Source of the DNA: an uncultured Thermoplasmata archaeon
GTDB lineage: Archaea; Thermoplasmatota; Thermoplasmata; Lutacidiplasmatales; UBA184
Length of the DNA stretch: 64,000 bases
Direction of reading: 5' to 3'
NCBI GenBank assembly: GCA_963787975.1
Contig: CAWBEU010000010.1
Coordinates: 27,272 to 91,271, forward strand
The stretch's first letter is position 1. The number at the start of each line of letters is the position of its first letter. The position numbers and the translations under genes were made by a program. The notes below the pieces were generated by a model that was not told the DNA's origin, made no database searches, and saw only the letters and a program-made list of their open reading frames with translations. Below, piece by piece: positions 1 through 64,000 of this stretch.

Positions 1-398
1 ACCAGAATGATGTAGGGGCGGGGTTCCTGCGCCCGCACCCTCGCGACCAGGTCGATCGGCGGCTGCGAAAGGATCGAGCGGACCGAATGCTCGAAGCTGG
101 AGCGAATCGCGGCTTCCGCGTCGGCGCCCCACCTCACTTTCTTGCCCACGAGCTCCTTTCGGAGGTCCTTGCGGACCCGTTCCACCACCGGCAACGCCAC
201 ATCCGACTGAAGGAGAGCGATCTCGAGGTCCTCCAGCACGGTGTCGATGGTCTCGTCGGAGAGACGGCGACCGAACCCTTCCGTGAGGCCCTCGGGCGTA
301 GAGGTCGTGGGAGGCGCCGGTTTGTCCGAGGTCGCGGACCCCGTCGACTCGTCCTTTTTCGACGAACCGAATAGGCGGGCCTTAATCGACGACCACAT
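1..398 (-). CDS. ftsY: Signal recognition particle receptor FtsY, N-terminal part (gene continues past the window start)
   Basis: Absent from the ORF track because no stop lies in the window. My reverse-strand translation from ATG 398 reads MWSSIKARLFGSSKKDES...ETIDTVLEDLEIALLQSDVALPVVERVRKDLRKELVGKKV...SILSQPPIDLVARVRAQEPRPYIILV. This is the helical N domain running into beta-1 just before the SRP-GTPase P-loop. It lies directly downstream of pfdA. Confidence 0.8.
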   Translation of the reverse strand, partial: MWSSIKARLFGSSKKDESTGSATSDKPAPPTTSTPEGLTEGFGRRLSDETIDTVLEDLEIALLQSDVALPVVERVRKDLRKELVGKKVRWGADAEAAIRSSFEHSVRSILSQPPIDLVARVRAQEPRPYIIL

Positions 399-867
399 GG
401 TTCGCGGCGGCGCCGGGTCGGGCCCGCTCCGCGCTCTGGCTCAACGCCTCGAGTCGGCTGGAAAGAACGGTGATCCGCTCCTCGAGCGAGCGCATCTGGG
501 CCTCGAGGTCCTGAGAGGCCTGGTCAAGTCGGACCAACCGTTCGGCGAGCACCTGGCTCGCCTTCGGTCGCTCCATTTCCACGACGATTCCACTACCAAT
601 TCCGACCAGCACGTGTCCGCTGTCTCGAGGAGATCCGCGGAGAAACGTATCGCCGCCCACCGGGAGCAGCAGTTCGGGGTCGGGTCCCGTACGGTCGAGT
701 CCCTCCAAGGTTTCGCGCGCCCGTTGGTGATCGGCGCGCGACGCCGAGATCAATTGGTGCTGTTGAAGCATCTGCGAGAGCTGGTTCCGGTACATGTCGA
801 GACGCATCAAGTCGTCTCGAACTTGTTCCTCGGTGACCGGGCGGGATTCGTTCCGAGGAGTGCTCAT
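382..867 (-). CDS. pfdA: Prefoldin alpha subunit
   Basis: ORF 382..948 shows the coiled-coil / beta-hairpin / coiled-coil layout (EEQVRDDLMRLDMYRNQLSQMLQQ ... LLLPVGGDTFLRG ... DLEAQMRSLEERITVLSSRLEALSQ). I moved the start to ATG 867 (MSTPRNE), which overlaps the LX gene stop by 4 nt. Confidence 0.85.
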   Translation of the reverse strand: MSTPRNESRPVTEEQVRDDLMRLDMYRNQLSQMLQQHQLISASRADHQRARETLEGLDRTGPDPELLLPVGGDTFLRGSPRDSGHVLVGIGSGIVVEMERPKASQVLAERLVRLDQASQDLEAQMRSLEERITVLSSRLEALSQSAERARPGAAANHVVVD

Positions 868-1049
868 GCCTGGGCCGGCTCCACGGATCCGATCCGGATC
901 AAGCGTCGGGGAAGGTGATGGCAGCCCCCGATCACGGAGACAGCCCACTCACGGGCCGCGGCTGCTGACGGGGCGTCTCGGACTTTCGAGAACGATTGCC
1001 AGCAGTTACGCCGGGCATAGAATTCACCCGAAACCTTCCATGTCGGCAC
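864..1049 (-). CDS. rplX: Ribosomal protein LX (L18Ae/L20A family)
   Basis: 61-aa ORF with a GTG start. VPTWKVSGEFYARRNCWQSFSKVRDA...AREWAVSVIGGCHHLPRRLIRIGSVE matches the remembered LX pattern (FxVxGEF..g...q.F.kev...ea.e.vys.lGS.Hk.kR..I.I..v). It occupies the expected archaeal position upstream of pfdA-ftsY. Confidence 0.7.
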   Translation of the reverse strand: MPTWKVSGEFYARRNCWQSFSKVRDAPSAAAAREWAVSVIGGCHHLPRRLIRIGSVEPAQA

Positions 1050-1088
1050 TCTAACACCTGAACGGCCGTGCCACTCGGGAACCCTACA

Positions 1089-2222
1089 TTAGGCCTTTGG
1101 GTCTGATGGCGGGGTTTCCGCCGGGTCGGTGGCCTGAGACCTCGCGTTTTCCGTCGTTTCCATGGCCCGTTCCCGGAGCCGGAACCACCGCTTCTGGCGT
1201 TCTTCGAGCTGCGCGGAGGCGTGCTGCGGGGGAGGCGCTTCCAACACCTCCGAGGGGTCGATCTCCACCGGCGGCTCCGGCGCCGGCGGCGCCGGGTCGA
1301 GCGTATGCTGACTGCGAGAGGGCTCCTCGGTCAGCCGGCGAGCTCGATCGATCTCCTGCCACCGGGAATCAACCTCCCCATCAGTGAATGCGATGGTTGG
1401 TGAAAACAGAACGGTCTCTCCCCAGGCCTGCCGGGCCTCGGGGAACTGCTCTACCTGAAGCGGGAGGACGACTCCCTCCGCGTGCGTCTCCCCCGCCAGT
1501 GCTCGGACGGCGGACGGAGCCTCCTCGGCCCCAGATGGGATCACGCGAGCGTTGGGGTCGAAATGGGTCAGCGTGCTCCCCACGAGAGCCTGCCCCGCGC
1601 CGGCGGTGACGAAAGCGACCCGGCAGCCGCGTTTCATCATCAGGTAGGCCCCCACGGCCCCCCGGGGTCCGTCGACAAGGGCCACCACCTTGCCCGCGAC
1701 GCCGAGTGGGAATCCCCCCGGTCCGCGGACCCGGCTGGAATAAAGGTACGTTCGAGGACCCCGTACCTCGACGTACAACTCCACGGCGGGAGTTTCGAGA
1801 TCTACCGACAACTGACGGTCGGGCCACTGGGTCATCAACCGGCCCCCGAGGTCCCGCGCCAGTTCCTGGCTAGTGAACGTATGGCTGCCGGTCCGGCGCG
1901 CCCGAACCGCGAAGGAGCTGCGTGGTCCAAGCAAGGGATCGGCCCAGGAGATCACCCGGGACCGGATCCCGTCGAGGTCGGTCGGGATCTCTTCCACCGC
2001 GCTGACCGACGTGACGCCGAAGACCCGTCGGACCAACCGGAGCGCTTCGAGCTCGTTGTCGCTCTCGACGTACAAGTGACCATGATCCGCACGAAGCCGG
2101 CACGTCCGCCCGGCGGCGAGAAACTGACTCATGATGTTCCGCTGGAGCGTCCGCTCGAACTCCCGCCGGACGGGCGGGGACTTGAGGGCAAGTTCGCCGT
2201 ACCGCACGAGCAAGGTCGACAT
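1089..2222 (-). CDS. ThiI-like THUMP-domain protein with degenerate PP-loop and acidic/Pro-rich C-terminal tail
   Basis: ORF 1089..2255; start taken at ATG 2222. The N-terminus MSTLLVRYGELALKSPPVRREFERTLQRNI is typical of ThiI, followed by a THUMP-like region. Where ThiI has LLSGGIDSPVAAYLMMKRG, this protein has ALVDGPRGAVGAYLMMKRG. Confidence 0.6.
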   Translation of the reverse strand: MSTLLVRYGELALKSPPVRREFERTLQRNIMSQFLAAGRTCRLRADHGHLYVESDNELEALRLVRRVFGVTSVSAVEEIPTDLDGIRSRVISWADPLLGPRSSFAVRARRTGSHTFTSQELARDLGGRLMTQWPDRQLSVDLETPAVELYVEVRGPRTYLYSSRVRGPGGFPLGVAGKVVALVDGPRGAVGAYLMMKRGCRVAFVTAGAGQALVGSTLTHFDPNARVIPSGAEEAPSAVRALAGETHAEGVVLPLQVEQFPEARQAWGETVLFSPTIAFTDGEVDSRWQEIDRARRLTEEPSRSQHTLDPAPPAPEPPVEIDPSEVLEAPPPQHASAQLEERQKRWFRLRERAMETTENARSQATDPAETPPSDPKA

Positions 2223-2274
2223 TCGGGAAGAATGGTTAAGACCGACACGCCTCATCAGCGTTCGGGACGCAGCA

Positions 2275-4087
2275 GTGGCGAGCGGCGACTCGGCGGCTTC
2301 GGAAACTTTGTGGGACCCGTGGCGGCCGGTCCGCGAACATATCGTCCGGGAGCTCGGACTGCGCCTAGGGGCGCATGGATACCCCGAGTCGGCCGAAGCC
2401 CTCGACCGACAGCTCGACGATGCGCCGTCAGGCGTGGCCGACTTCGGCTATGCTACCCATCGCGCCGCCAAGTCCGTCGGAGTTCCGCCGGACCGGTTGG
2501 CGATCGACCTGGCGACCGACTTTCCGCTCAGCGGCGGACTCGCTCGGGTGACGTCCGAGGGCGCCTATGTCAACTTCCATGCCGACACCAACCGGCTCGT
2601 CCAGAGTACGCTCGAACTGGTCTTCGCCCGAGGACCGGGGTACGGTCGCGGACCCGCGCGCACCGAGAAGGTGAGCGTGGAACACACGAGCGCCAACCCG
2701 ACCGGCCCGTTCCATGTCGGTCGAGTCCGGAACGGGATCATCGGCGACACGATGGCCCGGGTTCTCCGGGCGGCCGGCTATCCAGTGACGACCGAGTACT
2801 ACGTCGACGACATGGGCCGTCAATCCGCGATGATCACCTGGATATGGGCGATACCGATCGAGCAGTGGCCTCCGGAGATTCGCGAGGGCGCGCGACCGCC
2901 TGACGGGGTCTCGGTCACGTCTGAGAAAGCTGACCACTGGTACGGCCGACCGTACCGCTACGCGAGCGAGTTCCTGAAGAAGGATCCCGTCGCGGCCCAG
3001 CAGGTCGCCGAGCTGGTCCGAGAGCTCGAGTCCGGCAACGCTCCTCCGCGCCACCGGGAGATCGCCGAGGCCGTACTGAAGGGCATGTTGGCCTCCCTCG
3101 CGCGGATCGGCATCCAGTTCGACAGCTTCGTCTGGGAATCGAGCCTCGTCCGGGACGGATTCGTCGCTCAGGTGATCGACCGGTTCCGGAAGGCGCCCCA
3201 CGCCGTCGTGGAGGAGAACGGAGCGTTGGTACTCGACGCGCGCGGGTACGGCCTGCCGAAAGAGAGCGCGACGATCGTTGTGACCCGGGGGGACGGGACG
3301 TCGCTCTACCCCACGCGCGACGTGGCCTACCATCTGCAGAAGTTCTCCCGGTTCGCCCGGGTCATCGACGTGCTCGGACAGGATCACCAGTTGCATGCCC
3401 GCACGCTCGTCGCGATGCTGGCGGAGATCGGGGAGGCACGCCGGCCGGAGTTCCTGATCTACCAGGACATCACCGTTCCCGAGGGAGGCCGGATGTCGAC
3501 CCGGAAGGGACGGGCGGTCAATCTCGACGATCTGCTCGACGAGGCCGTGGAACGGGCTCACGCGGAAGTCTTGAAGCGACGGGAGGACCTCTCCGAGGAC
3601 CAGGTCGCGGCGATCGCGGAGCACGTCGGTGCCGGCGCCGTCCGGTTCCACATCCTTCGGATCGCTCCCGACAAGCCGGTCAAGTTCCGGTGGGAAGAGG
3701 CCCTCTCGTTCGAGGGACGGAGCGGACCGTTCGTTCAGGACCTGGTACGCCCGGGCAGGGAGCATCTTGCGGAAGGCGGAACGAGAAACTCCTCCCTATC
3801 CATTCGAGGCGAAGGCCCTCAGCCTGCTCGAAGAGATCGACCTCGTGCGGACGATCGCCCGGCTGCCCAGCACAATCGAGTACGTCGCTCGGACCGGCCA
3901 CGTGCACACGGTCGCGACCTACGCCTACGGCCTGGCCGAAGCCTTCAACCGGTTCTACCAGGCCGTTCCCGTGATCCGAGCGGAGGAACCGGCCAGGGCG
4001 AGCCGTCTCGCCTTAGTGGCAGTGAGCCGTCAAGCGCTGGGGAACACTCTCGACTATCTCGGACTCGAGCGCCTCGAGCGGATGTGA
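2275..4087 (+). CDS. argS: Arginine--tRNA ligase, reading frame interrupted by an apparent 1-nt insertion near 3738-3746
   Basis: The frame of ORF 2131..4233 carries EHTSANPTGPFHVGRVRNGIIGD (HIGH-type) and GGRMSTRKG (KMSKS-type) up to EGRSGPFVQ. The rest of the enzyme (WYARAGSILRKAE...ATYAYGLAEAFNRFYQAVPVI...LERM stop) is in the next frame (ORF 3629..4087). The start is uncertain (GTG 2275 or TTG 2308). The 2131 start would overlap the divergent thiI-like gene. Confidence 0.85.
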
Positions 4088-4782
4088 GCCGGCGTCGTGA
4101 GGGGGTCGGGGATCCCCGCCTCGCGGAAACCCCGCGCACGCAGAACGCACGAATCGCACCGCCCGCACGGCGTGCGACCGCCCGCGTAGCAGCTCCAGGT
4201 CATTTCCCACGGCACCTGGAGTCGCTCTCCTAGTCGCACGATGTCGGCCTTGGACAGACGGAGCAAGGGGGTCTCGATCCGGATCTCTTGGCGCCGTTCG
4301 ACTCCCGCACGCGTCGCGAGACGCGCGAGGTGCTCGAAGGCCCGGAAGTACTCCGGTCGGCAGTCCGGGTAGCCCGAGTAGTCGATTGCGTTCGCACCGA
4401 TGTAGATCGCCTCCGCGCCGAGGCTCTCGGCGTAGCCCAGCGCAATGGAGAGGAGGATTGTATTTCGAGCGGGGACGTAGGTGGCCGGGATGCGTCCCGG
4501 CTTCCGACTCGTGTGAGCGCGTGGCAGGGGACGCTTGGCGTCGGTGAGCGCCGACCGGAGCAGGGGTCCAAGCGGGAGCTGCAGGACCTCATGGTGTGCG
4601 ATCCGGAAATGGGTCGCGAGATGACGCGCACTCCGGATCTCCCTTCGATGTCGCTGTCCGTAGATGACCGTCAGGCAATCGACGCGCCGGAAATGCTGAC
4701 GCGCGACCGCGAGCGCCGTGGCGGAGTCCATTCCTCCCGACAGAAGAACCACGGCAGTGCCCTGCCTCTTTTCCGCGGTCAT
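4054..4782 (-). CDS. queC: 7-cyano-7-deazaguanine synthase
   Basis: Within ORF 4054..5229; start at ATG 4782 (MTAEKRQGTAVVLLSGGMDSATAL). It has the PP-loop SGGMDS and the C-terminal Zn cluster CYAGGRTPCGRCDSC. Its start overlaps the upstream gene stop by 4 nt. Confidence 0.9.
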   Translation of the reverse strand: MTAEKRQGTAVVLLSGGMDSATALAVARQHFRRVDCLTVIYGQRHRREIRSARHLATHFRIAHHEVLQLPLGPLLRSALTDAKRPLPRAHTSRKPGRIPATYVPARNTILLSIALGYAESLGAEAIYIGANAIDYSGYPDCRPEYFRAFEHLARLATRAGVERRQEIRIETPLLRLSKADIVRLGERLQVPWEMTWSCYAGGRTPCGRCDSCVLRARGFREAGIPDPLTTPAHIRSRRSSPR

Positions 4783-5543
4783 CCGGGGCCCGACCCGAGC
4801 GCGGCCAAGAGGCCCCAGGCGATCAGCACGGTGATGAACATCGCGACTAGATTCGTGCCGCCCTTCGACAGATAGTGGCGATTCTCGAGCGTTTCGCCCA
4901 GCAGGCTGTCTACCTGACACCCGAGGAACCCGGCGAGCGTGACCCCGAGGAGGAAGGTTCCGAGTGGCGGCACCGGTTGACCGAAGAGGCGGAAGAGCCC
5001 CGCTCCAACGAGCGCGGTGGTGAACGCGCCGACGAACGCCCAGGCCTCTCCGAGGGCCGATACTCCTCCGTTCGTTCCCGGCGTGACGAGCTTTCTCGTG
5101 AGCAGGCTGCGGGCCCGGCCGGCGAGCACCCCAAATTCGCTCGCGAACGTATCTGATGCTCCGAACGCGAGCGCCGAGGCGTAGAGAAACGCCGTCGTTG
5201 CGGGAGGGAGCACGGTGGGGGCAATCCAACCCACGGCGACGAGCGCGCTCGGGACGACCACATGGGCGAGCACATTCGCTACACCTCGTTCGCCGTGCGT
5301 TCCCTCTTGGACGTTCTTCCGTAGCTTGTCCTCAAACCGGAAGCGTGTCGCGAGCACGCTCGCGACGACAAAGAGTACCAAAAGCGCAAGGTACGGAAAC
5401 CCTCCAACAACCACGATGAAGGATCCGAAGATCGTCGCGACCACTCCGGCGACGAGCGTGAGGGCGCCGGCCCGAACCGCGCCCGCCGAGAGGACGCAAG
5501 TCAGGGCGATACCAATGACCGCTTCCAAAAGTGGGAGAACCAC
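4779..5543 (-). CDS. DUF92/TMEM19-type integral membrane protein
   Basis: 254-aa polytopic ORF. It has a GxSDTxASExG-like motif (AFGASDTFASEFGVL) and a C-terminal GGTNLVAM segment, as I recall for the DUF92 family. Confidence 0.55.
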   Translation of the reverse strand: MVLPLLEAVIGIALTCVLSAGAVRAGALTLVAGVVATIFGSFIVVVGGFPYLALLVLFVVASVLATRFRFEDKLRKNVQEGTHGERGVANVLAHVVVPSALVAVGWIAPTVLPPATTAFLYASALAFGASDTFASEFGVLAGRARSLLTRKLVTPGTNGGVSALGEAWAFVGAFTTALVGAGLFRLFGQPVPPLGTFLLGVTLAGFLGCQVDSLLGETLENRHYLSKGGTNLVAMFITVLIAWGLLAALGSGPG

Positions 5544-5606
5544 GAGAGAATCCGCGCGAGGAGCCGGGTCCGCCTTAGAAGCTTTCCGCGGGCACCGAGA
5601 CCTGGG

Positions 5607-6185
5607 CTAACCCCGGTGAAGGACGGCCGCGGCCGCGGCACCGAAGCTAGATACCCGGATGTCCGGATGGATCCCCCGCTCCGACAACTCCTGGTTCACG
5701 AGGGTCTCATGAGCTACTTCGGGAATTAGGACGGTGAACAGGCCGAGCTTGGTCCCGGCCTCCACGTCCGCTAGGCGATCCCCGATGATTGCACTCGTAG
5801 GGAAGTCGATCGCCCAGTCTTCGGCAGCCCGGTGGAACAGGGCTGTTCCCGGCTTCCGGCAGTCGCACTGTTGCTCGGGGGTGTGGGGACAATAGTAAAA
5901 CGCGTCCACGGAAGCCCGATACGGCCGGAGTTTCTCGTTGAGCCGTTGATGGATACGGTGGAGTGTCTCTTCGGGAAAAAGGCCCCGACCTACGCCGGAC
6001 TGGTTGGTGACGCAGACGACAAGGTAGTCGTGCTGACGAAAAAGCCGCAGCGCATCGCCGACGCCGCTGGCCAGTTCAGTCGCCTCAGGGTCGGCGAGGT
6101 AGTGCAGATCGGGCATGAGGGTCCCGTCGCGGTCCACGAACACCGCGCGTCGCCGGGGGCGGGGTCGCGCGGCCGGGGCACTCAT
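5607..6185 (-). CDS. gmhB: HAD-IIIA phosphatase, D,D-heptose 1,7-bisphosphate phosphatase-like
   Basis: VFVDRDGTL (DxDGT nucleophile motif), VTNQSGVGRG, the Zn-binding CPHTPEQQCDCRKP, and IIGDRLADVEAG. Confidence 0.7.
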   Translation of the reverse strand: MSAPAARPRPRRRAVFVDRDGTLMPDLHYLADPEATELASGVGDALRLFRQHDYLVVCVTNQSGVGRGLFPEETLHRIHQRLNEKLRPYRASVDAFYYCPHTPEQQCDCRKPGTALFHRAAEDWAIDFPTSAIIGDRLADVEAGTKLGLFTVLIPEVAHETLVNQELSERGIHPDIRVSSFGAAAAAVLHRG

Positions 6186-6236
6186 GACGGGGTCGGCGTC
6201 GGCGGGCTCTTAAGTCTTGAGTCCGGAGCGCTTCCA

Positions 6237-6995
6237 ATGGACATGCAACAGCCTTCCTCGCGAGTCGCCGCGGAGGTTGCGTCGCGGTGGCGAGACGCTA
6301 TGCTGCGCACGGTTGGGAGCTCGCGCCGGATCAGTGTCCTGTACTCTGGGGGCCTAGACTCATCCCTCGTTGCGGTCGGGGCTCGAGAGCTCGCCGAAGT
6401 CGAGCTCGTGACCGTCGGGGTGCGCGGGAGCCATGACCTCCTCGCGGCCGAACAAGGGGCCCGTGTTCTGGGGCTGACGTGGGTCCGTCGAACGGTCTAT
6501 CGAGCGGACATCGAACAAGTCCTCGCGGCAGAGCGTCGCGCGCTGTCAGGGGTAAGCCCTGTCTCCCGGGCTGTTCTCGTTGGTATGGCACTCGCCATGC
6601 AGACCGCCTCTCAGGCGCGCGTCCTCTGCGGCCAGGGCGCCGACGAGTTGTTTCTCGGGTACGCCCACTTCGAAGGCCTCTCGTCCGTTGATCTGGAGAT
6701 GAAGCGACAGGCGGACCTCGACCGTCTGTTACAGGAGGATTGGCCGCTCTCGATATCCCTTGGAGATCACGTGCACAGGAAGCTGGCGTCTCCTTTCCTG
6801 GAGCCGGATTTCCTGAGCTATGCGCGGGAACTTTCCGTCGACCAGCTTCGTGCGGGCCGAGGACGCAAGCCGTTGCTCCGGCAGGTGGCCATGGCCCTTG
6901 GGGTCCCTCCGGAGTTGGCTGAACGTCCCAAGAAGGCGTTCCAGTACGGGAGCGGTATCGAGCGGTTGTTACGGCCTCGGTCGAGGAGCGGCTGA
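6237..6995 (+). CDS. Asparagine synthase-like PP-loop ATP pyrophosphatase (synthetase domain only)
   Basis: Within ORF 5832..6995; start at ATG 6237, because the upstream part is antisense to gmhB. Contains ISVLYSGGLDSSLVA (SGGxDS) and GQGADELFLGY. Confidence 0.6.
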   Translation: MDMQQPSSRVAAEVASRWRDAMLRTVGSSRRISVLYSGGLDSSLVAVGARELAEVELVTVGVRGSHDLLAAEQGARVLGLTWVRRTVYRADIEQVLAAERRALSGVSPVSRAVLVGMALAMQTASQARVLCGQGADELFLGYAHFEGLSSVDLEMKRQADLDRLLQEDWPLSISLGDHVHRKLASPFLEPDFLSYARELSVDQLRAGRGRKPLLRQVAMALGVPPELAERPKKAFQYGSGIERLLRPRSRSG

Positions 6996-7004
6996 AGGGA
7001 CTAT

Positions 7005-7961
7005 TCAGTCGGCGAGGATCCGCGTTCCCGTCTCGTTACGCATCGCGCGGCCCAGCGAGGGAGGATCGGTGATGATCGCCCGGTGTCCCCCATTGCGGAG
7101 GAATCCGAGCGAGGCTTCGACCTTCGGTCCCATGCTCCCCTCCCCGAACTCGCCCCGTCGCAGATAGGTCTCCATCTCAGAGGCGTGTACTTCGCCCAGC
7201 CATTTCTCCCAGGGTTTCCTGAAGCCGATCGCGGCCGCCGGGACGTCCGTCAAAATCACGAGAGTGTCGGCGCCCATCGTCGCGGCGACGAGCGCGGCCG
7301 TACGGTCCTTGTCGATAACCGCCTCGACTCCCTCGAACGTTCCCTTGCTCTTCTCGACTACCGGGATCCCGCCGCCGCCCGTCACCACGGGTACGATGTG
7401 CGCCCCCCAGCCGCGGGGCAGGAGCCTCTGCAGGCCCTCGCCCTCAATCCAACGAATGGGTTCCGGGGAGGGCACTACCCGACGCCAGCCTCCTCGTGCG
7501 CCATCGTACACCATTTGCCAGCCTTCGCCCTTGCGTAGCGTACGGGCCTCCGCCTCGGTGTAGTATCGGCCCACCGGCTTGTTCGGGTGTTTGAAGGCTT
7601 GGTCTCGTCGCGAGACGACCGTACGGCTGACGAGCGCGACGACCGTCCTGGGCACCTTCGCACGGACCAGCGCGGCGGTCAACTCCTGCTCGATCAAGTA
7701 CCCAATTTGGCCCTGGGTCTCCGCGCCAAGCACATCCATCGGCCGTCGCGGGAGCTCCCGCTCGGCAAGCTCGTTCTGGCGCAGCAGTGTGCCGACCTGG
7801 GGCCCGTTGCCGTGCGTGACTATCAGCTCCTCCCCATCCACGACGAGGGTCGCGAGCACCGCCGCCGTCACTCGCATCTGGGCCACCTGCTCGGGCCAGG
7901 TGCCATGCCCGCCCGCCCGTTGGAGGGCGTTGCCGCCCAGCGCGACAAGAACACGACCCAT
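7005..7961 (-). CDS. arcC: Carbamate kinase
   Basis: Within ORF 7005..8066; start at ATG 7961. Contains MGRVLVALGGNAL, THGNGPQVG, VVTGGGGIPV, AVIDKDRTAA and GSMGPKVEA. Confidence 0.9.
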   Translation of the reverse strand: MGRVLVALGGNALQRAGGHGTWPEQVAQMRVTAAVLATLVVDGEELIVTHGNGPQVGTLLRQNELAERELPRRPMDVLGAETQGQIGYLIEQELTAALVRAKVPRTVVALVSRTVVSRRDQAFKHPNKPVGRYYTEAEARTLRKGEGWQMVYDGARGGWRRVVPSPEPIRWIEGEGLQRLLPRGWGAHIVPVVTGGGGIPVVEKSKGTFEGVEAVIDKDRTAALVAATMGADTLVILTDVPAAAIGFRKPWEKWLGEVHASEMETYLRRGEFGEGSMGPKVEASLGFLRNGGHRAIITDPPSLGRAMRNETGTRILAD

Positions 7962-8063
7962 GCTGAACCGCTTTCTCCGTCGAGACGTGCGCGAGTAATA
8001 ACGCATCGGAAAGAACGGGTTTTGTACGCTTGGCCGTGTCTCAACAGAGCGCGCGACAGCACG

Positions 8064-8072
8064 CATATATAG
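8064..8072 (+). promoter_or_regulatory. TATA-like box (CATATATAG) for leaderless purB
   Basis: An A/T island in GC-rich DNA, centred about 26 nt upstream of the purB GTG at 8094. That spacing fits archaeal TATA-to-TSS distance with a leaderless mRNA. Confidence 0.45.
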
Positions 8073-8093
8073 CCCGGTCCGGGTCCGCCGCCT

Positions 8094-9461
8094 GTGACGG
8101 AAAATCCGGGGGATCTGTTCTGCCCGCTGGAGTTCCGGTACGGTCGTCCCGGAGTCCGGGCGATATTCTCACGGGAGCACCGGCTGCGTCGCGCGCTACG
8201 AGTCGAAGCCGCCCTCGCCGAGAGTGAGGCGGAGCTGGGACTCATTCCCGTCGAGGCCGCGAAGGCCATCGCCGCGGCGGCGGCGGGAACCGGGGTAACC
8301 CTTGCTGAGGTGGACCGCCTCGAATCGGAGGTCAAGCACGACGTCATGGCCATCGTGAGGGCGCTCGCCGCTCAGTCCGGTATCGGCGGACCGTGGGTCC
8401 ACTACGGAGCCACCTCGGCCGACATCACCGACACCGCCCTGGCGCTCGAACTGCAGGATGCCGTTCGGATCGTCAGAGGGGACCTGACCGAGTTAGGGCA
8501 GGTGTTGACCGACCTTGCTCATACGTACCGAGCCACGCCCGAAGTCGGGCGTACGCACGGGCAGCATGCCGTGCCGACCAGCTTCGGGTACAAGATGGCC
8601 GTCAGCGCGGCCGAGGTCCTTCGGCACCGCAAGCGGCTGGACGAACTTTCCGGGCGGCTCTGTGTCGGGAAGATGGCCGGGGCCGTCGGGACCGGCGCCG
8701 GATTCGGTCCGAAGTCGGCCGAGATTGAATCGGCCGTCATGCGTCGACTCGGGATCCGGGCCGACGAGGCTCCCACGCAGATCGTAGGCCGAGACCGGAT
8801 CGCGGAGTTCACTAACTGGCTCGCGCTCGTCGCCGGCACCGCGGAGCGACTGGCGACCGAGGTTCGGAATCTCCAGCGGTCCGAGATCGCCGAAGTTCAG
8901 GAACCCTTCGATGAGCGTCGCCAAGTAGGAAGCTCGACCATGGCGCAGAAGCGGAACCCCATGGTATCGGAGAACGTGACGTCGCTCGCGCGCCTGGTCC
9001 GCGCCTTCGCCCTCCCTCCGCTCGAGAACATGGCCCAATGGCACGAGCGGGACCTCGCGAACTCGGCGAACGAGCGTATCGTGCTCCCCCATTCGATCGT
9101 CCTGGCGGACGACATGCTTCACAAGCTCGTCGAAGTCCACTCTGGATTGAAAGTGGACTCGGCACGCATGGCCGCCAACCTCGGCTTGACCGGCGGGGGC
9201 GTCATGGTCGAGAACCTGATGCTCGCACTCACCGCACGGGGAGTTCCCCGGTCCGAGGCGCACGAGTTTCTCCGGACGCTCTCTCTCGACGACAAGACCG
9301 GCGAACCGCTCGCGGCGCGCGCCAAGTCGGATCCGGTCCTTCGGAAACACTTCTCGGACGTCGAGCTGGATCAGCTCCTCGACCCGGCGGCCTACGTCCA
9401 CGCTGCGGCCGCCAAAACCGACCGTGTCGTGGACTCCCTGCGCCGTGAGTTGGCGGCGTGA
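8094..9461 (+). CDS. purB: Adenylosuccinate lyase
   Basis: 455-aa ORF. Contains PLEFRYGRP, HYGATSADITDTA, GRTHGQHAVPTSFG and SSTMAQKRNP (the fumarate-lyase signature S-S-x-M-x-x-K-x-N). Confidence 0.9.
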   Translation: MTENPGDLFCPLEFRYGRPGVRAIFSREHRLRRALRVEAALAESEAELGLIPVEAAKAIAAAAAGTGVTLAEVDRLESEVKHDVMAIVRALAAQSGIGGPWVHYGATSADITDTALALELQDAVRIVRGDLTELGQVLTDLAHTYRATPEVGRTHGQHAVPTSFGYKMAVSAAEVLRHRKRLDELSGRLCVGKMAGAVGTGAGFGPKSAEIESAVMRRLGIRADEAPTQIVGRDRIAEFTNWLALVAGTAERLATEVRNLQRSEIAEVQEPFDERRQVGSSTMAQKRNPMVSENVTSLARLVRAFALPPLENMAQWHERDLANSANERIVLPHSIVLADDMLHKLVEVHSGLKVDSARMAANLGLTGGGVMVENLMLALTARGVPRSEAHEFLRTLSLDDKTGEPLAARAKSDPVLRKHFSDVELDQLLDPAAYVHAAAAKTDRVVDSLRRELAA

Positions 9462-9745
9462 GCGACTCCGCCGATTGGCACGCCACTCTTCGGATTCATC
9501 GGCCGACTCCGGCCGACGCGGAGCGCGTCGCTCGAGCATTGGCACCGGAAGTCTCCCGAGAGGTCCCCCGCGCCCGGGCTGAGCTCGTCCGAGCCAGCCA
9601 GACGTCGGTCGAGCTCCGGATCACCGCGGCCGACACGAGCGCTTGCCGCGCGGCGCTGAACACGTACCTCGCCTGGATTGGGCTCGTTCTGTCCACGGAA
9701 CGGGCGGCGCAAGGGTCAGCGGTATCCGGTAAGCCCGACGAATAG
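9458..9745 (+). CDS. pcc1: KEOPS complex subunit Pcc1-like
   Basis: 95-aa ORF whose GTG overlaps the purB stop (GTGA). ATLRIH...AERVARALAPE...VELRITAADTSACRAALNTYLAWIGLV resembles the Pcc1/CTAG pattern (two strands plus a helix ending RAalNsyLrWl). Confidence 0.55.
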   Translation: MSDSADWHATLRIHRPTPADAERVARALAPEVSREVPRARAELVRASQTSVELRITAADTSACRAALNTYLAWIGLVLSTERAAQGSAVSGKPDE

Positions 9746-9793
9746 CGCTCGCTCCCGAAGCGCTTAAGTTCGGCCCCCTTCCTGCGACCGCCG

Positions 9794-10165
9794 ATGGCGC
9801 TGCCGGCGAAACTTCAGAACGATATTCGTCAGTACCAGCGGCTCCAGCAAGACCTGTCTCAGATCAGTCAGCAGCGTATGCAACTCGACCTCAAGCTGCG
9901 CGAAACAACGCACACTTTGGAGGAGCTCAAGACCGTGCCCGATGACACGGCGATTTACCGGCCGATCGGAGGCCTTCTCGTCAAGGCTCAAGGCAAAAAG
10001 GAGGTCCAGGACCTCCTCACAGATGACAAGGAGACCCTCGAGGTCCGAGTGAAGGCGCTGGAGCGGAACGAGAACCAGCTCAAGGAGCGTTACACCACGA
10101 TGACCAAGGAGCTCTCGGACGCGCTACAGGCCGCCGGGGTTTCGCCGACGGACGGCCCGCAGTAG
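9794..10165 (+). CDS. pfdB: Prefoldin beta subunit
   Basis: LQNDIRQYQRLQQDLSQISQQRMQLDLKLRETTHTLEEL...AIYRPIGGLLVK...LEVRVKALERNENQLKERY: a coiled coil, a hairpin and a second coiled coil, of typical length. Confidence 0.85.
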   Translation: MALPAKLQNDIRQYQRLQQDLSQISQQRMQLDLKLRETTHTLEELKTVPDDTAIYRPIGGLLVKAQGKKEVQDLLTDDKETLEVRVKALERNENQLKERYTTMTKELSDALQAAGVSPTDGPQ

Positions 10166-10195
10166 ACGCCTCCGCCGCCGGGACCCGCGCCCGGC

Positions 10196-11260
10196 CTACA
10201 TCGATCGGTGGACGAGCTTGTCCCCGACCTGTTCGAGCAACTTCTTCGCTCCCGGGCGGAGCGTCGAGCTCTTCTGGATCCGCGCGAAGGCGCGCTCCGA
10301 TAGCTCGGAGATGTGTTGCTCGGAATATGCCAGGCTGCCGGTAGACCGGATCAGTTCCTGGGCGGCCCGAACGCGGGCGGGGGGCGCTGCCGCATTGCCG
10401 AGCACCTCTTGCAGGAGCGCCCGACCGACCGGGTCAGCCCGCCCCCACGCGGCGACCACCAGCAGCGTCCGTTTTCCCTCGATGAGATCGTTCGCGCTCT
10501 TGCCGATGTCCGCCTCCGCGAGCCCGGCGCCGAGGACGTCATCCCGGAGCTGAAAGGCCACGCCGAGGTCGGTGCCGATCGATTCGAGGTCGGCGAGAAG
10601 TCGCGCCGAGGCTCCCCCGAGGATGGCGCCGAGTCTCAGGGGCCCGGCGACGGTATATTCGGCCGTCTTGCGGCGGTGAACCTCCATCACGTCCTCCTCC
10701 CGGACTCGGTCGATGGGCAGCACGCCGTTGCGCACGTCGAGTAACTGTCCGTAGGCGGTCTCGCGAGTCATTCGCACGTACTCGTCCATCGCCCGAAGCC
10801 GTAGAGACCCGGGGACCGGGCTCCGCAGAATCGCATCGACGGCGAACGGTTCCTGGAGATCGCCGAGCGTGATCCCCATGCCGACACCGTAGTCGGTGCT
10901 CGAGCCGAGCAGTCGCTCATCGCCGTGGTGCGTGGCCAGGAGGCGATGGACCGACGGACCCCCGCGCCGTTCCTCTGCGTGATCGATGATGTCGTCGTGA
11001 ATGAGCATCCAGCTCTGGAAATGTTCGAGGCCGGCAGCGGCGCTCAGTGCCGGTCCGGGCTCCCGCCCTGTCGCGACGTGATATCCCCCCAGCACGAGTA
11101 AGGCCCGGAGTCGCTTTCCGCCTCGGAGGGTAAATTCCTCCAGCATCCCGAGCCCATCGGCTACCGCCTCGCTTCCGGCGTCTTGTCGTGCCTCGGAATA
11201 GGTCCGAGCAATCTCTTGCTCGATCCGTGGAAACCACTTGGCTAGACGCTCGAACTCCAC
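10196..11260 (-). CDS. idsA: Polyprenyl (geranylgeranyl) diphosphate synthase
   Basis: Within ORF 10196..11368. Contains GGKRLRALL, the first Asp-rich motif LIHDDIIDH, and the second, FQLRDDVLG. The start is set at GTG 11260, 26 nt from the TATA box at 11282-11290. Confidence 0.85.
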   Translation of the reverse strand: MEFERLAKWFPRIEQEIARTYSEARQDAGSEAVADGLGMLEEFTLRGGKRLRALLVLGGYHVATGREPGPALSAAAGLEHFQSWMLIHDDIIDHAEERRGGPSVHRLLATHHGDERLLGSSTDYGVGMGITLGDLQEPFAVDAILRSPVPGSLRLRAMDEYVRMTRETAYGQLLDVRNGVLPIDRVREEDVMEVHRRKTAEYTVAGPLRLGAILGGASARLLADLESIGTDLGVAFQLRDDVLGAGLAEADIGKSANDLIEGKRTLLVVAAWGRADPVGRALLQEVLGNAAAPPARVRAAQELIRSTGSLAYSEQHISELSERAFARIQKSSTLRPGAKKLLEQVGDKLVHRSM

Positions 11261-11281
11261 AACCGCGCCTCGACGGCTGAG

Positions 11282-11290
11282 TATATTTAA
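11282..11290. promoter_or_regulatory. Shared A/T box (TATATTTAA / TTAAATATA) between divergent idsA and the TPR gene
   Basis: This is the only A/T island in the divergent spacer. It is about 26 nt from the idsA GTG (11260), and 10-26 nt from candidate GTG starts 11300 and 11312 of the TPR gene. Confidence 0.45.
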
Positions 11291-11299
11291 CCTCGGGAC

Positions 11300-12439
11300 G
11301 TGGCGGGACTCGTGCCCGCTCCGGCGTTCACCGAACTCGTGGGGCAGTTGACCGAGGCGTTCGGCCAACAGCCCGACTCTATGCGACCGACGCGGGAGGG
11401 CTTCCTGCTCAAGACGACCGACGACTTCCTCTACGCTTTCCTCGAGGACCCGGCGCAGGTCTCGCTCTCGACCGTACAGGGCCTACTTCGCGAAGCGGCG
11501 GACCGTCCGTCCCGGCTCGTGGTATTTTCGCCCGGGAGGCTCCCGCTCGCGTTGACGGCCGAGCTCACCGGGAAAGGGGCGACCGTTGTGGACGGAGCCC
11601 GGTTCCATGAGCTGGTAACGGGCCTCAACCTGGGCAGCTACCTCGGCGAGGAGCCCCGTGCGGTGCCGACCCGGCCCGGGGCCCGCCAACTTCCGAGCGC
11701 GCGCCAGCTCGACGAGGTCGTCATTCGCGCCCGAACGTGGCTCGACTGGGGCGTCCCCGCCCTGGCGCTTCGATTCTTCCGTCAGGCGCTCGAGCTCAAA
11801 CCGGAATTCGCCCCGGCCCGGAACGGCGTGGCTCGGTCCCTATTGGCTCTCGGTTTGGTCCCCGACGCGCAGAAGATCTTCCACGAGGTGCTGGAGACCT
11901 CCCCGGACAATCTCGAGGCGCGAGTCGGGTTAGCCGCTGCGGCGGGGGCCGCGGGCAAGCCCGCAGAGGAGATTGCGATCTACCGGAGACTGATCGACGA
12001 GGATCCGACGCGCACGGAGGTGCGCGCCCACTTGGTAGCCGCGTTGGTCGACGCAGGCCGCTGGACCGAGGTGACGCCCGAGCTCAAAGCGATGCTCGAC
12101 ACGACGCCGGAAGACGCTCGACTGAGGTTCTTGCACGGCGCCGCCCTCGAAAAGACCGGGCATGAGGCGGAAGGCCGTAGAGAGCTCGACCGGGCCCGCG
12201 CGCTGGGCCTAGAGTTCGAAACGGAGCAGGCTCTTAGTCAGCATCTTGGCCTACCGGCGCCCGCACGGCCGCCGGGGATCCCGCGACGAATTCTCTCAAC
12301 GGCTCCTCAGGCGGTTCTGCCGACCTCAGGAACGCGAGCTCGGTCGAAGGCAACCCGCGGGAAGAAACAGAAAGCCCGTAAGACCCGGTCTGCGTCGGCC
12401 CCTCGTCGCCCCCCAGCCCGGCGAGGCAGAGCTAAGTAA
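11300..12439 (+). CDS. TPR-repeat protein with basic C-terminal tail
   Basis: 379-aa ORF. The middle part shows repeated A-x-x-x-F/Y-x-x-A-L-x-x-x-P patterns (ALRFFRQALELKPEFAPA, AQKIFHEVLETSPDNLEA, EIAIYRRLIDEDPTRTEV). The tail is KATRGKKQKARKTRSASAPRRPPARRGRAK. The N-terminal roughly 110 aa are unassigned and the start is uncertain. Confidence 0.6.
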   Translation: MAGLVPAPAFTELVGQLTEAFGQQPDSMRPTREGFLLKTTDDFLYAFLEDPAQVSLSTVQGLLREAADRPSRLVVFSPGRLPLALTAELTGKGATVVDGARFHELVTGLNLGSYLGEEPRAVPTRPGARQLPSARQLDEVVIRARTWLDWGVPALALRFFRQALELKPEFAPARNGVARSLLALGLVPDAQKIFHEVLETSPDNLEARVGLAAAAGAAGKPAEEIAIYRRLIDEDPTRTEVRAHLVAALVDAGRWTEVTPELKAMLDTTPEDARLRFLHGAALEKTGHEAEGRRELDRARALGLEFETEQALSQHLGLPAPARPPGIPRRILSTAPQAVLPTSGTRARSKATRGKKQKARKTRSASAPRRPPARRGRAK

Positions 12440-12558
12440 GGACAGGCGCCGGGCGAGCCGGTGGCGCGGCACGTCGGGGGAGTACCCATCGTTAACGCCC
12501 TCGGTCATCCTTCGCCGTGCACGCATGAAATGACGGGCTTCACGGCCAGGATCCCCGC

Positions 12559-13239
12559 GTGAGCGGCCGATACCCGGAGTCCGGATACACCTACACGGTA
12601 GGGCCGCGTATTGCCGCGCAGCGCCCCGTGAGCACATCACCCACCGAGATTCGCCACATTACGATCGCCGCACTCGTTCTCACACTCGACTTCGTCCTCG
12701 TGTACGGGGGACCTGCGGTCTACCCCGCCAAGACGGAGCTTCTTATTATCGGCAGCGCGGCCACCGCGGCGGTCACGGCATTCGTGGCCCACGAATTGGC
12801 GCACAAGATATCCGCCCAACGGCGAGGATACTGGGCCGAGTTTCGGCTCTCCCCGTTCGGCCTGCTGGTCTCGGTCATCATCGCCGCCTCCACCCACCTC
12901 CTTTTCGCGGCTCCCGGAGCGACGATGATTGGTGGAATGACGACCCCCGAGGACTGGGGCCGAACGAGCCTGGCGGGACCGGCCACGAACTTCGTTTTCG
13001 CCATACTCTTCCTCGGGTCGTCGTTCGCGGTAGCTGCCATCTACCCATCCGAGAGTATCTTCTCCGGAACTCTACTCTTCCTGGCTTACATCAACGGATG
13101 GTTCGGCGCCTTCAACATGATCCCGATCGGCCCCCTCGACGGAGCGAAGGTGTGGCGCTGGAACAAGTCCGTCTGGGTTGGTTCCTTCATCGTCTTCGCC
13201 GCCTTGGCCGGCGTACTGTTCTATCTTATCGGGTTCTGA
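12559..13239 (+). CDS. Site-2 protease family (M50) membrane metalloprotease
   Basis: HExxH inside a TM segment (AFVAHELAHKISA), a later NxxPxxxLDG motif (FNMIPIGPLDGAKV), and a polytopic profile. Confidence 0.7.
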   Translation: MSGRYPESGYTYTVGPRIAAQRPVSTSPTEIRHITIAALVLTLDFVLVYGGPAVYPAKTELLIIGSAATAAVTAFVAHELAHKISAQRRGYWAEFRLSPFGLLVSVIIAASTHLLFAAPGATMIGGMTTPEDWGRTSLAGPATNFVFAILFLGSSFAVAAIYPSESIFSGTLLFLAYINGWFGAFNMIPIGPLDGAKVWRWNKSVWVGSFIVFAALAGVLFYLIGF

Positions 13240-13266
13240 GGCCGGCTTGGTCACCTAGGCGAGGCA

Positions 13267-14196
13267 GTGTCCGCTGTTCATGTCGAGGAGTTGGGAGCCA
13301 ACCGCTTCCAGCTCGACCTAGATTTCCGTGACGTGGAGGGCCTCATCGCAAGCTATGCCATCCCGGGGCCGGACGGCTGGGCGATCATCGAGACGGGACC
13401 CAGCACTTGCCGAGCGCACCTCGTCGAGGGCATCGGAGCGGCGGGGATCGAGGTGAAGGACGTGGACCGTGTCCTCGTGACGCACATCCATTTGGATCAC
13501 GCCGGTGGCCTCGGGAACGCGGCGGAGCTATTCCCCCGAGCTACCCTGTACGTCCATCGAGAAGGGGTGGCGCACATGCTGGACCCCACGAAGCTCAGGG
13601 CGAGCGCCCGTCGGGCCTGGGGGGCGGCCGCTGACGAACTGTGGGGAGAGATCCTTCCCGTTCCACCCGCCCGAGTCGTCGCTTTGTCAGGAGGCGAACG
13701 CCTACCGTTGAAGGACGGGGATCTGCTTGTCGTCAACACTCCGGGCCACGCGAAGCACCACCTCGCGTTCTTCGACGAGCCGACCCGCTCTCTCCTCACC
13801 GGTGACGCGGCAGGGGTGCACCTGCCGGGGACGGGCCGGGTGAGACCAGCGCTTCCTCCCCCGGACCTCGACCTCGAGGCGCTGCTGGCCAGCGTCGACC
13901 GTATGCGGGAGCTCGATCCGGCACGGCTGCTGTACACCCACTTCGGTCCTCGAGCGGACGGGGCTCGGGCCCTCCAGGAGTACCCGCCGATCGTGCTTCG
14001 GTGGCGGGAGGTCGCCCTGGCGGCGGCCCGGGAGGACCCTTCGGTGGAGCACGTCGCGGATGCGCTCCAGCGGTCCGAGGGGGAGCTCAGACCGGGGGCG
14101 TCGCCCTCGGACGAGAAGCCCGATCTCATCTCGGGAACCGCGATGGCCGCCCAAGGGCTCCTCCGATACTTTCGGACGCGAGGTCTGATCCCCTGA
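13267..14196 (+). CDS. MBL-fold metallo-hydrolase
   Basis: VLVTHIHLDHAGGL (HxHxDH) and NTPGHAKHH. Confidence 0.75.
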   Translation: MSAVHVEELGANRFQLDLDFRDVEGLIASYAIPGPDGWAIIETGPSTCRAHLVEGIGAAGIEVKDVDRVLVTHIHLDHAGGLGNAAELFPRATLYVHREGVAHMLDPTKLRASARRAWGAAADELWGEILPVPPARVVALSGGERLPLKDGDLLVVNTPGHAKHHLAFFDEPTRSLLTGDAAGVHLPGTGRVRPALPPPDLDLEALLASVDRMRELDPARLLYTHFGPRADGARALQEYPPIVLRWREVALAAAREDPSVEHVADALQRSEGELRPGASPSDEKPDLISGTAMAAQGLLRYFRTRGLIP

Positions 14197-15449
14197 GCCG
14201 CGCGTCCGACCCCCGAAAACCGAGCCTCACCCCGGCGTTCGCCCTCTTTGGCGCGCGGATTGTCTACGCGTTCAACTGGTACAATGTTGGCGCCGTGCTC
14301 GGGCTCATCGGGACGTCCTTGGACGCGAACGCGGCGCAGCTGGGCATCGTTCTGGGAGCGTTCCTGGCAGGAGTCGGGATCTTTCAGGTCCCGGCCGGCG
14401 TACTCGCCTTGCGCTGGGGATCCCGTCGGACCGCACTGACCGGCCTCCTCGTCATGGGCATCGCGGGCGTGGCCTGCGCCTTTTCGACCCAGATCCTCGA
14501 CCTCATCCTCCTGCGGTTCCTCGCGGGCGTCGGCGCGGCTTTCTTCTTCTCCCCGGCCCTGAGTTTGGTCGCCTCGTACTTCCCCCCGGGAAAGCGAGGC
14601 CCAGTGATCGGACTCTACAACGGCGGATTCAGTCTCGGGGGAGCGATTGGCGTCACCGTCGGGGCGGCCATCGGTCTGCGGTTCGGCTGGCAGTTCGCCC
14701 TGGGGCTCGGCGGAACCGCTCTGCTCGTGATGGTCCTCTACAATTGGCTCGTGCTTCCCCGGGAGTCGGCTCTTCAGCCAACGCCGGATCGCTCGCAGGT
14801 CTTCCGGGCGGTCTGGGGCGTTGTCCGGTCCCGGTCGATCTGGGCGCTCTCGCTCGCGTTCACCGGCTTTTGGGCCGCGATGTACATCGTCGCCCAGGAC
14901 TTTGTTCTCTTCGCGTCCAAAGTGCACCCGACCTGGGGGACGCAAACCGCCGCCGACATTGCGACCGTGTTCATCTTGATGTCGTTCCCCGGTGGCCCGT
15001 TAGGGGGTTGGCTCGCCGAACGGGGCTGGGACCGCCGATGGGTGCTGGTGATTTTCGCGGTGGGCGACGGGGTCCTGGTGGCCAGCATCCCGTTCGTCGG
15101 GCTCTACCTCAGCGCCGGGCTCTTCGTGATCATGGGGCTGTTCGATGGGATCGTTTTCGCCGTGCTCTACCTCATTCCCTCCTACCTACCTGAAACTCAA
15201 GGCCAGGGCCTCGCCCTCGGCATCGCCGCGATGAATTCGATCCAGGTCTTGCTCGGGAGCGGGATCGCCATTGCCTTCGGCTACATCGCCGTCCTGGCTG
15301 GATTCACGACAGCGTGGATCTTCGTCGGGGTTCTCACCTTAGTCTCGATACCCCTCGTACTGCTGGTCGCGCCCAACCGGGCGGGCACCCCCCTGCCGGC
15401 GGTGTCCGGTGACTCCGGGACGGGCGCGGAGCCTCTCACGTCGAAGTGA
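14001..15449 (+). CDS. MFS transporter (true start probably downstream of 14001)
   Basis: About 12 predicted TM helices and an MFS loop motif, LALRWGSRRT (GxxxDRxGRR-like). GTG 14001 would overlap the MBL gene by 196 nt. The next canonical in-frame start, GTG 14295, would cut TM1, so the start is unresolved. Confidence 0.7.
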   Translation: MAGGRPGGGPGGPFGGARRGCAPAVRGGAQTGGVALGREARSHLGNRDGRPRAPPILSDARSDPLSRASDPRKPSLTPAFALFGARIVYAFNWYNVGAVLGLIGTSLDANAAQLGIVLGAFLAGVGIFQVPAGVLALRWGSRRTALTGLLVMGIAGVACAFSTQILDLILLRFLAGVGAAFFFSPALSLVASYFPPGKRGPVIGLYNGGFSLGGAIGVTVGAAIGLRFGWQFALGLGGTALLVMVLYNWLVLPRESALQPTPDRSQVFRAVWGVVRSRSIWALSLAFTGFWAAMYIVAQDFVLFASKVHPTWGTQTAADIATVFILMSFPGGPLGGWLAERGWDRRWVLVIFAVGDGVLVASIPFVGLYLSAGLFVIMGLFDGIVFAVLYLIPSYLPETQGQGLALGIAAMNSIQVLLGSGIAIAFGYIAVLAGFTTAWIFVGVLTLVSIPLVLLVAPNRAGTPLPAVSGDSGTGAEPLTSK

Positions 15450-16881
15450 CTGTGACGAGGTTCGTCGGCCGTCCCTCCACCGGATATCCGGCGGTCATCA
15501 CGACCGGCCTACCACCCGGCAGGTCGAAGGCGCGTCGGGAAGCGCTCTCGGCGAACCGTCGGAGCTGGTCAAGGGAAAGCCGGGCTGGCACCGATTCAGT
15601 ATGGACGCCCCAGGTCAGCGCCAGGTGCCTACGGGTGGTTTCCAGCCGGGACAAGGCCAGGATGGGGACGGCGGGCCGGAGCCGGGAGACCAGCCGGGCG
15701 GTGCGCCCCGAGTGCGTCGGGACCACAATGGCCCCCGCACGGATCGCCTCCGCGGTCCGCACCGCCGCTTCCGCGACCGCTTCCTCGGTGGGCGGCGGGC
15801 GCCGGTCGGTGCGCGGTGTCCTAAACCGCTCCCGATCGATTGCCCCCTCAGTCGCTCGGGCGATGCGATCCATCCACGCGACCGCCAACGTCGGGAACGA
15901 TCCTATCGCGCTCTCTTCCGAAAGCATCACGGCGTCTGTCCCATCGAGTATCGCGTTCGCGACGTCCGTGGCCTCGGCACGAGTGGGCCGAGGCAACGAG
16001 ACCATGCTGAGCAGCATTTGCGTCGCCACGATACTCGGCCGACCCGCCCTCTGAGCGAGGGCGACCAGCCGCTTCTGTTCCAAGGCGAGCCGCTCGAGGG
16101 GCACTTCGATACCAAGATCCCCCCGAGCGACCATGATCCCTTCGGACTCGTGCAGGATGCCGTCGATCGATTCGAGCGCTCGTGCGCGTTCGATCTTCGC
16201 AATGACTCCCACCGGTTCCCGGGTTCGCTCGGCGATCGAGCGCCGGGCCTCGCGTACGTCGCGGGCGGTCCCCACAAAAGAGAGGGCGACGAAGTCGACT
16301 CGCTCTTCGAGCGCGACCGTGAGGTCCTGGAGATCCTTGGGCCCCAGGATAGACCCGCGGAGCCGGGCCCGGGGCAGGTAGATACCCTGGTGCGAGCGAA
16401 TCGTTCCCCCTTGGACCACCCGGGTATGAATCGCGGTCGACGAGACCTGTTCGACCCGGAGCTCCACGTTGCCATCCCCTAGGAGCAGCGGATCCCCTGG
16501 TCGCGCCGCCGAGCTAAGCTCGGGAACAGAGATGGAGAGACGGTCGGCACTCCCGGGGGTCGGGTCCTGGTCCAATCTGAGCCGTTGACCATCGTGAACC
16601 TCGATCGAGTGGTTCACGACGTCCCCCAGCCGCAACTTCGGGCCCTGTAGGTCCGCGACGATAGCCACTTCACGGTGGAGCCCGCGAGCGACCGCCCGGG
16701 CCCGCCGGATAAGCCGACGCTGCTCCTCGGGGCTGCCGTGCGAGAAGTTGATGCGGAAGGCATCCGCTCCCGCGGCGAGCAAGCCGCGCAGCGCGCGCGT
16801 GGCTGACGAGGCCGGACCGAGGGTTGCCAGGATCCGGGTCCGACGCAGTAACTTGTCCCGGCCACGGCGAATTTCCGTCAT
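15436..16881 (-). CDS. pyk: Pyruvate kinase
   Basis: Within ORF 15436..16986; start at ATG 16881 (MTEIRRGRDKLLRRTRILATLGPAS). Contains FRINFSHGS, DLQGPKLRLG, MVARGDLGIEVP and ATQMLLSM. The upstream part of the ORF would overlap the tRNA gene and its promoter. Confidence 0.9.
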   Translation of the reverse strand: MTEIRRGRDKLLRRTRILATLGPASSATRALRGLLAAGADAFRINFSHGSPEEQRRLIRRARAVARGLHREVAIVADLQGPKLRLGDVVNHSIEVHDGQRLRLDQDPTPGSADRLSISVPELSSAARPGDPLLLGDGNVELRVEQVSSTAIHTRVVQGGTIRSHQGIYLPRARLRGSILGPKDLQDLTVALEERVDFVALSFVGTARDVREARRSIAERTREPVGVIAKIERARALESIDGILHESEGIMVARGDLGIEVPLERLALEQKRLVALAQRAGRPSIVATQMLLSMVSLPRPTRAEATDVANAILDGTDAVMLSEESAIGSFPTLAVAWMDRIARATEGAIDRERFRTPRTDRRPPPTEEAVAEAAVRTAEAIRAGAIVVPTHSGRTARLVSRLRPAVPILALSRLETTRRHLALTWGVHTESVPARLSLDQLRRFAESASRRAFDLPGGRPVVMTAGYPVEGRPTNLVTVTST

Positions 16882-16928
16882 CGGTTCGCCGGAGGACCGG
16901 CCCCTCCGTTCCGTTGATTGCCGGGAGC

Positions 16929-16937
16929 TTTTAGTAT
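16929..16937. promoter_or_regulatory. A/T box (TTTTAGTAT) upstream of tRNA-Gln, possibly bidirectional with pyk
   Basis: Centred about 28 nt upstream of tRNA position 1. On the other strand, ATACTAAAA lies about 50 nt upstream of the pyk ATG, with a GGAGGGG box between. Confidence 0.4.
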
Positions 16938-16960
16938 CGCCCCACGGTGCGTCCGACCGC

Positions 16961-17033
16961 AGCCCCGTGGTGTAGTGGCCAAGCATGCTGGCCTTTGGAG
17001 CCGGCGACAGCGGTTCGAATCCGCTCGGGGCTA
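16961..17033 (+). tRNA. tRNA-Gln (anticodon TTG)
   Basis: Hand-folded cloverleaf: acceptor AGCCCCG/CGGGGCT, U8, D arm GTGT-AGTGGCCAA-GCAT, anticodon arm CTGGC-CTTTGGA-GCCGG, T arm AGCGG-TTCGAAT-CCGCT, discriminator A. CCA is not encoded. The A1:U72 pair is typical of archaeal tRNA-Gln. Confidence 0.9.
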
Positions 17034-17266
17034 GATCTCATTTCTCGTCTTCGCGCGAGCGTCTTCTCACGAATATTTCGCATAAGCGGCCGTTTCGAAA
17101 CAGCTCGCTAACGTAACACGAGGGCCAAGTTGGTTTGACGGAGTATTATCTCCCTTAGAGTCACCGTCCACGTCGAGCCGCTCCGGGAGCGGGGGTCGCG
17201 GACATGCCGAAGGGGACGAACTGGCGAGGTGACTGTTCACGAAAGGGAATCACTCGCTCGATCGCG

Positions 17267-18331
17267 CTATTCGCGATCCGATGGGATCTGCGGGAGAGTT
17301 GAGCCGGGCAAGGGTTCTCCTCCTCCCTCCGAAGCGGCCACCCCTTGGGGGGACACTTCGATGACGGGCGCGTTCGGGTCGCCGTCGGTAGCGGCGGGCG
17401 GAACGGGTAGGGCGGCGGAGAGTCGGGAATCCACTAGCTCCCGGGGGACGGGAAGTGGAGAATCCACCAACTTTCGGGCGCCGGGCAGCCGGTAGAGCGA
17501 GTAGGAGGCCAACGCGACGACGATGGCCGCAAGCACGCCGAAAACTAGGTCGCTGAGGGTCGACCCCACCCACTTCAACCTCACGATCACCTGCGAGAGA
17601 CCAAAGGAGACCACCAGACCGTCCATCCCCATAACGAACCGCGTGAATGCGTCTCTGGAAACGCGGCCCACTAACCAGGCCCCAGCCGGTACGCCGATCA
17701 GGACTGGCATGAGGAGGAACGGGATGAGCCCGAGCGAGGGCGCCGATATCAGGTTGGCCCCGAGGAACTCCGTGAACAGGAAGTAGGTCGTCAGGGTGAG
17801 GCTCGACTCCGCAACCCGCACTTGGGCCAGAGTGCACCGGAACTCGTTCTTGGACAAGCCCTGGTTCCGGAAGAAGACGGCCAGCGGAGGGCCCGAGATC
17901 GTCGTTAAAGCGTACAGGAACCCGATCCCCGGGCCGATTATCGACCCGCTGCGGCGCTCATTGGTGAACGGCCGTCGGAGCCCTAACAGTTGGACGGTCA
18001 CCATCGGCAGGAGCATCAGGTAGACAGCGACCTTGACGTCGTTGACCGCGAGGTAACTGAGTCCCACCGTACCGAGCAGGACTCCTGGCAGCAGCGTTGT
18101 CACGACGGGCATCGCCCGGCTCTTGGTCGCGGGGATGTACGCGCGTTCCCGGAACAGGAGCGCGACATTGACAAGAAGTTCGACGCTGACCACCGCGGGG
18201 TTCAGGACCTTGTTCGAGAACCAGAGAAGCGCGATCGGCGTGACGATGGAGGAGAACCCGTAGCCGATCGCCCCGTTGATCATCGAGGCACCAAGGGCGA
18301 CGATGGCGAGCCAGATACTCGACAGGTCCAT
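17267..18331 (-). CDS. TauE/SafE (DUF81) family anion exporter with Pro-rich C-terminal tail
   Basis: 354-aa polytopic ORF. The N-terminus LGASMINGAIGYGFSSIVTPIALL and the internal repeat of 4-TM halves are typical of TauE/SafE. The tail has a short duplicated KLVDSPLPVP / ELVDSRLSAALPVP. Confidence 0.7.
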   Translation of the reverse strand: MDLSSIWLAIVALGASMINGAIGYGFSSIVTPIALLWFSNKVLNPAVVSVELLVNVALLFRERAYIPATKSRAMPVVTTLLPGVLLGTVGLSYLAVNDVKVAVYLMLLPMVTVQLLGLRRPFTNERRSGSIIGPGIGFLYALTTISGPPLAVFFRNQGLSKNEFRCTLAQVRVAESSLTLTTYFLFTEFLGANLISAPSLGLIPFLLMPVLIGVPAGAWLVGRVSRDAFTRFVMGMDGLVVSFGLSQVIVRLKWVGSTLSDLVFGVLAAIVVALASYSLYRLPGARKLVDSPLPVPRELVDSRLSAALPVPPAATDGDPNAPVIEVSPQGVAASEGGGEPLPGSTLPQIPSDRE

Positions 18332-19044
18332 GTTGGAGACCCGGGTGGGGCCAGAGGTGGGCGCGCATACGTACTTACTGATATCGGTGCCCCACAGACC
18401 GAGGAAATAGAGTCCGGGAGAGGGGGGATGCCTTCATTCCGCAGCGCGAGTGGCCCGGCCAATCCCCGGAGAGCGACGGAGCTCCTAGCGGCCGAGAGAC
18501 GGGACAGCGGTCACCAGTCCACGGGTCTCTCAGCCACCAGTACAAGATCTCTCCTCACTCTCGATTTGTCCGAGCGAATCTCGGCAGGTCGGCCCATCTA
18601 CGACACACGCTGAAGTCGGCCGTCGAGTAAGTCGCTACGCCTTCGGGGCCCACGATGCCGCCCTGAGGTGGAGGGGGGTAGTGCAAGTTTCAGCGAATTG
18701 GTTTTACCCCCCGTCCCGCGTGGGCCCGGTTAGATTCGAACTGCTCGCTCGGTCCGGAACGGCCCTCGGCCTGGCTACCGGAAACGGGCGCATTGGAAAT
18801 AGTCAGGCTCCTCAACCAGCTGTGCCGACCTTTGGCCAAGGAGGGGTTTGTCTAACCGGACGGTTCCAGGTCGCAGGGAGATCACGTCCGGATTTTCGGA
18901 CCGATCTCTTTGTAGGCTTCTGCCCCGAGACTGTATCCCTTTTCAATAGAAGTTGGACCGAATCCGTTCGCGGCTAGATATCCTCCCTCCCTCGTCGCTT
19001 GGGGCTGGGCCGGGGTCCCGCTCTCGACCGACCGCATCGAGTGC

Positions 19045-19461
19045 TCAGGGATTCGGAGCTGGAAGAACTTGGAATCCGGCCTCTGAGAAATTGTGATCGA
19101 ACGTGAAGGCGCGGCCGATTTCGAGCTCTCGCATCAGGACAAAGCTCGTGCAATCGGTCAGGCTCCATCGCATGTCCGCGTGAGCGAGCATGAGGTCGAC
19201 CGCGTGATCGAAGTCACGCTCGGAGACCCGCACCATCTGCAGGTTTGACGAGCCCGTCAGAAGGTCTCGCAATGCACGAACCGGGCCGATTCCGAGTCGC
19301 ATGCGAAGGAGGGTGTAGGTTTCGTCGAGAACGTAGTCGGTGGTGAGGATTCTGCCGAACTCGCCTGTGGTCACACGCGCGAAGAGCCTGACGGCGTCCC
19401 CGTGGTGACGCTCCCGACTGTCCGCGAGGGCGTACCATGCGCTCGTGTCGACCAGGATCAT
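19045..19461 (-). CDS. vapC: PIN-domain toxin VapC
   Basis: MILVDTSAWYAL (first acidic residue), TTDYVLDETYTLL, and SLTDCTSFVLMRELEIGRAFTFDHNF (the last acidic residues of the PIN fold). Overlaps vapB by 4 nt. Confidence 0.85.
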   Translation of the reverse strand: MILVDTSAWYALADSRERHHGDAVRLFARVTTGEFGRILTTDYVLDETYTLLRMRLGIGPVRALRDLLTGSSNLQMVRVSERDFDHAVDLMLAHADMRWSLTDCTSFVLMRELEIGRAFTFDHNFSEAGFQVLPAPNP

Positions 19462-19697
19462 TCTGACGGCCCGTACAGGATTTCGTCGTGACGCTCGGCC
19501 ACGTTCGACTTCGGCCCCGTTCTGCGAACCAGGGGGAACGCGGTGAAAATGGGGTCGGTCGGGTCGACCTTGTCCGGTAGCAACTGGGCTCGAATGGCGG
19601 CCCGGATCCAGTCCTGCATCGTCTTTCCTTCACCTCGTGCCTTCCGGCGGAGTAGATCGTACTCTGCTTCCGGGACTCGGGTCTGGATCAGCTTCAT
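19458..19697 (-). CDS. vapB: Antitoxin VapB (ribbon-helix-helix type)
   Basis: 79-aa ORF directly upstream of vapC and overlapping it. The N-terminus IQTRVPEAEYDLLRRKARGEGKTMQDWIRAAIRAQL fits a strand-helix-helix DNA-binding fold. Confidence 0.75.
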   Translation of the reverse strand: MKLIQTRVPEAEYDLLRRKARGEGKTMQDWIRAAIRAQLLPDKVDPTDPIFTAFPLVRRTGPKSNVAERHDEILYGPSE

Positions 19698-19699
19698 AC

Positions 19700-19726
19700 A
19701 ATCTGTAATCTGTTATCGACTATATG
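19700..19726 (-). promoter_or_regulatory. vapBC promoter/operator: tandem heptamer AATCTGT x2 (19700-19713) plus TATA-like CATATAGT (19719-19726, minus strand)
   Basis: A perfect direct 7-mer repeat lies between the TATA-like box and the vapB ATG (19697). The TATA centre is about 25 nt from the ATG, implying a leaderless transcript with the repeat at the TSS, a plausible autorepression site. Confidence 0.45.
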
Positions 19727-20083
19727 AAGACGCCCAGCTCGTTCTGACCGTTCCCTGGGAGCGTCCGCGCCGAAAATGTGCCCTACATAGTCTGTAAGAG
19801 CAAGCGAATCCGGTCGGGGCTACGCTCCACTGTTCGGTAGAATCCCTCCTCGCAGGAATCCTTCTGTTCGGATTGAGATATGCGAACCCCCCCCAGGAAC
19901 CACGAGCTCGGGGCCGTCGTTGAAGACGTATGCTCCTGACGACAGACCTGAGGCCGTCGACTCGCCGCTTGGCTTACTCCTCAGAACCGAAGTCGGAGGC
20001 CGGAGCGATTCCTCTGCGGACATACGGTTATTATCTGAATCTCAGCCAGCTAACCTCGACCTCAAGGGGGCTCGTTCACACCT

Positions 20084-21049
20084 GTGGCGGAAGTATCGAG
20101 TCTCGCCGATGCACTCTCCGCGGTCGGTTATCCGGGTCTGAGCTCGTCCCGACGTCCGGTGTTGCGTAGTGCCGGCGCTACCCTCCTCACGCTCGCGACC
20201 TTGGACCGGGCCGGTGCGCCGGTCTGGCACGGTATCTGGATCGACGCGGGGGGAGTCCGCCCTCTTGGATCGGAAGTCCCGCCGAGCCTCTTGGTCGAGG
20301 GGTCAAAGGCCCCCCCGGCCACGATCGCGCTTGTCGACCTGTTGCAGGCGGCCCACCGTTCCTACGTCGAGTGGCTCGAAGCTCTCGGTGGGCGCTTGGA
20401 TGCTCTCGAGGGCAGACCGGATCCAGCTCCCTTGCCGGAGCTGGGCGCCCTCCTGCACGCACTCGCCGGAGCGCGGAAGCAGATCGTCCGGTTAGAAGTC
20501 CTCTCGGCGGAACTCGACGGTGCGCTCGGCTCAAAGTTTCCGGGGCTCGAGGCGTACCTTCCATCCGTTCGGGCGGAGGTGTCGCACCTCGATGAACTCT
20601 CTGCGGGGCTGGCTCAGGGAGTGCGCGACCTGGTAGCGATCCGGAACGCCATCGAGGCGAACCAGCTCGCCGGGGCCGCGAATCGACTGGGAGAGGTGTC
20701 GAACCGGATCGCGGCGCTTGCGAACACGTCCAATCTGCGCATGCTCGGCGTGGCGTACATCGCCCTGGTGCTCGCCCTCGTGAGCGTCGTGGTACTGATT
20801 CCCAATACGGGGGCCACAATTCTCGGCATGCCGAGCGCGGCATGGGTCCCGGGCCTATGGGTGGATCTGATTCTCATCGTACTAGGGATCGTTCCGATGG
20901 TGGTCGTATTTTCGCGCCCCTGGGTGTGGAATACACTCCGGGGGCTCCCGACCTTCGAGAACCGCACCCAGGAGGGACTCTCCGACCTTCCGGAGGTCCC
21001 GGCTCAGAATGTCGACGGTGACGCCTCTCTGATTCGACAATCCCGGTAG
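20084..21049 (+). CDS. CorA-like divalent cation transporter (divergent, GMN replaced by GMP)
   Basis: A long helical cytoplasmic part followed by two C-terminal TM helices bracketing ILGMPSAAW, in the position of the CorA YGMNF..MPEL loop. The assignment is tentative. Confidence 0.4.
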   Translation: MAEVSSLADALSAVGYPGLSSSRRPVLRSAGATLLTLATLDRAGAPVWHGIWIDAGGVRPLGSEVPPSLLVEGSKAPPATIALVDLLQAAHRSYVEWLEALGGRLDALEGRPDPAPLPELGALLHALAGARKQIVRLEVLSAELDGALGSKFPGLEAYLPSVRAEVSHLDELSAGLAQGVRDLVAIRNAIEANQLAGAANRLGEVSNRIAALANTSNLRMLGVAYIALVLALVSVVVLIPNTGATILGMPSAAWVPGLWVDLILIVLGIVPMVVVFSRPWVWNTLRGLPTFENRTQEGLSDLPEVPAQNVDGDASLIRQSR

Positions 21050-21092
21050 GAGTGGTTGACGGGTACACCGGCCTCGTCTTTACGCCCGAGGA

Positions 21093-22007
21093 ATGGCGAA
21101 GGCGGCGGGCCTACCGCTCCCCGGCAGGGTGGTTCGTCCAAAGCTCCACGCGGTCGTTAACACCTTAAAGAGGACTCAAAGGTGGGGAATCCCACAGATG
21201 GCCGAGCCAGCGTCCATGCCGGGAAAGCTGAGATCGTCGGCATCCCATCTAGCGAGCCGCACCTACTCCTCAGGGGTACTGGACTCGTTCCTGGAAACCT
21301 TTGGGCTTCGGGCGCCCCCTGACATTGACCAGAAGGCGGTCGGCTGGTCGGCCTTGCTTGAGGAGCGATACCGCACCCTCCGTGTGCGCCGCTGGCCGGG
21401 GTGGCGCGTGCAAGCCTACAACGAGATTCTCTACGCGGTTGTACGGGTCACACGGCCGCGCGTCCTCTTGGAAACCGGAGTCGAGCACGGCTTGTCGTCG
21501 TCCTACCTTCTAGCGGCCTTGAGGGACAATGACCTGGGGACGCTCCACTCCATCGAAATCGGGCCTCCAGGCGGCTGGCAGCCCGGGCCCCCGACCCCGG
21601 GAGAGCTGCCCGCCTCCGAGGTGGCTCGAATAGGTAGTGCGATCCCGCCGCAACTCCGAGGCCGGTGGAATCTGCATGTCGGCTCCGCCCAGGACCAGCT
21701 CCCCCGGCTGCTTCGCGAGCTCGGGAAGATCGATTTGTTCTTCCACGACTCCGATCACTCAGAAGACCACATGCTCTGGGAGTATCGGACGGCGTGGGAA
21801 TACTTGCCCGAGGGAGGTTGGCTCGTCTCGGACGACATCGATTTCAACCGAGCCTTTGACCGATTTGGCCACGACGTCGCCGGCGTGCCGTGGAGATGGA
21901 TCGGCGCGAAACCCCGGCGGGGCCTATTGAGAAAGGGGGGGCCGTTCCTTCCGCCGTCGGTGACGAACGAATACCGCGACACCCCCCGTGGCCAGAACCA
22001 CGGCTAA
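21093..22007 (+). CDS. Class I SAM-dependent methyltransferase (O-methyltransferase/cephalosporin-hydroxylase-like)
   Basis: VLLETGVEHGLSSSYLL (a motif I-like glycine-rich loop), DLFFHDSDHSEDHMLWEY and GGWLVSDDI. The start is uncertain. Confidence 0.55.
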   Translation: MAKAAGLPLPGRVVRPKLHAVVNTLKRTQRWGIPQMAEPASMPGKLRSSASHLASRTYSSGVLDSFLETFGLRAPPDIDQKAVGWSALLEERYRTLRVRRWPGWRVQAYNEILYAVVRVTRPRVLLETGVEHGLSSSYLLAALRDNDLGTLHSIEIGPPGGWQPGPPTPGELPASEVARIGSAIPPQLRGRWNLHVGSAQDQLPRLLRELGKIDLFFHDSDHSEDHMLWEYRTAWEYLPEGGWLVSDDIDFNRAFDRFGHDVAGVPWRWIGAKPRRGLLRKGGPFLPPSVTNEYRDTPRGQNHG

Positions 22008-22256
22008 TCCTGAGAGCAACGCGGCCCCGGTTTCCCCAAGCCACCCTCGTACGCCGCCGGGAGCGAGGGACCGTTGTTCTAACGAATCAACTTGGACAGG
22101 ACCCGATTTAGATGTTGTGACAGCGGCTCCCGGTTGGTCGGGTTCTAGTTGAGTGGCCGTTACCGCCGAGGCCTGCTCCGTTGTGCCGGCGCGGGGCCCC
22201 CACGACGCTCCGGACGGGCGAGTGAAAGGGACCTCGAAAGTCTCTCCGTCCTTAAG

Positions 22257-22264
22257 TTTTATAG
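22257..22264 (+). promoter_or_regulatory. TATA box (TTTTATAG) for fdh
   Basis: An A/T island about 50 nt upstream of ATG 22311. A GGAGG Shine-Dalgarno box lies 8 nt before the ATG, so this gene seems to have a leader. Confidence 0.45.
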
Positions 22265-22310
22265 CAGCGGGACCTCAGCCTTCGCCCGACAGATTTTGGA
22301 GGAGCGTTCG

Positions 22311-23363
22311 ATGAAGATCGTAGCGGTTCTGTATCCCGGAGGGCCTTCGGCGAGCAACCCCGAGCTCCTCGGCTGTGCGGAGAACGCGTTGGGTCTTCGC
22401 CCATTCATCGAGGGGAAGGGACACGAGCTGGTCGTACTTACTAACAAAGAGGAACAACTTGATGCCCAGCTTCCCACGACGGAGGTGCTCATCACGACCC
22501 CGTTCTGGCCGGCGTACGTGACGAAGGAGCGGATCGAGAAGGCGCCGAAGCTCCGTCTCATCATTACCGCCGGGGTTGGCTCCGACCACGTCGACCTCGC
22601 GGCGGCCGCGGCCCATGGGATCACCGTGGCAGAGATTACGGGCTCCAACGTGGTCAGCGTCGCCGAACACACGATCATGGAAATCTTGTCCGTCGTGCGG
22701 AACTACATTCCGGCGTACAAGCAGGTGATCGACGGTCGATGGGACATCGCCGAAGCCGCATCCCGGTCGCACGACCTGGAGGGCAAGGTCGTCGGGATTG
22801 TCGGGTCAGGGCGGATCGGGCAGCGGGTAGCCGTGCGCCTCAGGCCCTTCGACGTAAAGGTGCTCTACTACGACTTCCGACGGTTGACCACGGTCGAGGA
22901 AGAGGTGCTCGGCATCCGCTACGCGGTGCTGGATCAGCTGGTCTCGCAGTGTGACGTGATCACGATCCATTGTCCCTTGACGCCGGAGACCGAGGGCCTG
23001 TTCAGTCGCGAACGACTGTTCGCGATGAAGAAGGGGGCGTACCTCGTGAACACCGCGCGGGGGAAGATCGTCGATACTCTGGGGCTCGTGGAGGCGATGG
23101 AGAAGGGGCACCTGGCCGGGTATTCCGGAGACGTTTGGTATCCTCAGCCCGCGCCGCCGGATCACCCCTGGCGAAAGATGCCGAACCAGGCCCTGACGAT
23201 CCATGTCTCTGGCACTTCCTTGGAGGCGCAGAAGCGCTACAGCGACGGGACGCGAGATTGCTTGACCCGCTACTTCGCGGGGAAGCCGCTGGAGCGAGAC
23301 TATTTGATCGTCGACGGCGGCAAGGTCGTGAGTCCGAGCTACAGCTTCGCGTTCAAGCAGTAG
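22311..23363 (+). CDS. fdh: NAD-dependent formate dehydrogenase (D-2-hydroxyacid dehydrogenase family)
   Basis: Within ORF 22149..23363; start at ATG 22311 (MKIVAVLY). Contains TPFWPAYVTKERIEKAPKLRLIITAGVGSDHVDL, SVAEHTIMEIL, the Rossmann GIVGSGRIGQ, and DVWYPQPAP. These closely match the remembered metal-independent FDH signatures. Confidence 0.85.
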   Translation: MKIVAVLYPGGPSASNPELLGCAENALGLRPFIEGKGHELVVLTNKEEQLDAQLPTTEVLITTPFWPAYVTKERIEKAPKLRLIITAGVGSDHVDLAAAAAHGITVAEITGSNVVSVAEHTIMEILSVVRNYIPAYKQVIDGRWDIAEAASRSHDLEGKVVGIVGSGRIGQRVAVRLRPFDVKVLYYDFRRLTTVEEEVLGIRYAVLDQLVSQCDVITIHCPLTPETEGLFSRERLFAMKKGAYLVNTARGKIVDTLGLVEAMEKGHLAGYSGDVWYPQPAPPDHPWRKMPNQALTIHVSGTSLEAQKRYSDGTRDCLTRYFAGKPLERDYLIVDGGKVVSPSYSFAFKQ

Positions 23364-23687
23364 TCCCAAGAGCTTGAACGGCCGGAGGATCGGCCTCTGC
23401 GACCCCCGAAAAGATCGGCATGGAATCGAAGGCGCTCAGGTTCCAGCGGTGGTATTACGTTCCAGTGTCCCCGAACGAGCTCTACCGGTGCCCCCGGATC
23501 CCCAACGGCTCGTGCGGCCGCTGCTCGTCTCGGCCCGCATCCGGCGGGCCTGCCCGGTAGCCGACCGACGACCCAACGCCGCAGCGCAGTTCCTGAATGG
23601 CTTCCCAGCGCGTACCGGAGGGGGTACGGCACCCGCCCGCGACCGACCCCTAGGGTTTTTGTCTAGGTCTGGCTGGTCGCCCCTGGG

Positions 23688-24368
23688 ATGCTGAGGTTCG
23701 TGATTCTTACTCCATCGCAGTGGCAGTTGGTCCTGGGAGCCGCCGGAATCGTTGGGGCCCTCGGCCTGCTGGGCGAAGGGGTGTCTCGCCTCATCCGGCG
23801 GCTCGGCAAGCGGGCGGGAATCAGAGAGACCACGCTGATATTCGCCCGTGATGCGATCCGGGCGATCTGGATCCTGATCGCGGTCGTCGGAGTCGCCTTC
23901 TACACGAAGCTGGCGTCCGACCTCACGGTCGTCGCGGTCTCCACCGTCGGCGGATTAATCGTATCCTTGGCGCTTCAAGCCACGCTATCGAACGTCATCG
24001 CCGGCTTGTACATGCTTGAGGATGGGACCCTGCGGGTGGGAGATCAGGTTACGTACTCCGGCCAGAGCGGGAAGGTCGTGCGTATGACGCTTCGGACCTC
24101 CTGGATCATGAACGATAAGGGGGGCATCACCGTGGTGTCGAACTCGAACCTCATGGGCGGTCCACTGACCAACCACACTGCCACGACGCGGTTGGTGGCG
24201 AAGTATCATCTGGAAGAGGAGGTGCCTCCGCAGAAGCCCCCGAAGACAGTCCCGGACAAGGCTTCTGAGAAGCCGATTGAGACAACTCCCGGGAAGAGCG
24301 AGGGGAAGGTGCTCGAGGATCCGCTGAGGAAGGGCTCGGACAAGGAATCCGAGCGGGACGGGTCCTAG
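23688..24368 (+). CDS. Small-conductance mechanosensitive channel (MscS family)
   Basis: Three N-terminal TM helices, then LALQATLSNVIAGLYMLEDGTLRVGDQV...GKVVRMTLRTSWIMNDKGGITVVSNSNL (the MscS pore helix plus beta domain). Confidence 0.7.
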   Translation: MLRFVILTPSQWQLVLGAAGIVGALGLLGEGVSRLIRRLGKRAGIRETTLIFARDAIRAIWILIAVVGVAFYTKLASDLTVVAVSTVGGLIVSLALQATLSNVIAGLYMLEDGTLRVGDQVTYSGQSGKVVRMTLRTSWIMNDKGGITVVSNSNLMGGPLTNHTATTRLVAKYHLEEEVPPQKPPKTVPDKASEKPIETTPGKSEGKVLEDPLRKGSDKESERDGS

Positions 24369-25775
24369 ATGGTCCGGAGTTCTCGAGGGGACGGACCGCA
24401 GAGTTCCCGCGGAGCAGGCGAAGGACGCACCATCGACCGGATGAGGCTCGCTCGGCTCCTCGCTCGCGAGCTGGTGCACTTCGAGGATCAGAACCCCCGT
24501 TCGCGGGAGCTCTTCGAGCAGGCCCGCCGATCGTTGCTCGCCGGCGTTCCGATGAACTGGATGGCTCGGTGGGCGGGACCGTACCCGGTATTCGTGGACC
24601 ACGCGCTCGGAGCGAGGATCTGGGATGTCGACGGGCATCGCTACGTCGATTTCTGTCTCGGCGACACCGGCTCGATGTTCGGTCACTCCCCGCCCGTGGC
24701 CGTCCGCGCCATCGCCCGGCAGCTTCGGCGTGGTATCACGACGATGTTGCCGACCGAGGACTCGGTCTGGGTTGGCCGGGAGCTCGCGCGCCGTTTCGGG
24801 TTACCGTACTGGCAGCTCGCGATGACGGCGACGGACGCCAACCGGTTCGCCATACGGATCGCTCGCGAGGTGACGGGCCGTCCGAAGATCTTGGTCTACA
24901 ACGGCTGCTACCATGGCAGCGTGGACGAGTCCCTCGTTGAGCTGGAAGACGGACGGATCGGGCCGAACCCTGGAAGCATCGGACCACCAGTCGATCCCTC
25001 TCTCACGACCAAACTGATTGAGTTCAACGACGTGGGGGCGTTGGAACAGGCGCTCGCCCCGCGAGATGTGGCCGCCGTACTCGCCGAGCCGGCGATGACC
25101 AACCAGGGCATCATTCTCCCGGATCCGGGATATCACGACCGCCTGCGAGAGATCACGCGTCAGACCGGAACGATCCTGATCATCGACGAAACGCATACGC
25201 TCTGCGAAGGGCCCGGCGGGTACACTCGCGCCCACCACCTACAGCCCGACATGATCACGCTGGGCAAACCGGTGGCGAGCGGAATTCCGGCCGCCGCCTT
25301 CGGCATGGCAGAGGGGATCGCCGAGCCCACCCTCCCGAAGGCCCGTGCGGACACCGGCGACGAAAGCGGCATCGGCGGGACGCTCTCCGGCAATCCGGTC
25401 GCCGCCGCCGCGATGCGGGCGACGCTAGAGCACCTGATCACCCCGGCATCGTATCGCCGGATGATCCCTCTTGCGAAGCGGTGGACGGCCGGGGTGCAAC
25501 GCACCATTCGCGAGCTATCGTTACCCTGGCACGTCACACGTCTCGGCGCGCGAGCGGAATACCGGTTCCGGCCCACCCCTCCGCACAACGGAGGAGAGGC
25601 GATCGCCTCGAAGGACGCCGAGCTGGACCGGTTCGTCCACCTCTACGCCTTGAACCGCGGGATTCTCTTGACGCCGTTTCATAACATGGCGCTCATGTCC
25701 CCCTCCACGCGGGTTGCCGACGTGGACCTCCACACGAAGGTCTTCTCCGAATGCGCCCGTGAGCTCGTGGAATAG
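24369..25775 (+). CDS. Class III PLP aminotransferase (glutamate-1-semialdehyde aminomutase-like)
   Basis: DVDGHRYVDFCLGDTGSMFGH, LIIDETHT and ITLGKPVASGIP (the PLP lysine). The ATG directly follows the mscS stop (TAGATG). Confidence 0.75.
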   Translation: MVRSSRGDGPQSSRGAGEGRTIDRMRLARLLARELVHFEDQNPRSRELFEQARRSLLAGVPMNWMARWAGPYPVFVDHALGARIWDVDGHRYVDFCLGDTGSMFGHSPPVAVRAIARQLRRGITTMLPTEDSVWVGRELARRFGLPYWQLAMTATDANRFAIRIAREVTGRPKILVYNGCYHGSVDESLVELEDGRIGPNPGSIGPPVDPSLTTKLIEFNDVGALEQALAPRDVAAVLAEPAMTNQGIILPDPGYHDRLREITRQTGTILIIDETHTLCEGPGGYTRAHHLQPDMITLGKPVASGIPAAAFGMAEGIAEPTLPKARADTGDESGIGGTLSGNPVAAAAMRATLEHLITPASYRRMIPLAKRWTAGVQRTIRELSLPWHVTRLGARAEYRFRPTPPHNGGEAIASKDAELDRFVHLYALNRGILLTPFHNMALMSPSTRVADVDLHTKVFSECARELVE

Positions 25776-25861
25776 TCTCACCGCCTCCCGGCCGCCCTCT
25801 CTCCGCGCCCGTAAAAACCTCCGACGTGCCACTAAGTACGAGGAGAAGATTGCACACGGCC

Positions 25862-26635
25862 ATGTCTGGCCCGGACACTTCGACTGCAGGGCCCTCCTCG
25901 CCTCCGACCACCCCTCCCACGGCTCCCGCCCCGACCCCCTCCCGGGAGATGGAGGTCAAGGGCCTCGGCCGCCTAGGTACTGGAGCAGGCGTGGGCCTCG
26001 CCGGCGGAATTGTCGGGGTGGTTCTTCCAATTGTCTTCCTGTGGTTGGCTTCTCACAATCCCGGCGGCTTCTTCACTTACGACACGACGCTGGTCAACAC
26101 GATCGGGTTCCTCGTCCTGGCAGGCGCGGTGCTCCTGCTGGTCTCCTTGTTCCTGTACCGCCGGGGCTTCGCCGTGCTGCGAAAGCTCGATGGTCGCTTC
26201 GCGGTCGCCTCGGTGCTTTGCATCATTGGCTCGATCGGTTTCTTGCTGCTTCTGGTCTCCGCCGCCGTCCTCGTAGGATCGAGCAGCTCGCTGGTCCAGT
26301 GCCTCCACCAGTCGCCGAGCAGTGCGCTCTCTTGCATTCGCTCCGGTCAACCCCTCGGGGCGGACACCGGCCTTGTCGGCTTCTGGCTGGGATGGCTCGG
26401 CGGCGTGGGAATCGTTGTCGGGCTCGCGCTGGCGGGCCGGCGGTATCACAACGGCGCGGTCCTGGGCGGGGCGGCCCTCTACGCCATCCTCCTCTTGGTC
26501 CTAATCGGGCCGTTCGTCGGCCTCCTCACACCTCTTCCGGGAATCGATTACCTTCTGCTGGTAGTCCCACTTTTCATCGTTCTCGCACCGGGCCTGGTCT
26601 TGGGTGGGGCGCGCCGTACCCTGATGAGCGCGTAA
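25862..26635 (+). CDS. Polytopic membrane protein, unknown function
   Basis: Within ORF 25826..26635; ATG 25862. A Pro/Thr-rich N-terminus is followed by about 6 hydrophobic helices. I recognised no family confidently. Confidence 0.45.
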   Translation: MSGPDTSTAGPSSPPTTPPTAPAPTPSREMEVKGLGRLGTGAGVGLAGGIVGVVLPIVFLWLASHNPGGFFTYDTTLVNTIGFLVLAGAVLLLVSLFLYRRGFAVLRKLDGRFAVASVLCIIGSIGFLLLLVSAAVLVGSSSSLVQCLHQSPSSALSCIRSGQPLGADTGLVGFWLGWLGGVGIVVGLALAGRRYHNGAVLGGAALYAILLLVLIGPFVGLLTPLPGIDYLLLVVPLFIVLAPGLVLGGARRTLMSA

Positions 26636-26668
26636 TCGCCGGCCTGGGCAGCGGCCACCGAAGGCGGG

Positions 26669-26974
26669 TCATCTCGGAGAGGGACCCGTTTCGGGGCTGA
26701 ATGTGCGAATGGCCCCTTGGGCGTTGAACGCCACCTTACATGCGTAGGACGCGCCGCCTCGAACGGCCCGGCAGGTTCTCCCCCGACGATCGCCTGCTAT
26801 GTCAAGACTATCGACCGTGGCCCACCCCGTCTCGGCCTTGATTCGGTCCACCAAATTTCGGAACTGGGCGGCACAGACGTCGCAGCAGAAGAACAGCCGT
26901 GTCCCGTCCACCTCTTCCCAGAGGTTCCCCCAGCTGGAGTCGCAGATGGCGCAGGCCGCATAGTTAACTTTCAA
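26669..26974 (-). CDS. Cys-rich TRASH/YHS-like (Ta0938-like) metal-binding protein
   Basis: Within ORF 26669..27001. TTG 26974 overlaps the upstream stop. CAICDSSWGNLWEEVDGTRLFFCCDVCAAQF fits the C-x2-C ... FC-x3-C-x3-F TRASH/YHS pattern. Confidence 0.5.
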   Translation of the reverse strand: MKVNYAACAICDSSWGNLWEEVDGTRLFFCCDVCAAQFRNLVDRIKAETGWATVDSLDIAGDRRGRTCRAVRGGASYACKVAFNAQGAIRTFSPETGPSPR

Positions 26975-27860
26975 ATTGGGCCGCCCGCTCGAGCCGAGCA
27001 ATCAGATAGTCGTCGAACAGGTCCGCCGAGCGGAGGAACGTGGATTGGACGTCCTCGATACGACCCGCCGGGGTGGCGAACTGATCGACGAGGGCGAGCG
27101 CCTCGTCCGAGTGTCCCACGTCCGCCTCGTAGCCCTCTCGGAGAAACGCCTTGGTGGCCCCGGTGACTTCCGAGCCCGAAAGGATGCCCGGGTCGAAGTA
27201 GCGAATGGATGCCCCCTCCTTCACGAGGTCCCGGTTGGCGATGAGCTCCAGGCTGTGCATCGCCGCCATCGCCTCCACCCAGTGCTCTCCGGTGGCGATC
27301 CGATTCCATTCCTGGATCGCGACCGCCGTCGACGGGAGAGGAGGGGTTCGGAGTACCTGGTCCCGCTGGACCCCGAGGCTCTCCCCCATCTGGAGCAGAA
27401 GTTCGTAGTGGGAGGGCGTCGGCGTTCCGAACCCGCCAAACTCTGTGTTGAGGTTGTCGAGCTCATACCGGGCCACCTCGGGCTCGTCCGTTCGTGCCAT
27501 GATGTAGGCGCACGAACGCACCCATTGGCGGAGGAAGTGCTGATGCTCGAAGACGTAGCCGAGGAGGGTGGCGCGCGACGGATGCTGGAGCGCAGCGGGG
27601 AACGGGTGGGGGGGCTGGCCGTAGAACTTCGCGATGAATCGAGCCCTGATCCACGCGGACACCGGAGCCGAGCCGAGGTCAAAGAAGCGCCGGAGTCGGC
27701 CCTCCAACTCGGCGGGCGTCGATTTCTTCCTCGTGATGTTCTGGTTCAACCACCGTACGTGTGCGGCGTCGCTCGCATCGGCGCGTTCGACCAGGTGGTG
27801 GCTCAACGCGTCGTAGTCTCCCGGCGAATTGGGGGCCAAACACGCAGGGCATTTTGTCAT
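26964..27860 (-). CDS. Heme-oxygenase-like (iron-containing redox enzyme / PqqC-TenA-like) protein with N-terminal CxxC
   Basis: ORF 26964..27884; ATG 27860 is preceded by GAGGT. An all-helical protein with LLGYVFEHQHFLRQW, ELDNLNTEFG, and HSLELIANRD ... REGYEADVGH, consistent with the 7-helix heme-oxygenase-like fold with conserved Glu/His ligand positions. Confidence 0.55.
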   Translation of the reverse strand: MTKCPACLAPNSPGDYDALSHHLVERADASDAAHVRWLNQNITRKKSTPAELEGRLRRFFDLGSAPVSAWIRARFIAKFYGQPPHPFPAALQHPSRATLLGYVFEHQHFLRQWVRSCAYIMARTDEPEVARYELDNLNTEFGGFGTPTPSHYELLLQMGESLGVQRDQVLRTPPLPSTAVAIQEWNRIATGEHWVEAMAAMHSLELIANRDLVKEGASIRYFDPGILSGSEVTGATKAFLREGYEADVGHSDEALALVDQFATPAGRIEDVQSTFLRSADLFDDYLIARLERAAQFES

Positions 27861-27880
27861 TCGGGACCTCGAATTAGAGC

Positions 27881-28099
27881 TCAAAAGGGAAAGTCGGCGG
27901 GGAGGCGCGCCCGCAGGCGTTGGTACTCGGGATCAGCGGCGGCAAATCGTTCGCGCATCTGACGCAAGGTCTCCTTCACGTCCTCGGGGGTCCGGTGGCG
28001 GCTATCCGCGACCATCTCGATCGTTCGTTCGAAATCCGCGTGGCACGCCTCGAAGCAGTTTCCCATGCCCGTGAGCAATTCGCGCTCGCGTGGATTCAC
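27881..28099 (-). CDS. Small helical protein, first gene of the heme-oxygenase-like operon
   Basis: 72-aa ORF (MNPRERELLTGMGNCFEACHADFERTIEMV...). Its stop abuts the next gene. No family recognised. Confidence 0.4.
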   Translation of the reverse strand: MNPRERELLTGMGNCFEACHADFERTIEMVADSRHRTPEDVKETLRQMRERFAAADPEYQRLRARLPADFPF

Positions 28100-28249
28100 G
28101 CCCGGGGGAGACGCCGCCCTCCCTAAAACGGTGTTATGGGTCAGCTCCGGGGCGACTGGGCAAAGCCGTCATACCCTCCGCGTGAGGGAGAACGGCCTCG
28201 GAACGATTCATTAAGCCAAGAGCCTCTCGGGCGCCGGGAGGAACCAGCG

Positions 28250-29590
<1,341 letters not shown>

Positions 29591-29627
29591 TTGCGGCGGG
29601 CGCGGCCGCCCCCCGCGGGATGGCCGT

Positions 29628-29915
29628 CTACGACTGGACGGTGATTGTCCCGGAGCGGCCCATAGACACCTGGAGCTTGCCCCGGAAGTCCTTGACCCAG
29701 CCGTCCGTGATCTTGACCTTCTGACCTTTGGAATACTTCTTGATGTCATCCCCCCAGAGGGTGAGGGTAATCGTGCCGGTCTCGTCCTCCAGGGTGGCGT
29801 CGGCCACCTTGGACGGCCCCCGGGAAGTCGTCACATCACGGGGCTCAGAGATGGCCGTGATAGTGGCTTCGATCGTCGCGTTGGCGTTGGCTCGAAGGGA
29901 AGAGATACCTGCCAT
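29628..29915 (-). CDS. OB-fold nucleic-acid-binding protein (SSB/RPA-like single OB)
   Basis: Within ORF 29628..30137; ATG 29915. IEATITAISEPRDVTTSRGPSKVADATLEDETGTITLTLWGDDI...GQKVKITDGWVKDFRGKLQVSMGRSGTI follows the typical OB-fold tRNA/helicase-type pattern. Confidence 0.5.
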   Translation of the reverse strand: MAGISSLRANANATIEATITAISEPRDVTTSRGPSKVADATLEDETGTITLTLWGDDIKKYSKGQKVKITDGWVKDFRGKLQVSMGRSGTITVQS

Positions 29916-30042
29916 GGCGGGGGAGGCCAATCCGGTCGTGGTTAAGTTTATTGCGCCCCCCCAGGAACCTGTCTCCAGGCGTCCCGCAGGGTCCGGAGCG
30001 TGTGCCTTGCCGTCGCCTTCCAGTCCGAGTCTGGCCATCGAG

Positions 30043-30684
30043 TCAAGGAGGGGGCGGCGGACCGCCCATCGCCCTTTCCTTGAGTCCCCGAAGCCAGCTT
30101 TCGTGTCCTTCGAACATCCGACCGGGGCGTGTCGCATGGTCGAGGCGGGCCAGACTTCCGTACTGAGACTCTTCCGTCAGGACATGGGAGCCGGCGGGGG
30201 TCGGTGTGATCAACCAGGCATGATAGACATCCACGCCCGGCCCTCGGGCGCTCCACGCGAGCCGCTCGGGCGGAACGAACTCCTCCACCTTCGACCGCAG
30301 CGGGGCGCTGAAGGTCCGCCAGCGGAACTCGGTTCCTGGGCCGAGGTCGGCTCCGCCCCCGACGATCTGCATATGGGATGCATTGGAGTACCATGTCGGC
30401 CAGAGCACCGCCCGGACGAGCCAAGGCCAGACCTGGGCGGGCGGCACCGGAACGTCGATCTCGTTCCGGACGTGGACCGGTGCCCGGTCGGGCGCGAACC
30501 TCTCTGGCCACCGAATCGTCGGGGGGTCCTTCACGGTCGGGCTGGATGCAGAACCGCCAGATAAGTCATCACCCGCTTGGAGCGGTGTCACCTCCGCCGA
30601 GCGCTTCCTTCCCAGACCGGGCGCGGCGGCTGATTCACCGCGCCGGACGGCCGGAGGAATCGAAGGTATCCTCCGAGGATCCAC
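30043..30684 (-). CDS. SRPBCC (polyketide cyclase/START-like) domain protein
   Basis: VHVRNEIDVPVPPAQVWPWLV...WPTWYSN...FRWRTFSAPLRSKVEEFVPPERLAWSA...HAWLITP...SHVLTEE. The start is uncertain (ATG 30684 or GTG 30534). Confidence 0.55.
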   Translation of the reverse strand: MDPRRIPSIPPAVRRGESAAAPGLGRKRSAEVTPLQAGDDLSGGSASSPTVKDPPTIRWPERFAPDRAPVHVRNEIDVPVPPAQVWPWLVRAVLWPTWYSNASHMQIVGGGADLGPGTEFRWRTFSAPLRSKVEEFVPPERLAWSARGPGVDVYHAWLITPTPAGSHVLTEESQYGSLARLDHATRPGRMFEGHESWLRGLKERAMGGPPPPP

Positions 30685-30949
30685 GCCGGCGACCTCGTCG
30701 GAGGAGCGCCCAGATCACCAGGAACAGTGCGGCTAGGGTCGCTCCGCCGATCAGCGCCCACCCGTCTAGGGCGGGCAAGCCGAGGATCCGGGTACTCGAG
30801 TCCTGGAGATGTTCCGAAGTCTCCACAAGCGACGTGCCAATCCAGACTATCCCGCTCGAGACAAGGGCCGGCGCGAGTAAGTGACCCGGAAGACCCTGCT
30901 TGGCCGCTGGTCGGGGGCTCGCTGCGCTCGCCCGAATGAACTGAGACAT
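30635..30949 (-). CDS. Small membrane protein (two hydrophobic segments), hypothetical
   Basis: 104-aa ORF with LLAPALVSSGIVWIGTSLV and GWALIGGATLAALFLVIWALL followed by RRGRRRG. It overlaps the SRPBCC ORF by 50 nt in another frame. Confidence 0.3.
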   Translation of the reverse strand: MSQFIRASAASPRPAAKQGLPGHLLAPALVSSGIVWIGTSLVETSEHLQDSSTRILGLPALDGWALIGGATLAALFLVIWALLRRGRRRGSSEDTFDSSGRPAR

Positions 30950-31377
30950 CGTAAGGGAGGCGGGATCCCGCGGGCGCTCGCGGGGTAGGCAGGCGGATAA
31001 ATGCGTATTGACCCTTGTCCCATATCAACCTTCGGAACGACCAGGCGCCCGGGCCTGGGGGGCACGCGGAGATGCTCGACCCTGTGCCGGCGCCTAGGTA
31101 TTTATCCCCATGCGTGCGTATTGATGGGCGTAGGGGACGTCGCATCGACGCAAACCTCTACGGGGGAAACTACGAGGATGGAGGGTTTCGGTTCTTTTTC
31201 CGTTCGTCGGGTGGGGAACCCTTCGCTCTCCTCTACTTTTAGTCACTCTGGACGGGTCGACCCCGTCTGGGAGACGGACGTTGTGTCTGTCGGCCGTGCC
31301 CGGGAAATCGGCTGGCGCCAGGTCTGCCGCGGTGTTGCCGCACCCGGTAGACGTCCCGGGGATCGGCAAGGCGGACC

Positions 31378-32298
31378 GTGGAGATCAGCGACCTAATCCT
31401 TCCCCTCGGGGCCGTCGGGAGTCTCGCCGTCGCTCTGTATGTGGGCTGGAAATTCTACCATAGGTACTATCAGGCCGTTCCTCCGAACCGCGCTCTGGTC
31501 CTCTACGGTGGCTCTCGTTCCCACGGTCCTTCCTCCACGAACCAGTCGGTGGACCTGAGGCTCCCTCGGATCGTGGTGGGCGGAGGCGTGTTCGTCCCGC
31601 CGTGGCGGCAAGGGTCGGACCTCCTTTCCCTCAGCCCGCTGGACGCGGACGCCCGGGTAATCTTCGCCGGAACGGACCCTACGGAGACGCCGTGGGAGGT
31701 TCGCTTGGCGGTCCAGGTCAAGATCCCTGTCGACCCTCGAATGCTCTCGACGGCGGCCGAGAATCTACTCGGTCGTAGTGAGCCGGAGATCCGGGCCCTG
31801 GTCGTCCGCACAGTCGAGGCCATCGCGCCGGCAGTGGCCCTCCGGGAGCTTTCGAACGACCCGGGAGCCGGCTGGGATCGGTTGGCCGCCGAAATCCAGG
31901 CCGCGGTCGCTCCGGAACTCGTCGCGATGGGATTGGAGATCCGGACGCTCTCGGTGACTCAGCTGCGGCACCTCTCAACGCAGGAGCGAACTGACGTCTC
32001 GGCGGTGGGAGCTCCCCACATGTCTCGGGACCTGCTCTGGGCGTCGGGTGACCTCGGGGTACGGCTACGGGGCGTCGAGACCCGTCTGGACCGAACCGAG
32101 CGAAGCCTGGGGCTCCTCGGTGCCGAAGTGATGCGACAGGGGAAGGACAGTTCGCAGTTCCCGGAGCTTCCGGCGTTACAGCCTTACGATTCGACGGGGG
32201 ACGAGCGCTCGTCTCGGCCCTCCATCCGCGGCTCGCGAGGAGCCGCGGGAGGGGGAGTCGGCGGGGCCACCCGACCTCTGTTGGATGCAGAAGGGTAA
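31378..32298 (+). CDS. SPFH/Band-7 (flotillin-like) membrane protein
   Basis: GTG start; N-terminal TM helix LILPLGAVGSLAVALYVGW, then YQAVPPNRALVLYGG and an SPFH-like core (VRLAVQVKIPVDPRML...AENLLGRSEPEIRALVVRTVEAIAPAVALRE...). The C-terminal part is helical. Confidence 0.6.
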   Translation: MEISDLILPLGAVGSLAVALYVGWKFYHRYYQAVPPNRALVLYGGSRSHGPSSTNQSVDLRLPRIVVGGGVFVPPWRQGSDLLSLSPLDADARVIFAGTDPTETPWEVRLAVQVKIPVDPRMLSTAAENLLGRSEPEIRALVVRTVEAIAPAVALRELSNDPGAGWDRLAAEIQAAVAPELVAMGLEIRTLSVTQLRHLSTQERTDVSAVGAPHMSRDLLWASGDLGVRLRGVETRLDRTERSLGLLGAEVMRQGKDSSQFPELPALQPYDSTGDERSSRPSIRGSRGAAGGGVGGATRPLLDAEG

Positions 32299-33328
32299 GA
32301 GGAAAACCATGTGCCCAGCAGCGATTTTGGGGGACAGAGCTTGCGGAAAGACGACCTTCCTGGGACTGCTCTACGCAGCCCAGGTCAAGTACGGTACTCG
32401 GGTGGTGGACTCGTTCCGGTTCCACGCCCCGTTGCAGTCGCTCCGCTTGATGAGCCAGGTCTACGAGGGAATGAAGGACGCCCGCTTCCCGGGCGCGACG
32501 CTCAAGGACGAAATGACCGAAATCGGCTTCGTTTTCGGCTACAGGAAGGCGCTCTCCGGCCGACTACCGGCGGTGCTGAAAGAGAAGAACTGGGTCAACC
32601 CGTTCGCCAAGCTCCAGTTCGCGGCCTACGATGTCTCCGGCGAGGACGTGCAGGAATTCATCGAAACCGGCGTCGCGGCGAGCCCGATCATTCAGCAGCT
32701 CATGAAGAGCCACATCGTTGTCGTGCTGGTCGACTGCAGCAAGATGACGACGGAGATCGACTCTCCGCTGTTCCGCCAGATGCTGAAGTACGACAGCGAG
32801 GTCGCGTCCCTGCTCGTCTCGCTCCAAACCTACAAGCGCCAGGAATTCTCGCGCATGAAGGCCCAGGGACTGAGTGCGGGAAACCCCGTGATCTACCCCG
32901 CGATGGTCCTGTCCAAGTTCGACTCGATCCGCGACGAGGTGCTCGTGAAACTGGGACTCCACCGCGGAGTGCCTGCGGGCGACCAAAAGCGCAAGCGGAA
33001 GGAGTACGCGGAGGCGTTGCTCCGGGTCTTCATGCCACAGAGCCTCTCCCAGATCCGCGGAGGGAAGGTCGCCGGGGTCAACTTTGACCAGGCCGCCTAC
33101 TTCTTCAGCTGGGTCCGGACCGAGACCGTCGAAGCCGGCATGCAGCCCGTCGGGGCGCCCCGCATCGTCCGCAAGGGCTTCTCCGCCGACGGCGGAGCGG
33201 AGCCGGACTTCTCGTACGACGACTACGTCGCGTTCATCGAGCACTTCCGCGACGTGGCGAACAAAGTGCCAGACGAGATCGTCGAGCAGGCGACGCTCCA
33301 GCCCGCCCCCGCAGCGGCGCCCGCGTGA
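32285..33328 (+). CDS. P-loop GTPase, Arf/Sar-like motifs, uncharacterised family
   Basis: G1 ILGDRACGKTTFLGLLY (Lys codon AAG at 32348-32350), G3 AAYDVSGEDV (compare Arf WDVGGQD), and G4 VLSKFD. An alternative start, ATG 32309, follows AGAGGAAAA. Paralogue of 34257..35189. Confidence 0.65.
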   Translation: MQKGKRKTMCPAAILGDRACGKTTFLGLLYAAQVKYGTRVVDSFRFHAPLQSLRLMSQVYEGMKDARFPGATLKDEMTEIGFVFGYRKALSGRLPAVLKEKNWVNPFAKLQFAAYDVSGEDVQEFIETGVAASPIIQQLMKSHIVVVLVDCSKMTTEIDSPLFRQMLKYDSEVASLLVSLQTYKRQEFSRMKAQGLSAGNPVIYPAMVLSKFDSIRDEVLVKLGLHRGVPAGDQKRKRKEYAEALLRVFMPQSLSQIRGGKVAGVNFDQAAYFFSWVRTETVEAGMQPVGAPRIVRKGFSADGGAEPDFSYDDYVAFIEHFRDVANKVPDEIVEQATLQPAPAAAPA

Positions 33329-34194
33329 AGGGCGGACGCGCGATGACCGACGCACAACTGGAGGGTCTCCTCGTGGAGAGCCCGGAGGAGGTCCTCCAAC
33401 TCGAGCACTGGATCTATGGAGCCAGTCCCGAGAAGGGCTACGGGACGAAGGCCGAGTCGATGGGACTCAATGGGCCGCTGTATCAGCGCTACCTGGGGAG
33501 TCATATGACACCGGTCCGGGTGGAGAAGACGGCGAGCGGATCGACAGTGATCGATGCCCGCATGATCCACCCTGCTCCCGCCAACGACGAGGTCTTGCTG
33601 TCCATCCTCGGGCGCGGCGTGGCCGATGAGTACAACCGCCCAACAATCCAGAACCACACGGTTGTGTTGCCCGGGAAGCTGCTTCGCGCCGGTAGGCTAT
33701 CGTTCACAATGGCCGAGGGCGCCATCCTGGACTACGACCGACGGGTACCCAAGGCGAGTGGCCGCATCGAGCCGCTCTCGCTACGCCTGCCGCCCGAGAG
33801 TGCGCCACGAGAGAACCCAGGGACGGGCATCCGACGCTTTATCACGAAGGCCGCGGTCGACACGCTGGTCAGTCGGTTCCTGGCCGATGGGCACGGGAGG
33901 ACCCTTCTCCTCTGCCGCGGCAGCACTCACCAGTATCGCAACGAGCTCCTCTACAAGCTAGTGGAGCTGCTGAGCGCCGGCGGGGAGATTCCTCAGTTCA
34001 CCGCCATCAGCGATGCGCCTACGCTGAGCGCGATGAATCACTTCCGACTCGCTATCTCCTCGCGCGGAGTTCGGGCGGATGGGACCTGGACCCTGCTTGA
34101 CGCCAGCATCGACCGAGCGACGCTCCAGCCGATCCGCGGACGTGCCCCGGTTTACTCAAGAGTGGCCGAGGCGTTTGGGAACGTGAGCCCTTGA
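33325..34194 (+). CDS. Hypothetical protein with GAP1-N-like N-terminus (GTPase-associated)
   Basis: GTG 33325 overlaps the preceding stop (GTGA); ATG 33343 is an alternative. The N-terminus LQLEHWIYGASPEKGYGTKAESMGL resembles the hQLHYTS..G..G.Q.kA.S.G signature I recall for GAP1 N-terminal domains. The rest is unassigned. Confidence 0.45.
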   Translation: MKGGRAMTDAQLEGLLVESPEEVLQLEHWIYGASPEKGYGTKAESMGLNGPLYQRYLGSHMTPVRVEKTASGSTVIDARMIHPAPANDEVLLSILGRGVADEYNRPTIQNHTVVLPGKLLRAGRLSFTMAEGAILDYDRRVPKASGRIEPLSLRLPPESAPRENPGTGIRRFITKAAVDTLVSRFLADGHGRTLLLCRGSTHQYRNELLYKLVELLSAGGEIPQFTAISDAPTLSAMNHFRLAISSRGVRADGTWTLLDASIDRATLQPIRGRAPVYSRVAEAFGNVSP

Positions 34195-34256
34195 TGCGGG
34201 TCGCCCGGGGTCCCCCAGGGTCCACCCCACCGGCGTGATCGCGGGCGAGGAGATCG

Positions 34257-35189
34257 ATGGCCTCCGCGCTCGTCCTCGGTGAGCGGGGCTGCGGCCTCAC
34301 GACGTTCGTCGGGCTCCTCTACACTGCCCAGGTCCGTCTCGGAACGGAGAACGCGGATGAGTTTCGTTTTCACGCCGAACGCGAATCCATCCAGCAGATG
34401 GAGGCGGTCTACGGCGAGCTCGGCGCCGGCCGATTTCCGGCGGCCGACATCGATTGGGAGCAACATCCCCTGTCCTTCGTGTTCGGCTTCCGGAGGGGGC
34501 ACATCGCTTGGTTCGCCGGCGGGGGCGCGTCCGGCGAGCAGGGGTTCTCGACCGTCCGGTTCCAGGTGGGGGGCATGCCGGCGGACGTGGTCCACGAGTT
34601 GCGGGACCACGACGCCATCTTGGATCGCACTACCCTGAATCTCCTGCGGAGTCCGATTCAGATCCCTATCGTGGATGGCGCATGGCTGGTCCCGGACCGC
34701 TCGAGCATCGCGGGGTTGCCGCTCGCACGGTACGATCAGCACTTGGCCGCGACTCTCGACCTGCTTCGGAAGTTCCTCGCGGCGGACCGGGACCGGCGCG
34801 CCCGCCAGATGTTTCCCCTCTTCGTCGTGACGAAATTCGACCGAGTCCGAGAGGAGACGCTCAAGGCGCTCGGAGCCCCCGAGGGCGCCCCGGGAGATTG
34901 GACACCCGAGGCCCGACGAGCGGTGGGAACAAGGATCCTCGAAGGATACTTGCCGGCCACGGCCGCCTTCCTGGCCCGGGCCACAAAGGACGGTGTCCGG
35001 CTCGCGGAGCCCGGCTGGTACTTCAGCGGTCTTCGGACGGAGGAGAGGGGCGACGAGATCAGGATTCTCCGACGGCGAATATCCCCGGTCAGCGGCTGGG
35101 AGCCGGAGTACCCCTTCGAAGAGTACCGCGGAATGCTTGCTCGGATCGGAGAGCTTGCGGGACGGCTCCCCGCCGAGCCGATCGAGTAG
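34257..35189 (+). CDS. Pseudo-GTPase paralogue of 32285..33328 (Walker-A Lys replaced by Leu)
   Basis: The ATG is preceded by GAGGAG. VLGERGCGLTTFVGLLYTAQVRLGT..FRFHA aligns residue for residue with ILGDRACGKTTFLGLLYAAQVKYGT..FRFHA. The G1 Lys is Leu (CTC at 34296-34298), G3 is FQVGGMPADV (Asp lost), and G4 VVTKFD is retained. Confidence 0.6.
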   Translation: MASALVLGERGCGLTTFVGLLYTAQVRLGTENADEFRFHAERESIQQMEAVYGELGAGRFPAADIDWEQHPLSFVFGFRRGHIAWFAGGGASGEQGFSTVRFQVGGMPADVVHELRDHDAILDRTTLNLLRSPIQIPIVDGAWLVPDRSSIAGLPLARYDQHLAATLDLLRKFLAADRDRRARQMFPLFVVTKFDRVREETLKALGAPEGAPGDWTPEARRAVGTRILEGYLPATAAFLARATKDGVRLAEPGWYFSGLRTEERGDEIRILRRRISPVSGWEPEYPFEEYRGMLARIGELAGRLPAEPIE

Positions 35190-35194
35190 AGCGG

Positions 35195-36913
35195 CTACGC
35201 CGACGCGGCCGGATCAGGAACGGCGCGATACCGGTAGCCCTCTCGGTGCGACCCCTCACGAACAACGGACCATCCGGGGAACTTCCAGGTCCCACCCTCC
35301 GGCACGAACTGGGGATCCCCCTGGCTCAGCTCGCCCAGTTCCGCCTCGAGGTACTCATGGTCGGTGGCGACCTCGGGGGCGATTATTCCCTTCTGGAGGA
35401 GAGTGGTAAGCAGAGGGAGTCCTGCGGGCCGTCCTCGCCACTTAACAGCCAGGAACGCCTTTCGAAACTCTCCGTCCCGGAGGAGTTGCTCCCGGAGGCT
35501 GGCATACGGCGGCCGATTCCGGTAGTCCCGCGGCGGGGCGTCTAGCCGTCGCTTCTCCCGGCGGCTTTCCTCAACGACGGCGCGCCAGGTTGCCGCCGAG
35601 GCGGCCTTGGCCTCCCAGATCGAGACCGCGTCTACCTGTTCGTCCTCGCCCTGGCCGCCGGCAGAGGCACCGCCAGAGTCCACCCCTTCCGGATGCTCCT
35701 GCGTGGCGAGCCGGCCTCCAGCCTTCCGCGGTCCCTTCGGGGTGACTAGTGTGAAGGCCAGCGCCGCGCCGCTTGCCGCGCCCGACGGGGGTCGGATCTG
35801 AAGCTCCTCGCAATCCGGGTACCGGTTCGGATGCAGCACAATGAAGGGACCGCTCTCCGAGGCGCTGAACAATGTTGCGAGCGCCTCGTTCACGGTGGCG
35901 ACCTGCCGACGGACCGCTAGCTCGCTTACCCGGATGAGAGGAAGGCCGGCCTCGGCCTTTCGAGGACGCGAAGCAAGGTCATCGACGAAGGCTTGGGACA
36001 CCTCGGCCTGAATCTGTTGCGTCGCGGTTCGACTGACCGCGCCTTCCGCGGCATGCGACCGGGACAACCCACGTCGGACCCGATGTCCCACGCTCCCTTC
36101 GCGGATGGCCTGCTGGTGCACCGCCCAGAGCCGCATGTTCAGCCAAGGGTGGAGCTTCCCCCCACTCACCTTCGATTCGGCAAAGATTCCGCCCCAGCGA
36201 TCTTGGGCCGTCTCCGCCCAGGTGGTGTCGTCCGGGCTGTGTCGGTACCAAGTCAACGCGAATTCCCGGAGAAGAGCCCCGGCGCTGAGCGGATCGTCGA
36301 CCTCGCGCTTGACTCGCTCCATCAGGGCCTCCGAGCGTGCCGCGAGCAGCGCAAGCAACTCCGGGTCCCCCGCGCCCTCGCGGAGCAAGGGAGCGAGCGG
36401 AATCTGGTTCAGCGCCTGAATGTCGAACTGTTCGGCCGGGTCAAGAGCGAGGAAGCTCCGTAGGGTTTCGGAGCGGACCGGCCGCCCGATTGGCCGAACG
36501 GAAGCTCCCGGCGACGGCTGCGAGTCGGGTAAGGCGGGAGGGGGCTCTGGTAGTGAGACGGGCGGAGATTCCGGTGGAGCGACGGGTACCCGGATGGGAC
36601 GGCTGGGTTCTGAGGCGGTTAGAGCCCGGGTCTCGGGTGGCGCCCGTTCGGGAGACTCGGACCCCGCGTGAGGAGCTGTTCGACGCAAGACCTCCACGTC
36701 GTGCAACCGGCGGTGGTGCTCCCGCTCGATGCGCAGTCGCTCATCCGCTCGCCGGCGATCCTTTTCGCGCTGGATTCGGTCGGCGTCCGTCTCGTTCACC
36801 ATGCGGCAGGGGTCGCCAGACCCAACCAAAATTGGGGCGGCCCGAGGCATTAATCGTTTCGTCGGGGGAAGGCCGGAGGCTGGTCGTCCTTCGGTGGTGT
36901 CAAGGCCGGGCAA
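35195..36913 (-). CDS. Large hypothetical protein (charged coiled-coil N-terminus, Pro-rich linker, helical body)
   Basis: 572-aa ORF. The likely start is ATG 36802 (MVNETDADRIQREKDRRRADERLRIEREHHRRL), because 36913 leaves only 44 nt to the divergent dodecin gene. Its stop is 5 nt from the stop of the pseudo-GTPase gene (convergent). No family recognised. Confidence 0.5.
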   Translation of the reverse strand: MPGLDTTEGRPASGLPPTKRLMPRAAPILVGSGDPCRMVNETDADRIQREKDRRRADERLRIEREHHRRLHDVEVLRRTAPHAGSESPERAPPETRALTASEPSRPIRVPVAPPESPPVSLPEPPPALPDSQPSPGASVRPIGRPVRSETLRSFLALDPAEQFDIQALNQIPLAPLLREGAGDPELLALLAARSEALMERVKREVDDPLSAGALLREFALTWYRHSPDDTTWAETAQDRWGGIFAESKVSGGKLHPWLNMRLWAVHQQAIREGSVGHRVRRGLSRSHAAEGAVSRTATQQIQAEVSQAFVDDLASRPRKAEAGLPLIRVSELAVRRQVATVNEALATLFSASESGPFIVLHPNRYPDCEELQIRPPSGAASGAALAFTLVTPKGPRKAGGRLATQEHPEGVDSGGASAGGQGEDEQVDAVSIWEAKAASAATWRAVVEESRREKRRLDAPPRDYRNRPPYASLREQLLRDGEFRKAFLAVKWRGRPAGLPLLTTLLQKGIIAPEVATDHEYLEAELGELSQGDPQFVPEGGTWKFPGWSVVREGSHREGYRYRAVPDPAASA

Positions 36914-36957
36914 AAGTCTATGCCGGAGGAAATCTTGAGGCTCGCCAGGGACCGAAC

Positions 36958-37164
36958 ATGGTTCAGAAAGTGACCGAGGTCGTGGGAAAGTCGAGCCAGG
37001 GATTCGCTAAAGCCGCCGAAAACGCCGTGACAACCGCCGCCAAGACCCTCCGCAATCTGCGCTGGTTCCGGGTCACGGAGCTCGAAGGAGCCATCAAGGA
37101 CCAGAAGACGATCGAGTACCACGCCACGGTCAAGATATACTTCGAACTCGAGGACGTAAAGTAG
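36958..37164 (+). CDS. Dodecin (flavin-binding)
   Basis: The last 68 aa of ORF 36337..37164 from ATG 36958. MVQKVTEVVGKSSQGFAKAAENAVTTAAKTLRNLRWFRVTELEGAIKDQKTIEYHATVKIYFELE matches the remembered dodecin pattern. Confidence 0.75.
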   Translation: MVQKVTEVVGKSSQGFAKAAENAVTTAAKTLRNLRWFRVTELEGAIKDQKTIEYHATVKIYFELEDVK

Positions 37165-37236
37165 GCCGCTTCGCACGACCCTGGCAACGGGGACGATGCC
37201 GCGAAAGCGGGAGGTAATGAACCCGAAGGGTTAGCT

Positions 37237-37620
37237 GTGTCCGTGGCGGAATCGGAGCCGAGCCATTGGCGAAAGCTCAGCCGCAACGAGGAACGGGTCA
37301 TCGTCCGGAAGGGCACAGAGGCCCCCTACTCCGGTGAGTACGAGCATCTCACCGCGGCCGGGACGTACGAGTGCAGGCGATGCGGCGCCCCGCTCTATCG
37401 ATCCGAGAGCAAGTTCGACTCCGGATGCGGCTGGCCCAGCTTTGACGAGGAGATCCCGGGGAGCGTCCGGAGGCTTGCGGACGCCGACGGGTCCCGGGTC
37501 GAGATTCAGTGCGCCCGTTGTGGCGCCCACCTGGGGCATGTGTTCGAGGGGGAGCACTTCACCCCCCGGAACACGCGCCACTGCGTAAACTCGATTTCGA
37601 TGGTCTTCCGTCCCCGTTAA
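37237..37620 (+). CDS. msrB: Peptide-methionine (R)-S-oxide reductase
   Basis: [10 protein letters not shown], the Zn CxxC pairs ([11 protein letters not shown] ... [14 protein letters not shown]), GCGWPSF, and the catalytic RHCVNS. Confidence 0.9.
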
Positions 37621-37683
37621 CCAGCCTCCGGCTGACAACCTTTTGTAGGCTCCCATCGGTCGGGCGAGCTCTGGTCAATCCCA

Positions 37684-38409
37684 ATGATGCACACCACGAA
37701 AGGGTACGAGACTCACCCGCATCCTACGTTCCTTTCCGATTTCATCCTGGGGAGCCAGGACGGTCTCGTCAACGTCCTCGGAATCTTGCTCGGCTTGAGC
37801 GCTGCGACCATCAGCCTGGGCGCTGCGCCCGCCATCCACCGGCTGATACTTGTCGCCGCCTTCGCCGCCCTCGGCGCTGAGTCGATCTCGATGGGCGCCG
37901 TAGCGTACACTTCGACGCTGGCCCGCCGCCGGCTCTACTTGAGCGAGGTCCGCCGCGAACAGGACGAGATGCGCGAGGTCCCGGAGATCGAGCGCGAAGA
38001 AGTACGGGTCGTGCTGAAGGACTGGGGCTACACGGGCGCGGACCTCGAGGACATGCTCGACCGGATCTGTCGCAATCCGCGGGCCTGGATGGAGTTCATG
38101 ATGGCGTTCGAGCTGAAACTCGCCCCGGTCAAGGAAACCCAAGCCCGGGACAGCTTTGTCACCGTCTTTCTAGCGACGGTGGCCGGGTCCTTCGTTCCGA
38201 TCCTGCCGTTCCTAGTGCCCAGGATCACCATCGAGTCGGCCTTAGTCATATCCGTCGTCCTTTCGGCCATCACGCTGGCGTTCGTTGGCGTCTACGAGGC
38301 CCGAACGACGGGTGGGAGTCCCTTCAAGAGCGCGACCCAGATGATCATCATCGGTCTAGCGGCCGGGTTTGCGGGCTTCTTGATCGGTCTCGCGTTGGGC
38401 GCCACGTGA
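37684..38409 (+). CDS. VIT1/CCC1 family iron/manganese transporter
   Basis: FILGSQDGLVNVLGILLGLSAA, the metal-binding cytoplasmic helices EVRREQDEMREVPEIEREEVR, and C-terminal TM helices. Confidence 0.7.
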   Translation: MMHTTKGYETHPHPTFLSDFILGSQDGLVNVLGILLGLSAATISLGAAPAIHRLILVAAFAALGAESISMGAVAYTSTLARRRLYLSEVRREQDEMREVPEIEREEVRVVLKDWGYTGADLEDMLDRICRNPRAWMEFMMAFELKLAPVKETQARDSFVTVFLATVAGSFVPILPFLVPRITIESALVISVVLSAITLAFVGVYEARTTGGSPFKSATQMIIIGLAAGFAGFLIGLALGAT

Positions 38410-38568
38410 AAGGGTGCGTGACGGCCGGGAAGAGCCCGGGATCGATCGAGCGGCTTGGCAGTAGGTTCGAGCTGCGGACGTGTACCTAGCGGTTAGAATC
38501 TGCGCGGCGCGCCCACGCCGGCCACGGAGTGAGGCGACAGGTTTACGGCCCGACTGACTTGCCTCCCC

Positions 38569-39150
38569 GTGGACCCTGCCGTTCCGCCCCAGAGCGCCTC
38601 GCTCCCGCCGAGCGCGGTGTCGCTGGAGGACCGCCGCTGGCTACACGACAAGTTCGAGCGCCTGGCGGCCGAGGAGGGGCAGCTCGCGGCCGGAAGGACG
38701 TCGTACTTCGCCGCCATCGGCACGGTCTTGATCACCGCGATGGTCGTCGCAGTCGCTGACCTGTCAGGGAACCCGCTCGAGCTGACGTTCTTCATCACGT
38801 TCCTCTCTGTTCTTGGGGTCCTCATCACGTTCGTCTGGGCCGTGCTGCTCCATCGCACGAACGATGCCCAGAGCTTGTGGCGAGAATCGAACTTGCGCCT
38901 CGAGCAGCTGTCTCCACCGATCGAGGGGTCCATACCCGTCCCGGTGACCCTCCGGTCGGGAGCGTCTCTTTCCGTGAACCTCCTGCGTCCGTACGAGTCG
39001 CATGCGGCCCGCTTTTCGAAGGCTCGGTCGATCTCGTGGATGGACCGAGTGAACCCAGAGGGTCTCACGGAGGTACTGCCGGTCACCTTCCTGATCGTTT
39101 GGTCAGCGGCGCTGGTCGTCGTGTGGGCTTGGTACCTGTTCTTTCACTAG
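38569..39150 (+). CDS. Hypothetical membrane protein
   Basis: 193-aa ORF (GTG start) with three clear hydrophobic helices (YFAAIGTVLITAMVVAVA, LTFFITFLSVLGVLITFVWAVLL, VLPVTFLIVWSAALVVVWAWYLF). I preferred it over the antisense ORF 38493..39086. Confidence 0.45.
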   Translation: MDPAVPPQSASLPPSAVSLEDRRWLHDKFERLAAEEGQLAAGRTSYFAAIGTVLITAMVVAVADLSGNPLELTFFITFLSVLGVLITFVWAVLLHRTNDAQSLWRESNLRLEQLSPPIEGSIPVPVTLRSGASLSVNLLRPYESHAARFSKARSISWMDRVNPEGLTEVLPVTFLIVWSAALVVVWAWYLFFH

Positions 39151-39165
39151 CGCGGGCGTCGATGT

Positions 39166-40545
39166 CTAAACGTCGACCTCAGCGTGGACCTTCGCCCGGC
39201 GGACCGCTCGGACCAGGGCAGCATGGTCTTGCGCCGTCTGGTCCGCGTACGCCTCGGCGAAGGATGCAACGGCGACATCGAAGAGATCTCGGGTCCCCAG
39301 ATACCCGCTGATGAAAGCCGGGTCGCCCGTCCGAGCATGCGCCCGCGCCAGCGCCGCTCCGCAGAGGCCGGCCTGGCCGATCAATGTCTTGGGACGCAGC
39401 GTCGCGGCGTCGGTGGAGAACTTCATGTCCCGCAGCTGCCGGAAGTAGAAGTCGCGGGAGTTCAACCGGCTCCAACCGAGAAAGATGTCGCTGGCTTCCT
39501 GGATGAGGTGCTGGCCGATCACGACTCGTTGCGCGTGGTTTTCGAACCGGCTCGGTCCCGCATAGGGTTCGAGAACGGAGGCGTTGGCCTGTTTGAGCTG
39601 GAGAAAGAGGGGGTCTTCCACGTCGCGATCGGCCATGAGCAATATGACCGAACAGACGGTACCCACGCTTCCCACACCGACCACTTTCTGGGCCACGTCG
39701 ACGATGTGGTAGCGTTCCAGCAACGTCCGCCGCTCATCGGCGAGGGTCCTCATGTACTGATCGAAGAACTTCCGAGACTCCTCGGCGTCGGCGGGATTCT
39801 TGTAGTGCACGATCAACGGCGGGTCGTCCCGGATCTTGTATCGCCCATGGACGGTCTGTACCAATTTCGGGAAGGCGTGGAAGACGGTGCGGCGGCGGGC
39901 TCGACGGACCGCCTGGGCGATGATCCTTCGGCCCTCGCGGCTGGACTGGCGCGAGATGGTCCGGCGGTCGATATGAGAGTACCACGTGTCGAGGTATCGA
40001 GCGGTCCCGAACGCCTGCATGTGGTGGCGGTAGGCCCGGAGGGCGGTGAGAGCGGCCCTCCGGCCGATGTCGCGTGAGAACCGGTTGTTCCGGCCCACCA
40101 GGACGAGGCTCGTTGCGAGTCGCTTGACATCCCATTCCCACGGGCCGGGCAGGGTCTCATCGAAATCGTTGACGTCGAAGACCCGATTTCGCTCCGGAGT
40201 CGCAAACACGCCGAAATTGCTGAGATGAGCGTCCCCGCAGAGTTGCGCTCTGCCTCCGCAGATTGGCGTGGTCGCTAGGTCGCGGGCCATTATGCTCGCC
40301 GACCCGCGATAGAACATGAAGGGCGAGAGCGACATGCGCCCGTACCAGATCGGGACGAGGGACGACACGCGGGTGTGGCTCGCGGCTTCGAGCGTGTCGA
40401 CCGGGTCGGGTCGCCCTTTGGGTGGAGTCCAGCCGGCATGGCTCGACCGGGGCACTCGTTGCCGGGCGGCTTTCCCGTCCATGTACCGCTGCCGACGCGT
40501 TCGGGCGGGAGCGGAGGTCCGCCCCACCGAGATTGCCATGCCCAC
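39166..40545 (-). CDS. DUF2252 domain protein
   Basis: MSLSPFMFYRGSASIMARDLA, GDAHLSNFG and FDVNDFDETLPGPWEWDVKRLATS match the DUF2252 family as I recall it. Confidence 0.7.
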   Translation of the reverse strand: MGMAISVGRTSAPARTRRQRYMDGKAARQRVPRSSHAGWTPPKGRPDPVDTLEAASHTRVSSLVPIWYGRMSLSPFMFYRGSASIMARDLATTPICGGRAQLCGDAHLSNFGVFATPERNRVFDVNDFDETLPGPWEWDVKRLATSLVLVGRNNRFSRDIGRRAALTALRAYRHHMQAFGTARYLDTWYSHIDRRTISRQSSREGRRIIAQAVRRARRRTVFHAFPKLVQTVHGRYKIRDDPPLIVHYKNPADAEESRKFFDQYMRTLADERRTLLERYHIVDVAQKVVGVGSVGTVCSVILLMADRDVEDPLFLQLKQANASVLEPYAGPSRFENHAQRVVIGQHLIQEASDIFLGWSRLNSRDFYFRQLRDMKFSTDAATLRPKTLIGQAGLCGAALARAHARTGDPAFISGYLGTRDLFDVAVASFAEAYADQTAQDHAALVRAVRRAKVHAEVDV

Positions 40546-40598
40546 TCAGCTCCTGGGGACGTTCTCCGGGTGCGTCCGATGGTATTGGAGACGGGGAG

Positions 40599-41153
40599 TT
40601 ACGGCGACGCCCCCGACCGCCTTTGGGAGGAGGGGGCTGGGGGCTCGTTCGGAGCAGCCGCAGGCACCCCAGCCGCAGGGGTAGAAACCCCCGGGGAGGA
40701 CTTCTGCTGCGTCCCGAACGTCGGGGGAGTCCGGAACGCGATCATCAGCCGGTTCCAAGAATTGATTTCGACAATCGCAATCGAAAGGTCGACGATCTCC
40801 CGCTCCGAAAACTGTGCTTTCACGCGATCCCAAGCGGAATCGGGAACATGATCCAAGGACACCTGGGTCAAGCTTTCGGTCCAAGAGAGAGCGGCTCGCT
40901 CCTTCTCGGAGAACGCGGGGGACTCCGTCCACCCCGCCAGCGTATCGAGCTGGGGTTGCGGTACGCCCGCCCGGCGAGCCCGACGATAATGCACATCGAG
41001 ACAGTACGCGCAACCGTTGATCTGAGACGCGCGGAGCTTCACCAGCTCGACCAGGGTGGCAGGAAGTGCGCCGCTTCGGACGAAGCGAGCGAACTCAGTC
41101 AGACCCTTCGTTGACTCGGGCGCCACCACCTCGTACTCGATGCGAGCAGACAT
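40599..41153 (-). CDS. Carboxymuconolactone decarboxylase / AhpD-like family protein
   Basis: LVELVKLRASQINGCAYCLDVH (the CxxC of AhpD-like proteins) and EKERAALSWTESLT. The C-terminal tail is Pro/Ala-rich. Confidence 0.75.
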   Translation of the reverse strand: MSARIEYEVVAPESTKGLTEFARFVRSGALPATLVELVKLRASQINGCAYCLDVHYRRARRAGVPQPQLDTLAGWTESPAFSEKERAALSWTESLTQVSLDHVPDSAWDRVKAQFSEREIVDLSIAIVEINSWNRLMIAFRTPPTFGTQQKSSPGVSTPAAGVPAAAPNEPPAPSSQRRSGASP

Positions 41154-41348
41154 GGAATCAAACGCGGAGCGACTCGGTCAAACTTTAGGATTGCGAGTCC
41201 GTGTTCTGGCCGGTCTGCTCGACCGGGGTAGGCCCTGCCGGAAGGCCGCCGTCGGGAGGGGCTCCGCCGAGACTTCTGCGCGCGCCGCGGAACGTGCCTG
41301 CCAATCCACCGTCGTACAGGGGACGGTGGGCCGGCTCACAGGTCGGAC

Positions 41349-41687
41349 TCAGGGCGCGTCCACGACGAGGACGTTATCCTCGAGCCGGACCGGGAAGGTC
41401 CGCTCCGGGGTGGTGGCGGGCCCACGGACCACTTGGCCCGTGTCGAGGCTGAACTGGGAACCGTGCCACGGACACGTCACGTTCCGGCCGGTCACCGCCC
41501 CCTTCTCCAAGGGTCCACCCCGGTGCGTGCATCTCGCTTCGATCGCGCGGAGTTCTCCACCGATGTTGAACACGGCGACTGGCACGCCCTTGACGTCGAC
41601 TCGGAGCGCTTCCCCGGGGGAGGGAGGTTTGACCTGTGGAAAGCGGATCGGCTCCATGGTGGTCCTCTCGGCGGGTGAGGCACTCAC
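41349..41687 (-). CDS. Rieske [2Fe-2S] domain protein
   Basis: CTHRGGPL ... CPWHGSQF (CxH...CxxH). Confidence 0.85.
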   Translation of the reverse strand: MSASPAERTTMEPIRFPQVKPPSPGEALRVDVKGVPVAVFNIGGELRAIEARCTHRGGPLEKGAVTGRNVTCPWHGSQFSLDTGQVVRGPATTPERTFPVRLEDNVLVVDAP

Positions 41688-41727
41688 ACCTCTTGAAAGG
41701 ATTCCCGCGCGACGGTCGGCGGCCCGG

Positions 41728-42204
41728 TCAGTCTCCGAAGCCAGTAATAGGTGGCTCGACGTCCTTTTGCCAGAGGAGGGCGTTCATCTCGCCCCGGTGC
41801 TGGAGCTCCTCTTCGGCCATGTGCAGGAGAAGGACCCGGAGGGATATTCGTCGCGGGCTCCCGCGAATGGAGAACGTTCGCGATAGGTCGCTCGGGCGGA
41901 GCTTCGCCAGCACGCCCAACACGAAGCGGTCCGTCTGCCGCTCCTCGGCCACGGCCTCTGCCCGAGAAAGCTTCTGTCCGATGGGGTATTCGTTCCAATC
42001 GCGGTCCTTCGCGTAGATCGCACGGAACCAGAAGCGATACGCGTCGAGGACGTGAAGAAAGATATCGACGACCGACGGGAAGGATGCGCCACGGGACCGG
42101 TACCGCTCCTTGGTCGGCAGGCGCCAGATGACTGCTAGATACTTCTTCCGGACCTGAGAGTTGTACTTGTAGAGGGCACGGATGGTGTCGAGTTCAGAGC
42201 GCAT
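41728..42204 (-). CDS. DinB family protein
   Basis: 158 aa. A four-helix pattern with conserved His positions (IFLHVLDAYRFW ... LLLHMAEEELQHRGEM). Confidence 0.65.
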   Translation of the reverse strand: MRSELDTIRALYKYNSQVRKKYLAVIWRLPTKERYRSRGASFPSVVDIFLHVLDAYRFWFRAIYAKDRDWNEYPIGQKLSRAEAVAEERQTDRFVLGVLAKLRPSDLSRTFSIRGSPRRISLRVLLLHMAEEELQHRGEMNALLWQKDVEPPITGFGD

Positions 42205-42326
42205 CAGACGGGAAACGACTTACCCCTCTTATCCTCGACGGGATGCGCCACGGGCGACTGGCGAGCGTCGAGCCCCGTCGCGAAACGAGAGCGGTCTGCG
42301 ACTTACGACCCAGGGCGCCGGCGATT

Positions 42327-42963
42327 CTAGGTCACCGAGAGGTTCAGCACCCCATTGTAGGCAGAGCCGGGGCAGGTCACGTTGAACTGGAGCATCTCGT
42401 TGGTGTTCGCCGGAATCGACAACGGCACGTCCGCACCACTCACCGAGAACCCCGCGGTCGCGGAACTGACTGTCGAGATCGTGCAGCTTGCTGTCCCTCC
42501 GCCTGACGTGACGTTACCGCCGATGCTGAAAAGGAGCCACACTATCTGGCTTGTGTTCGCTGTAAATCCCTCCCAGCTGGCATTTGCGGGAGTCGCGATT
42601 CCGCAAGGGTTGTCGGAAGACTGGAAGGTGATTTCGGTAACGTTGATGGCCGGCGAGTAAGGGAGCGCGAGGTATCCGATGACGCCCACAATCAAGATGA
42701 AAACAACGAGGCCGACTAGGATCCAGAGCCAAAGCCGCCGCCTCGGGCGCGCCGGAGAAGGAGCGCTGTACGGAGGAGCACCGTAGGGAGCGGCATCGTA
42801 CGGAGGCGCGCCCCAGACGGGAGGTGGCGGCGGCGCGCCCGTGGGCCCGCTGGAAGGGAGGGGAGACGAAGGGGCCGGAGGGAGCGCCGTTCCGCAGGAC
42901 CTGGCAGAATGCCGCCGTCGGAGAATTCGCCCCCCCACACTGAGGGCAATAGCGCGCGGCCAC
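42327..42963 (-). CDS. Zinc-ribbon / Pro-rich / single-TM extracellular-domain protein, frame interrupted by an apparent 1-nt insertion near 42893-42900
   Basis: GTG 42963 opens MAARYCPQCGGANSPTAAFCQ (ORF 42514..42963). The second half of the ribbon and the rest of the protein (SCGTALPPAP...PPYDAAPYGAPPYS...LWLWILVGLVVFILIVGVIGYL...NVTEITF...) continue in the frame of ORF 42327..43169. Confidence 0.6.
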
Positions 42964-43024
42964 GGTCGGGTTGAAGCAGCCCGACGGTACTTATCGCCGT
43001 CGCCGAACAACGCTCGAGGGCCGG

Positions 43025-43426
43025 TCAGTGGGCCGAAAAGGAAAGCGCAAGTTTTGAAAGGGCGGATCGGGTGATTCCGAGGAAGCGCATTCCATCGACC
43101 CGCTGGAGGACCTCCCCGTCGCGGAACACGATGATCGATGGCGTGATCCGGACCCGAAAGTCCTCCCACAGCGGGTTCTCGAGGTCCGTGATGTCAGCAA
43201 TCGCAAGCGTGGCCGGCAAGGTGTCCTTGAGCGCCACGAGCCGCGACATGAACCGACGGGTGACGGGACACCAAGCCGCAGCGAAGCACACGACGGTGGT
43301 TCCCGAACGGCTCAACCTCCCATTCGTGAAATCGGCATTTCCCAAGACCTCGAGTCCCGTCGCGGCCCAGGGGGTCCCGGATGTTGCTGATCTGCTCGCC
43401 ACAGGGTTGCCTCGCCGGTGCGCCAA
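43025..43426 (-). CDS. Thioredoxin-fold protein with monothiol WCPVT site
   Basis: TVVCFAAAWCPVTRRF occupies the position of xxVDFWAxWCGPCK, and later ITPSIIVFRDGEV (cis-Pro region). The start is uncertain. Confidence 0.6.
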   Translation of the reverse strand: MAHRRGNPVASRSATSGTPWAATGLEVLGNADFTNGRLSRSGTTVVCFAAAWCPVTRRFMSRLVALKDTLPATLAIADITDLENPLWEDFRVRITPSIIVFRDGEVLQRVDGMRFLGITRSALSKLALSFSAH

Positions 43427-43527
43427 CGCGGGGAGGCCTATGAATCCGGGCTCTCAGTTGCCGGGGGCTCCTCCGGGAAGCCACTAGGCGCCCGAGCTCC
43501 GGGAACCGCCTGTCCCGTGGGAGCCGG

Positions 43528-44538
43528 TCATAAGTTCGATTCCAGCGCACGCCGGGGGTCCCTCCAGGCGGTTCGGGTCCCGACCGTCCCGGTCGCTGCG
43601 TCCACCTCGGCCAGGACGCCAGCGGCCCGATTGAAGAATGCCATCTCGAGCGAATACCAGAACACCTCGAATCCTCCGGGGGTGGCACGCGATTCGCCGA
43701 AATGATGAGTCTCGCCTAGAAACCAACTCGCATGAAGCGCCGGCCCGTAGCTTCGGGCCAGGGCCTCGGCGGAGCTGGTGACGGGCCCTTGGCCCGACGA
43801 GGCGCGGGGGACCGTCAGCGACTCGGTGGGCGTGAGGAAACCGCGGAGGAGATGGTACCGGGCGACGCGCAGGCGGAGCTCCCCGCTGGACTCCGCGCGT
43901 CCGAAGAAGAGGAAGACGAGCGGGTTGGCCTGGGGAATCACCTCGTCAAAGCCGGCCCGTCGCTTCGCGATCCCCGCTCGCCAGCGGGCGAGGAGGCGGA
44001 CGACAAGGTAGAGCAGCGCGGCTCCCAGAAGGAGCCACGCCGTAACCTCCCAGATCCAGAGCGCAACCCGTCCCCGTTCATAGATCATGATGGCGTAGGA
44101 AAGGACGGTAAACGCCATCGCGCCGACGTTCATGATCCGGTCCGCGTCGAAATGGTACTCGTGCGCGGAGAACGGCGCGAAGATAGGGACGGACCAGTGG
44201 TCCATGGCGTCGAGCAACACGTGGGAGAGGCCCCCCACCTCCAACGCGACGAAGAAGTCGAGGAGCGGGCCGGTACCGAATCGGGGCCCAAACGCCCACG
44301 CGAGCGCGTGCGGAACTACGAACGTGCCGACCGCGGCGATGATCGTCACCCCGAGTACCGAGTGCGAGATTCCACGATGACGAAGGAGGGGAAACCGGGT
44401 CGAGAGCGGGTAGAGCAGCACGTCCGCGTCAGGGAGCGCGCCCGCGAACGCGCAGGCGACGACGAACTGGAGGCCCGCCGGGCCCCAGAGGCCGAAGCCG
44501 AGCAGGTACGCGAGCAGGATGTGGCTGAACGGGTCCAC
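43528..44538 (-). CDS. YdjM/DUF457-type membrane-bound metal-dependent hydrolase with C-terminal soluble extension
   Basis: The N-terminus MDPFSHILLAYLLG...RGISHSVLG...GLSHVLLDAMDHWSVP is typical of the LexA-regulated YdjM family, with about 6 TM helices. Confidence 0.55.
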   Translation of the reverse strand: MDPFSHILLAYLLGFGLWGPAGLQFVVACAFAGALPDADVLLYPLSTRFPLLRHRGISHSVLGVTIIAAVGTFVVPHALAWAFGPRFGTGPLLDFFVALEVGGLSHVLLDAMDHWSVPIFAPFSAHEYHFDADRIMNVGAMAFTVLSYAIMIYERGRVALWIWEVTAWLLLGAALLYLVVRLLARWRAGIAKRRAGFDEVIPQANPLVFLFFGRAESSGELRLRVARYHLLRGFLTPTESLTVPRASSGQGPVTSSAEALARSYGPALHASWFLGETHHFGESRATPGGFEVFWYSLEMAFFNRAAGVLAEVDAATGTVGTRTAWRDPRRALESNL

Positions 44539-44573
44539 CGGAAGCCCCGCGGAGCGGAGAGGCGGTCAGCGGG

Positions 44574-45392
44574 TCAAGGTTTGCCCGGAGACGCCCGCGC
44601 CGCACGCGCGGTCCTGCGGAGCCGCAACGCGTCTCTCAGCACGAGCGTCGCGAGTCCCAGGAGGATGGCTCCGGCCGCAAGCTCCGCGTACCAGCCGAGG
44701 GCGGGCCCCCAAAGGAAGGACTGCGACTCGGCTCCAGTAAACATGCCGCACTGTGTCGCAGAAGGTCCGCACGATCCCCAAAAAGTTGAGCCACCGACGA
44801 CCGTTCCCCCGCCCGGACCTAAGTCGTGGATCACCGCCGACGGCTGAAGTGCCGCCACGCCGATCGCGGCCCCCAACGTGAAAGCCGTTGCCACTGCGAA
44901 CGCCACACCGGCGCCCAACGTGACCCTCCAATCCGGCCTACGCTGCCGCTGATCGAGGACGAAGAGCGCCAGCGCGAAGAAACCTATCGAGATGGAAAAG
45001 ATCGAGGCTATCCACACGATCGAATACATGGTCTGCAGGTCACTCGACTCGGGGTGTGACGAAAAGGGAACGATGTCCTGGTACGGCTGGAGGGTACCCC
45101 CCGCCTCTTGATGGGTCAGCGTGCAGATCTCACCCCAAACTGGGGCGTCCACCGGGTACGTGTCGCAGAGGAACCGGTAGTTTGATCCGGGGTAGAAAGT
45201 CGTGGTCGTGTTGAGGTCGAATGTAGCATTTTCGACTGTCCAGTTGTGAACCTCGTTGGAAATCGTGTACCACGGGGTGATTGGTGAAACGATTGCCAAA
45301 GCGAGCGCGACCAGGGCAGTAACGAACAGCGCCCAGCCCTTGCGGGACCAGGGGGGCGGGCGGTTCGTGTCGGCGCCCGGTACAGTCGCCAT
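44574..45392 (-). CDS. Hypothetical membrane protein
   Basis: 272-aa ORF with an N-terminal TM helix, an extracytoplasmic segment carrying N-x-T sequons and Cys residues, then 3-4 TM helices. Confidence 0.4.
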   Translation of the reverse strand: MATVPGADTNRPPPWSRKGWALFVTALVALALAIVSPITPWYTISNEVHNWTVENATFDLNTTTTFYPGSNYRFLCDTYPVDAPVWGEICTLTHQEAGGTLQPYQDIVPFSSHPESSDLQTMYSIVWIASIFSISIGFFALALFVLDQRQRRPDWRVTLGAGVAFAVATAFTLGAAIGVAALQPSAVIHDLGPGGGTVVGGSTFWGSCGPSATQCGMFTGAESQSFLWGPALGWYAELAAGAILLGLATLVLRDALRLRRTARAARASPGKP

Positions 45393-45400
45393 GGAACCGA

Positions 45401-46942
45401 CTACTCCTCGCGCCGGGCCCGGTCAAGGAAATCGGCGACCCCGAACGGTCGCCCGGTGACCTCATTGAGCCTCGGGACCCAATCGTATCGAATCCCGTGA
45501 CGGAACCAGTTGTGGGCCAGCCATGGGATCACCTCGCGGTTGGGCCAGAAAGGCCCCGGGACCTGCTCCCGGATCGCCTGCCGAAACTGAGCTCCGAGAA
45601 GGCTTGCGATCAGGTAGTTCTTCGAATAGAACGCCGCTTCGATCCAGAAGGGGTCCGCGTACGGTGCCTCGGGGTACTGGTCAAACCCGAAGGCGGCTCG
45701 ATCAGTCCGGTGGAAGCGCGGACCGAGGTTCTCCCCGGGGTGCTTGTACAATTGAATTTCTTTCCAAACCCAGCTCGCCGTGTACGCTCCTATGCGCAGT
45801 TCTTCGTCCTGCATGTTCTCCCGGAACTGCCGAACCAGGTCCACCGTGACCCCGGGTCGGTCGCGGAGCCACGAGTCCAGGCTCGCGATACGCTCGAAGA
45901 GGCCGCCGATCCCTTCGTGGAACCCGGCGAAGCCCGGAACGTTCTCCGGACCACGCAGGACGTGAGTGGACCCTCGGGTGTACCGGTCCTGCACTGCGTG
46001 TCCGAACTCGTGCAACAAGATGCCGTAGTGGAGCCAACCGCCCTTAGGATTCACCGCGACGCGCGTATCGTTGGGCAATTCCACGGCCAGGGTCATTCCG
46101 CCGATCGGGATCGATCGCTGGACGATCCGGAAGGGGCGACGTGGACCGCGAAACCCCCACCCACGTATCGTGCGCAGGCAGTCCGGCACCATCGTCCGGC
46201 CGGAAAAAGCGGAGGCCGGGAGCGGGTTTCGTCCTTCCGCCGCTCGCCATGAATCCCATGGGAAGAACCCCGATTCGCCGGAGCGCTGCTCGAATTGTTC
46301 CCGGAACCGGCGGGACGTCGCCCGAGCCGCCGGCAGAATCCGAGCGATGAACCCCTCCAGCTGAGCGAGGGGCAGGCTCTCCGACCGGAGGCGGAAATCC
46401 ATGAACGAGCGGTATCCGAGCTCCCGGGCGCGAGCGTTCCGGGTCTCGACGAGTCGGCGGAGATCCCGTCCGAGATCCTTAGCCAGTTGTTGCAGTGCAA
46501 GGTACGCCCTACGTCGGACCCGCCGGTCATCCTCGAACCTCAGGACTTCTCGCACGCGCGCCTCGGTGACTGGGTGCCCTTCCCACTCGGGACGGAAGGC
46601 GAACACTCGTTTGATGAGCGGAGCGCGCAGACGCACGACTGAAGGGTGCTGCTCGATCAGGGCGTCCTCCGCGATGCGGCGGAATAGCTCCAGTCGGCGA
46701 GCCAACAGGGGAGGATGTGGATGCGCCTGGGCCGCTCTGAGAAAGCGGAGCAGGTCCTCTCGGCCGACCAGCCTCGAGCGCAGCGCGTCCCACCGGCCGG
46801 TGCCGGCCGACGAGACCCCTGCGTACTGGTTCCACCAGGCGAGGAATAAAGAGTGATCCAGTTCGGCGAGCCCACGTTCGAGGCGATTCAGGTAGCTGGC
46901 CACCTGTGTGGAAGTCCCCGGGGTCGCCGGCGGTCGCTCCAA
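45401..46942 (-). CDS. Zinc metallopeptidase, M3-like (HEFGH)
   Basis: 513 aa. ILLHEFGHAVQDRY with a downstream FHEGIGGLFE (third-ligand Glu) in a mainly helical protein. The family assignment (M3 versus a related gluzincin) is uncertain. Confidence 0.55.
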   Translation of the reverse strand: MERPPATPGTSTQVASYLNRLERGLAELDHSLFLAWWNQYAGVSSAGTGRWDALRSRLVGREDLLRFLRAAQAHPHPPLLARRLELFRRIAEDALIEQHPSVVRLRAPLIKRVFAFRPEWEGHPVTEARVREVLRFEDDRRVRRRAYLALQQLAKDLGRDLRRLVETRNARARELGYRSFMDFRLRSESLPLAQLEGFIARILPAARATSRRFREQFEQRSGESGFFPWDSWRAAEGRNPLPASAFSGRTMVPDCLRTIRGWGFRGPRRPFRIVQRSIPIGGMTLAVELPNDTRVAVNPKGGWLHYGILLHEFGHAVQDRYTRGSTHVLRGPENVPGFAGFHEGIGGLFERIASLDSWLRDRPGVTVDLVRQFRENMQDEELRIGAYTASWVWKEIQLYKHPGENLGPRFHRTDRAAFGFDQYPEAPYADPFWIEAAFYSKNYLIASLLGAQFRQAIREQVPGPFWPNREVIPWLAHNWFRHGIRYDWVPRLNEVTGRPFGVADFLDRARREE

Positions 46943-47070
46943 GGGTTCCTCCGGATGGAAGGTTCAGTCGCCTTAGAGGTTCCGGGCCCGGCGACCAGGA
47001 GCGGGCGGGTCCTAGAAAGCGCATTTAGGTCGTAACGCGTCCGACCGCCCGGGGTCGTCGCACGCCACAA

Positions 47071-47451
47071 GTGGGTGACAAGCAATCCATCGAGCACACG
47101 TTCACGCTCGAGGAGGTCCGGGCATTCGTCGAGGCGTCAGGGGACCGAGGGCTCCAGCACCTTACACCGGATTCCCGTGGTCGCTTGATGGTGCACGGGC
47201 TTCTCTTGGGTACGCTTCCGACCATTGTCGGGGGGAGGCTGAACTTCCTGGCTCGGGAGATGACCTTCGAGTTTCTTCGGCCGGTCTTCACCGGTGAGCC
47301 GGTTCGCTGCGACGTCGTTCTCACCGGGTGGGAACCGGCGGCGGACCGCATTCTGGTCGCCGCAGAATGGGAATGTGCGAATCGCGATCAGCTGACGGTG
47401 ATGCGCGGCCGAGCCACGGGTATCGTTAGACCCCCGACAAAGCCGGGATGA
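47071..47451 (+). CDS. MaoC-like hotdog-fold dehydratase
   Basis: FVEASGDRGLQH...RLMVHGLLLGTL...FLRPVFTGEPVRCDVVL is a typical MaoC dehydratase pattern. GTG start. Confidence 0.6.
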   Translation: MGDKQSIEHTFTLEEVRAFVEASGDRGLQHLTPDSRGRLMVHGLLLGTLPTIVGGRLNFLAREMTFEFLRPVFTGEPVRCDVVLTGWEPAADRILVAAEWECANRDQLTVMRGRATGIVRPPTKPG

Positions 47452-47838
47452 ACGGAGCCTTCTTCCAGGGGCCTCTCGCTCCCAGGCCGACTGACTCGTG
47501 GGTCGCTCCTCGGAACCGCCCTCGAAACGATTATGACAGGTGAGCCCGCGTCTAGGGCGTCGGCGAGGCAAGGAGCCGGACCCGCCGCCGCGTCCATAGC
47601 GTCTGGTTCATCGGCCCCGGCCTTGGCGTTCTCGAGCGGGGGAGGCCCGCTCGCTTTCCTTCGTTCTCCGGATTCGGTCGGAAATACTGATAATGTGGTC
47701 GTAATGGTGCCGAGGCCAGGAATGTCGCCTTCGAGAACACGCCCATTCCGTCGTCCGTCTGCGGCCAGTGGGCGTGGTGTTCCGGCTCGTCGCACGCGCC
47801 TCGCCGAGCCACGTCCGCCCGGATTCTCCGTGCGATAC

Positions 47839-49770
47839 ATGGACCCCTCCGTGTCGCCCGGGGAGGATTTCTACCGGTTCGCCGTGGGCTCCTGGATCCA
47901 ACGCAACCCGGTCCCGGCCGATAAGTCGCGGTGGGGCGCCTTTGAGGAACTCAACGAGTACAATTACCAACGACTGCACCGACTCGTCGAGCGGACGAAC
48001 CGTCACCGAAGCCCCCATCTGCGATCGGTCGCGCGCGAAGTGGGAGACTTCTATGCGTCCGCGATGGACCTGTCTCGGCGGAACCGGCTGAGGTTCCTCC
48101 CCATCGCCTCGGATCTGCAGCGGATCGAATCGATCCGGTCGGTCGACGATTTCGTTCGGCTGCTCGCGGAGTTCCACAGCAAAGGAATCCCTGCACTGTT
48201 CTCGACGATGGTCTACCCAGACAAGAAGCAGAGCCGTGTGTACGCCTTCTACATCCAGCAGGGCGGGCTCTCCCTGCCGGACCGCGAGTACTACCTCGCG
48301 CCCGGGTTCGAACCGCAGAGAAAGGCCTTCGAACGCCACCTGGTCCAGGCCTTCTCGCTCCTGGGTGACCCCCTGGCGGAGGCCCGCCGCCGCGCCACAG
48401 TGGTCATCGGCATCGAGACCGAGCTGGCGAAAGCGAGCCGTTCCCGCACCGACTTGCGAGATGAGCAGAAGAATTACCACAAGACCTCGATTCGCAGGCT
48501 CCGGGCTCGATTTCCGGCGATAGACTGGGATCGCTATTTATCCGGTCGGGGTGCAAAACGGCTCTCCTACGCGATCGTGGGCCAGCCCGAGTTCCTAGCG
48601 GGGGTGGAGAAGCTCCTCCGCCGGGGACCGATATCGGATTGGAGGACCTACGCTCGCTGGCACCTGCTGCGGACGAGTGCACCTTTTCTGCATCGCGAGA
48701 TCGAAGCCGAATACTTTCGGTTCTATCAAAAGACACTTCTCGGGCAGCAGCATCCGGAGCCGCCCTGGAGGAGGGCCGTCCGCGCCGCCGACCGGGCGAT
48801 CGGCGACGCACTCGGCCAGCTCTTCGTCGCCGAATGCTTTCCCCCCGAGGCCGCCGCCCGCATGAAGAAGCTCGTCGCCGACCTACGCGAGGTGTTCCGC
48901 GATCGTCTCCAGAGTCTGGAATGGATGACCCCGGCGACCCGGCGGCGAGCGTTGGCAAAGTTCGGTCGGTTCACTACGAAGATTGGACACCCGAGACACT
49001 TCCGTAACGACTCGTCCTTGCGGATCGATCGGCGGGACTACCTAGGCAACGTGCGCCGCGCGCTCGAGTTCGAGTCCCGCCGGAAGATGGCCCGGTTGGG
49101 ACACCGAGTGGACCCCGACGAGTGGCGAATGACGGCCCCCATGGTCAATGCGTACTTCGACCCGACGCAGAACGAGATCGTGTTTCCCGCCGGTATTCTC
49201 CAACCTCCGTTCTTCGACTCCACGATGGACGATGCGGTCAACTATGGCGGGATCGGCCTTGTGATCGGGCACGAGATCACCCACGGATACGACGATCAAG
49301 GCCGTCGATACGACGAGCGGGGCAACCTGCGCGACTGGTGGACCCCGAAGGACGCGCGGGAGTTCCAACGTCGCGCGAAGAAGATCATCGCAGAGTACGA
49401 CGAGTTCGAGGCTCTGCCGGGGGCGCACGTCAAGGGCGCTCTGACGGTGGGCGAGAACATCGCTGACCTGGGCGGCGTCAGCATCGCCTTCGAAGCGCTT
49501 CAGCAACGCCTTGCAAGAGACCCCGCAGGCCGTCGGCCAGTTGCGGGGCTCACGCCCGAGCAGCGGTTCTTCATCTCCTACGCTCAGATCTGGAGAGAAA
49601 CGGTTCGTATGCAGGATGCCCGGCGGCTCCTGACAGTGGACGAGCACGCCCCGGGCCGGTTTCGCGTGATCGGGGCCATCGTGAACTCGGGACCGTTTTT
49701 CGAGGCCTTCGGAATACGCAAGGGCGCGCCCATGTTCCGGCCGGAAAAGCTCCGGGTGCAGATCTGGTGA
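47839..49770 (+). CDS. pepO: M13 family metallopeptidase (PepO/neprilysin-like)
   Basis: Within ORF 47533..49770; ATG 47839 (MDPSVSPGEDFYRFAVGSW). Contains VNAYFDPTQNEIVFPAGILQPPFF, GIGLVIGHEITHGYDDQG (HExxH), GENIADLGG and CxxW replaced by RVQIW at the C-terminus. Confidence 0.85.
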   Translation: MDPSVSPGEDFYRFAVGSWIQRNPVPADKSRWGAFEELNEYNYQRLHRLVERTNRHRSPHLRSVAREVGDFYASAMDLSRRNRLRFLPIASDLQRIESIRSVDDFVRLLAEFHSKGIPALFSTMVYPDKKQSRVYAFYIQQGGLSLPDREYYLAPGFEPQRKAFERHLVQAFSLLGDPLAEARRRATVVIGIETELAKASRSRTDLRDEQKNYHKTSIRRLRARFPAIDWDRYLSGRGAKRLSYAIVGQPEFLAGVEKLLRRGPISDWRTYARWHLLRTSAPFLHREIEAEYFRFYQKTLLGQQHPEPPWRRAVRAADRAIGDALGQLFVAECFPPEAAARMKKLVADLREVFRDRLQSLEWMTPATRRRALAKFGRFTTKIGHPRHFRNDSSLRIDRRDYLGNVRRALEFESRRKMARLGHRVDPDEWRMTAPMVNAYFDPTQNEIVFPAGILQPPFFDSTMDDAVNYGGIGLVIGHEITHGYDDQGRRYDERGNLRDWWTPKDAREFQRRAKKIIAEYDEFEALPGAHVKGALTVGENIADLGGVSIAFEALQQRLARDPAGRRPVAGLTPEQRFFISYAQIWRETVRMQDARRLLTVDEHAPGRFRVIGAIVNSGPFFEAFGIRKGAPMFRPEKLRVQIW

Positions 49771-49822
49771 GCCGCGTTCCGGCTGCTTAGCGCCTGTCAC
49801 CTGAGTTGGAGGGGCTATCCTT

Positions 49823-50107
49823 ATGTCGAGTCACCCATCGAACTCATCGCTCACGAGCCACGGTGAATCCACGATGAAGACCGCTTCCCTGAGGTCCCTG
49901 ACGCTGACCGTCTTCGGCCTCATCGCGGCGCTCTGGTTCCTTCTGACCCTCGTCGCGCTGGTCGCCAGCATCGTCGGCGGCAATCCGTTGTACACCGTGG
50001 TCCACGGGAGCGTCGCGCTCCCCCAACTGTCCCTGCTCGGACAAGTGTACCTCGTTTCGTCGGGTCTTATGCCCTTCATCGTGATCGGCGCCATCGCGTC
50101 GGCTTAG
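49823..50107 (+). CDS. Small membrane protein, hypothetical
   Basis: 94-aa ORF with two hydrophobic helices (LTLTVFGLIAALWFLLTLVALVASIV, LVSSGLMPFIVIGAIA). Confidence 0.35.
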   Translation: MSSHPSNSSLTSHGESTMKTASLRSLTLTVFGLIAALWFLLTLVALVASIVGGNPLYTVVHGSVALPQLSLLGQVYLVSSGLMPFIVIGAIASA

Positions 50108-50254
50108 AGGATCGGCGACCTACGGACGACGCGAGCCTCGGCCGACGGCGTCCTCTCGGTGCCGCCAAGAGGTGGGGTCCGGAAGGTCGCCTCGACCCCG
50201 TGCGGACGCTTTATGGGCGCGAGCGATGCAACGACCTTCCCGCGGTCTGATCCC

Positions 50255-51142
50255 ATGTCCGAAGTGCGCGGCCCATTCGACCCTGCGGCCCGGAAGGAGC
50301 GCATCAGCGAGGGCTGGGATGCCATGGCGGAGAAATGGGACTCCTGGGCGCCGATCGTCGACGCCTGGTTCGCGCCGGCCACGAGCGTACTTCTCGAAAG
50401 GCTCCGCCTCAAGGCGGGCGATCGCGTCCTCGAACTGGCCGCGGGCAGTGGGGGATTGACCCTTCATCTTGCCCGGGCCGTCGGCCCGGAGGGACGAGTC
50501 GTCGCGACCGATTCCGGCCCGAACATGGTGAAGTTGGCGGCTCGGAATGCCCGCGCCGCGGGGCTTTCGAACGTGGTCGCCCGCGTGATGGACGGCGAGG
50601 CCCCCGACGTGCCATGGGCTTCGATGGACGCCGTGGCCTGTCGCCAGGGGTTCATGTTCTTAGCCGATCCCACTAGCGCCCTCGGGCGGCTCTTCCCGAT
50701 CCTCCGGCCGGGAGGCAGGATTGGGCTGACGGTCTTCTCGACGCCGGAGCGAAACGGGTTCATGGCCGTTCCTTTTTCGATTCTATCTCAGTGGAAACGG
50801 CCCGAGGGGAGCACCGAGCCCACCGCGGAGGGTCCGGGTCCGTTCAGTTTGGGCGCGCCTGGGTTGCTCGATTCCATGCTACGGCACACCGGGTACGCGG
50901 AAGTGGAGGTCCAGGCGGTTCGGTCGCCGCTCCATCTTCCTTCTGTCGACGAGCTGCTGCGGTTTGACGACGATATCTTGGGGGATCTCGTGGCCGACCT
51001 GCCCCCGGCGGCCCAGAAGGAGGCCTGGCGCGCGGTGGCGGAGGCGTCCGCTGACTACGCTGGGCCCCACTCGGAAGGGGCACCGTGCGAGTTGCTCGTA
51101 GTCTCCGGTCGCAGGCCTGCGACCAAGGACGAGACCGTATAG
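50255..51142 (+). CDS. Class I SAM-dependent methyltransferase
   Basis: Within ORF 50159..51142; ATG 50255. VLELAAGSGGLTLHLA (motif I), VVATDSGPNM, and RPGGRIGLTVF. Confidence 0.75.
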   Translation: MSEVRGPFDPAARKERISEGWDAMAEKWDSWAPIVDAWFAPATSVLLERLRLKAGDRVLELAAGSGGLTLHLARAVGPEGRVVATDSGPNMVKLAARNARAAGLSNVVARVMDGEAPDVPWASMDAVACRQGFMFLADPTSALGRLFPILRPGGRIGLTVFSTPERNGFMAVPFSILSQWKRPEGSTEPTAEGPGPFSLGAPGLLDSMLRHTGYAEVEVQAVRSPLHLPSVDELLRFDDDILGDLVADLPPAAQKEAWRAVAEASADYAGPHSEGAPCELLVVSGRRPATKDETV

Positions 51143-51182
51143 TCCCGGTCCGGAACTCGGCGGAGGCGCCCGGGCGATTTGG

Positions 51183-51491
51183 TCAGCGCGCGCGAGCAGG
51201 TGGCCGCTTGCGGCCGCGGACCTTCTCGTCGATTCTCAGGTAGATGTGCGTGAGGTCGGGTTCGAGCCCACCGGTGCAATAGATCGTACCGTTCTGGTAA
51301 CCCGTGAACACGCTGCTCCCAAGTCGAGCTCGCCAGAGTTCGTTCTCGCCCCGGAGGTCGCGGTCGAGTCCTCCGACCTTCGAGAGCAGGTTGCGGACCT
51401 CGAACGACGTGGGAAGCGGGACTTCCCGCCACGTCTTGGTCGGTACTCCGCGGTAGAGCACGCCCGAGGTGGCGCCCGAGTGACCTGCCAT
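51183..51491 (-). CDS. Hypothetical protein
   Basis: 102-aa ORF with reasonable composition (…FTGYQNGTIYCTGG… and a basic tail). There is a vague resemblance to TBP-like RNase HIII N-terminal domains, but I could not support it. Confidence 0.35.
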   Translation of the reverse strand: MAGHSGATSGVLYRGVPTKTWREVPLPTSFEVRNLLSKVGGLDRDLRGENELWRARLGSSVFTGYQNGTIYCTGGLEPDLTHIYLRIDEKVRGRKRPPARAR

Positions 51492-51614
51492 GTGGACCCG
51501 TCCTGAGCACGCTCATGGCTATGAAACATGCGATTGCGCTACTTCCTTGCGGCCCGTTGGGCCCAAACGAGCCTGGTGGCGTCGATCGACGCGGCGGGGC
51601 GCGCGAATTCCTGC

Positions 51615-51996
51615 CTAGCGGGACCCCGCTATGATGAACTCGTTCCCATCCGGGTCCGCGAACACGCCCCGGACTAGGCCCCACGGCATCTTCAGGGCCT
51701 CCGCGACGACCGTTCCGCCAGCCTGACGGATTTCGTTCAAGGCAACGGCGGGGTCCGGATGGGAAAAGATGATCCCGCTGACCGTGCCGGCCCTCCTCCC
51801 GGGGGTCCGACATCACGTGCATCGACAGCACGGCGGTTGTCCCCGGTAGAGCGTAGACGAGCCGCTGCCGCTCCGGCTGATACTCCTTCTCCTCCAGTCC
51901 GAGGACTTCCCCGTAGAAACGCCGAGACCGGGCCACGTCGGTGATATGAACGGTGACGGCGCTCAGCCCTTGGACCAGCGGCGGCTTCTGCGGCAT
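51615..51996 (-). CDS. VOC/glyoxalase family protein, frame interrupted by an apparent 1-nt insertion near 51787-51806
   Basis: ATG 51996 opens MPQKPPLVQGLSAVTVHITDVARSRRFYGEVLGLEE...VLSMHVMSDPREE. My translation of the next frame continues GTVSGIIFSHPDPAVALNEIRQAGGTVVAEALKMPWGLVRGVFADPDGNEFIIAGSR, with the stop at 51615-51617. The track ORF 51055..51996 is read-through after the shift. Confidence 0.65.
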
Positions 51997-52080
51997 GAGC
52001 GCTGTAAAGGAGCACGCCGCTTTGAATGTTCGGATTCGGCGACTCGGAAGGTCTATAGGCGATCGGAAGGTTGAACGCCT

Positions 52081-52938
52081 GTGTCGGCGCTTCCGCCCGT
52101 CCAGAAGCTTCCGTTGTGCGAGGCCTGGTTCGAGATCGAGGTCGCGGGGCCGGATCTAGTTCGGATCACCGAACCCCACATCGATGTCTTTCTCCGCGCC
52201 AACGCGTGGCTCCAGCTTGGCCGCGACCGGGACTTGCTCGTCGACACCGGGAACGGGATCGCGGCGTTACTTCCGGTGGTCCAGCGACTGCGCAAGGCGC
52301 CGGATAAACCGCTCATCGCGTTCGCTACGCACTCCCACCAGGATCATGCCGGCGGATTGCACGAGTTCGCAGAACGGTGGGTTCACCCCGCCGATGCCGA
52401 GGCCACCGCGTCCCCGACGCGGCTGCTCTTCCGGGGCGACGTCGGCGCTGCCACCCGGCAGCTGGTGGTGGAGGCGGGAGGAACGCTACCGGACATTCTC
52501 ATCGAGGCCGTGCCCAGTCGCGCGTTCAACGCCCTGCAGTTCCAGCCGCACCCGGCGATCGCGACGCGAACGGTCGAGGAAGGGAGTGTGGTCGACTTGG
52601 GCGACCGGCAGTTCGAGGTCTTCCACTTGCCGGGCCACACCCACGGCTCTGCAGGGCTGTGGGAGTCCCGTACCGGGACGCTGTTCTCCGGGGACGCGGT
52701 GTACGCCACCGATCCGCTGATCGATACGACCCCCACGTCGAGTATACCGGAGTACCTCGAGACCATGCGCCGTCTACGCCAGCTACCGGTAACCGTCGTG
52801 CGACCCGGTCACGATTACAGCTTCGGGCGAGAGCTGTTGATCGAAAGGTGCGATGGGTATATCGCGCGACGTTCCCGCGAGCACGTCGTCCCTTCCCTCT
52901 CCCCCGGAGAGGGTAGGCCTGCGCCGGGCTTGCTCTAG
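52081..52938 (+). CDS. MBL-fold metallo-hydrolase
   Basis: IAFATHSHQDHAGGLHEF (HxHxDH), HLPGHTHGS and FSGDAVY. Confidence 0.75.
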   Translation: MSALPPVQKLPLCEAWFEIEVAGPDLVRITEPHIDVFLRANAWLQLGRDRDLLVDTGNGIAALLPVVQRLRKAPDKPLIAFATHSHQDHAGGLHEFAERWVHPADAEATASPTRLLFRGDVGAATRQLVVEAGGTLPDILIEAVPSRAFNALQFQPHPAIATRTVEEGSVVDLGDRQFEVFHLPGHTHGSAGLWESRTGTLFSGDAVYATDPLIDTTPTSSIPEYLETMRRLRQLPVTVVRPGHDYSFGRELLIERCDGYIARRSREHVVPSLSPGEGRPAPGLL

Positions 52939-53010
52939 ATCTCATCCGTCCCGGCGACGCCCCAGGTGGGAGCCGCGAGCAGGGCTCGACTTGACTGAAA
53001 GAGCGCCGGC

Positions 53011-54834
53011 TCACTTTCGGGTCGGAAGGCGAGCCCAGTTCGCGGGTGGTTCCGGTGGGGGAGGTCGGCGTCGCATCGCAATTAGGAGACCAGCGGCGAG
53101 CAGGATTATTCCGACGCCGAGTGCCCCGAGTTCGTCCCAGCTCAACACCAGCGGCCCCGGGTTCGCGGCCGGGGCCAGGACCACTACGGTCATCGAGGTG
53201 TGGTTTGCTTGCCGGGCCGGTGATGCCGAGTCGTTGACCCAGAGGTAGACAGTGTAATCGCCGGAGGTCTGGAAGGTGCACGAGGTGTTGGCGCTCGACC
53301 CCAGGTCGTTGGCTGCTTCCTCCCAGTGGTACGCGTACGGCGCCACCCCGCCGGAGACGGCCGCGCTAAACTGGATGGTGAATGGCGCGATTCCGGAGGA
53401 TCCGGACGCCGAGATTCCTACGTGCAGGTCCGGGGGTGAGACGTCCACCGTAAGGTGGCGCTCCACCGAAGTCCCTTTCGAGTCGTTCACGGTGAGGTTC
53501 ACCGCGTAGTCTCCTGGTACGGTGTAGAGTTGGGCGGGGTTCTGGGCCGTGCTCCCGGCGCCATCTCCGAACGACCAGTCGTACGTGTAGGGCGGGACCC
53601 CACCCTCGGCGCCCGCCGCGAATGCCACGTTCAACGGTGCGGCGCCCTTGGATGGAGTGGCGGAAGGTTCGGCCCCTAGCGGTTGTGCAGGTGGCGGTGA
53701 GCATGAGACGTTCGCCACCGTGGGGAGGCCTTCAGGGAAAGTGAAGCACATCGAGGAGAGGGTCCAGTTGAAGATCGCCTGGCCGTAGTACGACGACGGG
53801 AACGGCGTCAGGAACTCCGAACCGAGATTCAGGTCGTCGAGGTACAGGTTCACGTCGTTGTTGTTCGGGTAACCCCAGCACGAGATCCCGTTGGACTGGA
53901 TCATCTGATTGATGTTGAGCAGAACGGCGCTGAAGTTGACGCCCAGCGTCCGTCCAGTCGCATTCATCGCGCCGCCGGTTCCGTTGTAGAAGTACAGCAC
54001 CGTAAGCTCGTCGTTGTCGGCTCCCTGACAGAAGTGGGAGAAATCCCACGGTTGTTCCGAGAGAGTGGCATTGACCATCGTCGGCAACGACGCAGTGCCT
54101 TCGTAGGGGAAGTAGGTGAACGGAGAACCTTCGAATCCCGTCGACATCCAGAGCATGACTTCCAGCGAGTAGTTCGTCGGGCCCGATACATTGCCCGGGT
54201 TCGGGAGATAGGAAGAAAGGAAATTGTCCCAGACATAGTCGTACGCCGCTGAGCCGAGACTGTCGTTGATCGAGTAGGAGTTCGTGAGCCACAGGCTACT
54301 GTTCGTCGCGTTCGACACCGGCTCCGGGAGCTGGAACCCGGGCGACATGTTCCCCGGGGATCCTCCCCAGAGGTCCTGACCGTACTCGACGTGAGGGAAG
54401 CCGAGGACGCCCTCCGCACCTCCCACGCTACTGAACTTGACGTCGTTGGAAACAGCGCCGGCCGTTCCCCCCGTGTAGCAGATGTTGTCGACGCCGGCGC
54501 TTCCCGATCCCAAACCGAACAAGTTCGCAGTCTCATATCCGTAGGGGAGGAAGGAGACCGGGAAGGGATTCGACGGAGTCCCATTGGCGCAGGTCTCGGG
54601 CGCGCCGCCGATTGGGGGAACAATCGTGACGGTTGAGGGGCGAGGCGGGGCGGCCGCCACGGCCGGGTCGCTCTCCGTCGGGGAGCGTCCGGCGCTAGCC
54701 GCTTGGTCGGCAAGGGACTCCGCGACACTCCCTCTGTGAGGCAGGGAAGCAGGCTGTGAGTCTCCCATAAGAGCTGGGCTAGCGGCTACCACGAGGCATA
54801 GGGCGAGTGCCAACGCCACCCAGTGTGAGCGCAT
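53011..54834 (-). CDS. Secreted, membrane-anchored GH12-like domain protein with two PKD domains
   Basis: Within ORF 53011..54876; ATG 54834 gives the signal peptide MRSHWVALALALCLVVAASPA. GH12-like motifs are AYDYVWDNF, YSLEVMLWMS (compare ELMIW) and LGSEFLTPF (compare GTEPF). The two PKD repeats are PLNVAFAA...YTYDWSFGDG...GDYAVNLTVNDS and PFTIQFSA...YAYHWEE...GDYTVYLWVNDS. The C-terminus has a TM helix plus RRRPPPPEPP. Confidence 0.6.
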   Translation of the reverse strand: MRSHWVALALALCLVVAASPALMGDSQPASLPHRGSVAESLADQAASAGRSPTESDPAVAAAPPRPSTVTIVPPIGGAPETCANGTPSNPFPVSFLPYGYETANLFGLGSGSAGVDNICYTGGTAGAVSNDVKFSSVGGAEGVLGFPHVEYGQDLWGGSPGNMSPGFQLPEPVSNATNSSLWLTNSYSINDSLGSAAYDYVWDNFLSSYLPNPGNVSGPTNYSLEVMLWMSTGFEGSPFTYFPYEGTASLPTMVNATLSEQPWDFSHFCQGADNDELTVLYFYNGTGGAMNATGRTLGVNFSAVLLNINQMIQSNGISCWGYPNNNDVNLYLDDLNLGSEFLTPFPSSYYGQAIFNWTLSSMCFTFPEGLPTVANVSCSPPPAQPLGAEPSATPSKGAAPLNVAFAAGAEGGVPPYTYDWSFGDGAGSTAQNPAQLYTVPGDYAVNLTVNDSKGTSVERHLTVDVSPPDLHVGISASGSSGIAPFTIQFSAAVSGGVAPYAYHWEEAANDLGSSANTSCTFQTSGDYTVYLWVNDSASPARQANHTSMTVVVLAPAANPGPLVLSWDELGALGVGIILLAAGLLIAMRRRPPPPEPPANWARLPTRK

Positions 54835-54963
54835 TGAACATCGGCGCGGAGCCGGGCAGGCCGGGTGGACCGCCACCCTCGCTTCGCGAAGCTACTGAAT
54901 TGAAATTCTCCGGCCCTGCATATGAACGTATTGGGGGCGAGTCGGGGAGATGGTGAGTGTCCG

Positions 54964-55497
54964 TTACCGCGTCCGGCGACGAGTCAACGGGATCCACATC
55001 ATTTGAGGGGGCTTCTCGTCGCGCTGCCAGTAGATGCCGATGATCTCCCCCAGGTGATGAGCTTGCTCGAAGGTGGTCTGCAACACCGCGTCGCCGACGT
55101 TGTAGGTGCCCGGCATCCAGGGCGCCTTGACCCGACGGGTGACCGTACGCGGCGTCAGGGCGGCGAAGTACTGGTCGATGCCCCTCCAGACTTGCTTCGA
55201 GTAGGCGTCGAAGCCCGCCCACGTCGTCGGCCTGCGGTACGTCTGCTGAAAGAGCTGGTTCAACTCGCGGGTCCGCCCTTGGACGATGTAGTGTATCCAG
55301 ACCTCGTGCACATTCAGAATGTGGACGAACGTCCCGAAGATCGACAGATGCCCCGTGCCCTTGTCGGCGGACGCCACGCGCCAGGGTAGGCGGCGGGCCG
55401 CCCGTACATATCGCTGGAAGGCCGACGCATTGTAGGCCGCGAGCCTCCGAGCGGTGTCAACCGTGACCGGCGAAGCGTTCTCCGGCATGATCCTCAC
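54964..55497 (-). CDS. DinB family protein
   Basis: 177 aa. IFGTFVHILNVHEVW ... FEQAHHLGEIIGIYW shows His-triad spacing typical of DinB_2. Confidence 0.6.
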   Translation of the reverse strand: MRIMPENASPVTVDTARRLAAYNASAFQRYVRAARRLPWRVASADKGTGHLSIFGTFVHILNVHEVWIHYIVQGRTRELNQLFQQTYRRPTTWAGFDAYSKQVWRGIDQYFAALTPRTVTRRVKAPWMPGTYNVGDAVLQTTFEQAHHLGEIIGIYWQRDEKPPQMMWIPLTRRRTR

Positions 55498-55578
55498 GAC
55501 GCCGGCCGAGCCCTTATCCCATTCGGCCGGCCCGTGAGCCCGCGAGCCGGAGGTCGCCTCGTGTGGAAGCGGCGGAGG

Positions 55579-56970
55579 CTAGTGGCTCGCGCGGGTTCGG
55601 GGTCGGCGCGCGGACTTCGGCTTCCACCCTTCTGGGCCGTCGGTTACCTGGCGGACCTCGGTAAATCCCATTCGCTCGAGGAGACTTGCCGCGATCCCCG
55701 CTCGGTACCCGCTCTGACAGTGGACGAACAGCGGAAGATCCTGCGCCAACGTCGAGGCTGCTTCTTTCTCCAGCCGGGGGAGGGGGATGTTGATGGCGCC
55801 GGGAACGTGAACCCGGGCGGCCTCGTCGGGGTTTCGCACGTCCAACAGTGTGAGTGGCGTCCCCTTCTCCATCACCCTGCGCACTCCCGCCATCGATACA
55901 CGGGGGGTAGACGCCGTCGGGAATCCCGCCGCGGCATACGCGGCCAGTCCTCCCTTGAGGTACCCCCGAAGACCGTCGTACCCGATTCGAAGTAGCTCGA
56001 TCTGCACCGCTCGACGGGTCGCCGGATCGTCATCGACGAGGACGAACGTCTCATCCTCCGGCCGAAGCCAGCCGACCCACGCGGACAGAGGCCCCTCGGA
56101 CGAGATCGAGATGCTGCCCGGGATGTGCGACTTTTCGAAGCGTGCCGGCTCGCGGATGTCCAGGATTGTCACGTTGGGGAGGGATCGAAGACGCTCGACC
56201 TCGGCGGCATCGAGGCCCGGAAGGTAGGCGACGCTTCGCCCTATCGGGCGACCGCCGGCCAGATTGATCGCCCGGGACAGGCCATAATATTTCGGGTACG
56301 GCTGGTCGCTCAAGTACGCCGCGAAGAATGCCGTGATATCTCGCGACCGGAGAAGAGGGTTCGTGCGTCGCTCGCGTGCAAGGCTCGTTTTCTGTACAGG
56401 TCGAGCTCCGACCCCGCAGAAGCTACCTCCGGCGTGGGTCGGGAGGACAGTCACTGACCCGGTCAGTGGACGATAGCGGTCGTGCAGTGTCGTGAACTCC
56501 TCACGGACGAGCGCGTTAGTGAACTGGGGGCCCAGGAGGTCGGGGCGCGCGGCGGTGCCGGCCATCAGGCTTCCGCCGGAGAAGAGCACGCGGACGCGGC
56601 CCCGCGCGTCGTGGAGGAGGAAACTCACGTGCTCGGGAGTGTGCCCCGGGCTCCGTATCAGCGTCAGGTGAGTCGAACCAACGTCTACGCTGTCGTGATC
56701 TCCGAGCCTGTCGTGAGGAAATTTCGCGTCGATCTGGTCGCTGAGCCCGAATCGTGCACCTCCGAGATCCGCGAGTTCCTTGCCCCCGGATACGAAATCG
56801 GCATGGAGGTGAGTGTCCAGGACCCATCGCAGGGACAGGGCGGAACGCTCTAACGCATCGAGATATCGCGACACGTCGCGCGTTGGGTCGATGATTACTG
56901 CCTCCCGACGGGAACGGTCGGCGACGAGGAACGATGAGTTTCCCAGGTCGTACGATGGAAGTATGTCCAC
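55579..56970 (-). CDS. Persulfide dioxygenase-like MBL domain fused to two rhodanese domains
   Basis: VLDTHLHADFVSGG, RSPGHTPEHVSFLL and VLPTHAGGSFCG form the ETHE1-type MBL domain. Rhodanese repeats follow, the last with the active-site loop FVHCQSGYRAGIA. Confidence 0.75.
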   Translation of the reverse strand: MDILPSYDLGNSSFLVADRSRREAVIIDPTRDVSRYLDALERSALSLRWVLDTHLHADFVSGGKELADLGGARFGLSDQIDAKFPHDRLGDHDSVDVGSTHLTLIRSPGHTPEHVSFLLHDARGRVRVLFSGGSLMAGTAARPDLLGPQFTNALVREEFTTLHDRYRPLTGSVTVLPTHAGGSFCGVGARPVQKTSLARERRTNPLLRSRDITAFFAAYLSDQPYPKYYGLSRAINLAGGRPIGRSVAYLPGLDAAEVERLRSLPNVTILDIREPARFEKSHIPGSISISSEGPLSAWVGWLRPEDETFVLVDDDPATRRAVQIELLRIGYDGLRGYLKGGLAAYAAAGFPTASTPRVSMAGVRRVMEKGTPLTLLDVRNPDEAARVHVPGAINIPLPRLEKEAASTLAQDLPLFVHCQSGYRAGIAASLLERMGFTEVRQVTDGPEGWKPKSARRPRTRASH

Positions 56971-57128
56971 GTAGAGGTCGCCATCGCGCCAGGCGCGGAC
57001 CGGCGCCTCCCCCGGTAAGTGACCTACCCGCTTGGCAGTGGGCTTTCACGATCCTCGGAACCCCACGCCCGCCTGGCTGTTAGACCGTTGCGGGTCTGGC
57101 AGGGTGTGCTGCCGCTGCGTGGACGGGG

Positions 57129-57419
57129 CTAGCAGTGGCCCCGGCTTACGACTTCCTCGCAGTGGGATGCGGGCGTGACCTTCAGGGTGCCCAACTGCCC
57201 AAATGGAGCGAAGTATTGGCGGACCAGGTTCTCGTCTGTGGCATCCACGATCAGGAAAAGGTGGTGACTCCCGTTGGCGACCGCATCTCCGTGGATCTTG
57301 ATCCCTGCCTTCGCGGCATTCGACGGATTCACTATTTGGAGGAGAGCCGCCGCCATCTGAGGGGTTTTCGCTGGGCAGGTTTCCGCCGGATGGGTATGCT
57401 CCGTCACGAAGAGCGACAT
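57129..57419 (-). CDS. Small Cys-containing hypothetical protein
   Basis: The last 96 aa of ORF 57129..57749 from ATG 57419 (MSLFVTEHTHPAETCPAKTP...HLFLIVDATDENLVRQYFAPFGQLGTLKVTPASHCEEV). No family assigned with confidence. Confidence 0.4.
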   Translation of the reverse strand: MSLFVTEHTHPAETCPAKTPQMAAALLQIVNPSNAAKAGIKIHGDAVANGSHHLFLIVDATDENLVRQYFAPFGQLGTLKVTPASHCEEVVSRGHC

Positions 57420-57561
57420 GATCCGGGCTGGTGGGACCGAGGAAAAAAGCATTCGGTTTACTTTACGCCATAAGTGCGTCCGAGGAAACCGACCGGTTCG
57501 GTGGCGGGTTGTTTTTTCTTGCAGCGCCGCGCGGACTCGCGATAGCGTGACCGCAGGGGAG

Positions 57562-58995
57562 CTAGAAGTGCCACGTCGGGCCGCCGTAGCCGTCCGGAAG
57601 CTTGGGGGCAATAGGGCGCCCGAACGGGTCCGGGCGCGGCGTGGGGGACCGACCGGTCTTTCTCGCGACGTAGGCGTCGATGGCCCCGGCCGTTCGGGTA
57701 CCGGCGGCCATGGCGTAGACCACCGATTTACCTCCTGAGGCAAACACACCCTCCACGTCCGTCATCCAATCCGGCTTCTTTCCTTCCGGCCACGGCTGGG
57801 GAGAGAGTTTGAGGTCCAACTCCGTCGGAAGACCGGTGATGTCCCCGTACTCTCCTGCCGCCACGAGCACGGTATCGCACTCGATGGTCTCCTCTGATCC
57901 GGGGATGAGCACGGCCGTCGGGCGTCCTTTCGCGTCGGGCGGCCCCACGCCCGTTGCCTGGACTACGATCCCTTCCACCTGCCCAGTTCCAAGGATCCGG
58001 ACCGGGGCACGCTGGAAGACGAAGTGGAGTCCCTCCTCCGTTCCCTCCGAGACCTCCTCCTCGCCCGCGGGCATGTCCGCCTTGCCCTTCCGGTAGAGCA
58101 CCGTCACTTGACCGCCTTTGGCGAGCCGCAGACTGGAGCGGGCGGCATCGAGCGCCACGTCTCCGCCGCCGACGACAACGACCTGCCGCTCCTTGCGTCC
58201 GAACAGACCTTCGGACCCTTTGTTCATGGCGAGGAGGAACGGGAGGGCAGCGAACACCCCCGGGAGGTGCTCCCCCGGGATTCCGAGGAGGCGTGGCTCA
58301 GAGGCGCCGATCGCGACGTAGACCGCCAGGTAGCCGTCTTTCAGGAGGCTTTCCGGGGTGAAGTCCACGCCGGCTTTCTTTCCGGTCACGAAGGTCAGGT
58401 CGAGATTCCGCAGCCGGCCGAGGTCCCAGTCGAGCTCGTCTCCCGTGAGATGGTACTTCGGGATCGTATCCACTTGGCCGCCCATGAACGGCTGGGCCTC
58501 GTAGATGGTCACGGAGTATCCGCGGAGGCAGAGCTCCCAGGCGGCCATGATCCCGGCGGGTCCGCCACCCACGACGGCGATCCGTTGGTTCTTGGGGCCG
58601 CTCGGAACGTACATGATCTGCCCGTTGCCGAACTCCAGCGCGGCGCGCTTGAGGTGACGGATGGCGATCGGCGTTCCCTTGCCGCCCATCACGCAGTCCT
58701 CCTCGCAGTAGTGGTAGCAGGTCTTGCACAGCACCATCGCGAGCGGGTTATCCTGTACGGTCAGGAGAGCCGCCGCGTCGAACTTTCCCTGTGCGATGAG
58801 CGAAATGTACCCCCGACAATCCTGCGTGATCGGGCATTCCTGCACGCAGAACGGCATGGCACATTGCAAGCAGCGCTGGGCCTCGAGGATGGCCTCCTCC
58901 TTGGAGTAGGCGTGAAGGATCTCCTCGAAGTCGGCGGCGCGTACGCCTCCCTGATCTTCGGGGATCGGGATCCGCTGGTATCGCATCGCGCACAT
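57562..58995 (-). CDS. GltD/SudA-like NAD(P)H-dependent FAD oxidoreductase with N-terminal Fe-S cluster domain
   Basis: EAQRCLQCAMPFCVQECP (Fe-S Cys motif), IAVVGGGPAGIMAAWEL (FAD GxGxxG), and VVVVGGGDVALDAAR (second Rossmann). Confidence 0.8.
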   Translation of the reverse strand: MCAMRYQRIPIPEDQGGVRAADFEEILHAYSKEEAILEAQRCLQCAMPFCVQECPITQDCRGYISLIAQGKFDAAALLTVQDNPLAMVLCKTCYHYCEEDCVMGGKGTPIAIRHLKRAALEFGNGQIMYVPSGPKNQRIAVVGGGPAGIMAAWELCLRGYSVTIYEAQPFMGGQVDTIPKYHLTGDELDWDLGRLRNLDLTFVTGKKAGVDFTPESLLKDGYLAVYVAIGASEPRLLGIPGEHLPGVFAALPFLLAMNKGSEGLFGRKERQVVVVGGGDVALDAARSSLRLAKGGQVTVLYRKGKADMPAGEEEVSEGTEEGLHFVFQRAPVRILGTGQVEGIVVQATGVGPPDAKGRPTAVLIPGSEETIECDTVLVAAGEYGDITGLPTELDLKLSPQPWPEGKKPDWMTDVEGVFASGGKSVVYAMAAGTRTAGAIDAYVARKTGRSPTPRPDPFGRPIAPKLPDGYGGPTWHF

Positions 58996-59166
58996 GGGGT
59001 GAGGTCCAGACGAGAGCCGCGAGGTTGAAAATGGCTACGCTTGACTCGCCACAGTATGGCCCAGGTGCATCTCGTTGGGAAGCTGCCCTGGATTCCCGGC
59101 CGAGCGATGGCCATTAAGTCTGGATGTCTGGCGTCCTTTGGATCGCTAAGGTGATCCTAGAGTGCA

Positions 59167-59862
59167 ATGACGACGATCAAGACGCTCGCCGCCCACGAGA
59201 TCGTCCAGCTGGTGTACCCTCGACCTCCGACGGAGCGGCAGGAGTTCGGTATGGCCGTGGGAAAGGTCATCGACTCAACGCTTTCGCGGTACAGCCACGA
59301 GTTCGACCAGGGCTTTCGCCCGACCGTGGGGGCCATGACCCGCTTCGCGGCCACATCGCTTGACGAGGAACTCAAGGACATCGACTTGCCGGTGGACCCG
59401 TCCGAAAAGACTCACGCCCAGGAACAGATCGCGGCGGTCCTACAGGCCTTTCGGAAAACGGAGGTCTTCGGCCTCCCGCGACCGAAGACCCGGATGGTCC
59501 TCATCGACGAGCGGGTGGGGGTTTACACGCAACCGGATTACTGGGACCGCAAGACGCGGTTCTACGAAATGAAGAGCTATCGCGCCATTCCCCCGCCCCC
59601 GGATGTGGCCCTGCAGCTCCGGCTCTTCCAGCTCGGATTCGCGGGCCTGGAGGCCTTCCTGGTCTGCGTCAACCGACACGCGAGCCCCCCGGACGTTACG
59701 ATCACCCAAATCGCCCCGATAACTCCGGACGAATCGTTGGAGACCCTACGTCAGGCGTTCAACTTTGGGCTAGAGAAGGGCCGGGAGAAGGTACTGGAGT
59801 ATGTCGATAGCCCGGTCGTGCGGTACTCGGTAGCCGGCGCCCAGGCGAACGATCCCGCCTAA
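59167..59862 (+). CDS. PD-(D/E)xK nuclease-fold protein (tentative)
   Basis: 231 aa. ...VGVYTQPDYWDRKTRFYEMKSY... gives D ... E-x-K spacing typical of restriction-endonuclease-like/Cas4-like cores. No Cys cluster. Confidence 0.4.
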   Translation: MTTIKTLAAHEIVQLVYPRPPTERQEFGMAVGKVIDSTLSRYSHEFDQGFRPTVGAMTRFAATSLDEELKDIDLPVDPSEKTHAQEQIAAVLQAFRKTEVFGLPRPKTRMVLIDERVGVYTQPDYWDRKTRFYEMKSYRAIPPPPDVALQLRLFQLGFAGLEAFLVCVNRHASPPDVTITQIAPITPDESLETLRQAFNFGLEKGREKVLEYVDSPVVRYSVAGAQANDPA

Positions 59863-59964
59863 CGGCATTCTCGTCTCAGGAACCCCGCAACGGACCGGCC
59901 GGCAGGCCGCTTCTGGTCGAGCTGTTTGCTTCATAAGACCGTTCTCGCCAGACCTCCGTAGAAC

Positions 59965-60324
59965 ATGGGCCAGCTCCGCGATGCGCTGGGCGCAGTTTGC
60001 CCTGAAATAGAGGGTCGTGCGAAGGCCCGCTTGAGCGCCGACCCGAAAGATGGGCTCCACAGCTGGCTCCCTCAAACGTGGGGGTTTGAGACCGAGACGG
60101 AAGCCGCGACACTTTACATCGACGCCGACGGAAAGGCCATCGCGACCGACGGGCTCCATGGTCCCGTGGATGTGAGCGTGATCTGGAATCAGGCCGATCT
60201 CCTCGAGGTCCTCACCGCCGAGACTCGTTCGGTCTCGTTCAAGGGTAAGAACCCCAAGCTTCGGTTCCGGACCCCGCATGGCCAGCGCGCTTTCAGTCTG
60301 CTCCGAGCGGCGATTGGGCTCTAG
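59965..60324 (+). CDS. Hypothetical protein
   Basis: 119-aa ORF with balanced composition. No family recognised. Confidence 0.3.
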   Translation: MGQLRDALGAVCPEIEGRAKARLSADPKDGLHSWLPQTWGFETETEAATLYIDADGKAIATDGLHGPVDVSVIWNQADLLEVLTAETRSVSFKGKNPKLRFRTPHGQRAFSLLRAAIGL

Positions 60325-60365
60325 CAAATCGCATTGAACTAGGACAAACTGGCAGAACGGAACTC

Positions 60366-61640
60366 ATGGCGCTGATTGATTCGGGGAATGTTGCGTGGGT
60401 AATCGCCGCCACCGCGCTGGTCATGCTGATGACCCCTGCGCTAGGGTTCTTCTATGGCGGCCTGGTCGGGCGCAAGAACCTCGTCACCTTGCTCGCGCAG
60501 TGCATGGCGATCTTCTCGATCATCAGCCTCATCTGGACTCTCTGGGGCTACTCCATCACCTTCGCGCCCTCCTGGCACGGGATCATTGGATCCCTCTCCA
60601 AGGTGGGGCTCAACGGAGTCGGCGCCGCGCCGAACCCGATGTACTCCTCGACGATCCCGGAGCTTCTGTACTTCGCCTTTCAGTTGAAGTTCGCGGCGAT
60701 CACGCCCGCCCTCATCATCGGGGCGATGGCCGGGCGCGCCCGGCTCAAGCCTCTCCTAGTCTTCGTCGTGCTGTGGGTCACGTTCATCTACGCTCCTATC
60801 GCCTCCTGGATTTGGAACCCGGGCGGCTGGCTCCACGCGCTCGGCCTCGTTGACTTCGCGGGAGGCCTCGTCGTGCACACCTCGGCCGGGGTATCGGCCG
60901 TGGCGGCCGCTTTGGTTATCGGCCGGCGGACGCCCGCCGAGCTCAAGGAGGCTCGCCCGAACAATGTGCCGTACGTCATCCTCGGCACCGCTCTTCTGTG
61001 GTTTGGCTGGTTCGGATTCAACGCCGGAAGCGCCCTGGCGGCGGATGGGGTCGCTGTCAATGCGCTCGTGGTAACCAACCTCGCGGCCGCTGCCGCCGGC
61101 GTGAGCTGGATGCTCGTTGAATGGTGGCAGAAGGGACAGCCCTCGGCCGTGGGGATGTGCGTAGGCGCGGTGTGCGGACTGGCCGCCGTGACGCCCGCCT
61201 CGGGCTACGTGGGACCTCTCGGCTCTATAGTGATCGGAGTCGTCGCGGGCCTCCTCTGCTACTCCGTGGCGAGCTGGAGAGCCCGGACCCGCCTGGACGA
61301 CACACTGGATGTCTTCGCGTGCCACGGCGCGGGTGGGATGTGGGGGACGCTGGCGACCGGACTCTTTGCCTCCACGCTGGTGAACCCGAACGGTCCCAAC
61401 GGCCTCTTCTACGGAAACCCGCACCAGGCCGTTGTTCAGTTGTTCGGGATCGTCGTGGTTGCGGTGTTTGCGTTCGTAGGGTCGTATGTGCTCCTGCGCG
61501 TGATCAATTTCTTCATGCCGCTGCGGGCCGGCCCGAGGGAAGAAAAGGAGGGCCTCGATCTCGCGGAGTTCGGCGAGGCGGCCTATGACCCGGGGGGTCC
61601 TGTCCCGCCCAGTCGCTCTGAGGCCTCCGGGCCCGGATAA
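60366..61640 (+). CDS. amt: Ammonium transporter
   Basis: NVAWVIAATALVMLMTPALGFFYGGLV, DFAGGLVVHTSAG, WFGWFGFNAGSA and VFACHGAGGMWG. Confidence 0.9.
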   Translation: MALIDSGNVAWVIAATALVMLMTPALGFFYGGLVGRKNLVTLLAQCMAIFSIISLIWTLWGYSITFAPSWHGIIGSLSKVGLNGVGAAPNPMYSSTIPELLYFAFQLKFAAITPALIIGAMAGRARLKPLLVFVVLWVTFIYAPIASWIWNPGGWLHALGLVDFAGGLVVHTSAGVSAVAAALVIGRRTPAELKEARPNNVPYVILGTALLWFGWFGFNAGSALAADGVAVNALVVTNLAAAAAGVSWMLVEWWQKGQPSAVGMCVGAVCGLAAVTPASGYVGPLGSIVIGVVAGLLCYSVASWRARTRLDDTLDVFACHGAGGMWGTLATGLFASTLVNPNGPNGLFYGNPHQAVVQLFGIVVVAVFAFVGSYVLLRVINFFMPLRAGPREEKEGLDLAEFGEAAYDPGGPVPPSRSEASGPG

Positions 61641-61788
61641 GTCCCAGGAGCGCGTCGCATGAACGACCTCCGGGGCCTCCGAGCGCGAATCCGGCTCGTA
61701 GTCTCGAGGCCGGTGGCCGAACGCCGGAGGGGCGCTCTCGGCGGGCGGACAGGCTATTTACCTCGGCTTCGATTTCCAGAGAGACGAT

Positions 61789-62241
61789 ATGCAGAACCCG
61801 GGAGGCCCGTACCCAGGTCCGTACGGAAGTCCGTACTCCGGTGGATACCCCCGGGAGCCTCCGCCTCATCCGCATCGGTGGCTCTTCATCGGCCTCGCCG
61901 TCATGCTCGGCCTGATCGGCGTCGCGATACTGCTCGTCATACTTTCCCCGGCCACCTTCGGTTACCATCCAGGTACGCTCGGCTTAGGCCCGTTCGGCCT
62001 CTTTGGCGGCTTCTTTCTAATCTTCATCTTCGTCATGATCATTTTCTGGATTGTCCGGATCGCCATGTGGAGTTTCCGGCCGATGGGCTACCGGTATCGC
62101 CAAGGGTACGGCGGCGGCCGCAGGTACGGCGCCTTCGCGATCGCAAGGGAGCGCTACGCGCGCGGAGAGATCACACGGGAGCAATACGACCAGATCATGC
62201 AAGACCTCCAGCGACGCCCCGGCTACCCGCCCCCGCCGTAG
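61789..62241 (+). CDS. SHOCT-domain membrane protein
   Basis: A Pro/Gly/Tyr-rich N-terminus and two TM helices, with the C-terminal ARERYARGEITREQYDQIMQDL (the SHOCT motif). Confidence 0.55.
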   Translation: MQNPGGPYPGPYGSPYSGGYPREPPPHPHRWLFIGLAVMLGLIGVAILLVILSPATFGYHPGTLGLGPFGLFGGFFLIFIFVMIIFWIVRIAMWSFRPMGYRYRQGYGGGRRYGAFAIARERYARGEITREQYDQIMQDLQRRPGYPPPP

Positions 62242-62299
62242 TCGGCCGTTTCGCAACCTCCCCGACACCGATTGGTCCCGCTTCGTCTCCCGGGCGCCC

Positions 62300-62602
62300 A
62301 TGGGTCAATTCACTGCCTATGTGTTCCAGGAAGAGGGACGTTACCGGATTGTCATCGACGGGCTCGGGACGGATTCAGCGGCGTCGTTGTTCGAGGCCGA
62401 GGACGCGGCACGACGGTTGATCGAACGCCACGTAAGGGCCTCCTATCCCGAACGGGGCCCCTCCGCTCCCGTCGATGCCCTCGGCGCGATGAACTTCCAG
62501 CTCGAGATCGTCCGCTCGGACGGTTCCCGGGAACGGCGGGAGCTCTGGGTCCGCACCCGGAGGGCCTCTACGCATCGGAGGGGGGACGTCGACTATCCCT
62601 AG
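62300..62602 (+). CDS. Hypothetical protein
   Basis: The in-frame ATG 62300 of ORF 62051..62602 gives a 100-aa product (MGQFTAYVFQEEGRYRIVIDGLGTDSAASLFEAEDAARRLIERHV...). No family recognised. Confidence 0.3.
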   Translation: MGQFTAYVFQEEGRYRIVIDGLGTDSAASLFEAEDAARRLIERHVRASYPERGPSAPVDALGAMNFQLEIVRSDGSRERRELWVRTRRASTHRRGDVDYP

Positions 62603-62616
62603 GAACAGGAAGGAAC

Positions 62617-63174
62617 ATGCTCCAGCTCGGGTATGACCCTCGCGTGATGGGTGTAACCAGTGCCCGGCTCAAGGACGGTCGAACCGCTGTCCTCCGGCCG
62701 GCGGTCCCCGACGACGCCCAGATGATCACGGATTTCGTCAACGTCATTGGCGCCGAGGGGAGATTCGTCCTGCGCGAGCGGGCCACTTGGAGCGTCGCGG
62801 AGGAGCGCGGGACCCTCGGAGCAGCGGACGGACAGCGAGCCGCGTTCTTCGTGGCGGAGGTCTCCGGTCGCCTGAGCGGGATAATCAATCTCAGCCGCGG
62901 TCAGTGGACGAAGGACGCGCACCTCGCCGAGTTCGGGATGTCTTGCCTCCCTGACTGCCGAGGAGTCGGACTCGGGACTGCTCTCTTGGCTCGAGGGATG
63001 GCGTGGGCGCGGTCCGTCGGGGTGCGCAAGCTGACCTTGGAGGTCTTCGCGAGCAACGACCGGGCGATTGCGCTCTACCGCAAGGCAGGGTTCGTTGAGG
63101 AGGCGCGTCTCCGAGGACAGTATCTCATCGACGGGCAACCCGTGGATGGGGTCCTGATGGCCCTGTGGCTCTGA
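62617..63174 (+). CDS. GNAT family N-acetyltransferase
   Basis: Within ORF 62272..63174; ATG 62617 follows AGGAAGGAA. Contains CLPDCRGVGLGTALL (the acetyl-CoA motif A R/Q-x-x-G-x-G/A) and NDRAIALYRKAGFVEE. Confidence 0.8.
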   Translation: MLQLGYDPRVMGVTSARLKDGRTAVLRPAVPDDAQMITDFVNVIGAEGRFVLRERATWSVAEERGTLGAADGQRAAFFVAEVSGRLSGIINLSRGQWTKDAHLAEFGMSCLPDCRGVGLGTALLARGMAWARSVGVRKLTLEVFASNDRAIALYRKAGFVEEARLRGQYLIDGQPVDGVLMALWL

Positions 63175-63396
63175 ACCCGTTCACGTCCCATCCCTCGACC
63201 GAGTCGACCCACGCCCCCTGAGAAACGGCCCGAGGACCATTAACTCCCTCGGAACGTTTTCGCACATTCCGTGGAGCCACCAGCCGTTCTGGACGCGACG
63301 GCTCGGTAGCTCATGGCGCGTAAGGACCGTACGCTCCGGGCGCCGCAGCGGAGAGCTAAAGTTCGATAGGGTCCGCTCCCATCGGGTCCGGCTGGA

Positions 63397-64000
63397 ATGA
63401 CCGATGAGGAACTCCCCGGCGGTTTTCAGACGCTGAGCGATCTGCGAAACGTCGCCGAGAGGCGGCTCTCCCCCGAGGTCTGGGCCTACGTCGAAGGCGG
63501 AGCGGGGGAGGAGTACACACTCCAAGAAAACCGGACGGCTTTCCGCCGGTGGCGCTTGCGACCCCGGTATCTCGCCGGTATCCGGGCCGTAGACCTTCGA
63601 ACGACCCTGCTCGATGCCGCCGTCGCGAGTCCTGTCTACATCTCGCCCACCGCGTACCATGGCCTCGTCCACCCGTCCGCGGAGGCGGCCACCGCGAAAG
63701 CCGCCAGCGCGGCCGGCGTTCTCGCAATGTACAGCGCCCTGTCGTCGCTATCGCTCGAGGCGATCGCGACCGCGGCCCCCGCGGGGCCGAGGTGGTTCCA
63801 GCTCTATCTCCAGCCCGACTTCCGGGTGACCCGGGAGCTCGTAGAGCGGGCCGAAAACGCAGGCTACACCGCCCTCGTGTTGACCGTCGACGCACCGGTC
63901 CTCGGGCCTCGGGATCGCCAAACCCGGGATGGCGTCGCGATTCGGTCCCCCGTGCCGATCGGGAATGGACCGCACGTCGTCCCCCCAGCCCGCGCGCCGG
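63397..64000 (+). CDS. FMN-dependent alpha-hydroxy acid dehydrogenase/oxidase (L-lactate dehydrogenase/glycolate oxidase family), N-terminal part running off the window
   Basis: Absent from the ORF track (no stop in the window). My translation from ATG 63397: MTDEELPGGFQTLSDLRNVAERRLSPEVWAYVEGGAGEEYTLQENRTAFRRWRLRPR...SPTAYHGL...PRWFQLYLQPD...ALVLTVDAPVLGPRDRQTRDG. Confidence 0.8.
   Translation, partial: MTDEELPGGFQTLSDLRNVAERRLSPEVWAYVEGGAGEEYTLQENRTAFRRWRLRPRYLAGIRAVDLRTTLLDAAVASPVYISPTAYHGLVHPSAEAATAKAASAAGVLAMYSALSSLSLEAIATAAPAGPRWFQLYLQPDFRVTRELVERAENAGYTALVLTVDAPVLGPRDRQTRDGVAIRSPVPIGNGPHVVPPARAP

Follow-up and report, generated by a model that had tools for sequence, protein, structure and literature searches.

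A conserved pseudo-GTPase-type paralogue beside a predicted active GTPase in a putative membrane switch module of Thermoplasmata archaea

The window, a 64,000-nucleotide stretch of DNA from an uncultured Thermoplasmata archaeon, carries two GTPase-like genes, the second of which (gene 4, g4) we read as a selected, non-catalytic pseudo-GTPase paralogue that works with the first (g2) in a membrane-associated archaeal GTPase switch module. The probability that we attach to this reading is roughly 0.55. A pseudo-GTPase was defined operationally as a protein with a G-domain fold in which residues for binding or hydrolysis have been lost and selection maintains that state. g4 combines a G-domain fold, loss of G-motif residues and conservation of the degenerate state under purifying selection; by this definition it appears to be a bona fide conserved pseudo-GTPase-type paralogue, non-hydrolysis being predicted from its motifs. 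The genes of the module and the motifs discussed below are as follows.

31378-32298, plus strand: g1, SPFH/Band-7 (flotillin-like) protein with an N-terminal transmembrane helix
32309-33328, plus strand: g2, predicted active GTPase paralogue
32330-32356, plus strand: G1 of g2, GDRACGKTT (Lys at 32348-32350)
32486-32506, plus strand: G2 of g2, FPGATLK
32630-32644, plus strand: G3 of g2, DVSGE
32912-32923, plus strand: G4 of g2, SKFD
33098-33112, plus strand: G5-like motif of g2, YFFSW
33343-34194, plus strand: g3, 283-aa protein with a predicted two-domain TagF/longin-DENN-like fold
33625-33660, plus strand: family-wide conserved loop of g3, D95-x3-R99...N-H105
34257-35189, plus strand: g4, degenerate GTPase paralogue (310-aa ORF)
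34278-34304, plus strand: P-loop of g4, GERGCGLTT (Leu at 34296-34298)
34434-34454, plus strand: switch-I of g4, FPAADID
34569-34586, plus strand: G3 position of g4, GGMPAD (G105-D110)
34830-34841, plus strand: G4 of g4, TKFD
35016-35030, plus strand: G5-like motif of g4, WYFSG
35195-36913, minus strand: g5, 572-aa convergent protein and conserved module member

A degenerate G domain beside an intact one

The proteins g4 and g2 align end to end in BLASTP (28% identity over 326 columns, E = 3e-44), and on this sequence evidence their paralogy is real and far past chance level. The preliminary description had proposed the same relationship, and the paired blocks that it named (ILGDRACGKTTF with VLGERGCGLTTF, FRFHA, FVFGYRK with FVFGFRR, and SKFD with TKFD) match in our alignment. 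Translation of g2 probably starts at the ATG at 32309 (MCPAAILG...), which matches the starts of its homologues, the ATG at 32285 being less likely.

At the P-loop, codon 14 of g4 is CTC (Leu) where g2 has the AAG of its lysine; all three bases differ, in agreement with the coordinates and codons first reported. The alignment places further losses at G2, where threonine has become aspartate (FPGATLK in g2, FPAADID in g4), and at G3, where aspartate has become glycine and glycine alanine. The earlier claim that g4 has lost DxxG therefore stands in substance, with a register that was about three residues off, as YDVSGE pairs with GGMPAD and not with FQVGGM. What g4 retains is the glycine frame of the P-loop, the Thr-Thr after the lost lysine, the base-recognition motifs (TKxD and FFS, with the G5-like serine seen in YFFS of g2 and WYFS of g4) and the overall fold.

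In a set of 120 g4 orthologues (lowest identity 52%), the P-loop lysine position is occupied by Leu in 115, Gln in three and Arg in one, and the G3 aspartate position by Gly in 113. The TKxD motif is held throughout (T192 in 120/120, K193 in 119/120 and D195 in 120/120). At least 120 clusters have an intact ORF whose length stays at about 310 aa, many residues are invariant, and dN/dS against close relatives is 0.05-0.09, compared with about 0.03 for g2. Between the window and locus L001 g4 is 53% identical and g2 93%, the latter being about 92-97% identical throughout the type A clade, and a few g4 orthologues carry further changes (TQFD, GQTT). These figures bear out the proposal that g4 follows a pseudo-GTPase pattern, with TKFD kept and catalytic residues lost. 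The K-to-L change, for which conservation in orthologues had been suggested as a check, is maintained with no reversal that would indicate lineage-specific decay, although distant counterparts of type B do retain GKTT.

In the active copies (85 alignment rows) no catalytic residue varies at any of the five motifs, and the other motif positions are nearly invariant; the G1 lysine is found in all 83 rows that cover G1. With its intact motifs, g2 is predicted to be a working GTPase. The second copies, by comparison, form a graded series. Walker B DxxGE is absent from every second copy examined, and in type B it is the only element missing, with GKTT, the T-K of switch I, SKFD and FFS all kept. 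One clade keeps the P-loop lysine; in types A, C and D and at locus L087 it is also lost (L, T/V, R or A in its place) while [ST]KxD is kept, and at loci L072 and L081 the second copy is still part of the module with no G motif left. In an NJ tree the active copies form one tight clan and the second copies the long-branched remainder. Judged from these sequences, an ancient duplication was followed by the freezing of one copy at all G motifs and a several-fold faster evolution of the other. Because type B second copies keep GKTT without DxxGE, the Walker B loss is best placed in the common ancestor of all second copies, with the K-to-L change following later as a clade-specific and stably maintained step. 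In the window clade the second copy has lost the P-loop lysine (to Leu) and the switch-I threonine on top of Walker B.

The AF2 model of g4 (pLDDT 85, pTM 0.88) has a TRAFAC-like strand order in which the P-loop, G3 and G4 sit at the ends of strands 1, 3 and 5, with a strand hairpin ahead of G3 and [ST]KxD after strand 5; the C-terminal part, a beta-meander with one helix, is an insertion preceding the final G-domain helix. Foldseek returned GTPase matches only, all weak and most of them TRAFAC (Gs-alpha, Gtr1-Gtr2, eEF2, Rnd1), SR-beta and YcjX also being among the matches, with a probability of 1.0 and a TM of 0.32 for Gtr1-Gtr2 (4arz_B). The modelled fold suggests a TRAFAC-like protein; the alignment supplied to AF2 included active paralogues, and the model is therefore biased towards a canonical G domain. 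A PDB sequence profile search with the g2 alignment gave no matches at E<=10, and one with the g4 and g2 alignment gave only non-significant Gs-alpha matches, from strand 4 to the NKxD region.

The five-gene module and its third protein

The genes g1 to g5 form a conserved archaeal module consisting of an SPFH membrane protein, an active GTPase, g3, a dead paralogue and a convergent 572-aa protein. The locus survey covered 83 loci. Every comparative result rests on metagenome-assembled genomes and on the 80 loci with the greatest similarity to g2. The degenerate second paralogue is present in 74/74 loci with a contig long enough, the other nine all being cut on the expected side. At the surveyed loci g3 invariably adjoins the active GTPase gene, homologues of g5 (33-81% identity) adjoin the GTPase genes in 72/83, in several arrangements, and a g1-type gene does so in 43/83 (types A and C). 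Gene order is shuffled between clades, with g2, the second paralogue, g3 and g5 remaining linked through at least five gene orders; in the window clade g4 and g5 lie tail to tail, 5 nt apart or with a 4 nt overlap. Such co-occurrence is evidence of a functional linkage of g2 and g4, not proof of a heterodimer. The preliminary description was silent on g3 between the GTPases, on the convergent downstream g5 and on the upstream SPFH gene g1.

The g1 product has a hydrophobic segment at residues 3-21 and matches Pfam Band_7 (E 4.7e-5) and NCBIfam FloT (9e-9). In type D, the g5 homologues have a further N-terminal region, which contains a PKD domain and at least seven hydrophobic segments, joined to the C-terminal domain; the alignment of this domain with the window g5 begins near residue 294. 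Scans of Pfam, NCBIfam and PADLOC assigned no family to g3, g4 or g5, and g5 had no Pfam or PDB sequence match. The module is widespread among soil and sediment Thermoplasmata, some genomes having two or three paralogous systems. It is surrounded by housekeeping genes (citrate synthase, OB-fold, MsrB, VIT1), mobile-element genes being absent from these flanks. Flank synteny persists among close relatives only and therefore does not discriminate between a core and a mobile location; a search of 2.9 million viral contigs found no relative. Two apparent g2-g3 fusions (P0195 and P0209) were considered as Rosetta-stone evidence and rejected as probable assembly chimeras, because they have internal deletions and no contig record.

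The AF2 model of g3 (pLDDT 82, pTM 0.84) has a secondary-structure order that fits a longin domain plus an alpha/beta sandwich. Its best Foldseek match is TagF (9t0n, E 2.7e-5, TMq 0.49), followed by a chain of the C9orf72:SMCR8 complex (E 2e-4) and, more weakly (E 0.01-0.05), by the Lst4 longin domain (9.5e-3), FLCN-FNIP2, GATOR1 and a Lokiarchaeota Roadblock-Longin protein; these matches come from one model built on a shallow alignment (68-99% identity) and have modest TM values of 0.24-0.49. At the sequence level g3 gave no Pfam, NCBIfam or PDB match (PDB profile search, none at E<=10); no d-DENN domain was found in it, and longin-DENN has no sequence-level support. Among divergent homologues of g3, g5 and the second copies, Pfam searches found neither GAP1 nor TagF, the only matches at E<=0.01 being DO-GTPase (two second copies) and PKD (type D g5). 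R99 of the conserved loop, which lies in the longin-like domain, occurs in 45/47 diverse family members and might, from its position alone, act as a longin-GAP-like arginine finger. Elsewhere in the family the g3 domain is fused to TIR, AAA+ and HerA-like ATPases; together with the GTPase of the present module, these fusions may extend the modelled longin-DENN/TagF fold to archaeal NTPase partners.

Candidate mechanism and competing readings

If g4 is the non-catalytic paralogue that works with g2, it would pair with g2 as a catalytically silent subunit, and a single GTP site would turn over in the pair, which would make the complex asymmetric. Nucleotide-dependent G-domain dimers with a silent subunit operate in other families, and an active/inactive g2-g4 heterodimer, as the preliminary description had envisaged, is plausible from the sequences. 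A leucine at the Walker-A lysine position normally cripples phosphate binding, so the conserved TKxD of g4 is hard to explain; its G4/G5 residues could bind a guanine nucleotide or nucleoside that is not hydrolysed, or could maintain an interface facing the nucleotide of the partner. The g3 protein would dock on the pair as a regulator or adaptor and may donate an arginine in the manner of a GAP, act as a GEF or serve as a platform. Tethering of the assembly to the membrane would be the task of the SPFH protein g1 and, in other clades, of the polytopic membrane region fused to g5; g5 itself would be an output or adaptor. The candidate biological roles include stress of the envelope or membrane, the organisation of the membrane, and conflict with invaders.

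The most serious competitor, which we consider possible but distinctly less probable, is that the module represents a divergent archaeal form of the DO-GTPase/GAP1 conflict systems (Kaur, Burroughs, Iyer and Aravind 2020), in which the GTPase pair would set a threshold, g3 would be a GAP1-like sensor or coordinator, g5 or a fused domain would be the effector against invaders and g4 would be a regulatory or decoy subunit. These systems are predictions only, and in that work (PMC7159879) dimerisation is inferred from DO-GTPase paralogues that occur in pairs and from a downstream partner that co-evolves with them. All 32 of 32 g2-family members examined match Pfam DO-GTPase2 at E<=0.01 (best 8.5e-8) and 18 match DO-GTPase1, and one type B second paralogue lies above the DO-GTPase2 cut-off (34.8 bits). 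The window g2 itself stays below the cut-off (22.9 bits, with 27 required), and g4 has no match. The matches span only the N-terminal 25-60 residues, in the P-loop region, and the g2 family would appear to be a borderline member of the predicted bacterial family (PF19975, PF19993). The resemblance extends to a TRAFAC-type GTPase with the hallmark Glu in Walker B (DxxGE, here DVSGE), two paralogous GTPase genes in the neighbourhood, a conserved partner encoded directly downstream, membrane proximity, partner domains fused elsewhere to TIR and the like, and the two or three systems of some genomes.

The partner itself differs, in that g3 and four divergent homologues lack any Pfam or NCBIfam match at E<=1, the GAP1 domains (GAP1-N1/-N2, GAP1-M and GAP1-C) included. 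Against Pfam at E<=1 the proteins g1 to g5 match only the Band_7 and DO-GTPase models, with no match to GASH, the companion of GAP1-N1, or to the FNIII repeats that accompany GAP1-N2; no N-terminal zinc ribbon was found in the module and no variable effectors in the window; effector-like fusions (TIR, AAA+, HerA) occur only in other members of the g3 family, and PKD in type D g5. Neither the PADLOC scan nor the viral contigs gave a match, the flanks are of the housekeeping kind described above, and the near-identity and low dN/dS of g2 within the type A clade would be unusual for an arms race. The present system occurs in archaea and shows strong sequence conservation, and one of its copies is systematically catalytically dead, a feature not mentioned in the sections of Kaur et al. 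(2020) consulted here.

An unlikely alternative holds that g4 is a nucleotide-independent scaffold which has kept the shape of a G domain and binds g5, g1 or g3 rather than g2, the paralogy being merely historical. The much faster evolution of g4, the persistence in the module of the L072 and L081 second copies without any G motif and the tail-to-tail arrangement of g4 with g5 would all suit such a role. It accounts poorly for the invariant TKxD, P-loop Gly frame and Thr-Thr of the 120 orthologues and for type B second copies with G1, G2, G4 and G5 intact, and the dimerisation inferred for paired DO-GTPases by Kaur et al. (2020, PMC7159879) runs counter to it.

It is quite improbable that g4 is an active NTPase with an unconventional site, in which Arg10 of the P-loop (GERG..) or a residue in trans would replace the Walker-A lysine. 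An Arg at this third P-loop position (equivalent to Gly12 of Ras) is present in 108/120 g4 orthologues, and the Mg-coordinating Thr15 is conserved. The same Arg occurs in every active copy covering the motif, where it stands beside the lysine and is therefore not a replacement for it; moreover, the G1 Lys, the G2 Thr and the G3 Asp and Gly are lost together, with no conserved compensating acidic or Gly residue at G3. That g4 is merely a duplicate decaying towards loss is refuted, despite its fast evolution relative to g2 and the extra changes in a few orthologues, by its intact and partly invariant ORF, its low dN/dS and the retention of the second paralogue in every informative locus (74/74) over deeply diverged clades.

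Relation to known GTPase systems and meaning

The Rag and SRP/SR pairs each consist of two active GTPases, and SRP/SR belongs to the SIMIBI class, with two active composite sites. The analogy drawn with them in the preliminary description is imprecise, g4 being TRAFAC-like in its model and catalytically dead. With Rag/Gtr the module shares, as predicted here, a membrane-located pair of paralogous GTPases together with a longin(-DENN)-type partner, and structural matches on both sides, g4 to Gtr1-Gtr2 and g3 to C9orf72:SMCR8 and weakly to Lst4, FLCN-FNIP2 and GATOR1. This similarity is at the level of fold only (TM 0.2-0.5) and d-DENN is absent; Rag subunits dimerise through C-terminal roadblock domains, none of which is evident in the module, the C-terminus of g4 being a beta-meander and helix.

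TagF is a post-translational assembly regulator. It provides the best structural match of g3 (9t0n, 2qnu), both being two-domain alpha+beta and alpha/beta proteins, an architecture described for TagF in bioRxiv 10.64898/2025.12.08.692957. It differs in that it has no sequence similarity to g3, is bacterial and works with T6SS parts (Hcp, Fha) and not with GTPases; the match to g3 is one of fold, no Pfam or NCBIfam model assigns g3 to the family, and no T6SS component was found among the scanned module neighbours. Our literature searches for a link between TagF and DENN or longin turned up nothing usable.

Of the PDB matches listed for g4, the stress-associated GTPase YcjX (6nz4-6) reaches the highest TM-score (TMq 0.42-0.43, E 0.02); it differs in that it is active on its own, contains a large helical insertion and has YcjF as its partner. 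A PSP study associates Psp operons and membrane stress with a DO-GTPase-family protein that it does not name, and we infer that this protein may be YcjX.

Pseudo-GTPases are well known in eukaryotes and, to our knowledge, barely described in archaea. Those found in hetero-oligomers, such as the septin pseudoGTPases (PMC10731463), Rnd proteins and CENP-M, with alpha/beta-tubulin as an analogy, share with g4 a hydrolysis-deficient paralogue kept as an obligate partner and a stepwise degeneration that differs between lineages. They differ as eukaryotic proteins of unrelated families, and g4 keeps the base-recognition motif without the phosphate-binding lysine, an unusual combination.

The g1-g5 module is entirely uncharacterised. 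Tentatively, it may be an ancient, vertically maintained membrane switch of the Thermoplasmatota, a non-Asgard group, in which an active/pseudo GTPase pair and a longin-DENN/TagF-like regulator would form a prokaryotic counterpart of the Rag-FLCN/FNIP and C9orf72-SMCR8 logic, a proposal that we regard as doubtful at present. If it were true, the two-domain DENN-type module would not be a eukaryotic invention and bacterial TagF would be linked to it, and a P-loop lysine lost step by step, more than once independently, while NKxD is kept would suggest that a G domain blind to phosphate senses guanine or acts in trans. The natural degeneration series, with Walker B lost first, then the switch-I threonine and P-loop lysine, and lastly everything, beside a frozen partner, offers material on the role of a dead G domain and can address why base-recognition residues outlast phosphate-binding ones. 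The predicted fold of g3, in turn, is relevant to where eukaryotic GTPase regulators came from and to what the predicted DO-GTPase systems of bacteria do.

Gene layout and relationship of the two GTPase-like proteins

Four co-directional ORFs on the + strand occupy 31.4-35.2 kb of the window and are followed by a convergent fifth.

Genes of the module in the window
31378-32298, + strand: g1, SPFH/Band-7 protein
32285/32309-33328, + strand: g2, active GTPase (two candidate starts)
33325/33343-34194, + strand: g3, 283-aa protein (two candidate starts)
34257-35189, + strand: g4, degenerate GTPase paralogue of 310 aa, the subject of this analysis
35195-36913, - strand: g5, convergent 572-aa protein

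The near residue-for-residue correspondence noticed earlier at the N-termini of g2 and g4 extends from the first residues to the C-termini in BLASTP (28% identity over 326 columns, E = 3e-44), hence the paralogy is real. The codons at the P-loop (G1) Lys position were as first reported, AAG in g2 (32348-32350) and CTC, for Leu, in g4 (34296-34298). For the G3 (DxxG) motif, the loss of the Asp (to Gly) was upheld and is accompanied by loss of the DxxG glycine (to Ala), but the register required correction, as YDVSGE aligns with GGMPAD and not with FQVGGM. The switch-I (G2) Thr is also gone from g4 (FPGATLK in g2 versus FPAADID in g4) and a G5-like FFS is still present. The third P-loop position (G-D/E-R-x-x-G-K/L-T), equivalent to Ras Gly12, is Arg in g2 as well as in g4 (Arg10 in each, at 32336-32338 in g2 and 34284-34286 in g4); this Arg is kept in all active copies that cover the motif and in 108 of the 120 listed g4 orthologues. 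Speculatively, this residue hints at dimer-dependent catalysis and could act as a catalytic Arg in cis or in trans.

The AF2 model of g4 (pLDDT 85, pTM 0.88), for which the input alignment included active paralogues, has a strand order that can be read as a TRAFAC-type G domain, with the P-loop after strand 1, the degenerate G3 after strand 97-104, the G4 motif TKFD after strand 184-192 and FFS after strand 253-256; an insertion follows helix 1, and a beta-meander precedes the last helix. Foldseek comparison with the PDB returned GTPases only, all as weak matches (Gs-alpha, 1.3e-3; Gtr1-Gtr2, 2.4e-3; eEF2; Rnd1; SR-beta; and YcjX with the highest listed TM, 0.43), and profile searches gave no significant PDB sequence match for the GTPase family, which is therefore without a solved close relative.

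The flanks in the window are housekeeping in character (citrate synthase, OB-fold protein, SRPBCC, MsrB, VIT1, DUF2252) and hold no mobile-element genes; no relatives were found on IMG/VR viral contigs and a PADLOC scan gave no match. At 26669-27884 (- strand), a Ta0938-family metal-binding protein (110 aa) adjoins, with an overlap of ~38 nt, a TENA/PQQC-like iron-containing redox enzyme with an N-terminal C2H2 zinc finger, a pair that is syntenic in the close relatives L006-L010. Close relatives likewise keep as a unit the block downstream of MsrB and VIT1, which consists of a member of the 8xMP (octameric membrane protein) family (38569-39150) and a convergent DUF2252 protein (39166-40545).

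Conservation of gene 4 and degeneration of the second copy

A search of 5.8 billion clustered proteins retrieved 193 relatives of g4, and residues were counted in the 120 listed (52-99% identity), all of which are metagenomic and, where a source name is given, from Thermoplasmata archaeon MAGs. The preliminary description had considered that orthologues might carry an intact P-loop; this is not borne out by those listed, 115 of which have Leu at the Lys position (3 have Gln and 1 has Arg), and the K-to-L change is a stable trait of the g4 clade. The Thr that follows is retained in 117/120 and the G3 Asp position is Gly in 113/120, while TKxD is nearly invariant (T192 120/120, K193 119/120, D195 120/120). 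Nei-Gojobori dN/dS against close relatives (dS 0.6-1.5) was about 0.03 for g2, 0.05-0.09 for g4, 0.06-0.10 for g3, 0.12-0.14 for g5 and 0.12-0.25 for g1. In view of this residue conservation and the low dN/dS, gene 4 encodes a functional, constrained protein, a paralogue that is conserved and selected and, judging from its motifs, catalytically degenerate.

Gene orders were surveyed in three contig look-ups and 80 GTDB species-representative loci retrieved with a g2-family alignment, annotated by BLASTP against g1-g5. An invariant active copy and g3 strictly accompany the g4-type (second) copy, as does g5 in most loci: four proteins stay together across several gene orders, and the second paralogue is found in 74 of the 83 loci with an active copy, the other 9 all ending at a contig edge on the expected side. 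Several MAGs contain two or three such systems.

Gene orders and motif states of the second copy
Type A (window clade): g1+ g2+ g3+ g4+ g5-; Lys to Leu, switch-I Thr to Asp/Glu, TKxD and FFS kept
Type B: second copy+ g2+ g3+ g5-; GKTT, switch-I T-K, SKFD and FFS kept
Type C: g5- g1+ g2+ g3+ second copy+; P-loop GTTT or GVTT
Type D: g5+ second copy- g2+ g3+; P-loop GRTF
Locus L002: g2+ second copy+ g3+
Locus L087: g5-like fragment, multi-TM protein, g2-like+, g3-AAA fusion+, second copy-; P-loop GGGATT with TKWD
Loci L072 and L081: all motifs lost

All GTPase-like ORFs from the surveyed loci were aligned. In the 85 active-copy rows (including the window g2, two duplicate loci and one split ORF), the motif residues with a catalytic role are invariant: G1 GDRA[CS]GKTT (83/83 covering rows), G2 FPxATLK, G3 [YF]DV[SA]GED and G4 xKFD, with a G5-like YFFSW that is almost so. 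DxxGE is absent from the second copy in every lineage of the alignment, and of the 77 second-copy rows, among which are two duplicate loci and L084, an active copy truncated at its N-terminus, 71 retain the G4 Lys and 75 the G4 Asp. The motif states across lineages thus give an order of loss in which Walker B went first, being lost in all second copies, the P-loop Lys and switch-I Thr followed in some lineages, apparently more than once, and total motif loss came last in a few. By neighbour joining, the active copies group in one tight clan with short branches, and every second copy falls outside this clan on a long branch; one old duplication, after which the evolution of one copy sped up, would fit, tentatively so because of the method and the long branches.

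Several features of individual loci were also recorded. The convergent g3 and g5 of type B have a tail-to-tail overlap of 31 nt in all loci checked (L004:10862-10892; L052, L053, L057, L058 and others) and g4 and g5 of the window clade are separated by 5 nt or overlap by 4 nt, a tight junction with g5 that is conserved despite the different partner gene. L087:1-5227 is a third, divergent system in the Thermoplasmata MAG JOPF257, the genome that also carries the type A locus L018; its active GTPase has GHTSSGKS, YDVAGED and SKFD, its degenerate paralogue (260 aa, other strand) has GPAGGGATT and keeps TKWD, its multi-TM protein is 180 aa long, and a guanylate-cyclase/TPR gene adjoins it. Two loci labelled bacterial, L021 (DAIDCO010000007.1, 'bacterium isolate clean3188'; g2 homologue 92% identical to that of the window, full archaeal gene order) and L083 (JACPFH010000714.1, 'Deltaproteobacteria bacterium'; 66% identical), are probably archaeal contigs that were mis-binned or mislabelled, and not true bacterial occurrences.

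Partner proteins of the module

The AF2 model of g3 (pLDDT 82, pTM 0.84; shallow alignment) has two domains, an alpha+beta domain with an order fitting a longin domain and an alpha/beta sandwich. Its best-scoring Foldseek match was TagF of the Acinetobacter T6SS (9t0n; E 2.7e-5, TMq 0.49), followed by a chain of the C9orf72:SMCR8:WDR41-ARF1 complex (2e-4) and by the Lst4 longin domain, FLCN-FNIP2, GATOR1 and a Lokiarchaeota Roadblock-Longin protein; Pfam, NCBIfam and PDB sequence profile searches gave no sequence-level support for the fold. A matching two-domain layout is described by the authors of the TagF structure, who report no known homologue of the C-terminal domain (bioRxiv 10.64898/2025.12.08.692957).

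Profile searching of 1.84 billion representatives gave only 66 members of the g3 family at E<=1e-3. Some are fused to RuvB-like or classical AAA+ ATPases, a HerA/DUF87 ATPase, a C-terminal P-loop domain or a TIR domain, and the g3 domain therefore seems to partner P-loop NTPases in general, in architectures that sometimes look defence-like. Fusions outside the module are L086:884-2239 (P0402), P0368, P0370, P0392, P0384, P0385 and P0381, the AAA+ partners, RuvB-like or classical, having a winged helix. The residues conserved among 47 diverse members are H22, G32-Y33, S39, P57, D95, R99 (45/47), H105 (45/47), R199, P226 and W249. Within the predicted longin-like domain, D95-x3-R99...H105 makes up a loop. 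Arg fingers of longin-domain GAPs (FLCN, Nprl2, SMCR8) supply an Arg to the GTPase site, and from its position the g3 loop could do the same.

The module also includes predicted membrane-anchoring components. The g1 protein has an N-terminal TM helix, as do some type B g5 homologues in the form of an N-terminal TM segment. In type D, a long N-terminal region containing a PKD domain and at least 7 hydrophobic segments precedes, in one fused protein, the C-terminal domain that is shared with g5 (starting at about residue 294 of the window g5), which suggests that g5 is the arm of the module that faces the membrane or senses the extracellular side. These fusion ORFs (L060:3116-6010, L064:2783-6016, L070:3092-5917) are mechanical calls with uncertain starts.

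Relation to known systems and proposed mechanism

The nearest family described is that of the DO-GTPases, TRAFAC GTPases with a Walker-B Glu; as set out in the system descriptions of Kaur et al. 2020 (PMC7159879), two paralogous copies occur in 38% of systems and are taken to imply dimers, a co-evolving GAP1 protein is encoded downstream, and the systems, which show membrane proximity, are predicted to be conflict systems. The archaeal GTPases may be regarded as borderline members. Like DO-GTPases they carry DxxGE; the window g2 scores 22.9 bits against the DO-GTPase2 Pfam model (cut-off 27), 32/32 g2-family members match it at E<=0.01 (best 8.5e-8) and one type B second copy reaches 34.8 bits, all matches being limited to the first 25-60 residues. 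Unlike in DO-GTPase systems, g3 is not recognisable as GAP1; no module protein matches the GASH or FNIII Pfam models, the zinc ribbon is absent, and those system descriptions make no mention of an inactive copy. For these reasons the module is not taken as a demonstrated member and is treated as operating in the manner of a DO-GTPase/partner switch. Since paired DO-GTPases with a downstream partner had been predicted earlier, the finding is not categorically new.

The active/inactive heterodimer of the preliminary description, likened there to Rag or SRP/SR-type pairs, does not extend to membership of either system, because both partners are active in each, this module lacks roadblock domains and SRP/SR belongs to another GTPase class. 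The Rag and longin-GAP logic still serves as a useful functional analogy. We propose that g2 and g4 would pair with one hydrolysing site, g3 acting as regulator or adaptor and g5 as output. The invariance of TKxD/FFS without the phosphate-binding Lys might reflect phosphate-independent binding of a guanine ligand or, alternatively, a trans contact to the partner's nucleotide across the G-domain interface, which is known for dynamin-type dimers.

The observation is upheld, and its interest goes beyond that of one substitution. It brings to light an archaeal GTPase module, so far uncharacterised, that contains its own pseudo-enzyme series.
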